From positions 446,010 to 510,009 of the forward strand of contig CAVSIG010000005.1 of NCBI GenBank assembly GCA_963728005.1: 64,000 nt of DNA. The letters are read 5' to 3'. Shown piece after piece: positions 1 through 64,000 of the stretch (position 1 is the first letter of the stretch; each line of letters begins with the position of its first letter). Made by a program: the position numbers and the translations under genes. Origin of the DNA: an uncultured Microthrixaceae bacterium. GTDB taxonomy: Bacteria; Actinomycetota; Acidimicrobiia; Acidimicrobiales; DATDAH01. A model generated the notes under the pieces. It saw only the letters and a program-made list of their open reading frames with translations. It did not search any database and was not told the origin of the DNA.

Positions 1-30
1 CAGGTCCGAGAAGGTCCGAGAGGAAACGCC

Positions 31-996
31 ATGCTGGTCATTCAGCGACCGACCGTCGAGCCCGTCGCGGAGGCCGACGGCAACCGTCAGAAGTTCTCGA
101 TCTGCTCCGCTCGAGCCCGGTTTCGGGCACACGCTGGGCAACTCCCTGCGCCGGACGTTGCTGTCGTCGATCCCCGGAGCGGCCATCACCCAGGTCCGCT
201 TCGACGACGCGCTGCACGAGTTCGACACCATCCAGGGCATCACCGAGGACGTCACCGACATCCTCCTGAACCTGAAGGACGTCGTCGTGGTCTCCCACAG
301 CGACGATCCCGTCGAGGTGCGCCTCGACGTCCGGGGTGCGGCCGACATCACCGGCCGCCGACCTCGAGACCAACCCCGACGTGGAGGTCCTCAACAAGGA
401 CCTGCACATCGCCACCCTCAACACGAAGGCCCGGCTGGCGCTGGACCTGACCATCGAGAAGGGCCGTGGCTACCGCTCGGGCGACCGCGACGCCGAGGAG
501 ACCACCATCGGGATCATCCCGCTGGACGCCATCTACTCGCCGGTGCGGCGCGTGACCTTCGAGGTCGAGGCCACCCGCGTCGAGCAGGAGACCGCCTACG
601 ACGCGCCTCATCCTCGACATCGAGACCGACGGCTCCATCAGCCCCCGCGAGGCCCTCGCCTCGGCCGGCGGCACGCTGCGGGCACTCGTCGCGCTGGTCG
701 AGGAGGTCTCCGACGAGCCCCAGGGCCTGGAGCTCACCGAGGCCGGCCCCCAGGCCGCCGGTTCGCCGGACCTGGACCTGCCCATCGAGGACCTCGATCT
801 CTCCGAGCGCCCCCGCAACTGCCTCAAGCGGGCCCAGGTCAACACCGTGGGCGAGCTGCTCGAGAAGTCCGAGGACGACCTGCTGGCCATCACCAACTTC
901 GGCCAGAAGTCCCTCGACGAGGTCATCGCCAAGCTGGACGAGCGTGGCCTGACCCTGAAGGGCGGCCCGGCCACCACCATCCCGCAGCCCGACTGA
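31..996 (+). pseudogene. rpoA: DNA-directed RNA polymerase alpha subunit. The reading frame is broken by three +1 single-base insertions (~103, ~353, ~603). Probably an assembly or sequencing artefact rather than a dead gene.
   Basis: [12 protein letters not shown]...QKFSI (frame 1) continues as [35 protein letters not shown] (frame 2). It then continues as [22 protein letters not shown]...[11 protein letters not shown] (frame 0) and [10 protein letters not shown]...[19 protein letters not shown]...TGA at 994-996 (frame 1). Followed by rplQ. Confidence 0.9.
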
Positions 997-1006
997 GGTC
1001 GTTCCG

Positions 1007-1357
1007 ATGCCCACCCCACGCAAGAGCCGCCGCTTCGGCGGCAGCGCCTCGCACCAGAAGGCGATGATGGCCAACCTGGCCGCCTCGCTGTTCGCCGCCG
1101 AGGCCATCGTGACGACCGAGGCCAAGGCCAAGGCCCTGCGCCCCATCGCCGAGAAGCTGATCACCCGCGGTCGCACCGACAGCGTCCACAACCGCCGCAA
1201 GGTCGTGTCCTTCCTGCGGGACGACGAGATGGTCGCCAAGCTCTTCGACGACATCGCCCCCCGCTACGAGGACCGCGCGGGTGGCTACACCCGCATCCTC
1301 AAGCTGGGCCCTCGCCATGGGGACAACGCCCCCATGGCGCGCATCGAGCTGGTCTAG
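1007..1357 (+). CDS. rplQ: 50S ribosomal protein L17
   Basis: 116-aa ORF reading [28 protein letters not shown]...[25 protein letters not shown]. Canonical position after rpoA. Confidence 0.95.
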
Positions 1358-1364
1358 CTTCGAG

Positions 1365-1934
1365 GCGGTGCTGCGCCGCCTGATCCTCGTCACGGCGATC
1401 CTCACGGTGGGCTGGCTCGCGCCCACGGCCTGGGGCCAAGAGGCACCGCCGACGACTGCTCCGCCGACGACCGCCGCCGCCGCACCGACGACGGTCCCGC
1501 CGCCGACCACGGTCGCCGAGTCCGCCGCCCCGGAGGCCCACGGCAACGCCACGCTCGTCCTCACGCAGAGCGAGGGTCTGGTCGACGGGCAGACCGTCGG
1601 CCTCGCCGGCTCGGGCTACCCGGCGAACATGGGCGAGTGGGGCCTCTGGATCTGCCCGGTCGGAGCGAGCGCGATGTCCGCCAGCATCGACCTCGTCGCC
1701 TCGTGTGGCTCCGCCGAGGAGATCACGGCCTCGACCGACGGCGCCGGGAACCTCTCGGGCAGCTTCGTCGCCCAGCGGGTCGTCGAGCAGCAGAACCGAG
1801 GCTTCACGGAGCTCGACTGCGGGGTCAGCGGCTGCGAGGTGTTCATGGTCGGCGGCAACCACCTCTACTTCGAGGCCGCAACCGTGATCACCTTCGCCGA
1901 CGTGATCGCCGCCAGCCCGGGCTTCACGGGCTGA
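1365..1934 (+). CDS. Secreted protein with a signal peptide, a Pro/Thr-rich linker and a neocarzinostatin-like beta-sandwich domain
   Basis: GTG at 1365 gives VLRRLILVTAILTVGWLAPTAWG (signal-like), then a PPTTAPPTTAAAAPTTVPPPTT linker. This is followed by LVDGQTVGLAGSGYPAN...CGSAEE...DCGVSGCEVFMVGG (paired Cys, NCS-family-like pattern). The start codon is an inference. Confidence 0.6.
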   Translation, partial: AVLRRLILVTAILTVGWLAPTAWGQEAPPTTAPPTTAAAAPTTVPPPTTVAESAAPEAHGNATLVLTQSEGLVDGQTVGLAGSGYPANMGEWGLWICPVGASAMSASIDLVASCGSAEEITASTDGAGNLSGSFVAQRVVEQQNRGFTELDCGVSGCEVFMVGGNHLYFEAATVITFADVIAASPGFTG

Positions 1935-1956
1935 CCGACCCGTAGCCTCCGAGGCC

Positions 1957-2760
1957 GTGACCCTGTTCGAGGTCGAGCCGGTCGACCCCCGCTTCGAAGC
2001 GGACACGACCCGGGTGAAGCTCACCGTCGCCTACGACGGGAGCGGGTTCCACGGCTTCTGGCCCAACGACGGGGTCACGACGGTCGGCGGGACGCTCCAG
2101 GAGGCCATCGAGCAGGTCCTCACCCATTCGATCGAGATGACGTGCGCCGGGCGCACCGACACCGGGGTGCACGCCTGGGGGCAGGTCGTCACCTTCGACG
2201 CGTTCACGGAGACGCTCGACCTCGAGCGGCTCCAGCAGTCGGTGAACAAGGTCTGCGGGCCGGCGGTCGTCGTACGCGAGGCGGTGGCCGTCGACCCGGA
2301 CGTCGACGCCCGTGGCTCGGCGACGGCCCGGACCTACCGGTACTCCGTCCTCAACCGGCCGTTCCCCGACCCGTTCCTCCACGCAACCTCGTGGCACGTG
2401 AGCGCCCCCCTCGACCTGCGGGCCATGACCCAGGCCTGCGACCCGCTCATCGGATCGCACGACTTCTCCAGCTTCTGCCGTCGGCCGAAGGTGCCCGAGG
2501 GCCAGCCGCCCGTGTCTCTCACCCGCAGGGTGACCGACGCCCACTGGGACGACCTCGGTGGCGGCCTCCTGCGCTTCGAGATCACCGCCAACGCCTTCTG
2601 CCACCAGATGGTGCGGTCCATCGTCGGCCTCCTGGTCGACGTCGGACGGGGCCGCTCCCGGGCGGGCGACGTGCTGGCCATCATCCGGGCGCAGGACCGG
2701 CACGCGGCCCCTTCCCCCGCTCCGCCACAGGGCCTCTGCCTGTGGTCGGTGAGCTACTGA
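1957..2760 (+). CDS. truA: tRNA pseudouridine(38-40) synthase
   Basis: [15 protein letters not shown]...[19 protein letters not shown] motif. Conserved position after rplQ. Confidence 0.9.
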
Positions 2761-3318
2761 ATGGAGTCCTTCTTCGCCGCGCTCGGCCTCGTCTTCGTGG
2801 CCGAGCTCGGGGACAAGACCCAGCTCGTCGCGCTCGGCTTCGGCGCCCGCTACCGGCTGGCCCCCGTCCTGGCCGGGGTCGTCGCCGCCTACGCCACCAC
2901 CAACCTGCTGTCCGTCGTCGTCGGCGGCCTGCTGGGAGCCGCCCTGCCGACCCGGGCCATCGGCCTCGGCGGCGGTGTGCTCTTCCTCGGCTTCGCGCTG
3001 TGGACGTTGCGCTCCGACGGCGAGGAGGTGGACGAGGAGGACACCACCGGGGACCGCTCGGTGTTCTGGTCGGTCGCCGTGGCCATGTTCGTGGCCGAGC
3101 TGGGCGACAAGACGATGCTGGCCACCGCCACCCTGGCGGCCCAGGGCAACCCCGTGCTGGTCTGGCTGGGGGCGACCATCGGCATCATCCTGAGCGGGAC
3201 GCTGGGCGTGCTCCTCGGCCGGGCCTTCGGGGCCCGCCTGCCCGAGCGCGCCACCCGCATCGGCTCGGCCGTCCTGTTCGCCGCCTTCGGCCTGGCCCTG
3301 ATCATCACGAATCTCTAG
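2761..3318 (+). CDS. UPF0016 (TMEM165/GDT1) family membrane cation (Mn2+/Ca2+) transporter
   Basis: Two copies of the E-x-G-D-K-T signature ([10 protein letters not shown] and [10 protein letters not shown]) in a 6-TM-like 185-aa protein. ATG directly abuts the truA stop (TGAATG). Confidence 0.85.
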
Positions 3319-3346
3319 CTCCGCCTGAACGGCGGACGCCCCTGAG

Positions 3347-3375
3347 TTGTGGCCCGACCGGGGCGCTCGTATCGT
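3347..3375 (+). promoter_or_regulatory. Putative sigma-70-type promoter for rplM-rpsI-glmM
   Basis: TTGTGG (3347-3352), 17-nt spacer, TATCGT (3370-3375), ~70 nt upstream of the rplM GTG. The same TATCGT hexamer occurs upstream of groES. Confidence 0.3.
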
Positions 3376-3446
3376 TGTCGGGCGCTGCCGTAGGCCTTCC
3401 TCGCCTGCGCGCGCCTGGTTCCCGAAGCTCGACGACAGGTCTGCCC

Positions 3447-3902
3447 GTGCCCACGTACACCCCGAAAGCCAGCGAGATCGAGCGGTCTTGGCACCTCGTC
3501 GACGCCGAGGGCCTGGTCCTCGGCCGCATGGCCACCGAGGTGGCCCGCCTCCTGCGGGGCAAGCACAAGCCGATCTTCGCCCCGCACATCGACACCGGCG
3601 ATCACGTCGTCGTGATCAACGCCAGCAAGGTCGTCCTCACCGCCGGCAAGGCCGACAAGAAGATCCTCTACCGCCACTCGGGCTACCCCGGCGGCATCAA
3701 GTCCCGCACCTACGCCGAGGCGCTGGAGCGCGACGCGGCCGAGGCCGTGCGCCAGTCGATCGTCGGCATGCTGCCCCACAACCGGCTCGGGCGGCAGATG
3801 GCCACGAAGCTCAAGGTCTACGCCGGCCCCACCCACCCGCACGGTGCCCAGAACCCCCAGCCGCTCGAGCTGGACCACGCCAAGGCCCGTACGGGCGACT
3901 GA
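3447..3902 (+). CDS. rplM: 50S ribosomal protein L13
   Basis: GTG start gives [59 protein letters not shown]. This is the C-terminal part of track ORF 2142..3902. Confidence 0.9.
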
Positions 3903-3917
3903 GAAGGAACCCACGCA

Positions 3918-4310
3918 ATGCCCAAGCCCCTCGTCCAGGCCACCGGCCGCCGCAAGCGGTCCATCGCCCGGGTCCGCGTCCATCCCGGCTCCGGTGACGT
4001 GACCGTCAACGGCAAGGCCGCCAAGGACTACTTCCCGTCCGAGAGCCAGGTCGTCCACGCCACCGAGCCCCTGCGCACGGTCACGGTCGAGGAGAGCTAC
4101 GACATCGACGCCAGCATCCAGGGTGGTGGCTTCAGCGGGCAGGCCGGCGCCTTGCGCCTCGGCATCGCCCGGGGCCTCATCGAGCTGCACCCCGACGAGC
4201 GGGCCACGCTCAAGTCCGAGGGCATGCTCACCCGTGACCCGCGGAAGAAGGAGTCCAAGAAGTACGGCCTGAAGAAGGCCCGGAAGGCTCCGCAGTACTC
4301 CAAGCGGTAG
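3918..4310 (+). CDS. rpsI: 30S ribosomal protein S9
   Basis: 130-aa ORF reading ...GRRKRSIARVRV...GGGFSGQAGALRLGIARGL...KKYGLKKARKAPQYSKR. Confidence 0.95.
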   Translation: MPKPLVQATGRRKRSIARVRVHPGSGDVTVNGKAAKDYFPSESQVVHATEPLRTVTVEESYDIDASIQGGGFSGQAGALRLGIARGLIELHPDERATLKSEGMLTRDPRKKESKKYGLKKARKAPQYSKR

Positions 4311-4314
4311 GCGA

Positions 4315-5667
4315 GTGACGCTCCGCTTCGGCACCGACGGTGTCCGGGGCCACGCCGAGAGCGAGCTGACCCCCGAGCTGGTCGTCGCGCTGGGCCGCGC
4401 CGCAGCCCGGGTCCTCGGCGGCGCCCCCGTCGTCATCGGCCGCGACACCCGGGCGTCCGGCTCCCGGCTGGAGGCCGAGCTGGCCGCCGGCCTCGAGGCC
4501 GAAGGCCTGGCCGTCCGCCGCGTCGGCGTCGTGCCCACGCCCGCCGTGGCCCACGCCTCGGCCGTCGACGGGGTGACCGGGGCCATGATCTCGGCGTCCC
4601 ACAACTCCTTCGAGGACAACGGGATCAAGTTCTTCGCCCCCGGTGGCACGAAGCTCAGCGACGAGGTCGAGGAGCGGCTCGAGGCCGAGCTGGACCGGTT
4701 GCTGCACGAGCCGCAGCCCCAGGTCGACGGTGGCACCGACAGCCCGGCCGGCGACGTCGCCGTGGCCAGGGCCTGGGTCGACTCGGTCGTGGCCTCCGTC
4801 CCCGAGGCGGCGCTGGCCGGGCTGACGCTGGTCGTCGACTGCGCCAACGGGGCCGCCTCGGACTGGGCACCGGACGCCCTACGCCGCCTGGGCGCCTCGG
4901 TCGACGTGATCCACGCCGAGCCCGACGGCACCAACATCAACGCCGGGTGCGGCTCGACCCACCCCGAGGACCTACAGGCCCGGGTGATCGAGCTGGGGGC
5001 GGACGCCGGCCTGGCCTTCGACGGGGACGCCGACCGTGTGGTGGCGGTCGACGCCGACGGCGCGCTGGTGGACGGTGATCACCTCATCGCCATCTGCGCA
5101 GCGGACCGCCACCGCCGCGGCGTCCTTGTCGACGACACCGTGGTGGTCACGGTCATGGCCAACCTCGGCTTCCGGCTCGCCATGGACGAGTTGGGCATCC
5201 GTGTGGTGGAGACCGCGGTGGGGGACCGCTACGTGCTGGAGGCGTTGGCCGACGGCGGGTGGACGCTCGGTGGCGAGCAGTCCGGGCACGTGATCTTCCC
5301 CGACCTGGCCACCACCGGCGACGGGCTGCTGACCAGCGTCCAGGTCCTGGCCGCCGTGCAGGCGGCGGGCCAGACCCTGGCCGATGCCGCCTCGGTGATG
5401 ACCTCGCTGCCCCAGGTCCTGCGCAACGTGCGGGTGGCCGAGCGCCGGCCCGACATCGCCGAGCTGTTGGCCGATGCCATCGCCGCCGCCGAGGCCCGCC
5501 TCGGGCCCCGTGGCCGGGTGCTGGTCCGCCCGAGCGGCACCGAGCCCCTGGTGCGGGTCATGGTCGAGGCCGAGGACCTGACGGTGGCCGAGGCCGAAGC
5601 CGACGAGCTGTCGGCGGCCGCCAAGGTGGCGTCGGCCGGGGGTGGGGTGGGCACGACCAGAGCCTGA
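4315..5667 (+). CDS. glmM: Phosphoglucosamine mutase
   Basis: FGTDGVRG, active-site ISASHNSFEDNGIKFF, GDGDADR-type FDGDADR, GEQSGH. Position after rpsI. Confidence 0.92.
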   Translation: MTLRFGTDGVRGHAESELTPELVVALGRAAARVLGGAPVVIGRDTRASGSRLEAELAAGLEAEGLAVRRVGVVPTPAVAHASAVDGVTGAMISASHNSFEDNGIKFFAPGGTKLSDEVEERLEAELDRLLHEPQPQVDGGTDSPAGDVAVARAWVDSVVASVPEAALAGLTLVVDCANGAASDWAPDALRRLGASVDVIHAEPDGTNINAGCGSTHPEDLQARVIELGADAGLAFDGDADRVVAVDADGALVDGDHLIAICAADRHRRGVLVDDTVVVTVMANLGFRLAMDELGIRVVETAVGDRYVLEALADGGWTLGGEQSGHVIFPDLATTGDGLLTSVQVLAAVQAAGQTLADAASVMTSLPQVLRNVRVAERRPDIAELLADAIAAAEARLGPRGRVLVRPSGTEPLVRVMVEAEDLTVAEAEADELSAAAKVASAGGGVGTTRA

Positions 5668-5704
5668 AGGCCTCCCACATCGCCACCAGGTGCCCCGGTG
5701 GGCG

Positions 5705-8104
5705 ATGATCGTCATCGTGGGAGGGCTGCGGGCGGGGGCACGGGGGTACCGCTTCCGCGCCGAGCTGCGGCAACGCCGCTGGGCGTGGGTGGGGGTGGCC
5801 GCCGTCATCGGGCTGTCGGCCGGGCTCGTCCTGGCCCTCGTGGCCGGCGCCCGGCGCTCCGACACCGCCATCGAGCGGTTCGTCGAGGGGGCGAACGCCC
5901 ACGAGGACCTGGTCATCAGCGGCATCCCCGGCACCTTCGACTTCGCCGCCGTCGAGCTGGAACGGGTCGCCGGGCTCCCCGGGGTGGCCGACAGCCAGGA
6001 GGCCATCGTCCTGGCGGGAGCGGGGCGGACGGAGGACGACCTCCTGATCGACTCCAGCACGGTGAACTTCCTGGCCGACCCGTCGGGGCGCATCGGTCGG
6101 GAGCTGAACCGATTCAAGGTGTTGGACGGTCGCCTGGCCGACCCCGACGACCCGCACGAGGTGGTGGCCGCCTTCCGGACCGCCGAGGCCTTCGACCTCG
6201 AGGTCGGGAGCAGGCTTGACGTGAACATGCTCGACGAGCAGGAGCTCCAGGGGATCTTCGGCGGCCAGACCACGTTCGACGAGCTGTCCACGGCTGAGCC
6301 CCGAGAGCGCTTCGAGGTGGTGGGCGTCGTCGTCGAAGCCGGTGGGCTGGCCCCGCCCGCGCCCGACGACACGACCACCCTGTGGCTCACGCCAGCCGCG
6401 GCCGACCAGTTCGGCTCGTCCAGCATCGTGCAGACCCTCCTCGTGCAGCTGGACGGAGGCCCGGAATCCGAAGGCGCCTTCCTCGACGACCTGGAGCGCC
6501 TCGGCGGTGGGCAGCCGGTGCTCACGATCTCCACCCCGGACGACGCCGACAACGCGGACCGTGGCCTGCGGCCGATCGTCCGGGCCTTGGCCCTGACCGC
6601 CCTCCTGCTGGCGGTCGTGACCGCGTTCGTGGTCGGGCAGGTCCTGTCCCGCCAGGCCTCGGCTGAGGCCGGTGACGACCCGGCCCTGCGCGCCCTGGGC
6701 TGGACGACCCGGGACCTCCTGCGCATCCGGACCACGAAGGCGCTCGTCATCGGCTTCGCCTCGGCGGTGATGGCGGTGGTCACCGCCATCGCCCTCTCGC
6801 CGCTGTTCCCGCTCGGCCTGGCCCGCATCGTCGAGCCGGATCCGGGCGTCGACGTCGACGGTGCTGTGCTCGTCGTGGGGGCCGTCGGCGTGCTGGTCCT
6901 GGTCGCGGGCCTGGCGTCGCTGACCGGGTGGTGGGACCTTCGGCGGGCGACCCGGCGTGCGCTGCGCCGGCCCAGCCGCCTCGTGGGGGCCGTCAGCCAG
7001 TCCGGGGCGCCGCCGCCCATCGCCGTCGGCACCAGCCTGGCCGTGCAGGCCGGCGACGCCGGGTCGGCCCCACCCGTCGTGTCGGCGGGCGCCACGGTGG
7101 CCCTGGGCCTCGGCACGGTCGCCGCCGTCCTCGCGTTCATGGCCAGCCTCGGCCACCTGACCGACACCCCGACGCTGTACGGGTGGAACTGGGACATCGA
7201 GCTGGGCCAGGAGTTCTCCACCGAGCTCGAGGACGCCGACGTGGCCTGGCTCGGGGACGACCCGGCGATCGAGGCCCTCGCCGTCGGCACCACCGCGTCG
7301 TTGACCGTGGGCGAGGAGCGCATCGACGCCTACGCGGTGGACGACGTGGTCGGCGCCATCGAGCCGTCGCTGCTGAGCGGGCGGCGGGCGGAGGGTCCCG
7401 ACGAGATCGTGGTCTCGCCTGACGTGGGCGACGTCGGCGACGACGTCACGGTCCAGTTCGCCGGCCAGGTGGCGGACCTGGAGATCGTCGGCCACGCCGC
7501 CGTCCCCCGGGCCCAGGCCCTTCTCACCTTCGAGGGTCTGCAGCGGATCGCCCCCGAGTCGCCCCGCCAGACCGCCCTGGTCGTGCTCCGCGACGGCGCC
7601 GACCAGCGGGCCTTCGTCGACCGGGCCGTCGAGGAGCTCGGCTACACCGGCCAGGACATCGCCACCCCCGAGCTGCCGGACGACCTCGTGAACTTCGGCC
7701 GCGTCGACGCGGCGCCCGCCGTGGTGGCCATTGCGATGAGCATCGTGGCGGTGGCCACGCTTGTCCACGCCCTCGTCACCACCGTCCACCGCCGTCGGCG
7801 TGACCTGGCCGTCCTGCGGGCGTTGGGGCTGACCCGTCGCCAGGTGCTGGCGACCGTCGGTTGGCAGGCGGTGGTGATCGTGGCCGCGGCGGCGATCGTG
7901 GCCGTTCCCCTCGGCGTGGCCGCCGGGCGGTGGGGCTGGATCCTCTTCGCCGACGAGCTGGAGGTCATCAGCCAGCCCGTGGTGCCGGTCCTCGCGCTGC
8001 TCGCCGCGGCCCTGGTGGCCATCGTGCTCGGCGAGGCCGTCGCCCTGGCTGCCGGCCGTTGGTCCGCGGGGCGCTCGGCGGCGGCCACCCTGCGGGCCGA
8101 GTGA
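5705..8104 (+). CDS. FtsX/MacB-like ABC transporter permease (two FtsX modules) with no adjacent ATPase gene
   Basis: ~800 aa with N- and C-terminal 4-TM blocks and large extracytoplasmic domains. Contains RRDLAVLRALGLTRRQVLATVGWQAVVIV. The start (ATG 5705 versus GTG 5642/5690) is uncertain. Confidence 0.75.
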   Translation: MIVIVGGLRAGARGYRFRAELRQRRWAWVGVAAVIGLSAGLVLALVAGARRSDTAIERFVEGANAHEDLVISGIPGTFDFAAVELERVAGLPGVADSQEAIVLAGAGRTEDDLLIDSSTVNFLADPSGRIGRELNRFKVLDGRLADPDDPHEVVAAFRTAEAFDLEVGSRLDVNMLDEQELQGIFGGQTTFDELSTAEPRERFEVVGVVVEAGGLAPPAPDDTTTLWLTPAAADQFGSSSIVQTLLVQLDGGPESEGAFLDDLERLGGGQPVLTISTPDDADNADRGLRPIVRALALTALLLAVVTAFVVGQVLSRQASAEAGDDPALRALGWTTRDLLRIRTTKALVIGFASAVMAVVTAIALSPLFPLGLARIVEPDPGVDVDGAVLVVGAVGVLVLVAGLASLTGWWDLRRATRRALRRPSRLVGAVSQSGAPPPIAVGTSLAVQAGDAGSAPPVVSAGATVALGLGTVAAVLAFMASLGHLTDTPTLYGWNWDIELGQEFSTELEDADVAWLGDDPAIEALAVGTTASLTVGEERIDAYAVDDVVGAIEPSLLSGRRAEGPDEIVVSPDVGDVGDDVTVQFAGQVADLEIVGHAAVPRAQALLTFEGLQRIAPESPRQTALVVLRDGADQRAFVDRAVEELGYTGQDIATPELPDDLVNFGRVDAAPAVVAIAMSIVAVATLVHALVTTVHRRRRDLAVLRALGLTRRQVLATVGWQAVVIVAAAAIVAVPLGVAAGRWGWILFADELEVISQPVVPVLALLAAALVAIVLGEAVALAAGRWSAGRSAAATLRAE

Positions 8105-8129
8105 CCGGGTCAGAGGGTAGGAAAGGGCC

Positions 8130-8864
8130 GTGAGCGAGCCGATGGTGACCGAGCCCGACCAGCCGGCGGTCGCCTGGCGCATCCTCCTGGCGGGCGTGGC
8201 GTTGCTGATGATCCTGCTGGCGCTCGTCATCCAGGCCACCCAGGGGACGGCAATCCCGCCCCTGATCATCGCCGTCGTGTTGCTCGTCGTCGGCCTGGTC
8301 CTGCTGATCCTGCGGCCGAAGATCGGCGCCATCACCGTCGGCGTGGTCTCGGTGCTGATGGTCGTCGGCAACCTGACCTTCGTCCTCGCCGACATCGGGC
8401 ATCCGGAGTCGTTCTGGTCCTTCGTCCCGGCCGCGCTGGCCGTGGTCGGTGCCGTCCTCGGGCTCGCCGGCCTGGTGGCCGTTTTCCGTCACGTCGGCTC
8501 GGGGCCGGCGAGCATCGTCGGCGTGGTGGGCGTCACCGCCGCGGTTGCCGTGCTGGCCGTGGGCGCGGTGAGCAGCGGCGGCCAGGAGGACGATGTGAAG
8601 CAGGAGGGCGACATCGGCATGTTCGCCCAGGACATCGAGTTCAAGCCCGACGACCTCCAGGCCCCGGCCGGCGAGCTGGGTGTCTTCATCGGCAACGACG
8701 ACTTGGTCCGGCACACGTTCACGATCGACGAGCTGGACGTGGACGAGGAGCTCCCGTCGAAGGCCTTCGTGCGGTTCACGTTCGAGGCCGAGCCCGGGAC
8801 CTATGAGTTCTACTGCGACGTCCCCGGCCACGAGGACATGACCGGAACCCTGGTCGTCTCGTAG
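8130..8864 (+). CDS. Polytopic membrane protein with a C-terminal cupredoxin (type-1 copper) domain
   Basis: About 5 hydrophobic helices, then HTFTIDELDV...FTFEAEPGTYEFYCDVPGHEDMTGTLVV (a His...Cys-x2-His-x3-Met copper-ligand pattern). Confidence 0.7.
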   Translation: MSEPMVTEPDQPAVAWRILLAGVALLMILLALVIQATQGTAIPPLIIAVVLLVVGLVLLILRPKIGAITVGVVSVLMVVGNLTFVLADIGHPESFWSFVPAALAVVGAVLGLAGLVAVFRHVGSGPASIVGVVGVTAAVAVLAVGAVSSGGQEDDVKQEGDIGMFAQDIEFKPDDLQAPAGELGVFIGNDDLVRHTFTIDELDVDEELPSKAFVRFTFEAEPGTYEFYCDVPGHEDMTGTLVVS

Positions 8865-8906
8865 TCCCGGCCCCTCCGCGCAGGGCCTTCCTACACTGGT
8901 CCATCC

Positions 8907-11900
8907 ATGTGCGGGATCATCGCTGTCGTCCGTCGACCGTCCGACCGCGTGCCGGCGTCGAGCGAGGCGCTCCTCGCCCTGGCCGAGCGGGCCGCCGAGG
9001 ACGCCGGTGGCTTCGCCCACCTGCCCCCGGGCGTGGAGCTGGCCGAGCTCTTGACCACGGTCACCGCTCCGCTGACCCAGGTGGACGACGCCCTGCGGGG
9101 CTCGGCGGGCGTGCGCACCCTGCTCTCCGACGCCGCCCTGGCCCCGACCCTGGACCGGCTGGCCGCCTCCGTCGAGGCCCGGGCCGACGCGGTCGAGGGG
9201 GCGCTCGACCACGCCGAGTCGCTGGGCTCGACGGCTGACCTCGAGCGGGTCAACGCCGCCCTCGTCGCCCTGCGGGACGCCGCCTGGGCCATCCGCCGGG
9301 ACCGCCTTCCCACGGCGGCCAAGGTGGCCGAGCTGGCCGGCTCCGACCCCGGCCGGGCCGCCATCGAGGCCTGCCTGTCCATCCAGCAGGTGCTGTCGGC
9401 CATCGACCGCCTGGAGGTCCGGGGCCGGGACAGCGCCGGCGTGCACGTCCTGGTGCACGGCCACGACCTGGACCTGGGGGCCCCCGCAATTCGGGCGCTG
9501 CTGGAGGGCCGGGACCAGGACCCCCGCTTCGTCAACGGCGCCGTCCGGGTGACCGACGGCGGCCACCTGGCCTTCGTCTACAAGGCCGCCGCCGAGATCG
9601 GTGAGCTGGGTGACAACACCGCCGCCATCCGAGCGGCGATCGTGGCCGACCCGCTGTTGCGGCTGGCCCTCGACCGCCCCCGCGCTGAGGCCGTCATCCT
9701 GGGCCACACCCGGTGGGCCAGCGTCGGGATCATCTCCGAGCCCAACGCCCACCCCGTGTGCGGCGAGGAGTCCGACGGCGTGCCCCGGCCGTACGTGGCC
9801 GCCGCCCTCAACGGCGACGTCGACAACCACGCCGACCTCCGCTCGGAGGAGGGTCTGGTCGTGGCCGCCGAGATCACGACCGACGCCAAGGTCATCCCCG
9901 CCCTGACCGCCCGCCGTCTGGCCGAGGGTCACGACTTGGACGAGGCCTTCCGCCGGACGGTGGCCACGCTGGAGGGCTCGGTGGCGATCGGCGCCACCAA
10001 TGCCGTCGCTCCCGAGCAGCTCCACCTGGCCCTGCGGGGGAGCGGGCAGGCCCTCTACGTGGGGCTGACCGACGGCGCCTACGTGGTCGCCAGCGAGCCG
10101 TACGGGCTGGTCGAGGAGACCACCACCTACGTCCGCATGGACGGCGAGACCCCGGCCAACCCCGAGAACCCCACCGCCAGTCGCGGCCAGGTCCTGGTCC
10201 TCGACGGCGCCCGGGCGGGAACCCTCGAGGGCATCCGGCGCATCGCCTACGACGGCACCGAGCTGCCGGTCACCGAGGCCGACGTGGAGCAGGCCGAGAT
10301 CACCACCCGCGACATCGACCGCGGCGAGTTCCCGCACTTCCTGCTGAAGGAGATGACCGAGGCCCCCGGCTCGTTCCGCAAGACCCTGCGGGGTCGCCTG
10401 ACCGAGCGGGACGGGCGGGCCACCGTCGACCTGGGCCCGGAGACGCTGCCCGACGACCTGCGGAAGGCGTTGCGCGACGGTCGCATCCAGCGGGTGCTGG
10501 TCACCGGCCAGGGCACGGCGGCGGTCGCCGGCCAGAGCCTGGCCGCCACGCTGGAGGCCCTCACGCCCGACCTGCCGGTCCGCGTCGAGTCGGTGGTGGC
10601 CACCGAGCTCTCCGGCTTCGAGCTGGCCGACGACATGAGCGACACCCTGGTCGTCGCCATCTCGCAGTCGGGGACCACGACGGACACCAACCGGACGGTG
10701 GACCTGGTCCGCTCGCGGGGCGCCAGCGTCGTCGCCATCGTCAACCGGCGGGGGAGCGACCTGACCGACAAGTCCGACGGCGTCCTGTACACCTCCGACG
10801 GCCGGGACGTGGAGATGAGCGTGGCCTCCACCAAGGCCTTCTACGCCCAGGTCGCGGCCGGCGTGCTGCTGGCCGCCGCCCTGGCCGAGGAGCTGGGAGC
10901 GGCCGACTCCGGCGAGCGGGCGTCGATGCTCGCCGCCCTGCGTGGCCTGCCCGACGCGCTGGCCAGCGTCCTCGAGGATCGCGAGCGCATCGGGGTCACC
11001 GCCCGCGAGCTGGCACCGAGCCGTCGTTACTGGGCGGTGGTGGGCAACGGCCCCAACCGCATCGCCGCAGCCGAGGTCCGGATCAAGCTCTCCGAGCTCT
11101 GCTACAAGTCCATCGCCTGCGACGTCACCGAGGACAAGAAGCACATCGACCTGTCGTCGGAGCCGATGATCCTGGTCTGCGCCGCCGGCCTCACCGGATC
11201 CAACGCCGACGACGTGGCCAAGGAGGTGGCGATCTACCGGGCCCACAAGGCGGCCCCGGTGGTGATCGCCACCGAGGGCGAGGGTCGCTACACGTCGGCC
11301 CTGCAGGCCCTGACCGTGCCCCCGACCCACCCCCGGCTGGCCTTCGTGCTGTCGGCCATGGTGGGCCACCTGTTCGGCTACGAGGCCGCCCTCGCCATCG
11401 ACGAGGGGGCCCGCCCACTGCGGGAGGCCCGGGCTGCCATCGAGCAGGCCGTGGGCACTCGGGTGGAGGGCGCCGATGCCGAAGCCCTGCTGGAGGACCT
11501 ACGCCCCGAGTTCGAGGCGCTGGCCGGCCGCTTCGCCGACACCCTGCGCAGCGGCGGCTACGACGGCCACCTCGAGGCCAGCACCGCCAGCCGCGCCAGC
11601 GCCCTGTTCCGGTATGCCCTGGGCACCTCGCCGCTGGACGGCTACCAGGCCGAGTACGGCAAGGTCGGGACCCCCGGCGTGATCGTCGAGGACCTGACGT
11701 CGGCGCTGACCCGGGCCATCGAGGAGCTGACCCGACCGATCGACGCCATCAAGCACCAGGCCAAGACGGTCACCGTGGGCATCTCCCGCACCGACGAGAC
11801 GCTGCTGCAGGTGCCTCTGGTCCGCGAGGTCATGGCCGCCGGCGCCCCCCGGGACGGCCTCACCTACCAGGCCCTGCGCACGCTGGCCGACCTGGACCCT

Positions 11901-12368
11901 GCGATCGCCGAGGTCATCGGCTGGACCCGCTACCGCATCGAGGGTCGACCGGAGCGCGGCGACGCCCGCATCGTGGCCCTGGACCGCGGCGGCGTGGCGG
12001 CCGGCATCCCCACCCGCACCGACCAGGACCAGCGCCTGCGAGGCACCAAGAACCGGGTCGCCACCGAGCGTCAGGTGCTGGTGGCCACCGGCCGCCGGGA
12101 CGGGCGCCCGATCGTGCTCGTCCCCGAGACGAAAGACGGTCAGCCCACCGGCCTGACGCTGCTGCACGTCCGCTTCCGGGACCGCATCTCGGCGGCCACG
12201 GCCCGGGGCGTGCTCCAGGGCTACCGGGACCGCTACGCGCTCCTCCGGGACGCCGTGACGGAGACCGAGCCCACGTTCCGGGAGGACCTGCTGGCCGAGA
12301 TCGACGTGGCCGACCTGCTGGTCGCCTCGATCACGTCGCTGGCGGACCGGTTCCGCAGCGAGAGCTGA
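8907..12368 (+). CDS. Atypically long (1152-aa) GlmS-like glutamine amidotransferase with two SIS domains, a large N-domain insertion and a C-terminal extension
   Basis: MCGII (Ntn Cys), RLEVRGRDSAG, GHTRWASVG, NGDVDNHADL, FLLKEM. SIS1: ISQSGTTTDT...ASTKAFYAQ. SIS2: GNGPNRIAAAEVRIKLSELCYKS...KKHIDL. Single uninterrupted frame. Occupies the glmS slot upstream of acpS. Confidence 0.8.
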   Translation: MCGIIAVVRRPSDRVPASSEALLALAERAAEDAGGFAHLPPGVELAELLTTVTAPLTQVDDALRGSAGVRTLLSDAALAPTLDRLAASVEARADAVEGALDHAESLGSTADLERVNAALVALRDAAWAIRRDRLPTAAKVAELAGSDPGRAAIEACLSIQQVLSAIDRLEVRGRDSAGVHVLVHGHDLDLGAPAIRALLEGRDQDPRFVNGAVRVTDGGHLAFVYKAAAEIGELGDNTAAIRAAIVADPLLRLALDRPRAEAVILGHTRWASVGIISEPNAHPVCGEESDGVPRPYVAAALNGDVDNHADLRSEEGLVVAAEITTDAKVIPALTARRLAEGHDLDEAFRRTVATLEGSVAIGATNAVAPEQLHLALRGSGQALYVGLTDGAYVVASEPYGLVEETTTYVRMDGETPANPENPTASRGQVLVLDGARAGTLEGIRRIAYDGTELPVTEADVEQAEITTRDIDRGEFPHFLLKEMTEAPGSFRKTLRGRLTERDGRATVDLGPETLPDDLRKALRDGRIQRVLVTGQGTAAVAGQSLAATLEALTPDLPVRVESVVATELSGFELADDMSDTLVVAISQSGTTTDTNRTVDLVRSRGASVVAIVNRRGSDLTDKSDGVLYTSDGRDVEMSVASTKAFYAQVAAGVLLAAALAEELGAADSGERASMLAALRGLPDALASVLEDRERIGVTARELAPSRRYWAVVGNGPNRIAAAEVRIKLSELCYKSIACDVTEDKKHIDLSSEPMILVCAAGLTGSNADDVAKEVAIYRAHKAAPVVIATEGEGRYTSALQALTVPPTHPRLAFVLSAMVGHLFGYEAALAIDEGARPLREARAAIEQAVGTRVEGADAEALLEDLRPEFEALAGRFADTLRSGGYDGHLEASTASRASALFRYALGTSPLDGYQAEYGKVGTPGVIVEDLTSALTRAIEELTRPIDAIKHQAKTVTVGISRTDETLLQVPLVREVMAAGAPRDGLTYQALRTLADLDPAIAEVIGWTRYRIEGRPERGDARIVALDRGGVAAGIPTRTDQDQRLRGTKNRVATERQVLVATGRRDGRPIVLVPETKDGQPTGLTLLHVRFRDRISAATARGVLQGYRDRYALLRDAVTETEPTFREDLLAEIDVADLLVASITSLADRFRSES

Positions 12369-12372
12369 CCCC

Positions 12373-12744
12373 GTGGTCGTCGGCGTCGGGACCGACCTGG
12401 TCGACCTGGACCGGTTCCGGCAGGCGGCCGAGCGGACGCCGGGCATCCTGACCCGCTACTTCACCGAGGGCGAGCGCGCCTACGCCGAGCGGCGCAACGA
12501 CCCCACCGAGCGCTACGCCGCCCGCTTCGCCGCCAAGGAGGCGGTGATGAAGGCGCTGGGCGTCGGCCTGGGCGCCTGCGCGCTGGTCGAGATCGAGGTG
12601 GTGCGGGACGAGGACTCGGGCGCCCCCGACCTGGTCCTCCACGGCAAGGCCGCCGCCCTGGCCGAGGAGCGGGGCGTCACCGCCTGGCACCTCAGCCTCA
12701 GCCACACCGACACCGCCGCCCACGCAATGGTGATCGCCACCTGA
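12373..12744 (+). CDS. acpS: Holo-[acyl-carrier-protein] synthase
   Basis: VVGVGTDLVDLDRF...FAAKEAVMKALG...SLSHTDTAAHAMVIA in a 123-aa ORF. Confidence 0.9.
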   Translation: MVVGVGTDLVDLDRFRQAAERTPGILTRYFTEGERAYAERRNDPTERYAARFAAKEAVMKALGVGLGACALVEIEVVRDEDSGAPDLVLHGKAAALAEERGVTAWHLSLSHTDTAAHAMVIAT

Positions 12745-12751
12745 CCTCTGC

Positions 12752-12803
12752 GGTTCTGGCGCCTGATTCGGCCGCCATAGCGACCAAATCAGGCGCCAGA
12801 ACC
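12752..12803. repeat. Perfect 17-bp-stem hairpin downstream of acpS. Terminator-like, and a member of the GGTTCTGG...CCAGAACC palindrome family.
   Basis: GGTTCTGGCGCCTGATT (12752-12768), 18-nt loop, AATCAGGCGCCAGAACC (12787-12803). It shares its outer 8 nt with the hairpins at 19.1 and 20.3 kb. Confidence 0.7.
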
Positions 12804-12829
12804 GAGACGGGTGGTCGACACTGTCGGAC

Positions 12830-13327
12830 ATGGCCGTCACCGTCCGCAACGCCACCCTCGACGACCTCGACGAGCTCATGGCCCAGCGGGCCGAGGTGGC
12901 CGGCGAGGGGCGGTGGATCGCCGCCGAGTTGCCGCTGGACGAGGAGCGTGACCGCAAGACGTTCGCCGAGAGCGCCGAGCGGGGGTCGTTGTTCGTCGCC
13001 GAGGTGGACGGCGAGATCGTCGGAATGCTCGGCATGGACGTTCCCCGCTACCTGGTCGCCGACCTCGGCATGCAGGTGCGGGACGGGTACCGCGGCCAGG
13101 GCATCGGCTCGGCCCTGCTCGAGCGGGCGATCGAGTACGCCCGGGAGCAGGGCTGCCACAAGATCGCCCTGCAGCACTGGCCCCACAACGAGTCGGCCCG
13201 GGCCCTCTACGAGAAGTACGGCTTCGAACAGGAGGGCTATCTGCGTCGCCAATACCCGCGCAAGAACGGCGAGATCTGGGACGCCGTGGTCATGGGGCTG
13301 CTGCTGGAGCCGACGTCTGGCGGCTAG
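12830..13327 (+). CDS. GNAT family N-acetyltransferase
   Basis: 165 aa with RDGYRGQGIGSALLERAIEYAREQGCHKIAL (acetyl-CoA Q/RxxGxG/A motif). Confidence 0.8.
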   Translation: MAVTVRNATLDDLDELMAQRAEVAGEGRWIAAELPLDEERDRKTFAESAERGSLFVAEVDGEIVGMLGMDVPRYLVADLGMQVRDGYRGQGIGSALLERAIEYAREQGCHKIALQHWPHNESARALYEKYGFEQEGYLRRQYPRKNGEIWDAVVMGLLLEPTSGG

Positions 13328-14897
13328 GGAGGCGACGGACGAAGAACGTCGCCAGGAGGGCCGCCAGCGCCAGGATCGCCAGCGAGGAGCGCAGCCCGAC
13401 CAGCCGGGCGTCCTCGTTCACGTCGGCGATCGCTTCGATCGTCGCCTCATCGAGGCCGCTGTCGGCGAGCTCATCCTCGAGCTGCTGGTCCGAGATGAAG
13501 GGCACCCCGGCCGCCAGTTGGACGTCAGCCGTCTGGGCCACCTCGTCGGGCACGTCCGGGTTGGTCGCGATGCCGGTCAGGAACGCCGACGTGAGTCCGG
13601 CGACCAGCACCGATCCGGCCAAGGCGGTCCCTAGCGACGAGCCGAGGTTGGTGAACGTGTTCTGCAGGCCGCCGACCTCGCCCGAGCGCTCGTCGGGCAC
13701 GGCGGAGACGGTCACCGCACCCAGCTGCGAGACCACCATCCCGATGCCAAGGCCGGCGAGGAGCAGGGGCACGGTCACGACCTCGGGCCCGGCACCGGCG
13801 TCCAGGGCGACGATCAGCGCCACGGTGCCGATGACGAGCGACGCCATCCCCCCCGTCACGACGCGGCGGGGGGAGGCGTTCGGGCGCCACCTCGGGATGC
13901 CGGCCGCGGCCAGAAGCAGGGTCAGCGAGAGCGGCAGGAGCCGGGCGCCGGTCTCCGCCGCCGAGAGGCCGAGGGCCACCGAGAGGTACAGCGGGATGCA
14001 GAAGAACAGCCCCATCTGTATGAAGAACAGGAAGAAGAAGCTGACCAGGCCGTGGCGCAGCTGGGGAATCTTGAACAGCTCGGGATCGAGGAACGGGGTC
14101 AGGCCCCGTGCGGCCCGGCGCCGTTCTCGCTCCATGAAGAAGCGCAGCACGGCGGCGCCCAGGAAGAGCAGCCACACGACCGGTGAGAGGCCCAGCCACT
14201 CCGGCGCTCCGGCGTTCGGTGCTATCCAGCCCCACACCCCGGAGCGCAGGACGCCGAACACGATCAAGCCGAGGCCGAGGGCGGAGAGCACGGTGGCCAC
14301 CGGGTCGATCTTCAGGTCGCGCTCCGGGGGCGCGTCCTGGAAGCGCCGGCCGAGGACGAGGATGGCGGCGACGAGGACCACCTCGCCGGCGAACACCCAC
14401 CGCCAGGACCACTCGGTGGTGACCACGCCGCCGATCAGCGGACCCACGGCGATGGCGACGGCCGCCGCGGAGGCCACCAAGCCGTAGGCCCGGGGCCGCT
14501 CCGCCGACTCGAAGTTGCTGGCCACCAGGCCGACGATCGCCGGCATGATCAGCACGGCCCCGAGACCCTCGAGCAGCGACCAACCGAGGAGCAGCACGGT
14601 GAGGTTCGGGGCGATCGAGGTCGTGAACGAGCCGGTGCCGTACACCACGCAGCCGATGAGGAAGGCCCGCTTCAGGCCGATCTTCCGGCCCACGGTCCCG
14701 CCGGTGATCATGAAGGCCGCCATCACCAGCGTGTAGGCGGTGATCGCCGTCTGCACCCCGGTGATGTCGGTGCCGAGGTCCTCGGCCACCGTGGCGATGG
14801 ACACGTTCATCACCGAGCTGTCGAGGGCCATGAGGAACTGGCCCGTGGCCAACGTCAGCAGGACGATGCCGGTGCCACTCTTCACGCGATCGGGCAT
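13290..14897 (-). CDS. MFS transporter, DHA2 (EmrB/QacA-like, 14-TMS) drug:H+ antiporter family
   Basis: 535 aa. N-terminus reads LATGQFLMALDSSVMNVSIATVAEDLG...GGTVGRKIGLKRAF. Many hydrophobic segments. Confidence 0.85.
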   Translation of the reverse strand: MPDRVKSGTGIVLLTLATGQFLMALDSSVMNVSIATVAEDLGTDITGVQTAITAYTLVMAAFMITGGTVGRKIGLKRAFLIGCVVYGTGSFTTSIAPNLTVLLLGWSLLEGLGAVLIMPAIVGLVASNFESAERPRAYGLVASAAAVAIAVGPLIGGVVTTEWSWRWVFAGEVVLVAAILVLGRRFQDAPPERDLKIDPVATVLSALGLGLIVFGVLRSGVWGWIAPNAGAPEWLGLSPVVWLLFLGAAVLRFFMERERRRAARGLTPFLDPELFKIPQLRHGLVSFFFLFFIQMGLFFCIPLYLSVALGLSAAETGARLLPLSLTLLLAAAGIPRWRPNASPRRVVTGGMASLVIGTVALIVALDAGAGPEVVTVPLLLAGLGIGMVVSQLGAVTVSAVPDERSGEVGGLQNTFTNLGSSLGTALAGSVLVAGLTSAFLTGIATNPDVPDEVAQTADVQLAAGVPFISDQQLEDELADSGLDEATIEAIADVNEDARLVGLRSSLAILALAALLATFFVRRLPSRQTSAPAAAP

Positions 14898-14900
14898 CGC

Positions 14901-16061
14901 CTATGGCTCTCTCGTGTCGATCGGCTTCGTGCTGAAGAAGCGGGGCCGCCCGACGACCAGCGCCCGGTCGGTGGTCCACGGCGCCGGGGGGGCGTGGGTC
15001 AGGCCGGCGAGGCCTCGGATCGAGCGGTCGTAGGACGACCGGACGCGCCGGAACCGATCCCACCCTCGCTCCTTGTCCACGACGCCCAGCGCCCCGACGG
15101 CGCAGAGCTGGTCGATCGCCGCGTCGTACTCCTCCCGCGTGACGCTGGTGCCGCCCGGGGCCTCGCCGCCGCCGGCCACCATCTCGACGAGCGTGGACGG
15201 CTCGAGCACGTCGATGGCGGAGGCCCGGGCGACCCCCGTCATGGCCGACGCTCCGTGGATGAGCACGAGCACGAGGCCACCGAGCTCGGCCCGCTCGTCG
15301 CCGACGAGGCCCGGCATGAGCGGCTGGTCGTCCTCGAGGTCGGCGGCCGAGAGCACGAGGGTGGCGGCGTCCAGCACCGCCCCCGCGGTGGCCACCCACG
15401 AGCGGTCCTCCCGCTGGGGTGGGAAGCCGGCCAGCGCGGGGAAGGCGGTGTGGCTCTGCTCGAGGGCGACGAACCAAGCCGAGGCGTCGCTCCAGATGCC
15501 CTTCCCGGAGATCGCGTGGGCGGCGTGGAGCCGCGACAGCAGCTGGACGGCCGAGGGGGGGCTGCCGGTGAGGGGAGCGAGGAGGCCGACGCCCTGTTCG
15601 CGGGTGCTGTACGCCACGTAGAGGGTGGGCAGGAAGCTGATGAGCAGGGCGACGATCCCCAGCCCGATGGTGGCCTCGATGAAGGTCAGCAGGATGAGGC
15701 CGCTGCCCTCGGGGCGGGCGAAGCCGAGCGTGAAGAGGGACGAGCCGCTGGTGACCCAGGCCTCGTGGAGCGATCCGACGTCGAGGCCCCAGAAGACGAA
15801 CGTGAACCCGACGGCGATCAGCATCGACCAGGCGAACGGCAGGGAGACCAGCGCTGCAGGCGCGTAGACCGCACTCAGGCGACGGGGCACGAGCCGGTGG
15901 GGGTTCGCGCTGGTGAACACCCGGTTGGCGACGGCGAACACGAAGCGGGTGATGCGGGGGAGCTCGCCCTGGGGGAGGATGACTGTGCGGAGGGCGGAGA
16001 GCAGGACGACGGCGACGACGTACCCGCCGACGACGACCGCGATCGCCTCCCCAGCCGTCAC
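14901..16061 (-). CDS. Hypothetical membrane protein with a K+-channel-like 2TM/pore-helix core and a soluble C-terminal domain
   Basis: GTG at 16061 gives VTAGEAIAVVVGGYVVAVVLL... Then WVTSGSSLFTLGFARPEGSGLILLTFIEATIGLGIVALLISFL, in which TLGFAR sits where TVGYGD would be. The stop is 3 nt from the MFS start. The upstream part of track ORF 14901..16760 is an alternate-frame artefact. Confidence 0.55.
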   Translation of the reverse strand: MTAGEAIAVVVGGYVVAVVLLSALRTVILPQGELPRITRFVFAVANRVFTSANPHRLVPRRLSAVYAPAALVSLPFAWSMLIAVGFTFVFWGLDVGSLHEAWVTSGSSLFTLGFARPEGSGLILLTFIEATIGLGIVALLISFLPTLYVAYSTREQGVGLLAPLTGSPPSAVQLLSRLHAAHAISGKGIWSDASAWFVALEQSHTAFPALAGFPPQREDRSWVATAGAVLDAATLVLSAADLEDDQPLMPGLVGDERAELGGLVLVLIHGASAMTGVARASAIDVLEPSTLVEMVAGGGEAPGGTSVTREEYDAAIDQLCAVGALGVVDKERGWDRFRRVRSSYDRSIRGLAGLTHAPPAPWTTDRALVVGRPRFFSTKPIDTREP

Positions 16062-16123
16062 GCGGCAAGTATGACCGACCGGTCGGGGCGCAGTCGGTGA
16101 GAGGACTCGGGCATCATCGCGGG

Positions 16124-17474
16124 GTGCTCCCCGTCGTGACGCCCGAGGAGATGGGGGCGATCGACGCCGCCGCCCCCGAGCCGGTCGAGGTGCTGATCGA
16201 GCGGGCCGGCGCGGCCGTCGCCCGGGCGGCCACCGGCCTGCTGGGCGGCACCTACGGGCGGCGGGTCGTCGTCGTGGCCGGCAAGGGCAACAACGGGAAC
16301 GACGGCCGGGCCGCGGCGCGGCGCCTGTCCCGGCAGGGCGTCCGGGTGCGGGTGCTCGACGCCACCGACCTCCCCGAGGCGCTCCCGCCCTGCGACCTGG
16401 TGGTCGACGCCGCCTACGGCACCGGGTTCCGGGGGGAGTGGCTGGCCCCGTCGACGGACGGCCCCGGTCCTGGCCGTCGACATCCCGTCGGGTGTGGACG
16501 GGCTGACCGGGGTGGCCGTCGGCCGCCCGTTCGCGGCCGTGGCCACGGTGACGTTCGCGGCCCTGAAGCCGGGCCTGCTCCTGGCCGACGGCCCCGAGCT
16601 GGCCGGTGAGGTCGACGTGGCCGACATCGGGCTCGACGTGTCGTCGGCCCGGGCCCACGTCGTCGAGGACGTCGACGTTGTCGGGTGGCTGCCCGATCGC
16701 GCCCGCGAACACGCACAAGTGGCAGGCCGCGGTGCGGGTGGTCGCCGGGTCGCCGGGCATGACCGGCGCCGCCCACCTGGTCTCGGCGGCCGCCTTCCGG
16801 GCGGGGGCGGGCTACGTGACGCTGTCCAGCCCCGGCATCGAGTCCGATCCCCTCGCCCCGACCGAGGTCGTCGGCCGCCCGCTGCCCGACGAAGGAGTGG
16901 GCCGAGCCCGTCCTCGACGATGCCGAGCGCTTCGGCGCGCTGGTCGTCGGGCCCGGGCTGGGCACGGGCGACACGGTGGCCGACGGCGTGCGGGACGTGG
17001 TCGCCGCCTGGCCCGGTCCCGTCGTGGTCGACGGCGACGGCCTGACCGCCCTGGGGGACGCGGCGCCGGACGTCGTCGGCCCGGCCACACGGTGCTCACC
17101 CCGCACGACGGCGAGTTCGCCCGGCTGGCCGGCGGCCCGCCGGCGCCGGATCGCTTCGCCGCCGTCCGCGAGCTGGCGGCGGCGACGGGGGCCGTCGTGC
17201 TGCTGAAGGGCTCCGACGACCGTCGTGGCCGACCCCGGCGGCGAGGTGCTGGTGTCCACCACCGGGGACGCCCGCTCGCCACCGCCGGCACCGGCGACGT
17301 GCTCTCCGGGATCATCGGCGCGCTGCTGGCGCGGTGGCGTGCCACCGGCCCGAGCCGCGGCCGCCGGGGCCTTCCTCCACGGACGGGCCGGAGCCGTAGG
17401 CTGCGCGCCGCGGCCTGGTCGCCAGTGACCTGCTCGACCGGCTCCCGATCGTCCTCGACCTGCTGCAGGAGTGA
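16124..17474 (+). pseudogene. nnr: Bifunctional NAD(P)H-hydrate epimerase/dehydratase (YjeF_N + carbohydrate kinase). The reading frame is broken by about 8 single-base indels.
   Basis: The following segments lie in different frames: VVVVAGKGNNGNDG...DAAYGTGFRGEW | PVLAVDIPSGVDGLTG...GLLLADGPE | NTHKWQAAVRVVAGSPGMTGAAHL | WAEPVLDDAERFGALVVGPGLG | TVLTPHDGEFARL...VLLKGS | TVVADPGGEVLVSTTGDAR | LATAGTGDVLSGIIGALLAR | VPPARAAAAGAFLHGRAG | GLVASDLLDRLPIVLDLLQE*. Confidence 0.85.
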
Positions 17475-17477
17475 TTC

Positions 17478-17948
17478 ATGCCCCGCGACGTGCCCGCCCG
17501 TGACGTGATGACGACCGACGTCGTCACCTTCGCCCCGCACGAGCCCATCGTCGAGGCCATGCAGCGTCTGGTCGACAACGGCGTCGACGCCGGGCCGGTG
17601 GTCGACGACGACGGCAAGGTCGTGGGGATGCTGTCGACCGGCGACCTCATCGTCCAGGAGTCCGCGCTCCACGCCCCGACGGTCATCAACATCCTGGGCG
17701 GCCTCTTCGAGCTGCCCGGAAGCCGGAAGAAGTTCGAGAAGGAGCTGGAGCAGGCCGTGGCCGTCGACGTCGAGGACGCCATGTCGCCCGATCCGATCAC
17801 CTGCGGCCCGGACGACACCGTCGAGGCGGTCGCCACGCTCATGCACGACAACGACATCTCCCGCGTGCCGGTCGTCGAGGACGGGCAGCTGGTCGGCATC
17901 GTCGCCCGGGGCGACATCCTGCGGGCGATCATCACGCCCACCGAGTAG
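17478..17948 (+). CDS. CBS domain pair protein
   Basis: Intact 156-aa ORF with two CBS repeats (DVMTTDVVTF..., MSPDPITCGPDDTVEAVATLMHDNDISRVPVVEDGQLVGIVARGDIL). Confidence 0.8.
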   Translation: MPRDVPARDVMTTDVVTFAPHEPIVEAMQRLVDNGVDAGPVVDDDGKVVGMLSTGDLIVQESALHAPTVINILGGLFELPGSRKKFEKELEQAVAVDVEDAMSPDPITCGPDDTVEAVATLMHDNDISRVPVVEDGQLVGIVARGDILRAIITPTE

Positions 17949-17957
17949 CCCGGACCC

Positions 17958-19057
17958 GTGCGTCCCACCTGGGCCGAGGTCGACCTCGGCGCGGTGGCCC
18001 ACAACGTCGGCCTCCTGGTCGAGCGGGCGGCCCCCGCCGAGGTCTGCGCGGTCGTCAAGGCCGACGGCTACGGCCACGGTGCGGTCCCCGTCGCCCAAGC
18101 GGCGCTGCAGGCGGGGGCCTCGTGGCTGGCGGTCGCCCTCGTCGAGGAGGCGGTCCCGCTCCGTGACTCGGGGCTCGACGGTCCCGATCCTGCTCCTCTC
18201 GGAGGCTCGGCCCCGACGAGTTCGACGAGGTCGTGGCGCTCGACCTCCGCCCGACGGTGTACACACCCGCCGGGGTGGCGGCGGCGGCCGCCGAGGGTGC
18301 ACCGCTGCGGGTCCACCTGAAGGTCGACACGGGCATGCACCGGGTCGGCGCTGCCCCGGAGGATCTGGTCGACCTCGCCCGGTCGGTGGTCGACGCCCCC
18401 TCGCTGACCCTCGAGGCCGTCTGGACCCACTGCGCCGTGGCCGACGAGCCCGACCGACCGTTCACCGCCGAGCAGCTGGCCCGCTTCGACGCAGCGCTCG
18501 ACGAGCTGGCCGCAGCGGGGATCGAGGTGCCCCTGACCCACGCCGCCAACTCGGCCGGTGCCATCGCCCACCCGGCGGCCCGCCGGTCGCTGGTGCGCGT
18601 GCGGGATCGCCGTCTACGGGATCGATCCCTCGCCCGAGCTCGCCGGCGCCCTGCCCCTGCGGCCGGCGCTGACGCCTCCGCTCGAAGGTGCGCCTGGTCA
18701 AGCGGGTGGCGGCGGGCGAGGGCATCTCGTACGGCCTGCACCACACCTTCGACCGGGACACCACCGTGGCCACCGTCCCCGTCGGATACGCCGACGGTGT
18801 CCGGCGGCGCCTCGGACTCCTGAACCAGGAGGTGCTGATCGGCGGGGTGCGGCGACCGATCGTGGGTGTCGTCACCATGGACCAGCTCATGGTCGACTGC
18901 GGTGACGACCACGGTGGCGGTGGGCGACGAGGTCGTCCTCCTCGGCCGGCAGGGCGACGAGGAGGTGACGGTGGCCGAGTGGGCCGAGCGCCTCGACACC
19001 ATCGGCTACGAGGTGACCTGCGCCCTCGGCCCCCGCATCCCCCGCCTCTGGACGTAG
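17958..19057 (+). pseudogene. alr: Alanine racemase. The reading frame is broken by five +1 insertions (~18186, ~18214, ~18602, ~18675, ~18910).
   Basis: [10 protein letters not shown] (PLP Lys), then ILLLSEARP | [16 protein letters not shown]...[12 protein letters not shown]...THCAVADE...THAANSAG | GIAVYGI | LRSKVRLVKRVAAGEGISYG...PVGYADG...VVTMDQLMVDCGDD | TVAVGDEVVLLG...IGYEVTCALGPRIPR. Each segment is in the next frame. Confidence 0.88.
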
Positions 19058-19078
19058 CCCCTGGCGCGCGCCGGGCCC

Positions 19079-19193
19079 TCCGTTCTGGTGGCAGCGACGT
19101 GTCGTCCACAACACAGGGCTGCCACCAGAACGGAAAGACGACGGTTCTGGTCGCAGCAGCGTGTCGTCCACAACACAGGGCTGCCACCAGAAC
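19079..19193. repeat. Doublet of long hairpins (REP/BIME-like). This is the left copy of a ~115-nt direct repeat bracketing the DUF559 gene.
   Basis: Hairpin A: TCCGTTCTGGTGGCAGC (19079-19095) pairs with GCTGCCACCAGAACGGA (19118-19134), with an inner GTGT...ACAC stem. Spacer AAGACGAC. Hairpin B: 19144-19193 (14 bp, 1 mismatch). Lies between the convergent stops of alr and the DUF559 gene. Confidence 0.85.
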
Positions 19194-19205
19194 GGAGAGG
19201 CTGGG

Positions 19206-20213
19206 TCAGGTTTCGCCGACCCGTGGTCTTGGCCAGGGACAGCCCGCGGAGTGGAGAACCACACGGCGGCCGACGGCGGCATGTGAGCGGGCCTCGGTGA
19301 CGGTCCGGACGACACCGGACTGACGCGACCACAGATCGTCCTCCCAGATGACACACACGGTGAACCCCGCGTCCATGAGGGCCTGATATCGGTGCTCGTC
19401 AGCTGCCCGGTCCGTCGGAGTCGTGTGAAAGGTGAGGCTGTTGATCTCGACGGCGAGGGGCAGGCGCTCGTCGGCGAAGTCGCACCGGCCGATCGGTTCG
19501 TGGCCTCCGAGCGTCTGCTGGCGACGGAAGGGTCGAACGCCGGCGCTGTCCAACACCTTCTCGAACTGGGTTTCCTGGCGGCTCTCCGTGGGGCTGGAAC
19601 CCGGCGGACGCTCCGCGGAGAGCTGGCGCATGATGACCGTCCCACTTCGACCGCGTTGGCGGATGTCATCGACCATCTCTTCGAGGCCTGCCCAGGTCAC
19701 GAGGCCGAGCCGATGCGCCTCGTCCAGCAAGCCGCCGATGCGCGCCAGACCGACCTCACGCAACCGATCGGGAGCGAAGCGCGCGGCCTCGGACCAGATG
19801 GCCCGGAGCGCGGTCTCGGTCACCACGCCCCGGACGACGATGACATCGTGGGCGCGAAGGGCGCGGAGCTGGTGCAGCGTGGCGAGGGACGTCGCAGAGC
19901 CCGACGCGTCCCTGACGCGAGCGACGTGGAGATCGGCGAGGTCGTAGGCGCGGAGCCCGAGCCACGCCAGGGTGGACGAGCCGTGGAGCACCGCGCCGGG
20001 GCTGGCATCGAGGATTGCGGCGAGGACGCGCTGTGTCACGCTCGCCGGCGCACTCGTCGATCGGAGCACACGGCTGCCGACCGGTTGCCATCGTCCGCTG
20101 CGAATGGCTCGCCACCAGTGGCGGGAGTCCAGCCCGTGAGCGGGGAGGTGGAAGCGGGCGACGAGCCCTTCGTGGTCGCGGGCGACCATCTGGAAGGCGA
20201 CTTCCCAGTGCAT
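19206..20213 (-). CDS. AbiEi-like N-terminal domain plus DUF559 (Vsr-like endonuclease fold) protein
   Basis: 335 aa. The C-terminus reads GRCDFADERLPLAVEINSLTFHTTPTDRAADEHRYQALMDAGFTVCVIWEDDLW, the DUF559 pattern. Third codon positions are visibly more A/T-rich than in neighbouring genes. Confidence 0.7.
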   Translation of the reverse strand: MHWEVAFQMVARDHEGLVARFHLPAHGLDSRHWWRAIRSGRWQPVGSRVLRSTSAPASVTQRVLAAILDASPGAVLHGSSTLAWLGLRAYDLADLHVARVRDASGSATSLATLHQLRALRAHDVIVVRGVVTETALRAIWSEAARFAPDRLREVGLARIGGLLDEAHRLGLVTWAGLEEMVDDIRQRGRSGTVIMRQLSAERPPGSSPTESRQETQFEKVLDSAGVRPFRRQQTLGGHEPIGRCDFADERLPLAVEINSLTFHTTPTDRAADEHRYQALMDAGFTVCVIWEDDLWSRQSGVVRTVTEARSHAAVGRRVVLHSAGCPWPRPRVGET

Positions 20214-20273
20214 CGCTCATCCCGGATCGGGCCCCGTCGTCATCCTCGTCCGCCTGTCAAGGCACTCGAGCTC

Positions 20274-20387
20274 TCGTTCTGGTGGCAGCGGCGTGTCGTC
20301 CACAACACAGCGCTGCCACCAGAACGAGAAGACGACGGTTCTGGTGGCAGCCCTGTGTTCTCAGCAACACAGCGCTGCCACCAGAAC
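20274..20387. repeat. Right copy of the hairpin doublet, in the same orientation as 19079-19193
   Basis: Hairpin C: TCGTTCTGGTGGCAGC (20274-20289) pairs with GCTGCCACCAGAACGA (20312-20327). Spacer GAAGACGAC. Hairpin D: 20338-20387, with a changed inner loop whose GTGTT/AACAC pairing is retained. Ends 16 nt before the ATG of the next gene. Confidence 0.85.
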
Positions 20388-20403
20388 GGGGGATAGTGAG
20401 GGG

Positions 20404-21501
20404 ATGGCGAGGGTCGTGTTGGTGGAGCCGTACTACGGCGGGTCCCACCGGCAGTGGGCGGACGGGCTGGTGGCCCACTCCCGCCACGAGATCCACCTGG
20501 TCACCCACGACGCCGCGTACTGGCGGTGGCGTCTGCGGGGGTCGGCGCTGACCCTGGCCGAGGCCGTCGCCCGGGTCGTGGCCGAGCACGGGCCGCCGGA
20601 CGTGCTCCTGGTCAGCGACATGGTGCACCTGCCCGCGCTGCTCGGGTTCCTGCGCCGGGACCTCGGCGACCCGGCCGTCGCCCTCTACCTCCACGAGAAC
20701 CAGCTCACTCACCCGGTGGGGCCTCGTGATCGCCCCGACGAGTCGCTGGCCATCGCCAACTGGCTCTCCATGGCGGTGGCCGACCGGGTGCTGGTCAACT
20801 CGGAGGCCCAGATGGCCGACCTCCGTCGGGCCCTCCCGGTGCTGCTCGGCCGGGCCCTCGACCACGGTCACGGCCACCGCCTCGACGAGGTGCTTGCCCG
20901 CAGCCAGGTGCTGCCAGTCGGTGTCGACCTCGAGGGCATCGCCGCAGACGGCCACCCACCGCCCGACGAGCCCGTCGTGGTGTGGAACCACCGTTGGGAC
21001 GTCGAGAAGCGGCCCGGCCGCCTGTTCAACGCGCTGCACCGCCTGGCCGACGAAGGGGTGGCGTTCCGTCTGGCGCTGGCGGGCGAGAACCTCAGGGTCG
21101 ACCCCCAGGAGTTCGACGCCATCCGGCAACGGCTCGGCGACCGGGTCGTCCACGTCGGCCCGCTCGACCGGGACGGGTACCACCGACTGCTGGCCGCCTC
21201 GGACGTCACGGTCAGCACGGCCGAGCACGAGACCTTCGGCATCGCCGCCGTCGAGGCGATGGCCGCCGGTTGCGTCCCCCTCCTGCCCAAGCGGCTCAGC
21301 TACCCGGAGATCGTGCCCGAGCGGTGGCACGAGGCCGTGCTCTACGGCGACGGCGAGCTCCGCGACCGACTGCGCATCGTCCTCACCGGTCTGCCCGCCG
21401 CCCGGGCCGCCGTCGACGGACTCGCCGACGCCATGCAGCGCCACGCCTGGCCGAACGTGGCGCCCACCTACGACGCCGTGATCGACGACCTCGCCCCGTA
21501 G
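20404..21501 (+). CDS. DUF3524 + GT4 glycosyltransferase, homologous to eukaryotic GTDC1 (tRNA-queuosine mannosyltransferase, QTMAN)
   Basis: MARVVLVEPYYGGSHRQW, YLHENQLTHPV, VVWNHRWDVEKRP, STAEHETFGIAAVEAMAAGCVPLLPKRLSYPEIVP. The upstream part of track ORF 20293.. is translated hairpin repeat, so ATG 20404 is preferred. Confidence 0.75.
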   Translation: MARVVLVEPYYGGSHRQWADGLVAHSRHEIHLVTHDAAYWRWRLRGSALTLAEAVARVVAEHGPPDVLLVSDMVHLPALLGFLRRDLGDPAVALYLHENQLTHPVGPRDRPDESLAIANWLSMAVADRVLVNSEAQMADLRRALPVLLGRALDHGHGHRLDEVLARSQVLPVGVDLEGIAADGHPPPDEPVVVWNHRWDVEKRPGRLFNALHRLADEGVAFRLALAGENLRVDPQEFDAIRQRLGDRVVHVGPLDRDGYHRLLAASDVTVSTAEHETFGIAAVEAMAAGCVPLLPKRLSYPEIVPERWHEAVLYGDGELRDRLRIVLTGLPAARAAVDGLADAMQRHAWPNVAPTYDAVIDDLAP

Positions 21502-21510
21502 TCTGCGCCG

Positions 21511-22932
21511 GTGAGGGAGGGCAGCGTGGACGGACAACCGGTGCCGGTGGAGCGCTGGTCGCCCGTCGATGCGCTGCGGATGGTGCTGAGCGGCCTCACG
21601 CTGCTGGTGATCATCCTCCTCGACCGCCTGGTGGGCGACGACCTCGTCGACTTCGTGTCGGACGTGCTCGCCGGCTTCCACACCGTCTCCGACGACCTGA
21701 TCCCGGTGCTCGCCGTCGTGGCCCGCGTCGCAACCCTGACCGTGCTGGCCCTCGGTGTCGTCGCCGCCACCCGCCGCGACCACTGGCGGTTCCTCGGCAC
21801 CGTGGTCGCCGGTGCCGGCCTGGGCGCGGTCCTCATCCTGCTTGTCGACGGGCTGCTCGAAGCCAGTGCCCCTGCGGTGGTGGACAGCGAGGACCTGCTC
21901 GGCGTCCTCGGGGACACGGGCTTCCCGACCGCCGCCGGCCTGGCGGCGATCACCGGTCTGGTGGCGGCGGGGGTGCCGTGGTTCGAGCGGCGCCAGCGGC
22001 GCCTCGGCTGGGCCTTGGTGCTCGTGCTCGCCTTGGTGCGGGCCTTCACCGAGCCGATCTCGCTGCAGACCTTCGCTGCGCTGGCGTGCGGCGTCCTCGG
22101 CGGGGCGCTGGCCGACGCCGCCCTCGGCACTCCGACGCGACGGCCGACCCACGCCGCCGTGGTCGAGGGCCTCGAGCGCAGCGGGGTGGCTTTGGCCGAG
22201 CTGCGGCCGGCCTCGGTCGACGCCCGCGGCTCCACGCCCTACTTCGGAACGACCGCTGACGGGACGGCCCTGTTCGTGAAGGCGCTCGGGGTCGACGAGC
22301 GCAAGGCCGACATCCTCTTCCGCATGGTGCGCTCGGTCATGCCCCGGGACCTGGGTGACGAGCGGCCCTTCTCGTCGCTGCGGCGAGCCGTCGAGCACGA
22401 GGCCTTCGTTGCCCTCGCCGTGTCGCAGCGCGGGGTGCGCACGCCGCCGCTGGCGGGCTTCGCCGCCGCCGAACCCGGCGGCTTCGTCCTCGCCTACGAG
22501 GCCATCGACGGCCGGTCCCTCGACGGGGTCGACCCCGACGAGCTCACCGACGAGGTCCTCGACGGGATCTGGGAGCAGATGGGGATCCTGCGGGACTCGG
22601 GCATCGCCCACCGAGACCTCCGGTTGGCCAACGTGTTCCTGGCCGCCGACGGCCGGGTCTGGATGATCGACTTCGGGTTCAGCGAGCTGGCCGCCAGCGA
22701 CCTGTTGCTGGCCACCGACCTGGCCGAGCTGGTGACCTCGCTCAGCTTCAAGGTGGGCGCCGAGCGGGCAGTCGACCGCGCTGCGGCGGCCGTGGGCCAG
22801 GCCACGCTGCTCGCCGCCATCGACCGCTTCGACCCGAAGTTCCTCAGCGGGGCGACCCGTTCCGCGGTGAAGGCCGACCCGGAGGTGCTGGTCGCCGTCC
22901 GGGCCCGGATCGAGCAGGGGGCGGACGGCTGA
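21511..22932 (+). CDS. Membrane protein: degenerate PAP2-like TM domain fused to a protein-kinase-like (Kdo/RIO-like) domain with intact catalytic motifs
   Basis: 473 aa. N-terminal helices with FPTAAGL / LVRAFTEPISLQTF in place of the PSGH / SRxxxxxHxxxD motifs. C-terminal ALFVKALG, VEHEA, IAHRDLRLANVFL, MIDFGFSE. Confidence 0.65.
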   Translation: MREGSVDGQPVPVERWSPVDALRMVLSGLTLLVIILLDRLVGDDLVDFVSDVLAGFHTVSDDLIPVLAVVARVATLTVLALGVVAATRRDHWRFLGTVVAGAGLGAVLILLVDGLLEASAPAVVDSEDLLGVLGDTGFPTAAGLAAITGLVAAGVPWFERRQRRLGWALVLVLALVRAFTEPISLQTFAALACGVLGGALADAALGTPTRRPTHAAVVEGLERSGVALAELRPASVDARGSTPYFGTTADGTALFVKALGVDERKADILFRMVRSVMPRDLGDERPFSSLRRAVEHEAFVALAVSQRGVRTPPLAGFAAAEPGGFVLAYEAIDGRSLDGVDPDELTDEVLDGIWEQMGILRDSGIAHRDLRLANVFLAADGRVWMIDFGFSELAASDLLLATDLAELVTSLSFKVGAERAVDRAAAAVGQATLLAAIDRFDPKFLSGATRSAVKADPEVLVAVRARIEQGADG

Positions 22933-23033
22933 GACGGTCCAAGGCCCTCGCGGTCGCCGGGGTCGGTGCCGCAACCTTCGCCGTCTCCGCCCGTCTCGCC
23001 GTCGACGACGAGGCGCGCACGACCGAGTCCCGG

Positions 23034-23564
23034 GTGTTCCACGCCGTCAACGGTCTCCCCGAGTGGCTCTATCCGGTCCTCTGGGGCCCGATGCAGTTGG
23101 GCAACCTGGTCGTCGGGGCGGTGGTGGCCTTCGCCGTCGCCCTCATCGGTCGCCGCCCCAAGGTGGCGGTCGCCGTGCTGGCCGCCGTCGTCCTGAAGCT
23201 CGTCGTCGAACGCGTCCTGCGGGACGTGCTGACCGCCGACCTGGAGGGGCGGCAGCGTCCCGGGACCTCGCAGGAAGACGCGACGCTCCGGGGCGATGTT
23301 CCGGTGGAGGGCCACAGCTTCCCGTCGGGCCACGTGATCCTGGTGGCCGCGCTGGCCGCCGTCCTGACGCCGCTGTTGCCGAAGCGATGGGCGGCGCTGC
23401 CATGGGCGGCGGTGGGACTGGTGGCCTTTGGGCGGGTCTATGTGGGCGCCCACAACCCCCTCGACGTGACGGCTGGCTTCGGGATCGGCCTCGCCGTCGG
23501 CTCTCTCCTCGACGTCGCTCTCGGCGAGGAGAACGTGCACTGGTCCCGTCACCCGGAGGGCTAG
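23034..23564 (+). CDS. PAP2 family lipid phosphate phosphatase with intact motifs
   Basis: KLVVERVLRDVL...RQRP, SFPSGHV, RVYVGAHNPLDVTAG. The true start may lie upstream: a hydrophobic RSKALAVAGVGAATFAVSARLAV segment is in frame from ~22932. Confidence 0.8.
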   Translation: MFHAVNGLPEWLYPVLWGPMQLGNLVVGAVVAFAVALIGRRPKVAVAVLAAVVLKLVVERVLRDVLTADLEGRQRPGTSQEDATLRGDVPVEGHSFPSGHVILVAALAAVLTPLLPKRWAALPWAAVGLVAFGRVYVGAHNPLDVTAGFGIGLAVGSLLDVALGEENVHWSRHPEG

Positions 23565-23912
23565 CCGGCCAGCGCCTTCCCGCCGCAGGTCTCTATCGTT
23601 GGTGGGCACAGGTATCGGAAGGGGTGTCGTGGCAGGCACCGAGTGGTCGACCCGCGGTCAGAGCGCCACAGACGCCGCGTTCCCGATTCCGAGCTCGAAG
23701 ATCCTTCCGGTTTCGGTTCGTCCTCGGGCCGTGTCCCGACGGAGGCTGCTCGACCGTCTCGACGGCACCCACGGTCCTTCGGTGACGTCCTCCCACTGCT
23801 GGGCTCGGTGGCGCTCCAGGCCGGCCACGACCCTCGACCCGGACGCCGCCCGCATCGACTTGGGCGACGGATCCGACCTCGCCGCGCCCACAACCGAAGA
23901 GGAAGCACCGTC

Positions 23913-25556
23913 ATGATCCAGTCAATCCGCATCTGGCTGCTCGTCTCGGTCATCGCGACCGCCGTTGCCCTCGTAGGCCTCGGCTTCCTGCACCCCGTGT
24001 TCTGGTGGCTGGAGCTGATCTTCGTGCCGCTGGCCGTCCTCGGGATCCGGGACTACCTGCAGCCGAAGCACAGCATCCTGCGCAACTACCCACTGGCCGG
24101 CCGGTTCCGGTTCCTGCTCGAGGACATGGGGCCGGAGGTGCACCAGTACCTCGTCGAGAACAACACCGAAGGCCGCCCCTTCGACCGGGACACGCGGTCG
24201 CTCATGTACGAGCGGGCGAAGAACGTCGGGGACAAGAAGCCCTTCGGCACCGAGCACGACGTCTACGAGCTCGGCTACACCTGGCTGTCCCACTCCATCG
24301 TCCCGCGGCCGATGATCGACGACCCGCAGAAGAACCTCCGGGTGACCATCGGCGGCGAGCAGTGTGCCCGGCCGTACTCGTCTTCCGTGCTGAACATCTC
24401 GGCCATGAGCTTCGGTGCCCTCGGCGGCGCTGCCGTCGAGGCCATGAACAAGGGGGCGGCGGCGGGTGGGTTCGCCCACGACACCGGGGAGGGCGGGATC
24501 TCCCGCTACCACCGCATTCATGGCGGCGACCTGATCTGGCAGATCGGCACCGGCTACTTCGGCTGCCGCTCCGCCGACGGGAACTTCGACCCCGAGCTCT
24601 TCACCACCAACGCCACGAGCGACCAGGTGAAGATGATCGAGATCAAGGTGTCCCAGGGCGCCAAGCCCGGCCACGGTGGGATCCTCCCGGGAGCAAAGGT
24701 CACCGAGGAGATCGCGGAGGCCCGCCTCGTCCCCGTGGGTCAGGACGTCTTCTCGCCCACCTACCACAAGGCGTTCTCGACCCCCTGGGAGATGACGGCG
24801 TTCATCGCCCAGCTCCGCGAGCTCTCCGGTGGCAAGCCGGTCGGCTTCAAGATCTGCATCGGTGACCCGCGCGAGTTCATGGCGATCGTGAAGGCCATGC
24901 TCAAGACCGGCATCTACGCCGACTTCATCGTCGTCGACGGCGGCGAGGGCGGAACGGGAGCGGCTCCGCTCGAGTTCTCCGATTCGCTCGGCATGCCGTT
25001 GCTGGAGGGCCTCATGCTCGTCCAGAACGTCCTGGTCGGCGCCGGCATCCGGGAACAGTTCAAGCTCGGAGCCAGCGGGAAGATGGTCAGCGCGTCGGCC
25101 ATCGCGCAGGCGATGGCGCTCGGCGCCAACTGGTGCAACACGGCTCGCGGATTCATGTTCGCCGTGGGCTGCATCCAGTCGCAGCGCTGCCACACCAACA
25201 AGTGCCCGGTCGGCGTGACCACCCAGGACGCGAAGCTCCAGCGGGCCCTCGTCGTCCCGGACAAGGCCGAGCGGGTCGCCAACTTCCACCGCAACACCGT
25301 CCACGCGCTGGCCGAGATGGTGGCGGCGATGGGCCTCGACCACTGCAACCAGCTGCAGCCCCACCAGGTGGTCCGGCGGGTGAGCGAGCACCAGGTCATG
25401 GCCTTCGACGAGATCTACAGCTTCCTCGCCGAGTGTGAGTTCGTCGACGGCAATGCCCCGAAACGCTTCCAGGACATGTGGGACCAAGCCACGGCCGAGT
25501 CCTTCCGCCCGCTCACTCCCGTCCCCAGCCCCCACCGGAAGGGAGCCCTCTCGTGA
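23913..25556 (+). CDS. FMN-binding glutamate synthase (GltB domain-2-like) family protein with an N-terminal membrane anchor
   Basis: ATG 23913 gives MIQSIRIWLLVSVIATAVALVGLGFL. Then ISAMSFGALG, KVSQGAKPGHGGILPG, VVDGGEGGTGAAP, GFMFAVGCIQSQRCHTNKCPVGVTTQD. Confidence 0.85.
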   Translation: MIQSIRIWLLVSVIATAVALVGLGFLHPVFWWLELIFVPLAVLGIRDYLQPKHSILRNYPLAGRFRFLLEDMGPEVHQYLVENNTEGRPFDRDTRSLMYERAKNVGDKKPFGTEHDVYELGYTWLSHSIVPRPMIDDPQKNLRVTIGGEQCARPYSSSVLNISAMSFGALGGAAVEAMNKGAAAGGFAHDTGEGGISRYHRIHGGDLIWQIGTGYFGCRSADGNFDPELFTTNATSDQVKMIEIKVSQGAKPGHGGILPGAKVTEEIAEARLVPVGQDVFSPTYHKAFSTPWEMTAFIAQLRELSGGKPVGFKICIGDPREFMAIVKAMLKTGIYADFIVVDGGEGGTGAAPLEFSDSLGMPLLEGLMLVQNVLVGAGIREQFKLGASGKMVSASAIAQAMALGANWCNTARGFMFAVGCIQSQRCHTNKCPVGVTTQDAKLQRALVVPDKAERVANFHRNTVHALAEMVAAMGLDHCNQLQPHQVVRRVSEHQVMAFDEIYSFLAECEFVDGNAPKRFQDMWDQATAESFRPLTPVPSPHRKGALS

Positions 25557-25587
25557 GCACGGCCACGTCTTCGACTGAGGTGTCGCC

Positions 25588-28005
25588 TCACACGTAGTCG
25601 TGGTGGCGCAGCCACTGGAAGCAGAACCAACCCCATATCGGGGGCAGGTAGGTGGTGAACATCCGGGCCGTGAACGTCGCCGCCACGGCCTCGGCCTGCG
25701 GGATGCCCGCGGCCGTGAATCCGGCGATGAGCCCGGACTCGACCACGCCCATGCCCCCTGGCACGGGCGCGGCGCCCCCGATGAACGAGGCGAACGAGTT
25801 GATCACCACGAGCTCGAGCAGAGGCAACGACTGGCCGTAGGCGTGGAGCGCCGCCGAGAGGGTCATCGCGAACAGGAGCTGTGAGGTGAGGTTCCCCCCG
25901 AAGAGCTGAAGGGCCTTCCTCGGGGTCGACACGACGCCCTTGACGTTGGTGACTGCCTCGTGCACCTGGTCGGCCACGAGGTCGTGGACCCGGTGGCGGA
26001 TCCGAGGGATGACGAGGAGCACGCCGACGAGCAGGACGACGAGGACGACCACCCACCAGACCCAGCTCGGCAGGCCGCTGTCGTCTGCGCTCGGCACGAA
26101 CGACGAGCCGGTGACGAGGAGGCCGAAGGTCACGAGGACGATCTGGACCACGAAACCGGCGAGCGAGTTGAGCAGGCCTGAGCTGACGGCCACGGTCGGC
26201 GGCAGGCCCTGCTTCTGGAAGAAGCGGATGACGAGGGTGGCATTGCCCGCAGTGCCCCCGACCAGGCCGGTGAAGGCGTTGGCGAACTGGACGACGGTCA
26301 CCGCCCGCAGCGGGAGCGTGGCCGAGACCGCGCCGAGCATGGCGATCGACTGTGAGATCTGGGGGAGCTGGGCGATGACGGCGGTGATGGCGACCCACTC
26401 CCAGTCCGCACCCCGGAAGACATCGCCCATCTCGGCCACCCCGGCCAGCTGGGCGACGAGCAGGTAGACGCCGAGGGCGAAAGCGGCGGCCAGGAAGATC
26501 CCACCGAGGGAGAACCGCCGGAGAGCGGCGGGCTTCGGGACCTCCACACCAGTCCGCTCGGAGCCCGCCTCTCGGAGCGACTTGACCAGGTCCTTCAGGT
26601 CGTCGATCTGGGCCCGGGAGCGGCCGGAGAGGGCCGCTGGTTCGAGGTAGGGCAGGCGGGCGGCGAGGCCGTCGTCGCCCAGGGCGCGTTGGGCGGCGTC
26701 GAGGGCGCGGTCGACGCCGACCAGGTCGGCGGTGGCGATCAGGAGCTGGACGTCGTCGAGGGCCCGGTGGTCGTCGGGCGCCGAGGTCTCGGCGGTGTGC
26801 AGGCGGATGAGGCCCGTGGCGCCTTGGTCGTCCACCACCACGTGCGCCGCGGTCAGGTTGCCGTGGGCGATGTCGGCGGCATGGAGGTCGCCGAGGTTGG
26901 CCCAGGCGTCGTCCAGCACGTCGTCGCTGACGCCGTCGTCGGCGTCCTCCATGGGCGCCCCGGCAGGGTCCCGGACCACGAGCAGGGCGTCGTCCCGGGC
27001 GCCGGCGACGCCCACGGCCGCCAGCTCGGGCACGCGGGCGCCGCTGCGGGCGGCGAGGAGCAGCACGAGCGCCTCGTGCTCGACCTGCTGGCCCCGACGC
27101 AGCGACACGGTCGGTCCCGCGTCCTTGTACCAGACGAAGCGCCAGAGCTTGGCGAAGAGGCGGGCGTCGGTGCTGTCCCGTCCGACGACCTCCACCGCCA
27201 GGCGTTCGTCGCCGTCGCTGACGAACGTGGTCCGGCCCCAGGGCTGGACGGAGTCGAGGCGCAGTCCGTCGGCCTCGATGCCGAGCTCCCGCAGCGAGGA
27301 CGCCACCTGCCCGGCGGACGGCGTGCCGCCGGGGGACCCGAACGCGAGGTGGGCGGCGGCCGCGCATCCCCAGCCGAGGGCCAGGGTCGCCAGCACCGAC
27401 ACGGGCAGACCTTCGGCCAGGTACACGGCGGCGATGCCGGACGCCCAGAACACCGTCTCGACCATTCGGCGCGTTGGGCGGGTGAGGTACGGCCGGGCGG
27501 CGAGCAGGACCCCGGTCGAAACGGCCAGGGGGACGACCGGGAAGTCGGGGTTGCGGCCTCGGAGGTCGGTGCCCGCCTCACGCAGCGCGTCGCTCACGTC
27601 GACCACGCCCGAGAGCAGGGCACCGATGCCCCAGCCCATCGCCCCCGCGACGACGAGGGTGAGCAGGAGCCGGGGCCGCCGGGCCACCAGGGCGGTGATG
27701 ACGAGGACGGCGGCCGCCACCGGCGCCAAGCGGTAGAGGACCTCGAACAGGCCCTCGAGGCCGAGGGGGAGCGACGAGACGAGGGAGAAGACGCTCGCCT
27801 CGACGGTGGTGATGGTGTTCGCCCCGATCGTGGCCCCCGTGATCACCAGGGCGGCGATCAACATTCGGGCGATCTCGCTCGGACGACGTCGGACGGCGCC
27901 GGCGGCGACGATCCCGAAGACCGACGACGTCAGCCGCCGCTCGACGTTGGCGGTCAGGACCGGCAGGAAACCCCCGTCGTGCTCCGACGCGCCCCCTTCC
28001 TTCAC
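25588..28005 (-). CDS. Large membrane protein: degenerate PAP2-like TM domain, a pseudokinase domain and a C-terminal LPG-synthase-TM (MprF flippase-like) domain
   Basis: 805 aa. It aligns by eye with the 21511 protein (LAVEVVG versus FVKALG; VEHEA conserved). However, it has IAHGNLTAAHVVV and LIRLHTAE in place of HRD and DFG. The C-terminal ~330 aa are polytopic (FANAFTGLVGGTAGNATLVIRFFQKQG...). Confidence 0.65.
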   Translation of the reverse strand: MKEGGASEHDGGFLPVLTANVERRLTSSVFGIVAAGAVRRRPSEIARMLIAALVITGATIGANTITTVEASVFSLVSSLPLGLEGLFEVLYRLAPVAAAVLVITALVARRPRLLLTLVVAGAMGWGIGALLSGVVDVSDALREAGTDLRGRNPDFPVVPLAVSTGVLLAARPYLTRPTRRMVETVFWASGIAAVYLAEGLPVSVLATLALGWGCAAAAHLAFGSPGGTPSAGQVASSLRELGIEADGLRLDSVQPWGRTTFVSDGDERLAVEVVGRDSTDARLFAKLWRFVWYKDAGPTVSLRRGQQVEHEALVLLLAARSGARVPELAAVGVAGARDDALLVVRDPAGAPMEDADDGVSDDVLDDAWANLGDLHAADIAHGNLTAAHVVVDDQGATGLIRLHTAETSAPDDHRALDDVQLLIATADLVGVDRALDAAQRALGDDGLAARLPYLEPAALSGRSRAQIDDLKDLVKSLREAGSERTGVEVPKPAALRRFSLGGIFLAAAFALGVYLLVAQLAGVAEMGDVFRGADWEWVAITAVIAQLPQISQSIAMLGAVSATLPLRAVTVVQFANAFTGLVGGTAGNATLVIRFFQKQGLPPTVAVSSGLLNSLAGFVVQIVLVTFGLLVTGSSFVPSADDSGLPSWVWWVVVLVVLLVGVLLVIPRIRHRVHDLVADQVHEAVTNVKGVVSTPRKALQLFGGNLTSQLLFAMTLSAALHAYGQSLPLLELVVINSFASFIGGAAPVPGGMGVVESGLIAGFTAAGIPQAEAVAATFTARMFTTYLPPIWGWFCFQWLRHHDYV

Positions 28006-28036
28006 TACGCGGACACTAGGTCCGCCGCAGGTGGGC

Positions 28037-29425
28037 TCAGCAGACCTTGCCCCGCTTGTGCGGCGGGTGTCCCAGGCTCACGAGGCTCCCGGCCGGCAGG
28101 CCGGCGAGCTCTTCGCAGGATCGGCGGAAGTCGGCGACGAGGAGGTCGGCCATGTCCGTGCTCAGCCCCTCGCGAACGACCACCCGGAGCACGGCCACGT
28201 CGTCGGCGTCGGCGGCCAGCGTGTAGGCGGGCACGATCCAGCCCCGCTCCTTCATCTTGGCGCTGATGTCGTAGGCCGTGAAGTCGAGACCGTCGGCCAG
28301 GCGGGCGCACACCAGGGGCAGGGCGTCGGGCTTGCTCATCAGCTCGAAGTAGGGGCTGGCGTCGACCAGCTCGGCGAGGTAGGAGGCCGTGTCGGACAGA
28401 CACCGCATCACCTGCGTGTACCCCGCCCGGCCCATGCGCAGGAAGTTGTAGTACTGGCCGATGATCTGGCTGGCGCCCCGGGAGAAGTTCAGGTCGAAGG
28501 TGGGCTGGTCCCCGCCCAGGTAGTTGGTGTGGAAGATGAGGTCCTCCGGCAGGTGGCTGACGTCCCGCCAGAGCGCCCAGCCGACGCCCGGGTACACCAG
28601 CCCGTACTTGTGGCCCGACGCGTTGATCGACTTCACCCGGGGGAGGCGGAAGTCCCACGCCAGGTCGGGCTGGGTGAAGGGGGCGACGAAGGCGCCGCTG
28701 GCGCCGTCGACGTGGAGCGGGACGTCCAGGCCGGTGCGCTCCTGCACGTCGTCGAGGGCGTCGGACAGCTCACCGATGGGCTCGAACTCGCCGGTGTAGG
28801 TGGAGCCGAGGATGCCGACCACGCCGATGGTGTTCTCGTCGACCTGCGCCATCGCCAGCTCCGGGTCGATCACTGTGCGCTCGGCCGTGATCGGGATCAT
28901 GCGGGGCTCGACGTCGAAGTAGCGGACGAACTTCTCCCAGCAGACCTGGACGGTCTCGCTCATCACGAGGTTCGGGCGGTCGGTGGGCTTACCCGCCGCC
29001 TCCTGGCGCGACCGCCAGCGCCACTTCATGGCCAAGCCGGCCAGGTGGATGGCCTCGGACGACCCGACGGTGGCGGTGCCCATCGCGTGCTCGGCGTCGT
29101 CGGCGTGGAAGAGGTCGGCCAGGATGCTCACGCAACGGTTCTGGATCTCGGTCGTCTGCGGGTACTCGTCCTGGTCGATGCTGTTGACGTTGAGGCTCTC
29201 GGTCATCAGCGCTTGGGCCTCGGGCTCCATCCACGTGGTCACGAACGTGGCGAGGTTGAGGGCCGGGTTGCCGTCCAGGGCCAGCTCGTCGTGGATGATC
29301 TGGTAGGCGAGGCGGGCGGGCATCTCGCCCTCGGGGATGCGGTTCTTGGGGATCGGCTCCGAGACGTAACGGCTGCCGTACGTGGGGGACAGGGCGTCAT
29401 CCGCGTCCTTGCGGTGCTGGAACAT
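28037..29425 (-). CDS. gadB: Glutamate decarboxylase (PLP-dependent)
   Basis: 462 aa with NLATFVTTWMEPEA, DEYPQTTEIQNRCV, INASGHKYGLVYPGVGWALWRD (PLP-Lys motif). Confidence 0.9.
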   Translation of the reverse strand: MFQHRKDADDALSPTYGSRYVSEPIPKNRIPEGEMPARLAYQIIHDELALDGNPALNLATFVTTWMEPEAQALMTESLNVNSIDQDEYPQTTEIQNRCVSILADLFHADDAEHAMGTATVGSSEAIHLAGLAMKWRWRSRQEAAGKPTDRPNLVMSETVQVCWEKFVRYFDVEPRMIPITAERTVIDPELAMAQVDENTIGVVGILGSTYTGEFEPIGELSDALDDVQERTGLDVPLHVDGASGAFVAPFTQPDLAWDFRLPRVKSINASGHKYGLVYPGVGWALWRDVSHLPEDLIFHTNYLGGDQPTFDLNFSRGASQIIGQYYNFLRMGRAGYTQVMRCLSDTASYLAELVDASPYFELMSKPDALPLVCARLADGLDFTAYDISAKMKERGWIVPAYTLAADADDVAVLRVVVREGLSTDMADLLVADFRRSCEELAGLPAGSLVSLGHPPHKRGKVC

Positions 29426-29477
29426 GGGGCCTCCGATCGACTGCCGGACATCGTCCCCCGGGCGACGCCCGGGGCCA

Positions 29478-30053
29478 TCACTCGGGCGGGGTGATGTCCA
29501 TCCAGGCGGCCACCAGGAAGCACACCGCGCCGAGGAACGTCCCGCTGTTGGCCAGGGTCGCGTCCACCAGGTCGTCGGCCTCGGGCAGGACGAAGGCGGC
29601 GATGGCCGCCGCCATGAAGAACACCGAGCCGAGCAGGTTCAGGCCGGCGATGCGCCAGTCGCGACCGGCGTGCGAGGGCCGTCGGCCGAGGGCGATGACC
29701 GCCAGAGCACTGGCCACCAGGAAGCAGACTGACCCGAGGTAGTCGGGCGTCCAGATGCGCACGTCCGACGCTTCGGCGTCGAGGCCGGGGTCACGGGCGG
29801 CGAAGGTGTCGATGTTGAACCAGAGGGTGCCGACCAGCTGGATGATGGCCGCGGCCCAGGCGATGTCCCACGGCCGCCACGCCAACATCCGCCCGTCGGT
29901 CGTGCCCAGGTACTGGAGCGTGGCCGCGGACGTGAAGAACAGCGAGCCGACGAAGAAGGTGACGACCACGACCTCGGCCGGCACCGCGCTGGAGTAGCCC
30001 GGCACCGAGCCCAGGGCGAAGCAGGTCGAGCCGACGATGAACAGCGCATCCAT
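29478..30053 (-). CDS. Hypothetical integral membrane protein with internally repeated YrhK-like segments
   Basis: 191 aa. A G-S/A-x-CF-L/A motif recurs three times (VGSTCFALGS, LGSVCFLVAS, LGAVCFLVAA). Confidence 0.5.
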   Translation of the reverse strand: MDALFIVGSTCFALGSVPGYSSAVPAEVVVVTFFVGSLFFTSAATLQYLGTTDGRMLAWRPWDIAWAAAIIQLVGTLWFNIDTFAARDPGLDAEASDVRIWTPDYLGSVCFLVASALAVIALGRRPSHAGRDWRIAGLNLLGSVFFMAAAIAAFVLPEADDLVDATLANSGTFLGAVCFLVAAWMDITPPE

Positions 30054-30093
30054 CCACCAGGATCGGCCCCGGTGGACGGATGCGCTGAAGGAA

Positions 30094-30495
30094 TCAGAGG
30101 TCGGCGGCGATGTCCCGACCGTGGGCGGTCAGCGCCCAGATCACGACCACGGCGATGGCGATCAGGATCGAGCTCCACACCGGCTGGATGGGGAGGTAGA
30201 TGAACGCGCTGACGGCACTGCCGACGGCGACGAAGACGCCCACGGTCCGGGCCAACACGTTGCCCGAGAAGATGCCGAGCCCGGACAGGAACAAGAGGAT
30301 CCCGATGATGAGGTGGACCCAGCCCCACTGGGTGACATCCAGCTCGAACACGTAGTCATCGGTCACGACGAAGCGATCGTCGTTGAGGATGGCCGCGAGG
30401 CCGGCCAGGCCCTGGAACATGCCCATCATCATCAAGATGGCGGCGGCGAAGACCGACCAGCCGATCGCTGCCCCACTCGGTTCGTTGCTGCTCAT
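30094..30495 (-). CDS. Hypothetical small 4-TM membrane protein
   Basis: MSSNEPSGAAIGWSVFAAAILMMMG...WGWVHLIIGILLFLSGLGIF... with coding-like GC3. The start (30495 versus 30528) is uncertain. Confidence 0.5.
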   Translation of the reverse strand: MSSNEPSGAAIGWSVFAAAILMMMGMFQGLAGLAAILNDDRFVVTDDYVFELDVTQWGWVHLIIGILLFLSGLGIFSGNVLARTVGVFVAVGSAVSAFIYLPIQPVWSSILIAIAVVVIWALTAHGRDIAADL

Positions 30496-30573
30496 GGAAT
30501 CACCCCTTCTTGGCCGGTGACCCTTCACCAGACCGATTCGAAGACAACGTAAGGAACCGTAAACCTCCCGACC

Positions 30574-32385
30574 TCACCCGCCGGGGATGATCGGCCCTCC
30601 GGGGCCATCGGCCCACCAAGGCGCGAGCACTCGCCGTCCGGCCCGTTCGCCCACGTCCACCAGTTCGTCGAAGCGGTCGAAGGCCAAGAGCGGGAACCCC
30701 TCCACCTCGGGCACGACCAGCACGTCGCCGCGGTCGACCTCGGCGCCGCCCCCGCCACCGAGCTCGGTCAGGCGGGTGAGCACGGTGAGGATCCCGGCCA
30801 CGTCGGGTGAGGTCCGACGGGGGTGGAGGCGGTCGACCAGCAGGCGCCAGCCGTCGAGCACGGTGGAGTCGGGGAGGTCGCCCGACGTCACGCCGCGCTG
30901 AACGCCCACGTCGACCGCCACGACCGTGATGCCCTCGTGCCCGCGCCGCATCTCGCCGACGGGCAGGTTGTCCACCAGGCCGCCGTCGACAAGCACGTCG
31001 TCGCCCTGGGACACCGGCGGGAAGATGCCCGGGATCGACATGCTGGCCCGGATGGCCCGCCAGACCGCGCCGGTGCGGTGCACGTGGGGGGCGGTGCGGG
31101 TCAGGTTGGTCGACACGCAGAAGAAGTCGAGCCAGAGGTCCTCGATGTCGGACTCGCCGGCCGCCGCCTTCAGGCGTTCGGTGACCCGCCGGCCGGCGGC
31201 CAGCGCGGCCACCGGCATCGTCAGGTCGACCGGGTTGCGCCCCTCGACCATCCCGGTCCGCAGGACCTGGCGGACCCGGGCCGCGGGCCAACCGCGCGCG
31301 ACCGCGCCGGCCACCATCGACCCGGCACTGGTCCCGCCGACGGCGTCGACCGGGATGCCCAGCGTCTCCATGGCCTGGAGGACGCCGATCTCGGCCATCC
31401 CCCTCGCGCCGCCCCCGGACAAGACGAGCCCGATGGCCCGGTTGGTGACCAGGCGGGCCACCCGGCCCAGGTCACCCTCGTCGCCCATCCGGACGTGGTG
31501 GTGTCGGCGCAGGTCGCGCTGGTCCAGCCACCGGGTCGTCCCCGACGGCAGATCCCGGTGCCGGGGGTGGACGAGCACCAGCTCCACTGGCACCTCGATC
31601 CGCTCGCGGTGCTCGGCCAGCGTCGCCTCGACCGGGGTGGGGCCCGGGTGGCGGGCGGCGTCGGCCACCAGGAGGACGGCGTCAGCTTGGCGCAGGCTGC
31701 GGTGGGCGTCGGCCGACGAGCCGTCGCTGAGGTACACGACCAGGTCGTGGTGGGCCTCGAGCTCTTCCGCCCACGCCGCCTCGCTCCGGTCCGTCGGCCA
31801 GGTGCTCGACTCGACGATCGCCGAGTCGCCCGCTGTCGCCTGCAGCACCTCGGCCAGGCGCAGGGCCGTGGTGACCGTGGTCAGGTCGTCGTGCACCGGG
31901 ATGACGGCGACGGTGGTGATCGGTCGGCTACGGCCGACCGCCGACCGGGCCACGATCAGGCGCTCCACCACCTCCGTGGTGATGGGGCGGAGGAGCGACG
32001 GGTGCTCGACCGCGAGCTGCTCGAATGCCTCGAGGCTCAGGTGGAGCAGCTCGGTGTCGCGCAGGGCGACCACGGTCGCCACCCTGGGCAGGTCGGTCAC
32101 GAGGGATGCCTCGCCGACCACCTCGCCCCGGCCGATCTCGGCCACCACCTCGTCGGCACCGTCCGGGCCGGCACGGCGCACCTGCAGGCGGCCGGCCCGC
32201 ACGAAGTACATGCCGTCGGGCGGGTCGCCCTCCTGCAGGAGGACCTCGCCGCCCACCACGGCGCGAGGGATCAGATGACTGGCGATCGCCGCCCGGACCT
32301 CACCGGTCATCGCCCCGCACAGGGCGGTGCCGGCGAGGAACGCGTCCAGCTCCTCCCCGAGCCCCACGGCGGAGATTCGTAGCAC
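30574..32385 (-). CDS. Cyclic-nucleotide-binding domain plus patatin-like phospholipase (NTE-like)
   Basis: cNMP-binding: GEVLLQEGDPPDGMYFVRAGRLQV...GRGEVVGEASL. Patatin: GLVLSGGGARGMAEIG...GTSAGSMVAG...DGGLVDNLP. The GTG at 32385 is an inference. The rest of track ORF 30574..33150 is upstream read-through. Confidence 0.8.
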   Translation of the reverse strand: MLRISAVGLGEELDAFLAGTALCGAMTGEVRAAIASHLIPRAVVGGEVLLQEGDPPDGMYFVRAGRLQVRRAGPDGADEVVAEIGRGEVVGEASLVTDLPRVATVVALRDTELLHLSLEAFEQLAVEHPSLLRPITTEVVERLIVARSAVGRSRPITTVAVIPVHDDLTTVTTALRLAEVLQATAGDSAIVESSTWPTDRSEAAWAEELEAHHDLVVYLSDGSSADAHRSLRQADAVLLVADAARHPGPTPVEATLAEHRERIEVPVELVLVHPRHRDLPSGTTRWLDQRDLRRHHHVRMGDEGDLGRVARLVTNRAIGLVLSGGGARGMAEIGVLQAMETLGIPVDAVGGTSAGSMVAGAVARGWPAARVRQVLRTGMVEGRNPVDLTMPVAALAAGRRVTERLKAAAGESDIEDLWLDFFCVSTNLTRTAPHVHRTGAVWRAIRASMSIPGIFPPVSQGDDVLVDGGLVDNLPVGEMRRGHEGITVVAVDVGVQRGVTSGDLPDSTVLDGWRLLVDRLHPRRTSPDVAGILTVLTRLTELGGGGGAEVDRGDVLVVPEVEGFPLLAFDRFDELVDVGERAGRRVLAPWWADGPGGPIIPGG

Positions 32386-32406
32386 TCGGCAGGCAAAGAT
32401 GGGCCG

Positions 32407-33276
32407 GTGATCACCGATGTCGCCGGCGTTCGGGTGGGCCACTGGACGTCGGCCGACGGCGCCACCGGCTGCACCGTCGTCCGCCTGCCGGAGGGCACCG
32501 TCGCCTCCGGAGAGATCCGCGGCGGCGCGCCGGCCACCCGTGACGCCGTGCTGCTGGGCCCGGACAAGACGGTGGCCCGGCTGGACGCCGTCGTGCTCAG
32601 CGGGCGCTCGGTCTTCGGCCTGGCCGCAGTGGATGGCACCCTCGACGTCCTGGCCGGCGAGGGCGTCGGCCTGGAGACCCCCGGAGGGCCGGTGCCGATC
32701 GTGGTCGGCCTCGGCCTGTTCGACCTGACCCAGGGCGACCCCACCGTCCGGCCGGGGCCCGAGGGTGGCGCGGCCGCCACCCGAGCCGCGGCCGGCGGAC
32801 CGGTCCCCGTCGGCCGGGTCGGGGCGGGGGCGGGCGCCACGATCGGCAAGTGGCTGGGCCGCGAGCACAGCACTCCAGGCGGCCTGGGGACGGCGACGGT
32901 GCGGGCCGAAGGGGTCACGGTCAGCGCGCTCGTGGCGGTCAACGCGGTGGGGTGGATCGACGACGGCACCCCGCGGGAGCCGGTGATGCCACAGCGCCCG
33001 GTGGCAGTCGACGAGGCCGTCGGCACCACCGAGTACGGCAACACCACCATCGGCGTCATCGCAACGGACGCCGACCTGGACAAGGCGGGCTGCCACCTCG
33101 TGGCCCGGGCCGGGCACAACGGCTTCGCCCGCGCCCTCATCCCGGTCCACACCACGGTCGACGGCGACGCGCTGGTGGTCGCCGCCACGGGGCAGGTGGA
33201 GGTCCCGGTCGACCTCGTGGCCTGGATGGCCACCCTGGCCACCGAGCGCGCCATCCGGTCCGTCGGTAGCGTCTGA
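32407..33276 (+). CDS. Peptidase S58 (DmpA/P1 aminopeptidase) family protein
   Basis: ITDVAGVRVGHWT...TGCTVV...GGAPATRD...NTTIGVIATDADL...HNGFARALIPVHTTVDGD. Confidence 0.8.
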   Translation: MITDVAGVRVGHWTSADGATGCTVVRLPEGTVASGEIRGGAPATRDAVLLGPDKTVARLDAVVLSGRSVFGLAAVDGTLDVLAGEGVGLETPGGPVPIVVGLGLFDLTQGDPTVRPGPEGGAAATRAAAGGPVPVGRVGAGAGATIGKWLGREHSTPGGLGTATVRAEGVTVSALVAVNAVGWIDDGTPREPVMPQRPVAVDEAVGTTEYGNTTIGVIATDADLDKAGCHLVARAGHNGFARALIPVHTTVDGDALVVAATGQVEVPVDLVAWMATLATERAIRSVGSV

Positions 33277-33278
33277 GC

Positions 33279-33899
33279 GTGACGGGGGAACTCGCGCTTG
33301 TTGCCGAGGAGGCCTCCTCCTGCGTGCGCTGCGCGCTGGCCGAGACCCGCACGCAGGTGGTGTTCGGCGTGGGCGACCCGGGGGCCGACCTGCTCTTCGT
33401 GGGGGAGGGGCCGGGGGCCGAGGAGGACCGCCTGGGGCAGCCCTTCGTCGGCCGCTCGGGGAAGCTCCTCGACCAGCTCGTGCTGGAGGAGATGGGCCTG
33501 ACCCGCGACGAGTTCTACATCGCCAACGTCGTGAAGTGCCGCCCGCCCGGCAACCGGGACCCGCTGCCCGACGAGATCGCCGCCTGCAACCCCTGGTTGG
33601 AGCGCCAGCTCGAGCTGATCGCCCCCAAGGTGGTGGTGACCGTCGGCAACTTCGCCACCAAGACCCTCCTGCAGACCAGGGAGGGCATCACCAAGGTCCG
33701 CGGCAGGGCTTACCCCTTCCGGGGTGGTGTGCTCATCCCCACCTTCCACCCGGCGGCCATCCTGCGGGGCGGGGCGCAGCAGATGGCCCAGATGCGGGCC
33801 GACCTCGTGCGGGCCAAGCAGGCGATGGCGCCGGTGCCTGTCACGGTCGATGTCGAGGAGCCCGCACCGGCGTCGAGCGACGCCACCCTGTTCGACTGA
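33279..33899 (+). CDS. udg: Uracil-DNA glycosylase, family 4
   Basis: C-x2-C (CVRCALAETRTQVVFGVG), LLFVGEGPGAEEDRLGQPFVGRSGKLL, ANVVKCRPPGNRDP, and TFHPAAILR near the C-terminus. Confidence 0.88.
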   Translation: MTGELALVAEEASSCVRCALAETRTQVVFGVGDPGADLLFVGEGPGAEEDRLGQPFVGRSGKLLDQLVLEEMGLTRDEFYIANVVKCRPPGNRDPLPDEIAACNPWLERQLELIAPKVVVTVGNFATKTLLQTREGITKVRGRAYPFRGGVLIPTFHPAAILRGGAQQMAQMRADLVRAKQAMAPVPVTVDVEEPAPASSDATLFD

Positions 33900-34363
33900 T
33901 GCGCACCACGACCACCGGCGTGGACGAGACCCAGGCGCTGGCCGCGCGCGTGGCCGAGCTGGCCGCGGCGGGCGACCTCCTCGTGCTGCTGGGGGACCTC
34001 GGGGCGGGCAAGACGGCGTTCGTGAAGGGGCTGACGGCGGCGTTGGGTTCGCCCGACCCCGTGACCAGCCCCACGTTCACCATCGCCCAGCGCTACACCG
34101 GTGGCCGACTGACGGTCCACCACCTCGACGCCTACCGCCTTGCCGGCCCCGAGGATGCGACCGACCTCGCCCTCGACGAGCTGCTCGACGATCACGCCGT
34201 GACCGTCATCGAATGGGGCGACCGGCTGCGGGGGATCCTCCCGGTCGACCGGCTGGAGATCACCTTCGCCTTCGGTGACGGCGACGACGACCGGGTTCTC
34301 GTGCTCGACGCCGTCGGTCCGGGGTGGGCCGCCCGGCTGCGGCAGCTGGAGGGCTCGTGCTGA
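33899..34363 (+). CDS. tsaE: tRNA t6A37 biosynthesis ATPase TsaE
   Basis: ATG overlaps the udg stop (TGATG). LLGDLGAGKTAFVKGL...SPTFTIAQRY...HLDAYRL...IEWGDRL. Confidence 0.88.
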   Translation: MRTTTTGVDETQALAARVAELAAAGDLLVLLGDLGAGKTAFVKGLTAALGSPDPVTSPTFTIAQRYTGGRLTVHHLDAYRLAGPEDATDLALDELLDDHAVTVIEWGDRLRGILPVDRLEITFAFGDGDDDRVLVLDAVGPGWAARLRQLEGSC

Positions 34364-35049
34364 TCCTGGGCATCGACACCGCCACGGACCAGGTGGGCTC
34401 TGCCCTCGGTGGCCACGAGGGCGTCCTGGCCCAGCAGCACCTGCTCGCCCCCCGCCGCCACGCCGAGACGCTCGCCCCGCAGATCGAGGCGCTGTGCCGC
34501 ATGGCCGAGGTGCCCCTGGCCAAGGTGGGTGCCATCGCCGTCGACATCGGTCCCGGGCTGTTCACCGGCCTGCGGGTCGGGTTCACCACCGCCACCACGT
34601 TGGCCTCGGCCCTCGAGGTGCCGATGATCGGCATCACCAGCCTGGACCTGCTGGCCCACGCCGCCCGGCTCACCGACCGGTTGGTGGCCGCCGCCGTCGA
34701 CGCCCGGCGGGGCGAGGTGTTCACCGCCCTGTACCGGTCGGTTCCTGGCGGCGTGCAGCAGGTCAGCCCGCCCGCCGTGGTCCGGCCCGAGGACCTGGCC
34801 TCTGAGCTCCAAGCCCGCAACGAGGAGTGCGTGCTGGTGGGGGACGGGGCGGTGCGTCATCGGAGCGTCTTCGCCGAGGTGGACCACGCCCGGCTGGGCG
34901 GCCCGGAAATGGCCCACCCCTCCGCCGCCGTCCTCGTCGGCCTGGCGCACGCCCGGGCGCTGCGGGAGCAGTTCGTGTCGCCGCGTGAGCTGGCCCCGCT
35001 GTACCTGCGGGACCCGGACGTCCAGAAGGGCTGGGCGAAGCGCCCATGA
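34357..35049 (+). CDS. tsaB: tRNA t6A37 biosynthesis protein TsaB
   Basis: VLILGIDTATDQVGSAL...HAETLAPQIEALC...IAVDIGPGLFTGLRVG. The GTG overlaps the tsaE end. An alternative start lies at 34324. Confidence 0.85.
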   Translation: MLILGIDTATDQVGSALGGHEGVLAQQHLLAPRRHAETLAPQIEALCRMAEVPLAKVGAIAVDIGPGLFTGLRVGFTTATTLASALEVPMIGITSLDLLAHAARLTDRLVAAAVDARRGEVFTALYRSVPGGVQQVSPPAVVRPEDLASELQARNEECVLVGDGAVRHRSVFAEVDHARLGGPEMAHPSAAVLVGLAHARALREQFVSPRELAPLYLRDPDVQKGWAKRP

Positions 35050-35579
35050 GCCCCGTCGGGCCACTGCGCATCGAGCCGCTGCGACGGCGCCACGTCCCGG
35101 CCGTGGCCCGGCTGGAGAAGCTGGTGTCCACGAACCCGTGGTCGGCCGAGCTCTTCCGGGGGGAGCTGGCCCTGCCCGAAGCGACCCGCGCCTACCGGGT
35201 GGCCCGCATCGGCGGGCGGTTGGTGGGCTACGGCGGGCTCATGTTCGTCGTCGACGAGGCCCACGTGACCACGCTGAGCGTCCACCCCGACCGGCAGGGC
35301 GAGCGCATCGGCACCCGCCTGCTGGCCGTCCTGGTGCGCGAGGCGCTGCGCCGCGGTACGAAGGCCCTGACGCTGGAGGTGCGAGCCGGGAACGAGCCGG
35401 CCAAGGCGCTGTACCGGCGCTTCGGCTTCGCCCCGGCCGGCATCCGCAAGAACTACTACGCCGAGGTCGGAGAGGACGCGTTGATCATGTGGGCCCACGA
35501 CATCGACGGCGACGAGTACGGCGCCCGACTGGACGCCATCGAGGCCGACCTGCCCCCGGCGGAGGTGCGGGCCGCATGA
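35046..35579 (+). CDS. rimI: Ribosomal-protein-alanine N-acetyltransferase
   Basis: GNAT with HVTTLSVHPDRQGERIGTRLL. ATGA overlap with the tsaB stop. Position between tsaB and tsaD. Confidence 0.85.
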   Translation: MSPVGPLRIEPLRRRHVPAVARLEKLVSTNPWSAELFRGELALPEATRAYRVARIGGRLVGYGGLMFVVDEAHVTTLSVHPDRQGERIGTRLLAVLVREALRRGTKALTLEVRAGNEPAKALYRRFGFAPAGIRKNYYAEVGEDALIMWAHDIDGDEYGARLDAIEADLPPAEVRAA

Positions 35580-36571
35580 GCGACCTCGTCCTCGGCATCG
35601 AGACCTCGTGCGACGAGACGGCCGCCGCCGTCGTCGCCCACGGTCGCGAGGTCCGGTCCTCGGTCGTGTCCAGCCAGATCGACCTCCACGCCGAGTTCGG
35701 TGGGGTGGTGCCCGAGATCGCCAGCCGGTCCCACGTCGAGCTGCTCACCCCGGTGGTGGCCGACGCGCTGGTCGAGGCCGGGGTCGAGGGGTCGGACGTC
35801 GCCGCCGTGGCGGCCACGGTCGGCCCGGGTCTGGTGGGCGCCCTGCTCGTCGGCGTCAGCGCTGCCAAGGCCCTGTCCCTCGCGTGGGAGGTCCCCTTCG
35901 TCGGGGTGAACCATCTGGAGGCCCACCTCTACGCCGCCCTGCTCGAAGAACCCGAGCTGGAGCTGCCGCTGGTGTTCCTCCTGGTCTCGGGCGGTCACAC
36001 CCTGCTGGTGTCCATGGAGGACCACGGGAGGTACCGCACCCTCGGCTCCACGCTCGACGACGCCGCCGGCGAGGCCTTCGACAAGGTGGCCCGCTACCTG
36101 GGCCTGGGCTACCCCGGCGGTCCGATCATCGACAAGCTGGCGCAGCGCGGCGACCCCGAGGCCATCGCCTTCCCGCGGGCCATGCCGGGCGACAACCTGG
36201 ACTTCTCCTTCAGCGGGCTGAAGACGGCGGTGGTGAACCACGTCCGCCAGCACCCCGACGTCGCCGCCGAGGACGTCGCCGCCTCCTTCCAGGAGGCCGT
36301 GGTGGACGTGCTGGTGGCGAAGGTCCGGCGGGCCGCCGACGAGGTCGGGGCGAAGGGCATGGCCCTCGGCGGTGGCGTGGCCGCCAACTCCCGCCTCCGA
36401 GAGGCGTTCCTGGCGGCGGCGGACGAGGACGGCCGGCCCGGTTACGTCCCCAGCCGCGCGATGTGCACCGACAACGCCGCCATGGTGGCCAGCTGCGGGT
36501 GGTTCCGCTGGCAGTCCGTGGGGGCGTCGCCGCTGGACCTCGGCGCCGACCCCGGACTTCGGCTGAGCTGA
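35576..36571 (+). CDS. tsaD: tRNA N6-adenosine threonylcarbamoyltransferase
   Basis: MSDLVLGIETSCDETAAAVV...GVVPEIASRSHVE...VNHLEAHL...SGGHT...GGVAANSRLR. ATGA overlap with rimI. Confidence 0.92.
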   Translation: MSDLVLGIETSCDETAAAVVAHGREVRSSVVSSQIDLHAEFGGVVPEIASRSHVELLTPVVADALVEAGVEGSDVAAVAATVGPGLVGALLVGVSAAKALSLAWEVPFVGVNHLEAHLYAALLEEPELELPLVFLLVSGGHTLLVSMEDHGRYRTLGSTLDDAAGEAFDKVARYLGLGYPGGPIIDKLAQRGDPEAIAFPRAMPGDNLDFSFSGLKTAVVNHVRQHPDVAAEDVAASFQEAVVDVLVAKVRRAADEVGAKGMALGGGVAANSRLREAFLAAADEDGRPGYVPSRAMCTDNAAMVASCGWFRWQSVGASPLDLGADPGLRLS

Positions 36572-36586
36572 CCGTAGGGTTCCGCC

Positions 36587-37534
36587 ATGGGCGAGACGGC
36601 CTCGTCGGCAGCACCACGCGTCACGGTGGTCGTGACCTGCTTCCGCCAGGGGCCGTACGTCACCGCCGCCCTGGACAGCGTCGCGTCCCAGACGTTCGAC
36701 GACTGGGAGCTGATCATCACCGACGACGCCTCCGACGACGACTCGGCGGCGGTGATCCGGGACTGGGCCGACCGCAGCGACCGGCCCGTGAGCCTCGTCC
36801 TCCACCAGGAGAACGTGGGCCTGACCCGCACCCTGAACGAGGCCCTGCCGCAGTGCCGCGGCGAGTACCTCGCCTACCTCGGGGGCGACGACGTCTGGGC
36901 GCCGGAGAAGCTGAAGCGGTCGGTGGCCGCCCTCGACGTCGAAGCCGGGGCCGCAGTGGCGTACAGCGACGCCCGCCTGATCGACGCCGACGGCGAGGTG
37001 CTCGAGATCTCGTTCCTCGAGTCGGAGGATCACCTCCCTCCACCCGACGGCGACGCCTTCGACCGGTTCCTCCACCGGAACCCGGTCATCGCCTCCAGCG
37101 CGGTGTTCCGGCGCGAGGCGATCCAGGCGGTCGGGGGGTGGGACCCGGACCTGCCGTTCGAGGACTGGGACCTCCTGCTGCGCCTGGCCGACCGGTGGCC
37201 GGTCGTGCACACGCCCGGCGCGCTCGTCGACTACCGGGTGCACGATGCCTCGCTCATCCGCAGCCGCTTCTCGCTGATGCTCGAGGGGCGCCTGACCGTG
37301 CTGGAGAAGTGGGTGGGCCGGGACCCGACCCAGGACGAGGTGATCCTCCCGTACCTCCGGGACCAGTCGTGGCGGCTGTACAAGGTCCACCCCCACCTGG
37401 GGCGGGACCACGTCGCCGTCGCCTACCGGGGCGACCGGAGCCCGCGGGGACGGGCTCGGCACCTGGTCGCGACCTCGTCCGCCGCGGAGTCGGTGTTCGA
37501 GCTCCTCCGACGGGTGCGCCGCCGCTTCCGCTAG
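36587..37534 (+). CDS. Glycosyltransferase family 2
   Basis: VTVVVTCFRQGPYVTAALDSVASQTFDDWELIITDDASDDDS...YLGGDDVW (GT-A DxD). Confidence 0.8.
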   Translation: MGETASSAAPRVTVVVTCFRQGPYVTAALDSVASQTFDDWELIITDDASDDDSAAVIRDWADRSDRPVSLVLHQENVGLTRTLNEALPQCRGEYLAYLGGDDVWAPEKLKRSVAALDVEAGAAVAYSDARLIDADGEVLEISFLESEDHLPPPDGDAFDRFLHRNPVIASSAVFRREAIQAVGGWDPDLPFEDWDLLLRLADRWPVVHTPGALVDYRVHDASLIRSRFSLMLEGRLTVLEKWVGRDPTQDEVILPYLRDQSWRLYKVHPHLGRDHVAVAYRGDRSPRGRARHLVATSSAAESVFELLRRVRRRFR

Positions 37535-37956
37535 GCCGCCGGCGGCTGCGGCTGCGGCTGCGGTGGCCCCGGCTGCTGGGTCGCCAGCCAGGCCTTGCGT
37601 CGCTCCTCGTAGATCTTCCGGTCGATCCAGGTGACCAGGGCGTGGAAGGCCATCGCCAGCATCCCGTAGACGATGATGGCGAACAGCACGGCGAAGTCGA
37701 TCACCGACTCGCCGTTCACGGTGTGGGTCGGGAAGATGCCCCGGAACGGCTCGAGGACCCGGTCGCCACTGCGGTACACCCACTCGGTGAACGAGGCGTC
37801 GGTGCTGGCGCCGAAGAGGAGCAGGAAGAACTCCAGCACCAGGATCACGACGGCCAGGACGAAGTAGGCGTAGATCAGCCAGACCAGGACCTTGGCGAAC
37901 TTCAGCCCCTTGGCGGTGCTGGGCTCCGGGCTGGGCGGGGGGGCGGTGGCGGACAC
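37531..37956 (-). CDS. Small 2-3-TM membrane protein with a Pro/Gln-rich tail (hypothetical)
   Basis: 141 aa with hydrophobic helices and a C-terminal QQPGPPQPQPQPPAA encoded by a (CTGCGG)n-type repeat. Confidence 0.5.
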   Translation of the reverse strand: MSATAPPPSPEPSTAKGLKFAKVLVWLIYAYFVLAVVILVLEFFLLLFGASTDASFTEWVYRSGDRVLEPFRGIFPTHTVNGESVIDFAVLFAIIVYGMLAMAFHALVTWIDRKIYEERRKAWLATQQPGPPQPQPQPPAA

Positions 37957-37978
37957 GCAATGACCCTATGGCCCGGGG

Positions 37979-38008
37979 TTGCGGCCTGCCGGAGGCCGCA
38001 CGTATCGT
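37979..38008 (+). promoter_or_regulatory. Putative groESL promoter
   Basis: TTGCGG (37979-37984), 18-nt spacer, TATCGT (38003-38008), abutting or overlapping the CIRCE operator. Confidence 0.35.
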
Positions 38009-38034
38009 TAGCACTCGCCCTGAGAGAGTGCTAA
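38008..38034 (+). promoter_or_regulatory. CIRCE operator (HrcA binding site)
   Basis: Perfect consensus TTAGCACTC-N9-GAGTGCTAA, 40 nt upstream of the groES ATG. Confidence 0.95.
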
Positions 38035-38073
38035 CGGCGCCACCGCGGTGCCAGGAAGAGACTGAGGAGAGCC

Positions 38074-40020
<1,947 letters not shown>

Positions 40021-40043
40021 CTCCCGTTCCTGCACGGAACTGC

Positions 40044-40073
40044 ACACGGCCGGGCCCCAGGGCCCGGCCGTGT
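40044..40073 (+). terminator. GC-rich hairpin downstream of groEL (factor-independent terminator candidate, no U-tract)
   Basis: ACACGGCCGGGCC (40044-40056), CCAG loop, GGCCCGGCCGTGT (40061-40073). 13-bp perfect stem, 24 nt after the stop. Confidence 0.55.
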
Positions 40074-40112
40074 CGCGTCCGCCGACCCGACCGTCTGGGA
40101 TGCTGCTGGGGC

Positions 40113-41336
40113 ATGGAGGCGTGGGACCTGGTGGTGCTGGGGGGCGCCGTCCTCGCCTACAGCGCGGTGTCCGGGAGGCTGCGCCACTCGGTCATCACCG
40201 CCGCCCTGTTCTTCACCACCGTCGGTCTGGTGGCGGGGGAGGTCTTCGACCGCTTCGGGGCCGCTGGTAGCCGGGAGGGGTTGACCGCACTGGCGACGGC
40301 CGCCCTCACCCTGGTGCTGTTCGACGACAGCGAGCGGGTCGACCTCGCCCGCCTGCGCCGCGACCGCTCGGGCGCGGTCCGCCTGCTCGGTGTGGCGCTC
40401 CCGTTGGCGGTCGGGTTCGGCGCCGTGGCGGCGCTGGTCGTCTTCGACGGGGTCGGGCTCTGGCCGGCGGCGGTCCTGGCCGCCGTCCTCGCCCCGACGG
40501 ACTCCGCCCTGTGCGGACCAGCGGTCACCGAGCCGGCCGTCCCCGCTCGCATCCGCCACTGGCTCACCATCGAGTCGGGGATGAACGACGGCCTCTGCGT
40601 GCCCCTCGTGGCCATCTTCCTGGCCCTCGCCGAGGCCGAGGAGGCGGTGAACGGCCGCTCGGCGGTCACCGTGATCGCCCAGGAGGTCGGCTGGGGCGTC
40701 GTCGGCGGGTTGGCGGCGGGCGTGGTGGGGGCGGCGGTGTTCCGGGTGGCCGGGCGCCGGGGCTGGATGGAGGAGACCGGCCGCCAGATCGCCCTCCTCG
40801 CCGTCCCGGTGATCGCCTTCGGGGTGGCCGCCGCCCTCCACGGCAGCGGGTTCCTGGCGGCGTTCGTCGCCGGGGCGACCGTCCGGGCCCTGGCCGCCGA
40901 CCGCCTCCCCGTTCCGCACCTCGTCGAGGGCCTCGGCACGGCGCTGACCGGCGCCACCTTCGTCGTGTTCGGGGCGATCGCTCTCGGCCCGGCCCTGCGC
41001 GACCTCGACGGTCGCATCGTGCTCTACGCCGTCATCAGCCTCACGCTGGTGCGAGGCGGCGCCGTCGCCCTGGCCTACCTCGGGTCGGGCGTGCAGGCCC
41101 GGACGGTGGCGTACCTCGGCTGGTTCGGGCCCCGCGGGCTGGTGTCGATCGTGCTCGCCCTCGCCGTGATCGAGGACTCGGCCCTTCGGGAGACGAACGT
41201 CATCGTGGCCACGGTGGCCGTGACCGTGGGGCTGTCCGTCCTGGTCCACGGTGTCACCGCGCTACCCGGGGCCCGGGCGTACGCGGCCTGGTACACGACG
41301 CACCCGGATCGTCACGAGCTGGAGGAGCACCGTTAG
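40113..41336 (+). CDS. Cation:proton antiporter (CPA1, Na+/H+ exchanger family)
   Basis: 407 aa, polytopic. LAPTDSALCGPAV, ESGMNDGLCVPL, GWFGPRGLVSIVLA. Confidence 0.8.
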   Translation: MEAWDLVVLGGAVLAYSAVSGRLRHSVITAALFFTTVGLVAGEVFDRFGAAGSREGLTALATAALTLVLFDDSERVDLARLRRDRSGAVRLLGVALPLAVGFGAVAALVVFDGVGLWPAAVLAAVLAPTDSALCGPAVTEPAVPARIRHWLTIESGMNDGLCVPLVAIFLALAEAEEAVNGRSAVTVIAQEVGWGVVGGLAAGVVGAAVFRVAGRRGWMEETGRQIALLAVPVIAFGVAAALHGSGFLAAFVAGATVRALAADRLPVPHLVEGLGTALTGATFVVFGAIALGPALRDLDGRIVLYAVISLTLVRGGAVALAYLGSGVQARTVAYLGWFGPRGLVSIVLALAVIEDSALRETNVIVATVAVTVGLSVLVHGVTALPGARAYAAWYTTHPDRHELEEHR

Positions 41337-41347
41337 CCTCCGCGCCC

Positions 41348-41500
41348 ATGGATCGTCCGCCTCCCGACCCCCAGAAGCTCCTCGACCACTGGATGGAGTG
41401 GGAGCGCGGCGAGACGACGCCGGGGACGGTCATGAAGAACCTGAAGGTCGGCGGCCTGCGCGAGCTCCTCGAGCAGCTCGCCGGGGGTACGCCCTCCTGA
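41348..41500 (+). CDS. Small hypothetical protein (50 aa)
   Basis: MDRPPPDPQKLLDHWMEWERGETTPGTVMKNLKVGGLRELLEQLAGGTPS. Coding-like third-position G+C. No family recognised. Confidence 0.4.
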   Translation: MDRPPPDPQKLLDHWMEWERGETTPGTVMKNLKVGGLRELLEQLAGGTPS

Positions 41501-41541
41501 GCCCTCGTGGGGGTGACCAGGTCATCCCCCGACCGGACGCC

Positions 41542-42189
41542 ATGACCCCGGGGGGCCCGCCCCCGTGGGACCACCTGGGCGCCGATCAGCGGATCGTCGA
41601 CCTCGCCCGACTGCCGGAACGCCTGACCGCGATGGGCGAGCCCATCGTCATCGACGGCCCGGTCCCGGTGGCCTCGCCGCGCCAGTCCGCCGTCCTGGCC
41701 GTCCTCTACGAGGGCGACGCGGGGCCCACGGTCATCCTCACCCGCCGGTCCGCCCACCTGCGCAACCACCGCGGCGAGGTCAGCTTCCCGGGCGGCCGTC
41801 AGGAGGACGGGGACCCGGATCTGGTGACCACCGCCCTGCGGGAGACCCAGGAGGAGATCGGCCTCGAGCCGGCGACGGTCGAGGTGATCGGGCGGCTGGA
41901 CCGGCTGAGCACCTTCACCAGTCGGTCCGAGGTCCACCCCTACGTGGGGGTGCTGCCGGGCCCGCCGGGGCGCCTGGTGGCCCAGCCGTCGGAGGTCGAG
42001 CGCATCCTCCACGTGCCATTCGCCGAGCTGCTCCACCCCGACGCCTTCCACGAGGAGCGCTGGACGTTCCCGAACGGCGTCGACCGCCCACTCTTCTTCT
42101 ACGAGATCGAGGGGGACACGATCTGGGGGGCGACCGGGCGGATGCTCACCCAGCTCCTCAGCATCGGCCTGGGCCTCCCGCCGCGGTAG
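41542..42189 (+). CDS. NUDIX hydrolase (CoA pyrophosphatase-like)
   Basis: Nudix box GEVSFPGGRQEDGDPDLVTTALRETQEEIGL. Preceded by a RRSAHLRNHRG motif typical of CoA pyrophosphatases. The ATG at 41542 is an inference. Confidence 0.78.
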   Translation: MTPGGPPPWDHLGADQRIVDLARLPERLTAMGEPIVIDGPVPVASPRQSAVLAVLYEGDAGPTVILTRRSAHLRNHRGEVSFPGGRQEDGDPDLVTTALRETQEEIGLEPATVEVIGRLDRLSTFTSRSEVHPYVGVLPGPPGRLVAQPSEVERILHVPFAELLHPDAFHEERWTFPNGVDRPLFFYEIEGDTIWGATGRMLTQLLSIGLGLPPR

Positions 42190-42924
42190 CTACTCGAGCT
42201 GGGCCAGGTAGAACGCCAGCCCGAAGCCGAGGGTGGTCAGCAGGCCGACGGACTTGCCGCCGTTCTCGAAGGCCTCGGGCATCATCGTGTCCGCCAGCAT
42301 CGTGAGGACGGCACCGCCGGCGAACGCCGTGACGAAGGCGAGAGCGGAGGGCGACGCTCCGTCGAACAGGGCGTAACCGGCGAACGCGGAGAAGCCGCTG
42401 ACCAGGGCGACGATGACCCAGAGGGTCAGGACCCGCCGGGCCGAGGTCCCGCCTCGGCGAAGGCCGACCGTCGCCGCGACGGCTTCGGGGAGGTTGGAGA
42501 GGAACACGGCGGCGAGCATCGCCAGCCCGACGCCCTCACCGGCGAGCAACCCGACCCCGATCACGATCGACTCCGGCACCCCGTCCAGCACGATCCCGAG
42601 GACGAGGGCCAGCGCCGAGCCGCCCTCGTCGACGGGCTCGCGGTTGGAGCGCTTGCGGTCACCCGCCCCGCGCCGGTCCAACCAGACGTCCCCTGCGTAG
42701 AACGACAGCGCGCCCGCCGCAAGGCCCAGCGCCACGCCGTCCCCGTCCGAGGTCTCGAAGGCATCGAGCACGAGCTCGTAGGCGACGGCGCTGATCAGGA
42801 CCCCGGCCCCGAACGCCATCACCAGCCCGAGGACCCGGGTCGACACGTTCCAATGGAGGGCGATCAGCCCGCCGATGACCAGTGAGGACGCGGCGAGGGT
42901 GCCCCAAGCGAACGCCTCGAGCAT
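42190..42924 (-). CDS. ZIP family metal (Zn/Fe) transporter
   Basis: 244 aa. LGIVLDGVPESIVIGVGL and FLSNLPEAVAATVGL (ZupT-like motifs). Confidence 0.8.
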   Translation of the reverse strand: MLEAFAWGTLAASSLVIGGLIALHWNVSTRVLGLVMAFGAGVLISAVAYELVLDAFETSDGDGVALGLAAGALSFYAGDVWLDRRGAGDRKRSNREPVDEGGSALALVLGIVLDGVPESIVIGVGLLAGEGVGLAMLAAVFLSNLPEAVAATVGLRRGGTSARRVLTLWVIVALVSGFSAFAGYALFDGASPSALAFVTAFAGGAVLTMLADTMMPEAFENGGKSVGLLTTLGFGLAFYLAQLE

Positions 42925-42942
42925 GAGCGCCCTTCCTGGGTG

Positions 42943-44280
42943 CTACGGCGACGCGGCAGGGAGCTCGTCGCTGGGTTCCGCCCGCCGGGCCAGGGCGGCG
43001 ATCGCGAGCTCGAAGGCTCCCACGATGAGCACCACGGCCAGGAACCGGCCCCACGACAGGTCGATCCACCACAGAAGGGCGACACCGACGGCCAGGCCGC
43101 CGATGCGCAGGGCATCGAGGTGCTCGGCCGCCCAGCTCGCCGTGCCCTCGTCCTGGGCCTTGGCCGACACCAGGGTCGTGACGTCGCGCACGGTGCCCGT
43201 CGTCCACGAGCGAAAGGACGTGGCCCAGCGGTAGGGGCCGGTGACCCACGCCACGAAGACGACCAGCAGTGCTAGGAGCCCGACCCACAGGGCACCGTCC
43301 AGGAGCGGGTCGAGGAAGGCATCGCTGGTGGCCGCCACGGCCGGCCGGTTGGTCTCGATGCGCACGAGCTCGAGGAGCTCCTCCTCGAACAGAAGGACCA
43401 GCCGTCGCAGGAGGACCATGGTGACCGCCACCCCCAACGAGAGCTGGAGAACCGTCCGTCGCCGGCGGGCCGACAGGGCGATGGTGCCGGCCATGACCAG
43501 CGGCGTGAGCACGACGAGGACCCAGACGAACTTGTCGGCCAGGCGCACCACCTCCTGCGCTGCGCTGAGGGCGCCGTCGTCGTAGACCGTGAACGTGCCG
43601 AAGTCGTCGTCGAGGTCGATGCCGAGGGCCTCGCTGATGCGCTCGCGGGCCTCCTCCGGGACGTCGTCGACGCTGACCGTGGGCAGGTCGACCGTGCGCC
43701 CGAAGATCTCCGGATCCTGCTCACCGATGGTGGCCAGGATCCCGTTGATCACCGGGAGGAGGTTGATGACGATGTGGTCGTCCTCCGCCTGGACGACCTC
43801 GCTGTCGCCCTCCAGGAGGGCGATGGCGCGCTCATGAGCCCCTCGGACCGCGGCCTTCCACAATTCGGCGAACCGCTCGGAGGCCACGAAGGTGTTGACC
43901 TGATCGGCGACGAAGGACTCGACGGCGTTCGACAGCGGAACGGCAAGGACCTGGGCCCGGTCGGGCAGTGCGTCCTCCAAGAGGCTCTCGGCGTCGATGA
44001 GCCGGTTGACCTGCTCGGACAGGTACAGCGCGAGCGCCGTCTGGACCGCGGGATCGTCGATCAGATCGCCGGCGCGTTCGGCGAAGATGTCGGTGCGCAG
44101 GAAGCTTCGCCGGGCCCACACGCCGAGGACGGTGGCCAGCAAGAGCAAGCAGGACAGGAGCACCCCGATGACGGACAGCACGCCCCGGGTGCGGCGCAGC
44201 TTCCGTTGGTGGAGGGCGTCGAGCTCGTGCTGGAGCTCGTCGCGCTCCGCCCGCAGGGCCTCGACGTCGTCGTCGGTCAC
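42943..44280 (-). CDS. Hypothetical integral membrane protein (N-terminal coiled coil, large loop, C-terminal TM bundle)
   Basis: 445-aa ORF with coding-like composition and multiple hydrophobic helices. No catalytic motif recognised. Confidence 0.5.
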   Translation of the reverse strand: MTDDDVEALRAERDELQHELDALHQRKLRRTRGVLSVIGVLLSCLLLLATVLGVWARRSFLRTDIFAERAGDLIDDPAVQTALALYLSEQVNRLIDAESLLEDALPDRAQVLAVPLSNAVESFVADQVNTFVASERFAELWKAAVRGAHERAIALLEGDSEVVQAEDDHIVINLLPVINGILATIGEQDPEIFGRTVDLPTVSVDDVPEEARERISEALGIDLDDDFGTFTVYDDGALSAAQEVVRLADKFVWVLVVLTPLVMAGTIALSARRRRTVLQLSLGVAVTMVLLRRLVLLFEEELLELVRIETNRPAVAATSDAFLDPLLDGALWVGLLALLVVFVAWVTGPYRWATSFRSWTTGTVRDVTTLVSAKAQDEGTASWAAEHLDALRIGGLAVGVALLWWIDLSWGRFLAVVLIVGAFELAIAALARRAEPSDELPAASP

Positions 44281-44308
44281 CGATGTCTCCGCTCGTGCGG
44301 GGTGAGGC

Positions 44309-44340
44309 GGCGGGCAGGGGCCGGGAGACCCCCGCCCGCC
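44309..44340 (-). terminator. GC-rich hairpin between same-strand genes (terminator candidate)
   Basis: GGCGGGCAGGGG (44309-44320), 8-nt loop, CCCCCGCCCGCC (44329-44340). 12 bp with 1 mismatch, 16 nt downstream of the 44356 gene stop on the minus strand. Confidence 0.4.
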
Positions 44341-44355
44341 GAGTTCACCGTGTGA

Positions 44356-44751
44356 TCAGGACAGCGCCTTGGCCTTGAGGGCCTCGTACTCGTCCTGGCT
44401 GATGGCGCCGTCGTCCAGCAGCTTCTTGGCATGGGAGATCTCCCCGGCCGGCCCGGCGCTGGCCGCGGTCTCCTTGACGTACGCGTCGAAGTCGGCCTGA
44501 GCCGCGGAGGCCCGAGCCGCCGAGCGGGCGGCCATGCCCCCACCGCGGGCGATCAGGTAGATCAGGATCCCGAGGTACGGGATGCAGATCACCAGGAGCG
44601 TCCACCCGGCCTTGGCCCAGCCGGACGTCTCGTGGTCACTGAACAGGTCGCCGAAGATCGCGAAGAGCAGCCAGAGCCAGATGACCCACATGAAGACGAT
44701 GAAGATCGTCCAGATCACCTCGCCCAAGGCGTAGTCGGCAGCGAGCAGCAT
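44356..44751 (-). CDS. Small membrane protein with PLDc_N-like N-terminal TM hairpin and a C-terminal SHOCT domain
   Basis: WTIFIVFMWVIWLWLLFAIFGDLF...LVICIPYLGILIYLIARG, then EISHAKKLLDDGAISQDEYEALKAKAL (SHOCT pattern). Confidence 0.65.
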   Translation of the reverse strand: MLLAADYALGEVIWTIFIVFMWVIWLWLLFAIFGDLFSDHETSGWAKAGWTLLVICIPYLGILIYLIARGGGMAARSAARASAAQADFDAYVKETAASAGPAGEISHAKKLLDDGAISQDEYEALKAKALS

Positions 44752-44895
44752 GTTGTTCCCTTCGTCGGGGACCGGCCCTCCGGCCCCACCTGTCCGGGAT
44801 CGTAAGCCCCGGCTGAGGGATCTGCCCTCGCCCAGAAGGGGTGATCATTCCCCGCGGGTGATGCGGCCGGGTCCGGGCGGGCGCAGGATCGCGCG

Positions 44896-45117
44896 ATGGC
44901 GCAGGACTGCTCGGAGTACGAGCTTGTCCTCCGCGGCCGTCTCGGCCCGCGCCTGATCACCGCGCTCGAGGGCTTCGAGGTGGTCGACGTCGTCCCCGAG
45001 GGGACCCGGCTGCGGGGCTGGTTGCCCGACCAGGCGGCCCTGCACGCCCGCCTCGCCGTGGTCGCCGATCTGGGCATGGAACTAGTCTCGGTGCGGCGCA
45101 TCGAACGGGAGAACTGA
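44896..45117 (+). CDS. Small hypothetical protein (73 aa) upstream of the LAL regulator
   Basis: MAQDCSEYELVLRGRLGPRLITALEGFEVVDVVPEGTRLRGWLPDQAALHARLAVVADLGMELVSVRRIE. Coding-like GC3. Confidence 0.45.
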   Translation: MAQDCSEYELVLRGRLGPRLITALEGFEVVDVVPEGTRLRGWLPDQAALHARLAVVADLGMELVSVRRIEREN

Positions 45118-45170
45118 CCCCCGGGGGAGGCGCCAGGGCCCGACCGGGTCCGGGAACGGGACGGGACGGC

Positions 45171-47786
45171 ATGACGACCGACGCCACGGCAGTGGTGTGG
45201 CCAGAGCTCCCGTCGTTCGCGGTCGAACGCCCGGCCCTGCTGGACCACCTGGAGCAGGCCCTCGACCGGCGTGTCGTCCTGCTGGTGGCACCAGCGGGCT
45301 ACGGCAAGTCCGTGCTCCTGGGCCAGTGGGCCAGGGCCCGTCCCGACCGACGCGTCGCCTGGGCGTCGGCCCGTGGCGTCGGGCGCGACGCCCTCCGCTT
45401 CGGGCGCCGGCTCCGCAAGGCGCTCGTAGCGGCCGACCCCGGCCTGGCCACGCGCCTGGGGCGGATGTCGGTGGGGGTCGACCGGCTCGGCCCCGTGTTC
45501 CTGGACCACGTCGTCGACGAGCTGGAGCGGGGTCCGGAGATGGTCCTCGTCATCGAGGACTTCGAGGAGCTCTCGTCCCCGGGCGTGCTGGAGGACCTCG
45601 GCCAGCTCGCGGACCGGCTGCCACCGACCGCCCGCTTGATCCTCGCGTCGCGGCGGGACCCCGACATGGGCCTCCACCGCCTGCGGCTGCGCGACGAGGT
45701 GGCCGAGATCCGTCAGGACGACCTGGCCATGTCGGACGAGCACGTCCGCCAGCTCGTCCGGGCGCTGGCCCAGTGCGAGCTGCGCAGCGACCAGGCCCGG
45801 GCCCTCGTCGACCGCACCGAGGGCTGGCCGGCCGGCGTGCAGCTGGCGGCCCTGTCCCTGCGTCACCGAGCCGACATCGACACCTACCTCGAGCAGTTCT
45901 CGGGCGACGACCGTCACGTGGCCGACTACCTCAGCGACGAGATCCTGGACGGGCTGGCGTTCCACGAGCGGGAGTTCCTCCTGGCCACCTCGGTCGTCGA
46001 CCGCCTGAACGCGCCTCTGTGCGACGCCCTGACGGGCCGTGGCGACAGCCAACGGATGTTGGAGTCGCTGTACCAGCGGTCGCTGTTCCTGTCGGCGCTG
46101 GACAACCGACGTTCGTCGTACCAGTACCACCCGCTCTTCCGGGATCTCCTGCGCTTCGAGCTGCGGACGGAGCGCCCCGACGAGGAGATCCGGCTTCACC
46201 GCGTCGCTGCGCAGTGGTTCCTGGCGGCGAAGGAACCGAAGGCGGCGGCCGAGCACCTTCTGGCGGCCAGGGACTGGGAGGGCGTCGTGGCCCTCGCCGA
46301 TCGGGAGGGCCGTTCCCGCTTCGAGCGAGGCGATTCGCACATCGTCCTCGGCTGGCTGGAGCGCCTCCCACGGGACCTCGTCGACCGGGACCCCGAGGTC
46401 GCCCTGGCCACGGTCGTGATGCGCATCACGTCGGGCCGCGCCCTCGCCGCTGAGGATCTGATCGACCGCACGACCCGGACCCATGACCTTCCACCGGCGC
46501 TGGAGCTCGTGGTCGACGTCGCCCGCTTGAGCCTGGTGTACCACCACGGGTCGCCGACGTCGGCGCTGGGGACGGCCGCCCACCTCCTGGAGCTGCTCCC
46601 GGAGGTCGCCGACGAGCTGGGGGCGGGCCCCTTCGGCATGTTCGACTCCGAGAGCCTCCGCCTCCAGGGCCTCGGCGGAGCGGCGCGGGCCGAGCTCCTC
46701 CTCGGCAACGTCGGTGCGGCGCGGGAGTGGATTGCACCCGCCGTCGGGCTGAACGCGATCCCGGTGTTGTCCGTCCACGTGCTGGGGACGGCGGCCTACT
46801 GCGATGCGCTGTCCGGTCGCCTGGCGCAGGCCGCCGACCGGGCCACGCGCGCCCTGCTCGTGGCTGAGGAGCTGATGTTCCCGCAGCACTCGGCGTGCGC
46901 AGACGCCCACCTCGCGCTGGCCCACGTCGCGACGCAGCGGGGTGAGCTGGCCGAGGCCGAGCGCCACCTGGCCGACGCGCTTGCGGCGGCTCAGAGCAAC
47001 CGGCGCCACCTGCTCGCCAGCGTGCAGCGGGCCGAGTGGGGTGAGTGGCTGGCCGCGTCCGGCCGACCCGACGCGCTCGCGCTGGTCATCGCCGACCCCG
47101 CGCTGGGCGAGCCGCCCCGACCGCCGGGTGTGCGCGCCCGCATGACGGCTACGCAGGCCAGGCTCCTGCTCGCCGTGGGTCGGGGCGAGGGGGCGGCGGC
47201 ACTGCTCGACGACTACGCCGGGCCCTGGACGTCCGACCTCGCCGCGGCGCGGGCATCGGTGGCCGCGGCGGTGGGCGAGGTCGCGGGAGTCCGCAAGATG
47301 GTCGACGGATGGTCGTACGTCGACGCCGACGAGCCCTGGTCGCGGCTGCAGCGCGGGTTGTGGGAGGCGGTCCTGCTGGATGCCGACGACCGCCGGACGG
47401 AGGCTGAAGCAGCCCTCGACGAGGTTCTCGCCCTCGCCGAGCCCGACGGCCACGTCCAGGTGTTCCGGGACGGGGGCCGAGACGTCGCCCGGCTGCTCCG
47501 CCGTCGGTACCTCAGCCGGCCGACGCCGTACCTGCGTCGGATCGTCGAGGCGGTGGCCGACGGGCCGACGGCGGACCAGAGCGACCAGCTGGTCGAGCAG
47601 CTCAGCGAGCGGGAGCTGGAGGTCCTTCGGTACCTGCCCAGCCGGCTGTCCAACGCCGAGATCGCATCCCGCCTCTTCGTCTCGCTCAACACGCTCAAGA
47701 CGCACCTGAAGGCCATCTACCGCAAGCTCGGTGTCAGCTCCCGGTCCGAGGCCGTCGAGCGCGCCGAGGAGCTCGACCTGGCCTGA
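45171..47786 (+). CDS. LuxR-family transcriptional regulator, large ATP-binding (LAL/MalT-like) type
   Basis: Walker A LLVAPAGYGKSVLL, Walker B MVLVIEDFEEL, a long helical-repeat middle region, and a C-terminal HTH reading LSERELEVLRYLPSRLSNAEIASRLFVSLNTLKTHLKAIYRKLGV. Confidence 0.88.
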   Translation: MTTDATAVVWPELPSFAVERPALLDHLEQALDRRVVLLVAPAGYGKSVLLGQWARARPDRRVAWASARGVGRDALRFGRRLRKALVAADPGLATRLGRMSVGVDRLGPVFLDHVVDELERGPEMVLVIEDFEELSSPGVLEDLGQLADRLPPTARLILASRRDPDMGLHRLRLRDEVAEIRQDDLAMSDEHVRQLVRALAQCELRSDQARALVDRTEGWPAGVQLAALSLRHRADIDTYLEQFSGDDRHVADYLSDEILDGLAFHEREFLLATSVVDRLNAPLCDALTGRGDSQRMLESLYQRSLFLSALDNRRSSYQYHPLFRDLLRFELRTERPDEEIRLHRVAAQWFLAAKEPKAAAEHLLAARDWEGVVALADREGRSRFERGDSHIVLGWLERLPRDLVDRDPEVALATVVMRITSGRALAAEDLIDRTTRTHDLPPALELVVDVARLSLVYHHGSPTSALGTAAHLLELLPEVADELGAGPFGMFDSESLRLQGLGGAARAELLLGNVGAAREWIAPAVGLNAIPVLSVHVLGTAAYCDALSGRLAQAADRATRALLVAEELMFPQHSACADAHLALAHVATQRGELAEAERHLADALAAAQSNRRHLLASVQRAEWGEWLAASGRPDALALVIADPALGEPPRPPGVRARMTATQARLLLAVGRGEGAAALLDDYAGPWTSDLAAARASVAAAVGEVAGVRKMVDGWSYVDADEPWSRLQRGLWEAVLLDADDRRTEAEAALDEVLALAEPDGHVQVFRDGGRDVARLLRRRYLSRPTPYLRRIVEAVADGPTADQSDQLVEQLSERELEVLRYLPSRLSNAEIASRLFVSLNTLKTHLKAIYRKLGVSSRSEAVERAEELDLA

Positions 47787-47845
47787 CGGCGGCTTCACCC
47801 GGCCCGGGTGAGGTGCACGTGCCAACCGGGTGGGACCCTCGGAGC

Positions 47846-50206
47846 ATGAGCCAGGAGATCCCCCGAACCGTCCTGCCGATCCCGGATCCCCAACACGTCG
47901 GCGTCACGACCTACGACGCCAAGGATCCCAGCACCTCGTTTCCGCCGATCGAGCCCGTCGACCCCCCGGCGGGAGCACCCAACGTCCTCATCGTCCTGCT
48001 CGACGACGTGGGCTTCGGTGCCGGATCGCCGTTCGGCGGGCCCTGTGCGATGCCGAACGCCGAGCGGCTGGCTGCGGCCGGCCTGAAGTTCACCCGCTTC
48101 CACACCACGGCGCTCTGCTCGCCCACGCGCCAGGCCATGCTGACCGGTCGCAACCACCACTCGGTCGGCATGGGCGGCATCACCGAGATCGCCACGTCGG
48201 CGCCCGGCTACAACTCCCTGCGCCCGAAGTCGAAGGCGGCCCTGGCCGAGACGCTGAAGCTCAACGGCTTCAACACGGCGCAGTTCGGCAAGTGCCACGA
48301 GGTGCCGGTGTGGCAGACGAGCCCGATGGGCCCCTTCGACGGCTGGCCCTCGGGCGGTTCGGGCTTCGAGTACTTCTACGGCTTCATCGGTGGCGAGACG
48401 AACCAGTGGTACCCCGCCATCTACGAGGGCACCACGCCCGTCGAGCCCTGGGGCGACCCCGACGAGGGCTACCACTTCACCGAAGACATGACCGACAAGG
48501 CCATCGCGTGGGTGCGTCAGCAGAAGTCCCTCATGGGGGAGCGCCCCTTCTTCATGTACTACGCACCAGGCGCCACCCACGCCCCGCACCACGTGCCGGA
48601 GGAGTGGGCGGCGAAGTACAAGGGCCGCTTCGACGCCGGTTGGGATGCCCTGCGGGAGGAGACCTACACCCGCCAGAAGGAGCTGGGGGTCATCCCGGCC
48701 GATGCGGTGCTGACCGAGCGGCCCGACGAGATCCCGGCCTGGGACGACATGGCCGACGACCTCAAGCCGGTGCTGGCCCGCCAGATGGAGATCTACGCCG
48801 GGTTCCTGGAGCACACCGACCACCACGTGGGCCGGCTCGTCGACGCCTTGGAGGACCTGGAGGTCCTGGGCGACACGCTCGTCTACTACATCATCGGTGA
48901 CAACGGGGCGAGCGCCGAGGGCACGATCCCCGGCACCTTCAACGAGCTCATGTCGCTCAACGGTGCCGCCGACTTCGAGACGACCGAGTTCATGGTGTCG
49001 AAGCTCGACGACTTCGGTGGGCCCAACGCCTACAACCACTACGCCGTGGGCTGGGCCCACGCCATGTGCACGCCCTACCAGTGGACCAAGCAGGTCGCCT
49101 CCCACTGGGGAGGCACCCGCAACGGGACCATCGTGGCGTGGCCCAACGGCTTCGAGTCCACGGGCGAGGTCCGGGACCAGTTCCACCACGTGATCGACGT
49201 GGCCGCCACCGTGCTCGACTGTGCCGGCCTGCCGCACCCGCTGTTCGTGAACGGGATCCAGCAGGGGCCGCTGGAGGGCTTCTCGATGAGGTACGCGTTC
49301 GACGACGCCGACGCGCCGGACGTCCACACCACGCAGTACTTCGAGATGTTCTGCAACCGCGGCATCTACCACGAGGGGTGGACGGCGGTGACCCGCCACA
49401 GCACCCCCTGGCTCCCGAACGAGGAGAATCCGGCGTTCAAGGACGACACCTGGGAGCTCTACGACACGAACGTGGACTGGACCCAGGCCCACGACCTCGC
49501 TGCGGAGCAGCCCGACAAGCTGGCCGAGCTCCAGCAGCTGTTCCTCATCGAGGCGGCGAAATACAACGTGCTGCCTCTCGACGACCGTCGGGTGGAACGC
49601 TTCAACTCCGACCTCGCAGGCCGGCCGACCCTCATCAAGGGTGAGTCCCAACGGTTGTTCGGCGGGATGGGCCGCCTGTCGGAGAACTCCGTCCTGAACG
49701 TGAAGAACAAGTCGTATGCGGTGACCGCGGAGGTCGAGATCCCCGAGGGCGGGGCCGACGGGGTGATCATCGCGCAGGGCGGCCAGTTCGCCGGCTGGGC
49801 GCTCTACACGAGGGGCGGCCACGTGAAGTACTGCCACAACCTGTTCGGGCTGCAGGAGTTCACGACCGCGAGCGACACACCGGTGCCGGTCGGGACCCAC
49901 CAGGTGCGGATGGAGTTCACCTACGACGGGGGCGGTCTCGCGAAGGGCGGTGATGTGGCCCTGTACGTCGACGGGGACAAGGTCGGTGAGGGCCGCGTCG
50001 ACGCCACGGTGCCGATGGCCTACTCGGCCGACGAGACCTGTGATGTCGGCTCGGACACGGCGTCCCCGGTGAGCTCGGACTACACGAGCGCCACCAGCCA
50101 CTTCAATGGCACGATCGCGTGGGTGCAACTGGACATCGGCCCGGCCGACGACGACCACCACCTGTCGCCGGACGAGCTCTTCAAGGTCGCGATGGCCCGC
50201 CAGTGA
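47846..50206 (+). CDS. Arylsulfatase (Cys-type, formylglycine-dependent), AtsA-like large form
   Basis: PNVLIVLLDDVGFG, CSPTRQAMLTGRNHH (C-x-P-x-R), GKCHE, APGATHAPHH, IGDNGAS. No signal peptide is evident. An alternative GTG start lies at 47813. Confidence 0.88.
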   Translation: MSQEIPRTVLPIPDPQHVGVTTYDAKDPSTSFPPIEPVDPPAGAPNVLIVLLDDVGFGAGSPFGGPCAMPNAERLAAAGLKFTRFHTTALCSPTRQAMLTGRNHHSVGMGGITEIATSAPGYNSLRPKSKAALAETLKLNGFNTAQFGKCHEVPVWQTSPMGPFDGWPSGGSGFEYFYGFIGGETNQWYPAIYEGTTPVEPWGDPDEGYHFTEDMTDKAIAWVRQQKSLMGERPFFMYYAPGATHAPHHVPEEWAAKYKGRFDAGWDALREETYTRQKELGVIPADAVLTERPDEIPAWDDMADDLKPVLARQMEIYAGFLEHTDHHVGRLVDALEDLEVLGDTLVYYIIGDNGASAEGTIPGTFNELMSLNGAADFETTEFMVSKLDDFGGPNAYNHYAVGWAHAMCTPYQWTKQVASHWGGTRNGTIVAWPNGFESTGEVRDQFHHVIDVAATVLDCAGLPHPLFVNGIQQGPLEGFSMRYAFDDADAPDVHTTQYFEMFCNRGIYHEGWTAVTRHSTPWLPNEENPAFKDDTWELYDTNVDWTQAHDLAAEQPDKLAELQQLFLIEAAKYNVLPLDDRRVERFNSDLAGRPTLIKGESQRLFGGMGRLSENSVLNVKNKSYAVTAEVEIPEGGADGVIIAQGGQFAGWALYTRGGHVKYCHNLFGLQEFTTASDTPVPVGTHQVRMEFTYDGGGLAKGGDVALYVDGDKVGEGRVDATVPMAYSADETCDVGSDTASPVSSDYTSATSHFNGTIAWVQLDIGPADDDHHLSPDELFKVAMARQ

Positions 50207-50955
50207 CCGATTCACACCTGGACGACCGCAGGTTGGGCGAGTTCCTGGACCTCGTTGGCGGGGCCGACAGCGTCGAGCTCAAGCTCACCCTGCCCGACGA
50301 AGACCACCGGTCGACCGGTGCTTCGCTCGGCGTCGACCCCCTCGAGGCGGAGATCCGGCAGGTGTTCTTCTTCGACACGCCGGACCTGGCCCTCGACCGC
50401 CTGGGGATCGTCGTCCGGGCCCGCCGGACGCAGCGCAAGGGGGACGACTCCGTCGTCAAGCTGCGCCCTGTCGTCCCTGAGGACCTCCCCTCCGACCTGC
50501 GGGCCGAGAAGGACGTGGTCGTCGAGGTGGACGCGATGCCCGGGGGCTTCGTCTGCTCGGCCTCCTACAAGGGTGTCCCGACCGCCCCCGTGCTCGAGGT
50601 CGTGACCGGCGCCCACCCGCTGAAGAAGGCCTTCTCCAAGGGCCAGCGCCAGTTCCTGGCCGCCCACGCCCCGGACGGGCCGACCTTGGAGGACCTGGTG
50701 GTCCTCGGTCCCCTCACCGTCCTCAAGTTGCGCATGCGTGAGACGGAGATCGGGCGCAAGCTCGTCGGCGAGATGTGGCTCTTCCCCGACGGGTCCCGGG
50801 TCGTGGAGCTGTCCACGAAGGCCGCGCCGGCGGATGCCCTGATGGCGGCGGCGGACACCCGCCGGTTCCTGATCGAACGGGGCGTCGAGCTGGGCGGCGA
50901 GCAGGCGACAAAGACCCGGAAGGCTCTGGAGTTCTTCGCTCAGTCCCTGGCCTAG
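50203..50955 (+). CDS. CYTH-like (triphosphate tunnel metalloenzyme fold) domain protein
   Basis: GTG overlaps the sulfatase stop (GTGA). VELKLTLPD...IRQVFFFDTPDLALDRLGIVVRARR...DSVVKLRP...VELSTKA (alternating beta-strand pattern typical of CYTH). The assignment is by pattern only. Confidence 0.5.
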   Translation: MTDSHLDDRRLGEFLDLVGGADSVELKLTLPDEDHRSTGASLGVDPLEAEIRQVFFFDTPDLALDRLGIVVRARRTQRKGDDSVVKLRPVVPEDLPSDLRAEKDVVVEVDAMPGGFVCSASYKGVPTAPVLEVVTGAHPLKKAFSKGQRQFLAAHAPDGPTLEDLVVLGPLTVLKLRMRETEIGRKLVGEMWLFPDGSRVVELSTKAAPADALMAAADTRRFLIERGVELGGEQATKTRKALEFFAQSLA

Positions 50956-50965
50956 CGTCCGGGCC

Positions 50966-51887
50966 ATGGCCGAGGAAGCCCTGCTGAGGTCGTGGCGGGA
51001 CACCCGGACGCGTGAGGCGATCGTCGACTTCGTCCAGTCCGTCGACGGACCCGCCGAGGACCGGGTGGCCACGTTCGACAACGACGGCACGCTCTGGTGC
51101 GAGAAGCCGATCCCGATCCAGCTCGACTTCCTCCTCCACCGCATGGCCCAGCAGGCGGCCGATGACCCCAGCCTGGCCAGTCGCCAGCCCTACAAGGCAG
51201 CGTCCGAGCGTGATCTGGCGTGGTTGGGGCAGGCGATGGTCAAGCACTACCAGGGCGACGACACCGACATCGGACTGCTCATGGCGGCGAGCGGCGCCGC
51301 CTTCGGCGGGACGACCGTCGAGGCGTTCAGCGCCCAGGTCCGCGACTGGTTCGCCACCGCGGAGCACCCGACGCTCGGCCGGCCGTACCTCGCCTGCGCC
51401 TTCGTGCCCATGGTCGAGCTCCTCCGCTACCTGGAGGCCAACGGCTTCCGCACCTTCATCGCGTCCGGCGGCGATCGCGACTTCATGCGACCCTTCGCCG
51501 AAGAGCTCTACGGCGTCCCGCCCGAGCGGGTGATCGGGAGCGCCTACGGACTCGAGGTCGACGCCACCGGCGACGACCTGCACCTGCTGTACAAGACGGA
51601 GATCGACTTCTTCGTACGACGGGGACGCCAAGCCGGCGCGGATCTGGAGCCGCATCGGCCGGCGGCCGCTCGTGGCGGGGGGCAACTCCAACGGCGATGT
51701 CCCGATGCTGCGCTTCGCGTCGGCGGCTGGTCGGGACGCGCTGCGCCTCGTCGTCCGCCACGACGACGCCGAGCGGGAGTTCGACGACACGTCCGGTGCC
51801 GAGGGCGTGCTCGAGCGGGCGGATGAGCGAGCGTGGACGGTGGTCAGCATGAAGGACGACTGGGCCACCGTCTTCTCGGACGCGTGA
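50966..51887 (+). pseudogene. HAD-superfamily hydrolase. One +1 insertion (~51614) splits the frame.
   Basis: FDNDGTLW (DxDxT), IASGGDRDFM...EIDFF (frame 2) continues as YDGDAKPARIWSRIGRRPLVAGGNSNGDVPML (frame 0, track ORF 51672..51887). Confidence 0.75.
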
Positions 51888-53539
51888 TCCCGCCGGTCCT
51901 GGCTTGGCGCCGGGGCTACCGGCGCGAATGGCTGGCCAAGGACCTCGTCGGTGGCCTGTCGGCCGGCGCCGTCGTCGTGCCCCAGGCGATGGCCTACGCC
52001 ACGATCGCGGACCTCCCGGTCGAGGTCGGTCTCTACACGTGCATGGTCCCGATGGTGGTCTACGCCCTGCTCGGCGGCTCCCGCACGCTGTCGGTGAGCA
52101 CCACCTCGACCGTCGCCGTCCTCACCGGATCGACCCTGCTGGCGGCGGGAGTGGCCGCCGAGGGCACCGACCCCGCGAAGGACCTCGCGACGCTGACCCT
52201 GCTGGTCGGCGCCGTCCTCCTCCTCGCCCGAGTCCTGCGCATCGGCGCCGTCATCGACAACATCTCCGAGGCGACTCTGACCGGCATCAAGCTCGGTGTC
52301 GGGCTCACCGTCGCCGCCGGCCAGCTGCCGAAGCTGCTCGGCATCCCGGGTGATCCCACTGCCACCGGCTTCTTCGAGGAGGTGGACGCCGTGCTCGACC
52401 AGCTCGGCGACGTGAGCGTGGTGACCCTCGTGTTCTCGGCGGCCACGATCGCCCTGGTCCTCGTGCTGGGCCGTGTGGCGCCCCGGGTCCCGGGCCCGCT
52501 GGTCGCCGTCGTGCTCGGCATCGGGCTGGTGGCCTTCGCCTCGCTGGACGAGCACGGCGTGGCGCTCATCGGCGAGGTGCCCTCCGGCCTGCCGTCGCCG
52601 ATCGGCGTGTCGTTCGACCGCATGGACGACCTGCTCGGCGGCGCCTTCGCCATCGCCATCATGGTGTTCCTCGAGACGGCGGCCGTGGCCCGCCAGGTGC
52701 GGCGGCCCGACGAGCCCGCCATCGACAACGACCAGGAACTGCTGGCCTCGGGCGCCGCCTGCGTCGCCGGCGCCTTCTTCCGGGCCATGCCGTCGGCCGG
52801 CGGCTTCTCGCAGACCGCCATCAACCAGCGGGCGGGCGCCCGCACGCAGGCCAGCGAGCTCGTGACCGTGCTGCTGGCGGTGGGCTGTGCCCTGTTCCTC
52901 GGCGGCATCCTGGAGGACCTTCCCCAGGCGACCCTCGGGGCCATGGTGGTCGTGGCCGTGCTCGGCCTCATCAAGCCGGCCGAGCTCGTCCGCTTCTGGC
53001 GGCTGAGCCGCATCGAGTTCTGGGTCGTCGTGGTCACGGCCGCTTCGGGGCTGGTGTTCGGGCTCCTCGCCGCCGTGCTGGTGGGCGTCCTGTTGACGCT
53101 CTTGCTGGTGCTCGTGGAGCTGGACCGGATCGGGGTGACCGAGCTGCAGCTGGTCGCGACGGGGGACGACCTGGTGGCTGCGGGTCCCGACACCCGGGCC
53201 GTCCCCGGTCTGCTGGTCCTGCGCTTCGACGGACCGCTCTACACGGCGAACATCCGCTCGGTGAACCGCCGGGTGCTGGCCGCCGTCGACGCCCGTGACG
53301 GTGTGGAGATCCTCGTCCTCGACGCCACCGCGGTGGCGATGTTGGCGGTGACGGTCATGGACGAGGTGGCCACCTTCGAGGGCGCACTCGCCGAGCGGGG
53401 CGTCACTCTGTGGGTCGCGGCGCTGCCGCCGGCAGCACTGTCCACCGCCCACAAGACCCTGCGGTGGGACCAGGTGGTGGGCGAGGGCCGACTGCACCCG
53501 ACGGCGCTGGCCGCCGTGCGGGCGTTCACCGCCCGATGA
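51884..53539 (+). CDS. SulP family anion (sulfate) permease with a C-terminal STAS domain
   Basis: GTG overlaps the HAD stop (GTGA). DLVGGLSAGAVVVPQAMAYATIADLP, MPSAGGFSQTAINQRAGARTQ. STAS: LVLRFDGPLYTANI. Confidence 0.85.
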   Translation: MIPPVLAWRRGYRREWLAKDLVGGLSAGAVVVPQAMAYATIADLPVEVGLYTCMVPMVVYALLGGSRTLSVSTTSTVAVLTGSTLLAAGVAAEGTDPAKDLATLTLLVGAVLLLARVLRIGAVIDNISEATLTGIKLGVGLTVAAGQLPKLLGIPGDPTATGFFEEVDAVLDQLGDVSVVTLVFSAATIALVLVLGRVAPRVPGPLVAVVLGIGLVAFASLDEHGVALIGEVPSGLPSPIGVSFDRMDDLLGGAFAIAIMVFLETAAVARQVRRPDEPAIDNDQELLASGAACVAGAFFRAMPSAGGFSQTAINQRAGARTQASELVTVLLAVGCALFLGGILEDLPQATLGAMVVVAVLGLIKPAELVRFWRLSRIEFWVVVVTAASGLVFGLLAAVLVGVLLTLLLVLVELDRIGVTELQLVATGDDLVAAGPDTRAVPGLLVLRFDGPLYTANIRSVNRRVLAAVDARDGVEILVLDATAVAMLAVTVMDEVATFEGALAERGVTLWVAALPPAALSTAHKTLRWDQVVGEGRLHPTALAAVRAFTAR

Positions 53540-53553
53540 GTGGCGTCACCCGC

Positions 53554-54132
53554 TCAGGCGGGCCTGAGCCGCTTCCCGGCGGAGCGGAGCTGGATGCCGA
53601 TGGCGATGCTCGCCGCGCCGCGGAACAGGGCCATGAAGCCGATCCAGATCAGGATCAGGGCGGCGCGGGCGGGATAGAACTGCTGCGAGGCCCAGAAGCC
53701 GAGCAGCACCTCGACGATGCCGGTGGCCAGACCGAGGCCCCAGATGGGGTTCAGGCCCTTCGACTCGACGGCCAGGACGATGTCCATCGTCCCCTTGAGC
53801 ACCAGCAGGAAGCCGAGGATGGACGCCAGCGCCCAGAAGGCGTCGTCGGGGCTCACGAAGGCCCAGATCGCGCCGCCCAGGAACAGCACGGCCATGATCA
53901 CGTGGATCCAGCGCCAGCCGCGGGTCACCGAGATCTCCAGCAGCTCGCTGGCGCCTGCGAAGAGGAGCACGCAGCCGAGCAGGATGCCGACCGTCGTCAC
54001 CGACGTGGTGTCGAACCGCAGCACCAACAGCGCCACGAGGAACCATGCCACCCCGAGGATGATCGGTATCCACCACAGCGTCGTGGCCATGGCCGCGGCC
54101 TCACGCAGATCGCCTTCCGAGACGTCGTCCAT
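53554..54132 (-). CDS. HdeD/DUF308 family membrane protein
   Basis: WWIPIILGVAWFLVALLVLRF...GILLGCVLLFAGASELL...LLVLKGTMDIVLAV... repeated 2-TM units. The ATG at 54132 is preferred over 54225. Confidence 0.7.
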   Translation of the reverse strand: MDDVSEGDLREAAAMATTLWWIPIILGVAWFLVALLVLRFDTTSVTTVGILLGCVLLFAGASELLEISVTRGWRWIHVIMAVLFLGGAIWAFVSPDDAFWALASILGFLLVLKGTMDIVLAVESKGLNPIWGLGLATGIVEVLLGFWASQQFYPARAALILIWIGFMALFRGAASIAIGIQLRSAGKRLRPA

Positions 54133-54206
54133 GGTCCCCTCCTCGGCGAGATGTCCGTCGTCGATGATGCCACCCGGACCTCCCCCACACGGGGGATGCA
54201 GGCCCC

Positions 54207-55868
54207 ATGAGCACCGGGACGGCACGGTCGGTCAAGGACCTGGTCGCCGGGCTGACGGTCTGGGCGGTGTTGGTGCCCGAGGCGTTGGCCTACGCCACGA
54301 TCGCCGGCGTCTCGCCGGTGGTCGGCTTGTACGCGGCGCCCGGCGCGCTGGTCCTGTACGCCGTGCTGGGGAGCTCGCGCTACCTCGTCACCGGGCCGAT
54401 GGCGGCGACCGCCGCCCTGTCGGCGGCCGCCGTGGCCGACCTGACAACGGGTGGCCCGGACGACGTGGCCGCGTTCACCGTGGCCATCGCCCTGACCACC
54501 GGGATCCTCGCCGTCCTGGCCGGGTTGGTCCGGCTGGGGTTCCTGGCCAACTTCATCTCGGAGCCGGTGCTGAAGGGCTTCATCATCGGCCTGTCGATCA
54601 CGATCATCGTCGGCCAGCTCCCGAAGCTGCTCGGCGTCGAGAAGGCCGACGGGAACGTGTTCGTGATCCTGTGGCACCTCATCGGCGACCTGGGTGACAC
54701 CAGCGGCTGGACGTTGGCAGTCGGACTGCTGTCCCTGGTCGTCGTGCTCGGGCTGCGCCGCCTCGCCCCCAAGGTCCCCGCCTCGCTGGTCGCCGTCCTG
54801 CTCGGCATCGTCCTGGTCGCTCTCTTCGACCTCGACGCCGAGGGGGTGGCGATCGTCGGCCACATCGACAGCGGCCTGCCGTCCTTCGGCCTGCCCGGGC
54901 AGCTCGCCTTCGACGACTACCTGGCCGCCTCGGCCGCCGCGGTCGGGATCATGCTGGTCGGCTTCGCCGAGGGCCTCGGGGCGGCGAAGACCTACGCGGC
55001 GAAGGACCAGGAGGCCGTCGACCCCAACCGGGAGCTCCTCGGCCTGGGCGCCGCCAACGTGGCGTCTGCCCTGAGCAGCGGGATGGTCGTGAACGGCAGC
55101 CTTTCGAAGACGGCGGTGAACGTCTCGGCCGGCGCCCGTAGCCAGCTGTCGGGCCTGGTCGTCGCCGCCCTGACGGTCGTCACGCTGCTGTTCCTCACCG
55201 GGCTCTTCGAGGACCTCCCCGAGGCGACGTTGGCGGCCGTGGTCATCTGTGCCCTCGTCGAGCTGGTCGACATCCAGGCGCTCCGGACGCTCTACCGGCT
55301 GGGGTCCGGCCGCTTCGCCCACCTCTACGGCGGGGCGGCCCGGGCCGACTTCATCGCCGCGCTGGCGGCGATGACCGGCGTGCTGGTGTTCGACACGCTG
55401 CCGGGGCTGGTCATCGGCATCGCCACGTCGTTCGTGCTGCTCATCTACCGGTCGTCCAAGCCCCACATCGCCGAGCTCGGCCGCCAGCCCGACGTCGCCG
55501 GCCGCTACGCCGACCTCGTGCGCCATCCGGAGGACCCGACGGTGCCCGGCCTGGTGATCCTCCGACCGGAGGCCGGGATGTTCTTCGCCAACGCGGAGGC
55601 CGTCCGCGTGGCGGTGACAGAGGCCGCTGCCCGGGACGGCATTCGGGCCGTGGTGGTCGATGCCGAATCCGTACCCTTCGTCGACGTGACGGCCCTGAGC
55701 ATGCTCGTCGAGGTCGGCGAGGAGCTCGACGAGGCCGGGATCGTCCTGGCCTTCGCCCACGGCATCGGCCAGGTGGCCGACGTCATCGACGACCAGGCCG
55801 GTGCCGAGGACCACCTCCGGCTGTTCCCGACCGTCGAGGCCGCCGTCGAGGCGCTCCGCACCGGATGA
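54207..55868 (+). CDS. SulP family anion (sulfate) permease with a STAS domain (paralogue of 51884..53539)
   Basis: DLVAGLTVWAVLVPEALAYATIAGVSP, GSLSKTAVNVSAGARSQ. STAS: LVILRPEAGMFFANAEAV. Confidence 0.88.
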   Translation: MSTGTARSVKDLVAGLTVWAVLVPEALAYATIAGVSPVVGLYAAPGALVLYAVLGSSRYLVTGPMAATAALSAAAVADLTTGGPDDVAAFTVAIALTTGILAVLAGLVRLGFLANFISEPVLKGFIIGLSITIIVGQLPKLLGVEKADGNVFVILWHLIGDLGDTSGWTLAVGLLSLVVVLGLRRLAPKVPASLVAVLLGIVLVALFDLDAEGVAIVGHIDSGLPSFGLPGQLAFDDYLAASAAAVGIMLVGFAEGLGAAKTYAAKDQEAVDPNRELLGLGAANVASALSSGMVVNGSLSKTAVNVSAGARSQLSGLVVAALTVVTLLFLTGLFEDLPEATLAAVVICALVELVDIQALRTLYRLGSGRFAHLYGGAARADFIAALAAMTGVLVFDTLPGLVIGIATSFVLLIYRSSKPHIAELGRQPDVAGRYADLVRHPEDPTVPGLVILRPEAGMFFANAEAVRVAVTEAAARDGIRAVVVDAESVPFVDVTALSMLVEVGEELDEAGIVLAFAHGIGQVADVIDDQAGAEDHLRLFPTVEAAVEALRTG

Positions 55869-56731
55869 CCGACTGGGTCGAGGTCCCCGCGACCACCTTC
55901 CGCATGGGCAACGCCCGGGGCGACGGGTACCCGGACGACGGCGAGCTGCCCGTGCGCAACGTGACCGTGGGACCGTTGGCCATCACGCCGACCGTTGTCA
56001 CCAACGCCGAGTTCGCCGCCTTCGTCGACGCCACCGGGTGGGTGACCGACGCCGAGCGCTACGGCTGGTCCTTCGTCTTCGGCGGCCTGCTGCCCGACGA
56101 CTTCCCCGAAACCCGCGGCGTGGCCGCCGCCCCGTGGTGGCGGCAGGTGTACGACGCCGACTGGCGGCGACCGGAGGGCCCACAGTCCTCGGTCGACGAC
56201 CGGCCCGACCACCCGGTGGTCCAGGTCTCGTGGAACGACGCCGTCGCCTACGGCGAGTGGGTGGGCGCCCGCCTGCCCACCGAGTCCGAGTGGGAGCTGG
56301 CGGCCCGGGGCGGCCTCGACCAGCAGCCGTTCCCCTGGGGCGACGAGCTGGAACCCGGCGGTGAGCACCGGATGAACGTCTGGCAGGGCGAGTTCCCTCG
56401 GACCAACACCGAGGACGACGGCTTCTACGGCGTCGCCCCCGTCCGCTCCTTCCCGCCCAACGGGCACGGCCTCTACGAGATGACCGGGAACGTGTGGGAG
56501 TGGTGCGCCGACTGGTTCGCGCTCGACAGCTACCAGCACGACACCCGCGACCACCCGACCGGCCCGCCGGCTGGGGAGCGCAAGGTCATGCGCGGCGGCT
56601 CCTACCTCTGCCACGCCAGCTACTGCCGGCGGTACCGGGTCGACGCCCGCTCCTCCAGCGAGCCGGACTCGAGCGCCGGCAACGTCTCGTTCCGGCTCGT
56701 CCACGACCCCGGGCACAACCTCGCATCGTGA
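55865..56731 (+). CDS. Formylglycine-generating enzyme (SUMF1/FGE type, aerobic)
   Basis: ATGA overlap with the SulP stop. PDHPVVQVSWNDAVAYGEWVGARLPTESEWELAARGG, GNVWEWCADW, RGGSYLCHASYCRRYR (catalytic Cys pair). Confidence 0.9.
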   Translation: MTDWVEVPATTFRMGNARGDGYPDDGELPVRNVTVGPLAITPTVVTNAEFAAFVDATGWVTDAERYGWSFVFGGLLPDDFPETRGVAAAPWWRQVYDADWRRPEGPQSSVDDRPDHPVVQVSWNDAVAYGEWVGARLPTESEWELAARGGLDQQPFPWGDELEPGGEHRMNVWQGEFPRTNTEDDGFYGVAPVRSFPPNGHGLYEMTGNVWEWCADWFALDSYQHDTRDHPTGPPAGERKVMRGGSYLCHASYCRRYRVDARSSSEPDSSAGNVSFRLVHDPGHNLAS

Positions 56732-56817
56732 TCTAGGGTCGGGCGCTGCGGGCGACGGGGCGGCGCGGGCTTCCTCGGTGCTCGGCCACCAGAGACGACC
56801 ACCCCGGGAAGGGCCCC

Positions 56818-58590
<1,773 letters not shown>

Positions 58591-58683
58591 CGACAACGGG
58601 GTATCACCCCCGGTGGGCGATGCGCCCTCGGGGGTGTCCTTCGTTACGGTCGCGCCTCCGGACGACTCAGGAGGTGTGCCCCC

Positions 58684-61005
58684 GTGCCGAGAGAGTTCAA
58701 CGGCAAGATCGAGCTCGACATCCGCGACTCCACGCCGGACTGGGACGCGTTCCTCCCGGACCGGGCCCCCGAGGGCGCGCCCAACGTCCTCGTCGTGCTC
58801 TACGACGACACCGGGTGCGCAGCCTGGTCGCCCTACGGCGGCAAGATCGACATGCCGACGATGGACCGCCTTGCGAAGAACGGCGTCACCTACAGCCAGT
58901 GGCACACCACCGCCCTGTGCTCGCCCACCCGCTCGGTGTTCCTGACCGGGCGGAACCACCACCAGAACGGCTTCGCCTCCATCTCGGAGACCTCCACCGG
59001 GTTCCCGGGCTACAACTCCCACATCCCCCGCACCTGCGCCACGATGGCCACCGTCCTGCGCGAGGCGGGCTGGAGCACGTTCTGGGTCGGCAAGAACCAC
59101 AACACCCCCGTCGACGCCTGGACCATGGGCTCGTCGAAGAAGGACTGGCCCCTCGGCCTCGGCTACGACCGGTTCTACGGGTTCATCGGGGGCGAGACCA
59201 ACCAGTGGTACCCCGACCTGGCCGAGGACAACCACTACATCGACCAGCCCTACCTGCCGGAAGACGGGTACCACCTCTCGAAGGACCTGGCCGACAAGGC
59301 GCTGTCGTTCATCCGTGACTCGAAGCAGGCCGAGCCGGACAAGCCCTGGTACCTCTGGTTCTGCCCGGGCGCCAACCATGCCCCGCACCAGGCGCCCCAG
59401 GAGTACATCGACAAGTACAAGGGCGCCTTCGACGACGGCTACGAGGCGTACCGCGAGTGGGTGCTGCCCCGGATGGTCGAGCGGGGCATCCTCCCCGAGG
59501 GCACCGAGCTGACGCCCCTGAACCCGATGACCCCGGGCACGTTCAGCGAGGGCGACAGCATGCGCCCATGGGACGAGCTGAACGACGACGAGAAGCGCCT
59601 GTTCTCCCGCATGGCCGAGGTCTACGCCGGGTTCTCCGAGTACACCGACGCCCAGGTCGGGCGGATCATCGACTACCTCGAGGACTCGGGCCAGCTCGAC
59701 AACACCCTGATCCTCTACTGCGCCGACAACGGCGCGTCCGGCGAGGGCAGCCCCAACGGGTCGGTCAACGAGAACAAGTTCTTCAACGCCTACCCGGACT
59801 CGATGGAGGACAACCTCGCCCTTGCCGATCGGCTGGGCACCGAGGACACCTACAACCACTACCCGACCGGCTGGGCCGTCGGGTTCTCGACCCCGTACCG
59901 GATGTTCAAGCGCTACTCGTACCAGGGTGGCGTGTGCGACCCCCTGGTCATCTCGTGGCCGGCAGGCATGAAGGCTCGGGGTGAGGTGCGCGACCAGTAC
60001 CACCACTGCACCGACATCGTCCCCACCATCCTCGACTGCTGCGGGGTGGAGATGCCCGACGTGGTCGACGGCTACGAGCAGGTGCCGCTGCCCGGCGTGT
60101 CGATGCGGTACTCCTTCGACGGCGCCGACCAGGCGACCAAGAAGGAGGTCCAATACTTCGAGATGCTCGGTACCCGTGGCATCTGGCACCAGGGCTGGAA
60201 GGCAGTGGCCGAGCACGGGCCCACGCCGTTGAACCTGGGGAAGTTCGACGAGGACCGGTGGCAGCTGTTCCACACCGACGAGGACCGGGCCGAGGCCCAC
60301 GACCTCGCCGACGAGAACCCCGACAAGCTCGAGGAGCTGAAGGTGCTGTGGCTGGAGGAGGCCGAGAGGTACGACGTCCTGCCCCTGAACGACCTCGGGA
60401 TCCTGGAGCTCCGGGCCATGGAGTACGCGATCGCCACGCCGGCCAGCGGGCGGTACGTGTACTACCCGGGCACCTCGGAGATCCCCGAGGCGTCAGCGGC
60501 CAACACGATCAACGTGTCCTACGAGATCCTGGCCGAGGTGGAGCTGACCCGGGAGTCGGAGGGCGTCATCGTGGCGCAGGGCTCGCGGTTCGGCGGCTTC
60601 AGTCTGTTCGCCAAGGACGGGAAGCTCCAGTACGTCTACAACTTCCTCGGCGTCCCGCCCGAGCAGGTGCTGGAGGCGGACCTGCCCAGCCCCGGCAAGC
60701 ACATCGTGGGCGTCGAGTTCACCAAAGAGCGCTCCGGGGAGAACCGCGAGCCGATCGGGACGATGAAGCTCCACGTGGACCAGGAAACGGTGGCCGAGGT
60801 GGAGATGCGGACCATCGCCTCCCGTTACAGCCTCTGCGGTGAGGGCCTCTGCATCGGCTACGACGGCGGTGACGCCGTGAGCAACCGCTACCGGCACGGC
60901 TTCCCCTTCACCAACGGGAAGATCGTGAAGGTGGTCTTCGACGTCGGTGACGACAAGTACATCGACATCGAGCTCGAGCTCGCCGCGGCCATGTCCCGGG
61001 ACTGA
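58684..61005 (+). CDS. Arylsulfatase (Cys-type), second paralogue
   Basis: AGGAGG lies 7-8 nt upstream of the GTG. PNVLVVLYDDTGC, CSPTRSVFLTGRNHH, GKNHN, CPGANHAPHQ, CADNGASGEG. Confidence 0.9.
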   Translation: MPREFNGKIELDIRDSTPDWDAFLPDRAPEGAPNVLVVLYDDTGCAAWSPYGGKIDMPTMDRLAKNGVTYSQWHTTALCSPTRSVFLTGRNHHQNGFASISETSTGFPGYNSHIPRTCATMATVLREAGWSTFWVGKNHNTPVDAWTMGSSKKDWPLGLGYDRFYGFIGGETNQWYPDLAEDNHYIDQPYLPEDGYHLSKDLADKALSFIRDSKQAEPDKPWYLWFCPGANHAPHQAPQEYIDKYKGAFDDGYEAYREWVLPRMVERGILPEGTELTPLNPMTPGTFSEGDSMRPWDELNDDEKRLFSRMAEVYAGFSEYTDAQVGRIIDYLEDSGQLDNTLILYCADNGASGEGSPNGSVNENKFFNAYPDSMEDNLALADRLGTEDTYNHYPTGWAVGFSTPYRMFKRYSYQGGVCDPLVISWPAGMKARGEVRDQYHHCTDIVPTILDCCGVEMPDVVDGYEQVPLPGVSMRYSFDGADQATKKEVQYFEMLGTRGIWHQGWKAVAEHGPTPLNLGKFDEDRWQLFHTDEDRAEAHDLADENPDKLEELKVLWLEEAERYDVLPLNDLGILELRAMEYAIATPASGRYVYYPGTSEIPEASAANTINVSYEILAEVELTRESEGVIVAQGSRFGGFSLFAKDGKLQYVYNFLGVPPEQVLEADLPSPGKHIVGVEFTKERSGENREPIGTMKLHVDQETVAEVEMRTIASRYSLCGEGLCIGYDGGDAVSNRYRHGFPFTNGKIVKVVFDVGDDKYIDIELELAAAMSRD

Positions 61006-61905
61006 ATGACCGCGCCGGTCGAGACCCGTCGACTGACCAAGTCGTACGGGCCCGCTCGGGGGGTGGTCGACCTCGACCTGCGGGTCGAGGCCGGGGAGGT
61101 GTTCGGCTTCCTCGGTCCCAACGGCGCGGGGAAGTCCACGACCCTGCGGACGCTTCTCGACTTCCAGCGGCCGACCAGTGGGGAGGCCCTGGTCCTGGGC
61201 CTCGACAGCGTGCGCGACAGCCTGGAGATCCGCCGGCGGGTGGGCTACCTGTCGAGCGACCTGAGCCTGTTCGACCGGATGACCGGCGAGGACCACGTCC
61301 GCTGGTTCAGCCGGGCCCGGGGTGGCCACGACGAGACGTACACCGCGGCGTTGGTGGAGCGCTTCGGCGTCGAGCTCGGCCGGCCGGTCCGCGAGCTGTC
61401 GAAGGGCAACCGGCAGAAGGTCGGCCTGCTCCTGGCCTTCATGCACGGGCCCGAGCTGCTCATCCTGGACGAGCCGACGACCGGGCTGGACCCCCTCGTC
61501 CAGACCGAGTTCGACCACCTCCTGCGGGAGACCACGGCCGAGGGGCGGACCGTGCTCCTCTCGTCGCACTCCCTGGACGAGGTGCAACGCGTCGCCGACC
61601 GGGTGGCGATCATCCGCGACGGGCGTCTCGTCGTCACCGATTCGGTGGAGCACCTCCGGGACACGGCCGCCCGCATCCTGACGCTGCGCTTCGAGGACGA
61701 CGTGGACCCGGGGATCTTCAGCTCGCTCCCCGACGTCGACCAGGCCGAGGTGCGGGACGGGCAGCTCCAGCTGCGGGTGAGCGGCGAGCTGCGCCCGGTG
61801 CTGGAGCGGGCCCTCGAGCATCGCCTGGTGGACCTGACGGCGCGACACGCCGACCTCGACGAGCTGTTCCTCTCCTACTACGCGGGCGACGAGGACGAGG
61901 CGTGA
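61006..61905 (+). CDS. ABC transporter ATP-binding protein (ABC-2/DrrA-like)
   Basis: Walker A GPNGAGKST, signature LSKGNRQKV, Walker B LLILDEPTTGLD. ATG directly follows the sulfatase stop. Confidence 0.9.
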   Translation: MTAPVETRRLTKSYGPARGVVDLDLRVEAGEVFGFLGPNGAGKSTTLRTLLDFQRPTSGEALVLGLDSVRDSLEIRRRVGYLSSDLSLFDRMTGEDHVRWFSRARGGHDETYTAALVERFGVELGRPVRELSKGNRQKVGLLLAFMHGPELLILDEPTTGLDPLVQTEFDHLLRETTAEGRTVLLSSHSLDEVQRVADRVAIIRDGRLVVTDSVEHLRDTAARILTLRFEDDVDPGIFSSLPDVDQAEVRDGQLQLRVSGELRPVLERALEHRLVDLTARHADLDELFLSYYAGDEDEA

Positions 61906-62690
61906 ACGCCGAGATCCTCACCCTCGACCTGGCAGCCCGCCGCCGCAGCCTCATCGGCTACTCGGTCGGGATGGCCCTCTACGTGCTGGTCGTGGTGGCC
62001 CTCTATCCCTCGTTCAAGGACTCGAACGAGCTGGACCAGTTCACCGAGCAGTCCGAGGGGCTGGCCGCCCTGTTCGGCATCAGCGGGTCGTTGACCACCC
62101 CCGAGGGCTGGTTGAACGCCAACATCTACGGCAACTTCCTCCCGCTCCTCGTTCTCCTGCTGACCATCGGGTACGGCGCCCACGCGCTCGCCGGTCAGGA
62201 GCGGGACGGACACCTCGAGCTGGTCCTTTCGCTGCCCTTCTCCCGGACGCGGGTCGTGGAGGAGAAGGTCGGGGCGATGGCCGCCCAGGCCGTCGTCTTC
62301 GGCGCCGTGACGCTGCTGAGCTGCCTCGTCGGCCACTGGTTCGAGCTCACCGTGGCGACCTGGCCGCTGATCGCCACGACGCTCGCCGCCGTCCTGCTCG
62401 GCATCGACTTCGGCCTCCTCGCCCTCGGGGTCGGTGCCCGGACCGGGGCGCGGGGAACCGCAATCGGCATCGCCGCCACGGTGGCCGCCGCCTCGTACCT
62501 CACCAGCGCGATGGCGCCCCTGGTCGACTGGCTGGAGCCCCTCCGGTACGCCTCACTCTTCTACTGGTCGGTGGGCAACAACCAACTGGAGGACGGCGTC
62601 GGCCTGGGGTCCTTCGCCCTGCTCCTGGGCGTCGCCCTCGTGCTCACGTGGTGGTCGGTCCACGAGTTCCGCCGACACGACCTCAGCTGA
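61902..62690 (+). CDS. ABC-2 type transporter permease
   Basis: 262 aa, 6 TM-like segments. GTGA overlap with the ATPase stop. Confidence 0.75.
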   Translation: MNAEILTLDLAARRRSLIGYSVGMALYVLVVVALYPSFKDSNELDQFTEQSEGLAALFGISGSLTTPEGWLNANIYGNFLPLLVLLLTIGYGAHALAGQERDGHLELVLSLPFSRTRVVEEKVGAMAAQAVVFGAVTLLSCLVGHWFELTVATWPLIATTLAAVLLGIDFGLLALGVGARTGARGTAIGIAATVAAASYLTSAMAPLVDWLEPLRYASLFYWSVGNNQLEDGVGLGSFALLLGVALVLTWWSVHEFRRHDLS

Positions 62691-62694
62691 GGCG

Positions 62695-63366
62695 TCAGGC
62701 GAGGCCCAGGCCGTCCCCCAGGATCTTCGCTCCGATCAGCAGCAGGATCACCGCCATCACCGCGGCGTTGTTGTCGCCCATCCAGCCCTTGAGGTCCTCG
62801 AGATGGGCGTGGGCCTTCTCGCCGCCGAGCGACCGGTAGGCGATCGCCCCGGCGACCGAGCTGCTGGCCAGGACCACGAAGACGGCGAGGGTGACGAAGG
62901 CGTCGCCGCCGCTGAGCCCCGCTTGGGCGACCGAGGCGGCGGCGGACGCGGTCAGGATCAGGTTCTTGGGGTTCACCGCGGAGAGCAGGACGCCCAAGCC
63001 GAGCGCCCTGACCGGCGTGAAGTGGTCGACGGCCGTCATCCAACCCGGCAGGTCGGGGTGCTCGCCCGCCTTCGGCCGCTTCCGCCACTGCTGGACGGCC
63101 ATGGCCACGAGCACGGCGCCGAGCACGATCTGCCCCCAGCCCAGGCTGCTCGACGCGTCGGCGTCGGTGGCCACGTCGGCGCTGTCGGCCACGGAGTAGA
63201 CGACGGCCGCGGCCACGCTCAGGCCCACGACCCAGCCGAGGAGGAAGGCAGGTCCGTTCGTGGACGCTTTCGGGGTGAAGAGCATCAGGATCACGGCGAT
63301 GATCGGGATCGGGCTCAGGGCCACGCCGATCGCTGCGGGGAGGAACTGGCCGATGGCCTCGAGCAC
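62695..63366 (-). CDS. GAP family membrane protein (DUF2910; I recall this family is named after the mycobacterial sulfolipid-1-addressing protein Sap)
   Basis: MLEAIGQFLPAAIGVALSPIPIIAVILMLFTPK...AVNPKNLILT in a 223-aa polytopic protein. The family name is from memory. Confidence 0.55.
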   Translation of the reverse strand: MLEAIGQFLPAAIGVALSPIPIIAVILMLFTPKASTNGPAFLLGWVVGLSVAAAVVYSVADSADVATDADASSSLGWGQIVLGAVLVAMAVQQWRKRPKAGEHPDLPGWMTAVDHFTPVRALGLGVLLSAVNPKNLILTASAAASVAQAGLSGGDAFVTLAVFVVLASSSVAGAIAYRSLGGEKAHAHLEDLKGWMGDNNAAVMAVILLLIGAKILGDGLGLA

Positions 63367-63378
63367 GGATCGATCCTC

Positions 63379-64000
63379 TCACCCAGGGGTGGGTGCGCGG
63401 GCCAGTAGGGCGTAACGGTCGTCGCCGGGAACGGTGACGACGTCCTCCAGGATCAGGCCGGAGGACGTGACCTCGTCGAGGAGCTGGTCCCGCGTGAACG
63501 GGTGACTGACGACCTCGTGCGCCGTCGTCCGGTCGTCCACGGTCAGGATAACCGTCAGCACGTACGGGTCGCCGAAGCGATCGGGCACCCGCCACTCGAA
63601 CCGACGGTGGCCCACCTCGCCGCCACGGCGGAGGACCTGAGGATCGTCGCGGGCGCCGCTGCCTGCCGCGTGCACGACCTCCCAGTCGTGGCTGTCGACG
63701 ATCAGCAGGGCCCCGGGTGCGAGAAGCGAGGAGAACGCCGCGAATGCCTCCCGCCGCGCCGCGCTGGTCGGGAGGTGGGGGAGGGAGTTGCCGACGCACA
63801 GCACGGCGTCGAACGGACCTCGCACGTGCTCGGGGAGCTCGGCCCAGGTGCAGCAGACGAGATCGCCGTCGACCCGGCGCCGGGCCTCGCGCAGCATGGC
63901 CGGGCTGGCGTCGGCGCCCACCACGTGGTGGCCCCGCCGGGCGAGAGCGGCCAGGTCGAGCCCGGTGCCGCACGCCGCGTCCAGGACCCACGAGCCGGGC
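63379..64000 (-). CDS. Class I SAM-dependent methyltransferase (5' end beyond the window)
   Basis: Reading back from 64000: GSWVLDAACGTGLDLAALARRGHHVVGADASPAML (motif I), then DAVLCVGNSLPHL. The ORF is open to the window edge. Confidence 0.75.
   Translation of the reverse strand, partial: PGSWVLDAACGTGLDLAALARRGHHVVGADASPAMLREARRRVDGDLVCCTWAELPEHVRGPFDAVLCVGNSLPHLPTSAARREAFAAFSSLLAPGALLIVDSHDWEVVHAAGSGARDDPQVLRRGGEVGHRRFEWRVPDRFGDPYVLTVILTVDDRTTAHEVVSHPFTRDQLLDEVTSSGLILEDVVTVPGDDRYALLARAPTPG

Follow-up and report, generated by a model that had tools for sequence, protein, structure and literature searches.

A double-length GlmS with an internal lid motif is the probable housekeeping glucosamine-6-phosphate synthase of an uncultured Microthrixaceae bacterium

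Introduction

Synthesis of the cell envelope involves GlmS, an essential enzyme that varies very little and is an antimicrobial target; its product, glucosamine-6-phosphate (GlcN6P), is destined for the cell wall. In the GlmS mechanism as taught, a free C-terminal tail serves as the active-site lid; to our knowledge this holds for every characterised GlmS, and the tail ends about five residues past the Schiff-base lysine. Here we describe a GlmS-like protein of 1153 aa (hereafter the long form), encoded in a 64,000-nt stretch of DNA (the window) from an uncultured Microthrixaceae bacterium. With E. coli GlmS (609 aa; PDB 1jxa, 2j6h and 4amv; TIGR01135) it shares the N-terminal Cys, a class-II glutaminase, two SIS subdomains and the AK(S/T)VTV lid motif, and it occupies the genomic slot that holds the canonical glmS in relatives. 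Unlike the E. coli enzyme, it is nearly double in length, has an internal lid, belongs to a separate clade, and adds an N-terminal insert, a second glutaminase insert, a 114-aa pre-lid insert and a putative PAS-like domain of 190 aa.

Two other enlarged enzymes resemble it in part. Human GFAT1/GFPT1 (~680-700 aa; PDB 6r4e and 6svp), the best full-length structural match of the long form, is presented in passages of PMC3224219 and in the PDB entry titles as a homologue of GlmS whose glutaminase domain has gained a regulatory insert and which is controlled at the protein level through UDP-GlcNAc feedback and phosphorylation. The GFAT insert is short and lies at another site than the inserts of the long form; moreover, GFAT still ends with its lid, and it has neither the PAS-like domain nor the N-terminal helical bundle. 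L-GDH180 of Mycobacterium smegmatis (PDB 7jsr) is a central nitrogen-metabolism enzyme that owes its great size to helical motifs together with ACT-like and PAS-type modules, proposed by its authors to be metabolic sensors (PMC8175468). It is the best structural match of our C-terminal domain, although its catalytic domain is unrelated, sequence similarity is undetectable and the Foldseek output leaves the matched part of 7jsr unspecified. Elsewhere, according to passages of PMC6171935, GlmS is tuned to cell-wall precursor demand by a separate protein, GlmR/YvcK in B. subtilis, or by a cis-acting RNA, the glmS ribozyme of Firmicutes; the long form may do within one polypeptide what these do separately.

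Results

The open reading frame and its GlmS core

The long-form gene is an uninterrupted ORF at positions 8907-12368 (+) that starts with ATG-TGC (Met-Cys) and ends with a TGA stop at 12366-12368. An earlier note made from the sequence had described a double-length frame of 1152 aa; the frame is intact in translation and encodes 1153 residues. The translation contains each of the motifs quoted there, namely MCGII, RLEVRGRDSAG, GHTRWAS, NGDVDNH, FLLKEM, SQSGTTTDT, STKAF, KLSELCYKS, KKHIDL and KHQAKTVTVGISR. The protein is ~30% identical to canonical GlmS and scores below the cut-offs of two GlmS family models (TIGR01135, 233.8 bits, cut-off 418.05; NF001484, 250.7 bits, cut-off 381); the TIGR01135 match spans residues 260-830.

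The nucleophile, Met1-Cys2, and the first beta-strand (residues 1-12; 8907..8942, +) align MCGII with MCGIV of E. coli, and M1, C2 and G3, with Cys directly after the initiator Met, did not vary among 30 long forms drawn from several phyla. In the class-II (Ntn) glutaminase core (residues 149-470; 9351..10316, +; Pfam GATase_6 at 261-397), the equivalents of E. coli R26, G27, D29, R73, W74, H86, N98, G99 and D123 were invariant. Among them, R172, R269, W270, N302, G303 and D326 correspond to R26, R73, W74, N98, G99 and D123, which we take to be glutaminase-site residues of E. coli GlmS, and were found in 32/32 long forms. The isomerase (residues 471-830; 10317..11396, +) comprises two SIS subdomains, although Pfam SIS matches 528-657 only, and the second SIS was visible solely through GlmS-wide alignments and the fold match. 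Here the equivalents of T302, S347, Q348, S349, T352, V399-K403, E481, K485, E488, K503 and H504 were invariant, as were the sugar-phosphate loop S586-Q587-S588-G589-T591, the stretch V639-K643 (V-A-S-T-K), and K727, E730, H746 and K953, which correspond to K485, E488, H504 and K603 (residue names as in passages of PMC9272926). The only changes among the tested E. coli catalytic and substrate-binding residues in 32 long forms were T76S, H77V, S303A and G505I, and most of the catalytic invariants held after adding eight distant long forms from other phyla.

The alignment to 1jxa and 6r4e extended to residue 826. In Foldseek searches the full-length AF2 model matched GlmS and GFAT1 with E values of ~1e-22 to ~3e-22 and TM scores of 0.61-0.68, and the isomerase part matched isolated GlmS/GFAT isomerase domains with TM scores of 0.82-0.86 (both target-normalised). 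The conserved residues argue strongly for a predicted GlcN6P synthase activity of the long form.

Added modules and an internal lid

Four segments of the long form are additions with respect to E. coli GlmS, and their length is constant across phyla. Aligned to the long form, E. coli GlmS has a gap of ~135-150 aa between the catalytic Cys and the RGRDSAG strand, in agreement with the ~150 aa noted earlier. This N-terminal insert (residues 13-148; 8943..9350, +), absent from canonical GlmS, is modelled by AF2 as a bundle of helices (19-33, 43-62, 65-74, 78-101 and 109-144) with pLDDT mostly 87-97; it is 32-45% identical within the class, E113, W127 and D132 are invariant across phyla, and a profile search of PDB sequences returned only designed or coiled-coil helices, none of them significant. 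The earlier note had missed two further additions. One is a second glutaminase insert of ~50-75 aa (~186-260) between RGRDSAG and HTRWAS, which carries the invariant motif FVYKAAAEIGELGDN at 223-237, with K226, E230, G232, G235 and N237 invariant across phyla. The other (residues 831-944; 11397..11738, +) is a helical segment of 114 aa separating SIS2 from the lid, likewise a gap in E. coli GlmS, with AF2 helices at 836-851, 858-881, 891-905, 910-917 and 923-953, 56-71% identity within the class and four residues invariant across phyla; the PDB profile search retrieved no solved relative by sequence.

The motif equivalent to the GlmS C-tail lies inside the protein, as the earlier note had proposed: in the lid (residues 945-962, IDAIKHQAKTVTVGISRT; 11739..11792, +), AKTVTV aligns with A602-K603-S-V-T-V607 of E. 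coli, and K953 (11763-11765, +), the equivalent of the Schiff-base lysine K603, is followed by 200 more residues. No other segment of the protein is as conserved: the lid has a mean top-residue frequency of 0.94, and 12 of its 18 positions are invariant across phyla. In the AF2 model, residues 950-965 have pLDDT <50, too low for the model to inform on how the lid docks into the active site. Judged from sequence, the long form shows that a C-terminal position would not be required of the lid.

The C-terminal domain

Behind the lid follow a PAS-like alpha/beta domain and a helical extension (residues 963-1153; 11793..12365, +), measuring ~190 aa in the alignment to E. coli GlmS, close to the ~200 aa anticipated. 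The AF2 model of 935-1153 (pLDDT 87.9, pTM 0.82) consists of a helix, two strands, three short helices, three strands and helices; in model numbering the strands lie at 66-78, 87-95, 124-127, 134-142 and 145-156 and the short helices at 96-99, 103-106 and 112-120. This topology follows the PAS order (two strands, helices, three strands) with a five-stranded antiparallel sheet. The Foldseek matches were weak: the best was 7jsr (E 6.5e-4, query-normalised TM 0.44), and GAF, PAS and Cache domains followed with E values of 3e-3 to 3e-2 and TM scores of 0.23-0.46. No PAS or GAF Pfam match was found in 41 C-domain sequences at E <= 1; across the whole protein and these 41 sequences, Pfam gave only a sub-threshold DUF7124 match for the extra modules, and the best hit of the PDB profile search, the GAF-derived 6mgh, was non-significant (E 0.37). 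The region occurs only within GlmS-like proteins of ~1070-1280 aa or fragments thereof, and Y1009, R1037, K1048, D1065, H1087 and E1119 are polar or charged residues invariant across phyla. The modelled fold weakly suggests a sensor-like, PAS-like domain.

Genomic context

The long form lies in the canonical glmS position that had been assigned to it: glmM (phosphoglucosamine mutase; 4315..5667, +; TIGR01455, 503.3 bits, cut-off 447.55) is located upstream, and acpS (holo-ACP synthase; 12373..12744, +; NF000832, 117.9 bits, cut-off 107) begins 4 nt past the glmS stop. Relatives with either form share the glmM-glmS-acpS arrangement, glmM being syntenic in all those examined, and within the order and the class the equivalent slot can hold a 610-aa canonical glmS. 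A search of the organism's own genome (56.7% complete, 5 contigs) found no canonical ~610-aa glmS, intact or broken, and no nagB; glmM, glmU and murA were present. The spacer to the preceding gene is 42 nt, and no glmS ribozyme or any other Rfam family was matched in the whole window.

Distribution and phylogeny

Homologues of more than 1000 aa occur in part of the Acidimicrobiia and scattered in other phyla, among others Desulfobacterales, Eremiobacterota and Planctomycetota. In a sample of 151 Acidimicrobiia genomes, the canonical form stood alone in 84 and the long form in 63, and no genome combined the two; in the phylum sample, 351 genomes had the canonical form, 39 the long form and one both. 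In most long-form genomes the long form is thus the only GlmS found, as in a Desulfobacterales MAG, where it adjoins a PBP transpeptidase gene. Mutual exclusion is not quite strict: Aquihabitans sp. G128 (G521) has, in addition, a canonical copy that lies away from the glmM-acpS slot and adjoins a gene for a 5'-3' exonuclease domain, and a MAG with 5% contamination (G264) also has both forms, which are therefore not strictly interchangeable.

In a quick tree, whose long stem branch makes rooting unsafe, all long forms formed one clade, ~7.9 substitutions per site from canonical GlmS, within which members from other phyla branched first. The canonical GlmS of Acidimicrobiia grouped with other actinobacterial GlmS, so this grouping does not support a recent in-situ divergence of the long form from the canonical glmS of its neighbours.

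Discussion

We consider the long form to be the organism's housekeeping GlmS (EC 2.6.1.16), a distinct monophyletic subfamily whose added modules would control lid closure, with a probability of about 0.7. The earlier note had proposed a regulated or oligomerisation-variant GlmS, and this identity fits the conserved catalytic residues, the positional orthology, the near-complete mutual exclusion with canonical GlmS and the putative PAS-like domain.

An artefact is hardly conceivable as the origin of this architecture. The source assembly does have indel errors elsewhere (murA is split among three frames, and glmU has a truncated frame) and is only 56.7% complete in its 5 contigs, so that a chimera or a frameshift read-through fusing glmS with unrelated sequence deserves consideration. 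In contrast, the search returned 7021 homologous clusters, the best 120 of which are mostly 1130-1194 aa long and nearly all have 100% coverage; no fewer than 594 species genomes carry the gene, complete ones of cultured strains among them, and the architecture is identical in other phyla. Because thousands of homologues are full-length, an assembly fusion is excluded. A low-complexity read-through with a hidden frameshift is excluded as well by the GC3, which is 0.93-1.00 in frame in every segment after codon 12 (0.75 in the first 12 codons), and by the extra segments, which are conserved in length and sequence among homologues at 100% coverage. The earlier note had also raised an amidotransferase acting on another sugar phosphate, and this reading turned out to be disfavoured. 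An enzyme with another substrate or product, such as another ketose phosphate, would leave GlcN6P to come from elsewhere, e.g. amino-sugar uptake, and in its favour the bit scores fall under the GlmS cut-offs, identity to canonical GlmS is ~30%, S303A and H77V affect positions that in E. coli GlmS are close to the substrates, and canonical GlmS co-occurs in Aquihabitans sp. G128; because the branch to canonical GlmS is very long, sequence alone leaves room for a shifted specificity. We nevertheless regard it as very unlikely, as long forms do not vary in the S-Q-S-G-x-T loop, V-A-S-T-K, the K485/E488/H504/K603 equivalents or any of the glutaminase residues, the long form occupies the glmM-acpS slot, neither nagB nor SIS-only deaminase candidates, nor any other GlcN6P source, were found in the organism's own genome, and canonical GlmS was not found in 63/63 long-form genomes of the class, in 38/39 of the phylum sample or in the Desulfobacterales MAG.

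If the long form is the housekeeping GlmS, Cys2, exposed once Met is removed, would hydrolyse glutamine, and the ammonia would move on to the isomerase site, where K953 (K603), E730 (E488), K727 (K485) and H746 (H504) would turn fructose-6-P into GlcN6P. The internal lid would be held between the 114-aa helical insert and the 190-aa PAS-like domain, and the added modules may control its closure and thereby how the two active sites are coupled. Binding of a metabolite or an altered oligomeric state could act as the trigger, and the outcome would be a built-in, protein-level regulation of the enzyme; the data point only weakly to such a regulatory role. A fully self-regulating GlmS, in which the C-terminal domain binds a pathway metabolite (e.g. 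UDP-GlcNAc, GlcN6P or a nitrogen-status signal), opens or closes the lid and so switches glutamine hydrolysis and amination, with the N-terminal bundle setting the oligomeric state, is a tentative proposal that we hold to be possible but doubtful; control of the lid by this domain is suggested because the domain follows the catalytic lid immediately in the same chain. Purely architectural modules, i.e. a scaffold for quaternary structure or stability in a housekeeping GlmS devoid of ligand sensing and allostery, seem to us unlikely. They would suit the N-terminal and pre-lid inserts, plain helical bundles with three and four residues invariant across phyla, the lack of a recognisable ligand-binding family match and the frequent action of PAS-type domains as dimerisation modules (PMC8175468); the presence of a GlmR/YvcK-type regulator not following the GlmS type points the same way. 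Yet Y1009, R1037, K1048, D1065, H1087 and E1119 are more readily expected of a binding site or specific interface than of a passive scaffold, and the lid is covalently tied between two added modules, so that some mechanical coupling to catalysis would be hard to avoid.

With regard to known regulators, a GlmR-type gene (TIGR01826) was not found in the organism's own genome, in two long-form families (f2 and f3) or in two canonical families (f14 and f9), and it was present in most other long-form families. We therefore rejected the idea that the long form substitutes for a GlmR/YvcK/CuvA-type regulator; it occurs without visible replacement of a known one.

As a natural variant, the long form lends itself to the study of how two active sites are coupled by closure of the lid, and through it a new feedback mechanism at the protein level may come to light in amino-sugar synthesis. 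A self-regulating GlmS, if true, would represent a third, intramolecular control beside the glmS ribozyme and small RNAs and the GlmR/UDP-GlcNAc inhibition. In the literature searched we found no paper on long GlmS forms, nor one characterising them as ordinary GlmS. Public annotation labels them only 'SIS domain-containing protein', so that the pathway may appear falsely incomplete in metabolic reconstructions of Acidimicrobiia, e.g. of Microthrix, Iamiaceae and lineages from marine or fresh waters.

Results

The long glmS gene, an uninterrupted ORF at 8907-12368 on the + strand, encodes a double-length GlmS-like protein of 1153 aa with a Met-Cys start. Such an ORF had been proposed in the earlier note, and each of the motifs quoted there was found in its translation. 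The own assembly (completeness 56.7%, in 5 contigs only) carries indel errors elsewhere, so an artefact arising from an assembly fusion or a frameshift was weighed. GC3, however, was 0.93-1.00 in the long glmS frame in each segment past the first 12 codons, the extra segments included, and by this measure there was no sign of read-through of non-coding or out-of-frame DNA. Among 5.8 billion proteins searched, 7021 relatives were retrieved; the best 120 are mostly 1130-1194 aa long and share 63-99% identity, and almost all of them cover the whole query in alignment. The C-terminal part is encoded at at least 594 loci (pattern scan, one genome per species), and long-form loci are found in complete or cultured genomes such as Aquihabitans sp. 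G128, strain IMCC26207, Ferrithrix thermotolerans and Microthrix. Together, the relatives, the loci and the uniform GC3 rule out an artefact, and the long glmS is intact.

Outside the window, the murA and glmU frames of the own genome are damaged (G000:C2:236011-237248 and G000:C2:478818-479876): murA is spread over three frames, and for glmU, in a frame of 369 aa, the match reaches only position 344 of the 452-position model. This damage, in an assembly of such completeness and so few contigs, points to frequent assembly indel errors, probably derived from long reads, and not to real pseudogenes.

A canonical glmS, encoding the ordinary form of ~610 aa, was sought throughout the own genome as the earlier note had suggested, and neither a copy nor a fragment was present; nagB was not found there either, and glmM, glmU and murA are present. 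In the 151 genomes compared from the class Acidimicrobiia, canonical GlmS exceeded the cut-off in 84, the long form alone occurred in 63 and both occurred in none; the rest comprised one with a canonical fragment and three with neither. Among 401 genomes of the phylum Actinomycetota, the canonical form was found in 351 and the long-form C-terminal module in 39, with three families outside the class represented among the latter; the two forms coexisted in a single genome (G264), which has 5% contamination. The long form is also the only one in a Desulfobacterales MAG, from another phylum, where the gene adjoins those of a PBP transpeptidase and a cytidylyltransferase.

In the window, glmM lies upstream of the long glmS (TIGR01455, 503 bits), and acpS begins 4 nt past its stop codon. 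The order glmM-glmS-acpS is common to relatives with either form: it surrounds a canonical GlmS of 604-613 aa in loci from G123, G047, G029 and G134, and the long form in G014, G003, IMCC26207, Aquihabitans and Ferrithrix. By position, then, the long gene corresponds to glmS, in agreement with the canonical position assigned to it earlier. Two ORFs of 820 and 244 aa (5642-8864), neither of which matched an NCBIfam model, separate glmM from the long glmS; since glmM is directly 5' of glmS in several relatives (loci L011, L050, L071 and L091), the two appear to have been inserted locally into the operon. We found no obvious Shine-Dalgarno sequence in the 42-nt spacer preceding the ATG (8865-8906), no sigma-70-like promoter between 4000 and 13500, and neither a glmS ribozyme nor any other Rfam family in the window. 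The long glmS probably shares a transcript with the upstream genes and acpS.

Alignment with E. coli GlmS (from NC_000913) and a 32-sequence family alignment defined the layout of the protein. The nucleophile and first strand (residues 1-12) are followed by an insert without GlmS counterpart (13-148), the glutaminase core (149-470), two SIS subdomains (471-830), a second large insert (831-944), the "C-tail" motif IDAIKHQAKTVTVGISRT (945-962), corresponding to the lid, and a terminal domain (963-1153). The insert after Cys1, the internal C-tail and the additional C-terminal domain described in the earlier note were thus all recovered. The glutaminase core bears a further insert (approximately 186-260) with the invariant motif FVYKAAAEIGELGDN (residues 223-237, window 9573-9617), absent from E. 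coli GlmS; long forms of other phyla, too, retain its K226, E230, G232, G235 and N237 without exception. The only Pfam domains recognized were a class-II glutaminase (261-397) and a single SIS (528-657), and TIGR01135 (233.8 bits, cut-off 418) and NF001484 (250.7 bits, cut-off 381) matched below threshold, within residues 260-830.

We mapped onto the long forms those residues of E. coli GlmS which the GlmS literature marks as important; K603, H504 and E488 are reportedly named in one published study as well (PMC9272926). Invariant in 32 of 32 long forms (E. coli numbering) were C1, R26, G27, D29, R73, W74, H86, N98, G99, D123, T302, S347, Q348, S349, T352, V399-K403, E481, K485, E488, K503, H504, A602, K603 and V605-V607, the sole changes being T76S, H77V, S303A and G505I. 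By this alignment, no residue required for glutamine hydrolysis, for binding of the sugar phosphate and opening of its ring, or for Schiff-base formation and isomerisation has been lost, and the lid is the best-conserved segment of the protein.

The full-length AF2 model (mean pLDDT 76.4, pTM 0.70) matched human GFAT1 and E. coli GlmS (Foldseek E ~1e-22, TM 0.61-0.68 per target) and isolated isomerase domains (TM 0.82-0.86). The N-terminal insert was predicted as a confident helical bundle (19-33, 43-62, 65-74, 78-101 and 109-144; block pLDDT mostly 87-97) and region 831-953 as five helices, with the lid (950-965) at pLDDT <50. Residues 935-1153, modelled separately from 41 sequences (pLDDT 87.9, pTM 0.82), are predicted to start with an N-cap helix, to continue with two strands, three short helices and a further three strands, and to end in a helical extension, which is the PAS order. 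Their best PDB match, a weak one, was 7jsr (E 6.5e-4, TM 0.44), the 180-kDa glutamate dehydrogenase of M. smegmatis, whose N-terminal ACT-like and PAS-type modules are proposed metabolic sensors (PMC8175468). GAF domains (5w10, 3ci6, 3p01, fRMsr) and PAS/Cache sensor domains followed, also weakly (E 3e-3 to 3e-2, TM 0.23-0.42). As no PAS or GAF Pfam model matched the C-terminal domain and none of the three extra modules had a significant hit when its profile was searched against PDB sequences, the models support a PAS-like fold, but not membership of a sensor family.

Discussion

Residues 831-1153 retrieved 684 clusters from 1.84 billion representative proteins; in the best 150, the region sits in GlmS-like proteins of ~1070-1280 aa or in shorter, probably partial, sequences, and in no other architecture. 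The phyletic survey of homologues above 1000 aa that the earlier note had called for extends from the class and phylum to several other phyla: divergent members carry the source names Eremiobacterota/Xenobia/Vulcanimicrobiota, Armatimonadetes, Riflebacteria, Schekmanbacteria, Planctomycetota and Desulfobacterales, and the contigs that carry some of them reach 3.9 Mb. All four additions are present in these members without change of length; identity is 26-38% for the extra modules, 53-59% for the isomerase part and 83-100% for the lid. In a tree built from 602 columns shared by 30 long and 24 canonical sequences, the analysis placed the long forms in one clade (SH-aLRT 100), parted from the canonical sequences by a stem of ~7.9 substitutions per site, so long that rooting is unsafe. 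The Actinomycetota long forms make up one subclade (99), with members from other phyla branching first, and canonical Acidimicrobiia GlmS cluster with other actinobacterial GlmS. The separate clade speaks against a recent local elaboration of canonical glmS; on this topology the long form is an old, separate subfamily, and at the same locus it has replaced the canonical gene or been replaced by it.

Judged from its sequence, the protein has all the catalytic features of GlmS, and differs from it in its non-terminal lid, its score under the family cut-off and its length. It would work like GlmS, most likely as the housekeeping enzyme in long form, and we regard it as a variant subfamily that is new and uncharacterised. 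Source records name these proteins "SIS domain-containing protein" or, automatically, GlmS; the earlier note had allowed that long forms might already be characterised as ordinary GlmS, and we found no published description of them in the literature. The subfamily matters to enzymologists and to the metabolic annotation of Acidimicrobiia.

In E. coli GlmS, closure of the lid, there a free C-terminal tail, over the sugar site orders the ammonia channel. The long enzyme would form GlcN6P in the same way, with its lid, which carries the predicted Schiff-base lysine K953, presumably tethered on both sides by the helical insert and the PAS-like domain, so that closure should depend on the position of these modules. 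The long GlmS may be self-regulating. Residues of the C-terminal domain invariant across phyla (G1005, Y1009, G1029, R1037, L1044, G1046, K1048, G1062, D1065, P1073, H1087 and E1119) comprise, among others, basic and polar ones with side chains on the sheet and the helical segment, and would be compatible with a binding site for an anionic metabolite or with a fixed interface; the extra modules may act in ligand sensing, in setting the oligomeric state or in both. We also considered that the long form might make a GlmR/YvcK-type regulator dispensable. TIGR01826 (GlmR/YvcK/CuvA-type) turned up neither in the own genome, nor in the 25 genomes sampled from the long-form families f2 and f3 of the same order, nor in two canonical-form families; most other families of Acidimicrobiia have it, and the idea failed on its presence in most other long-form ones.

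The helical extension after the PAS-like domain contains D-A-V-T-E-T-E-P-T-F-R-E-D (residues 1115-1127, window 12249-12287), near-invariant in Actinomycetota long forms, with E1119 invariant across phyla and residues 1119-1122 at pLDDT <50 in the full-length model; this segment may be an interface with the catalytic body.

The cultured Aquihabitans sp. G128 is an exception to the mutual exclusion: the long form occupies its glmM-acpS slot, and it has an additional, canonical gene at another site (loci L075, NZ_CP077604.1 3893899-3906546, and L092:8720-10534). The strain offers a natural test case of whether the two forms are redundant. Its canonical GlmS, of 604 aa, adjoins a gene with 5'-3' exonuclease domains.
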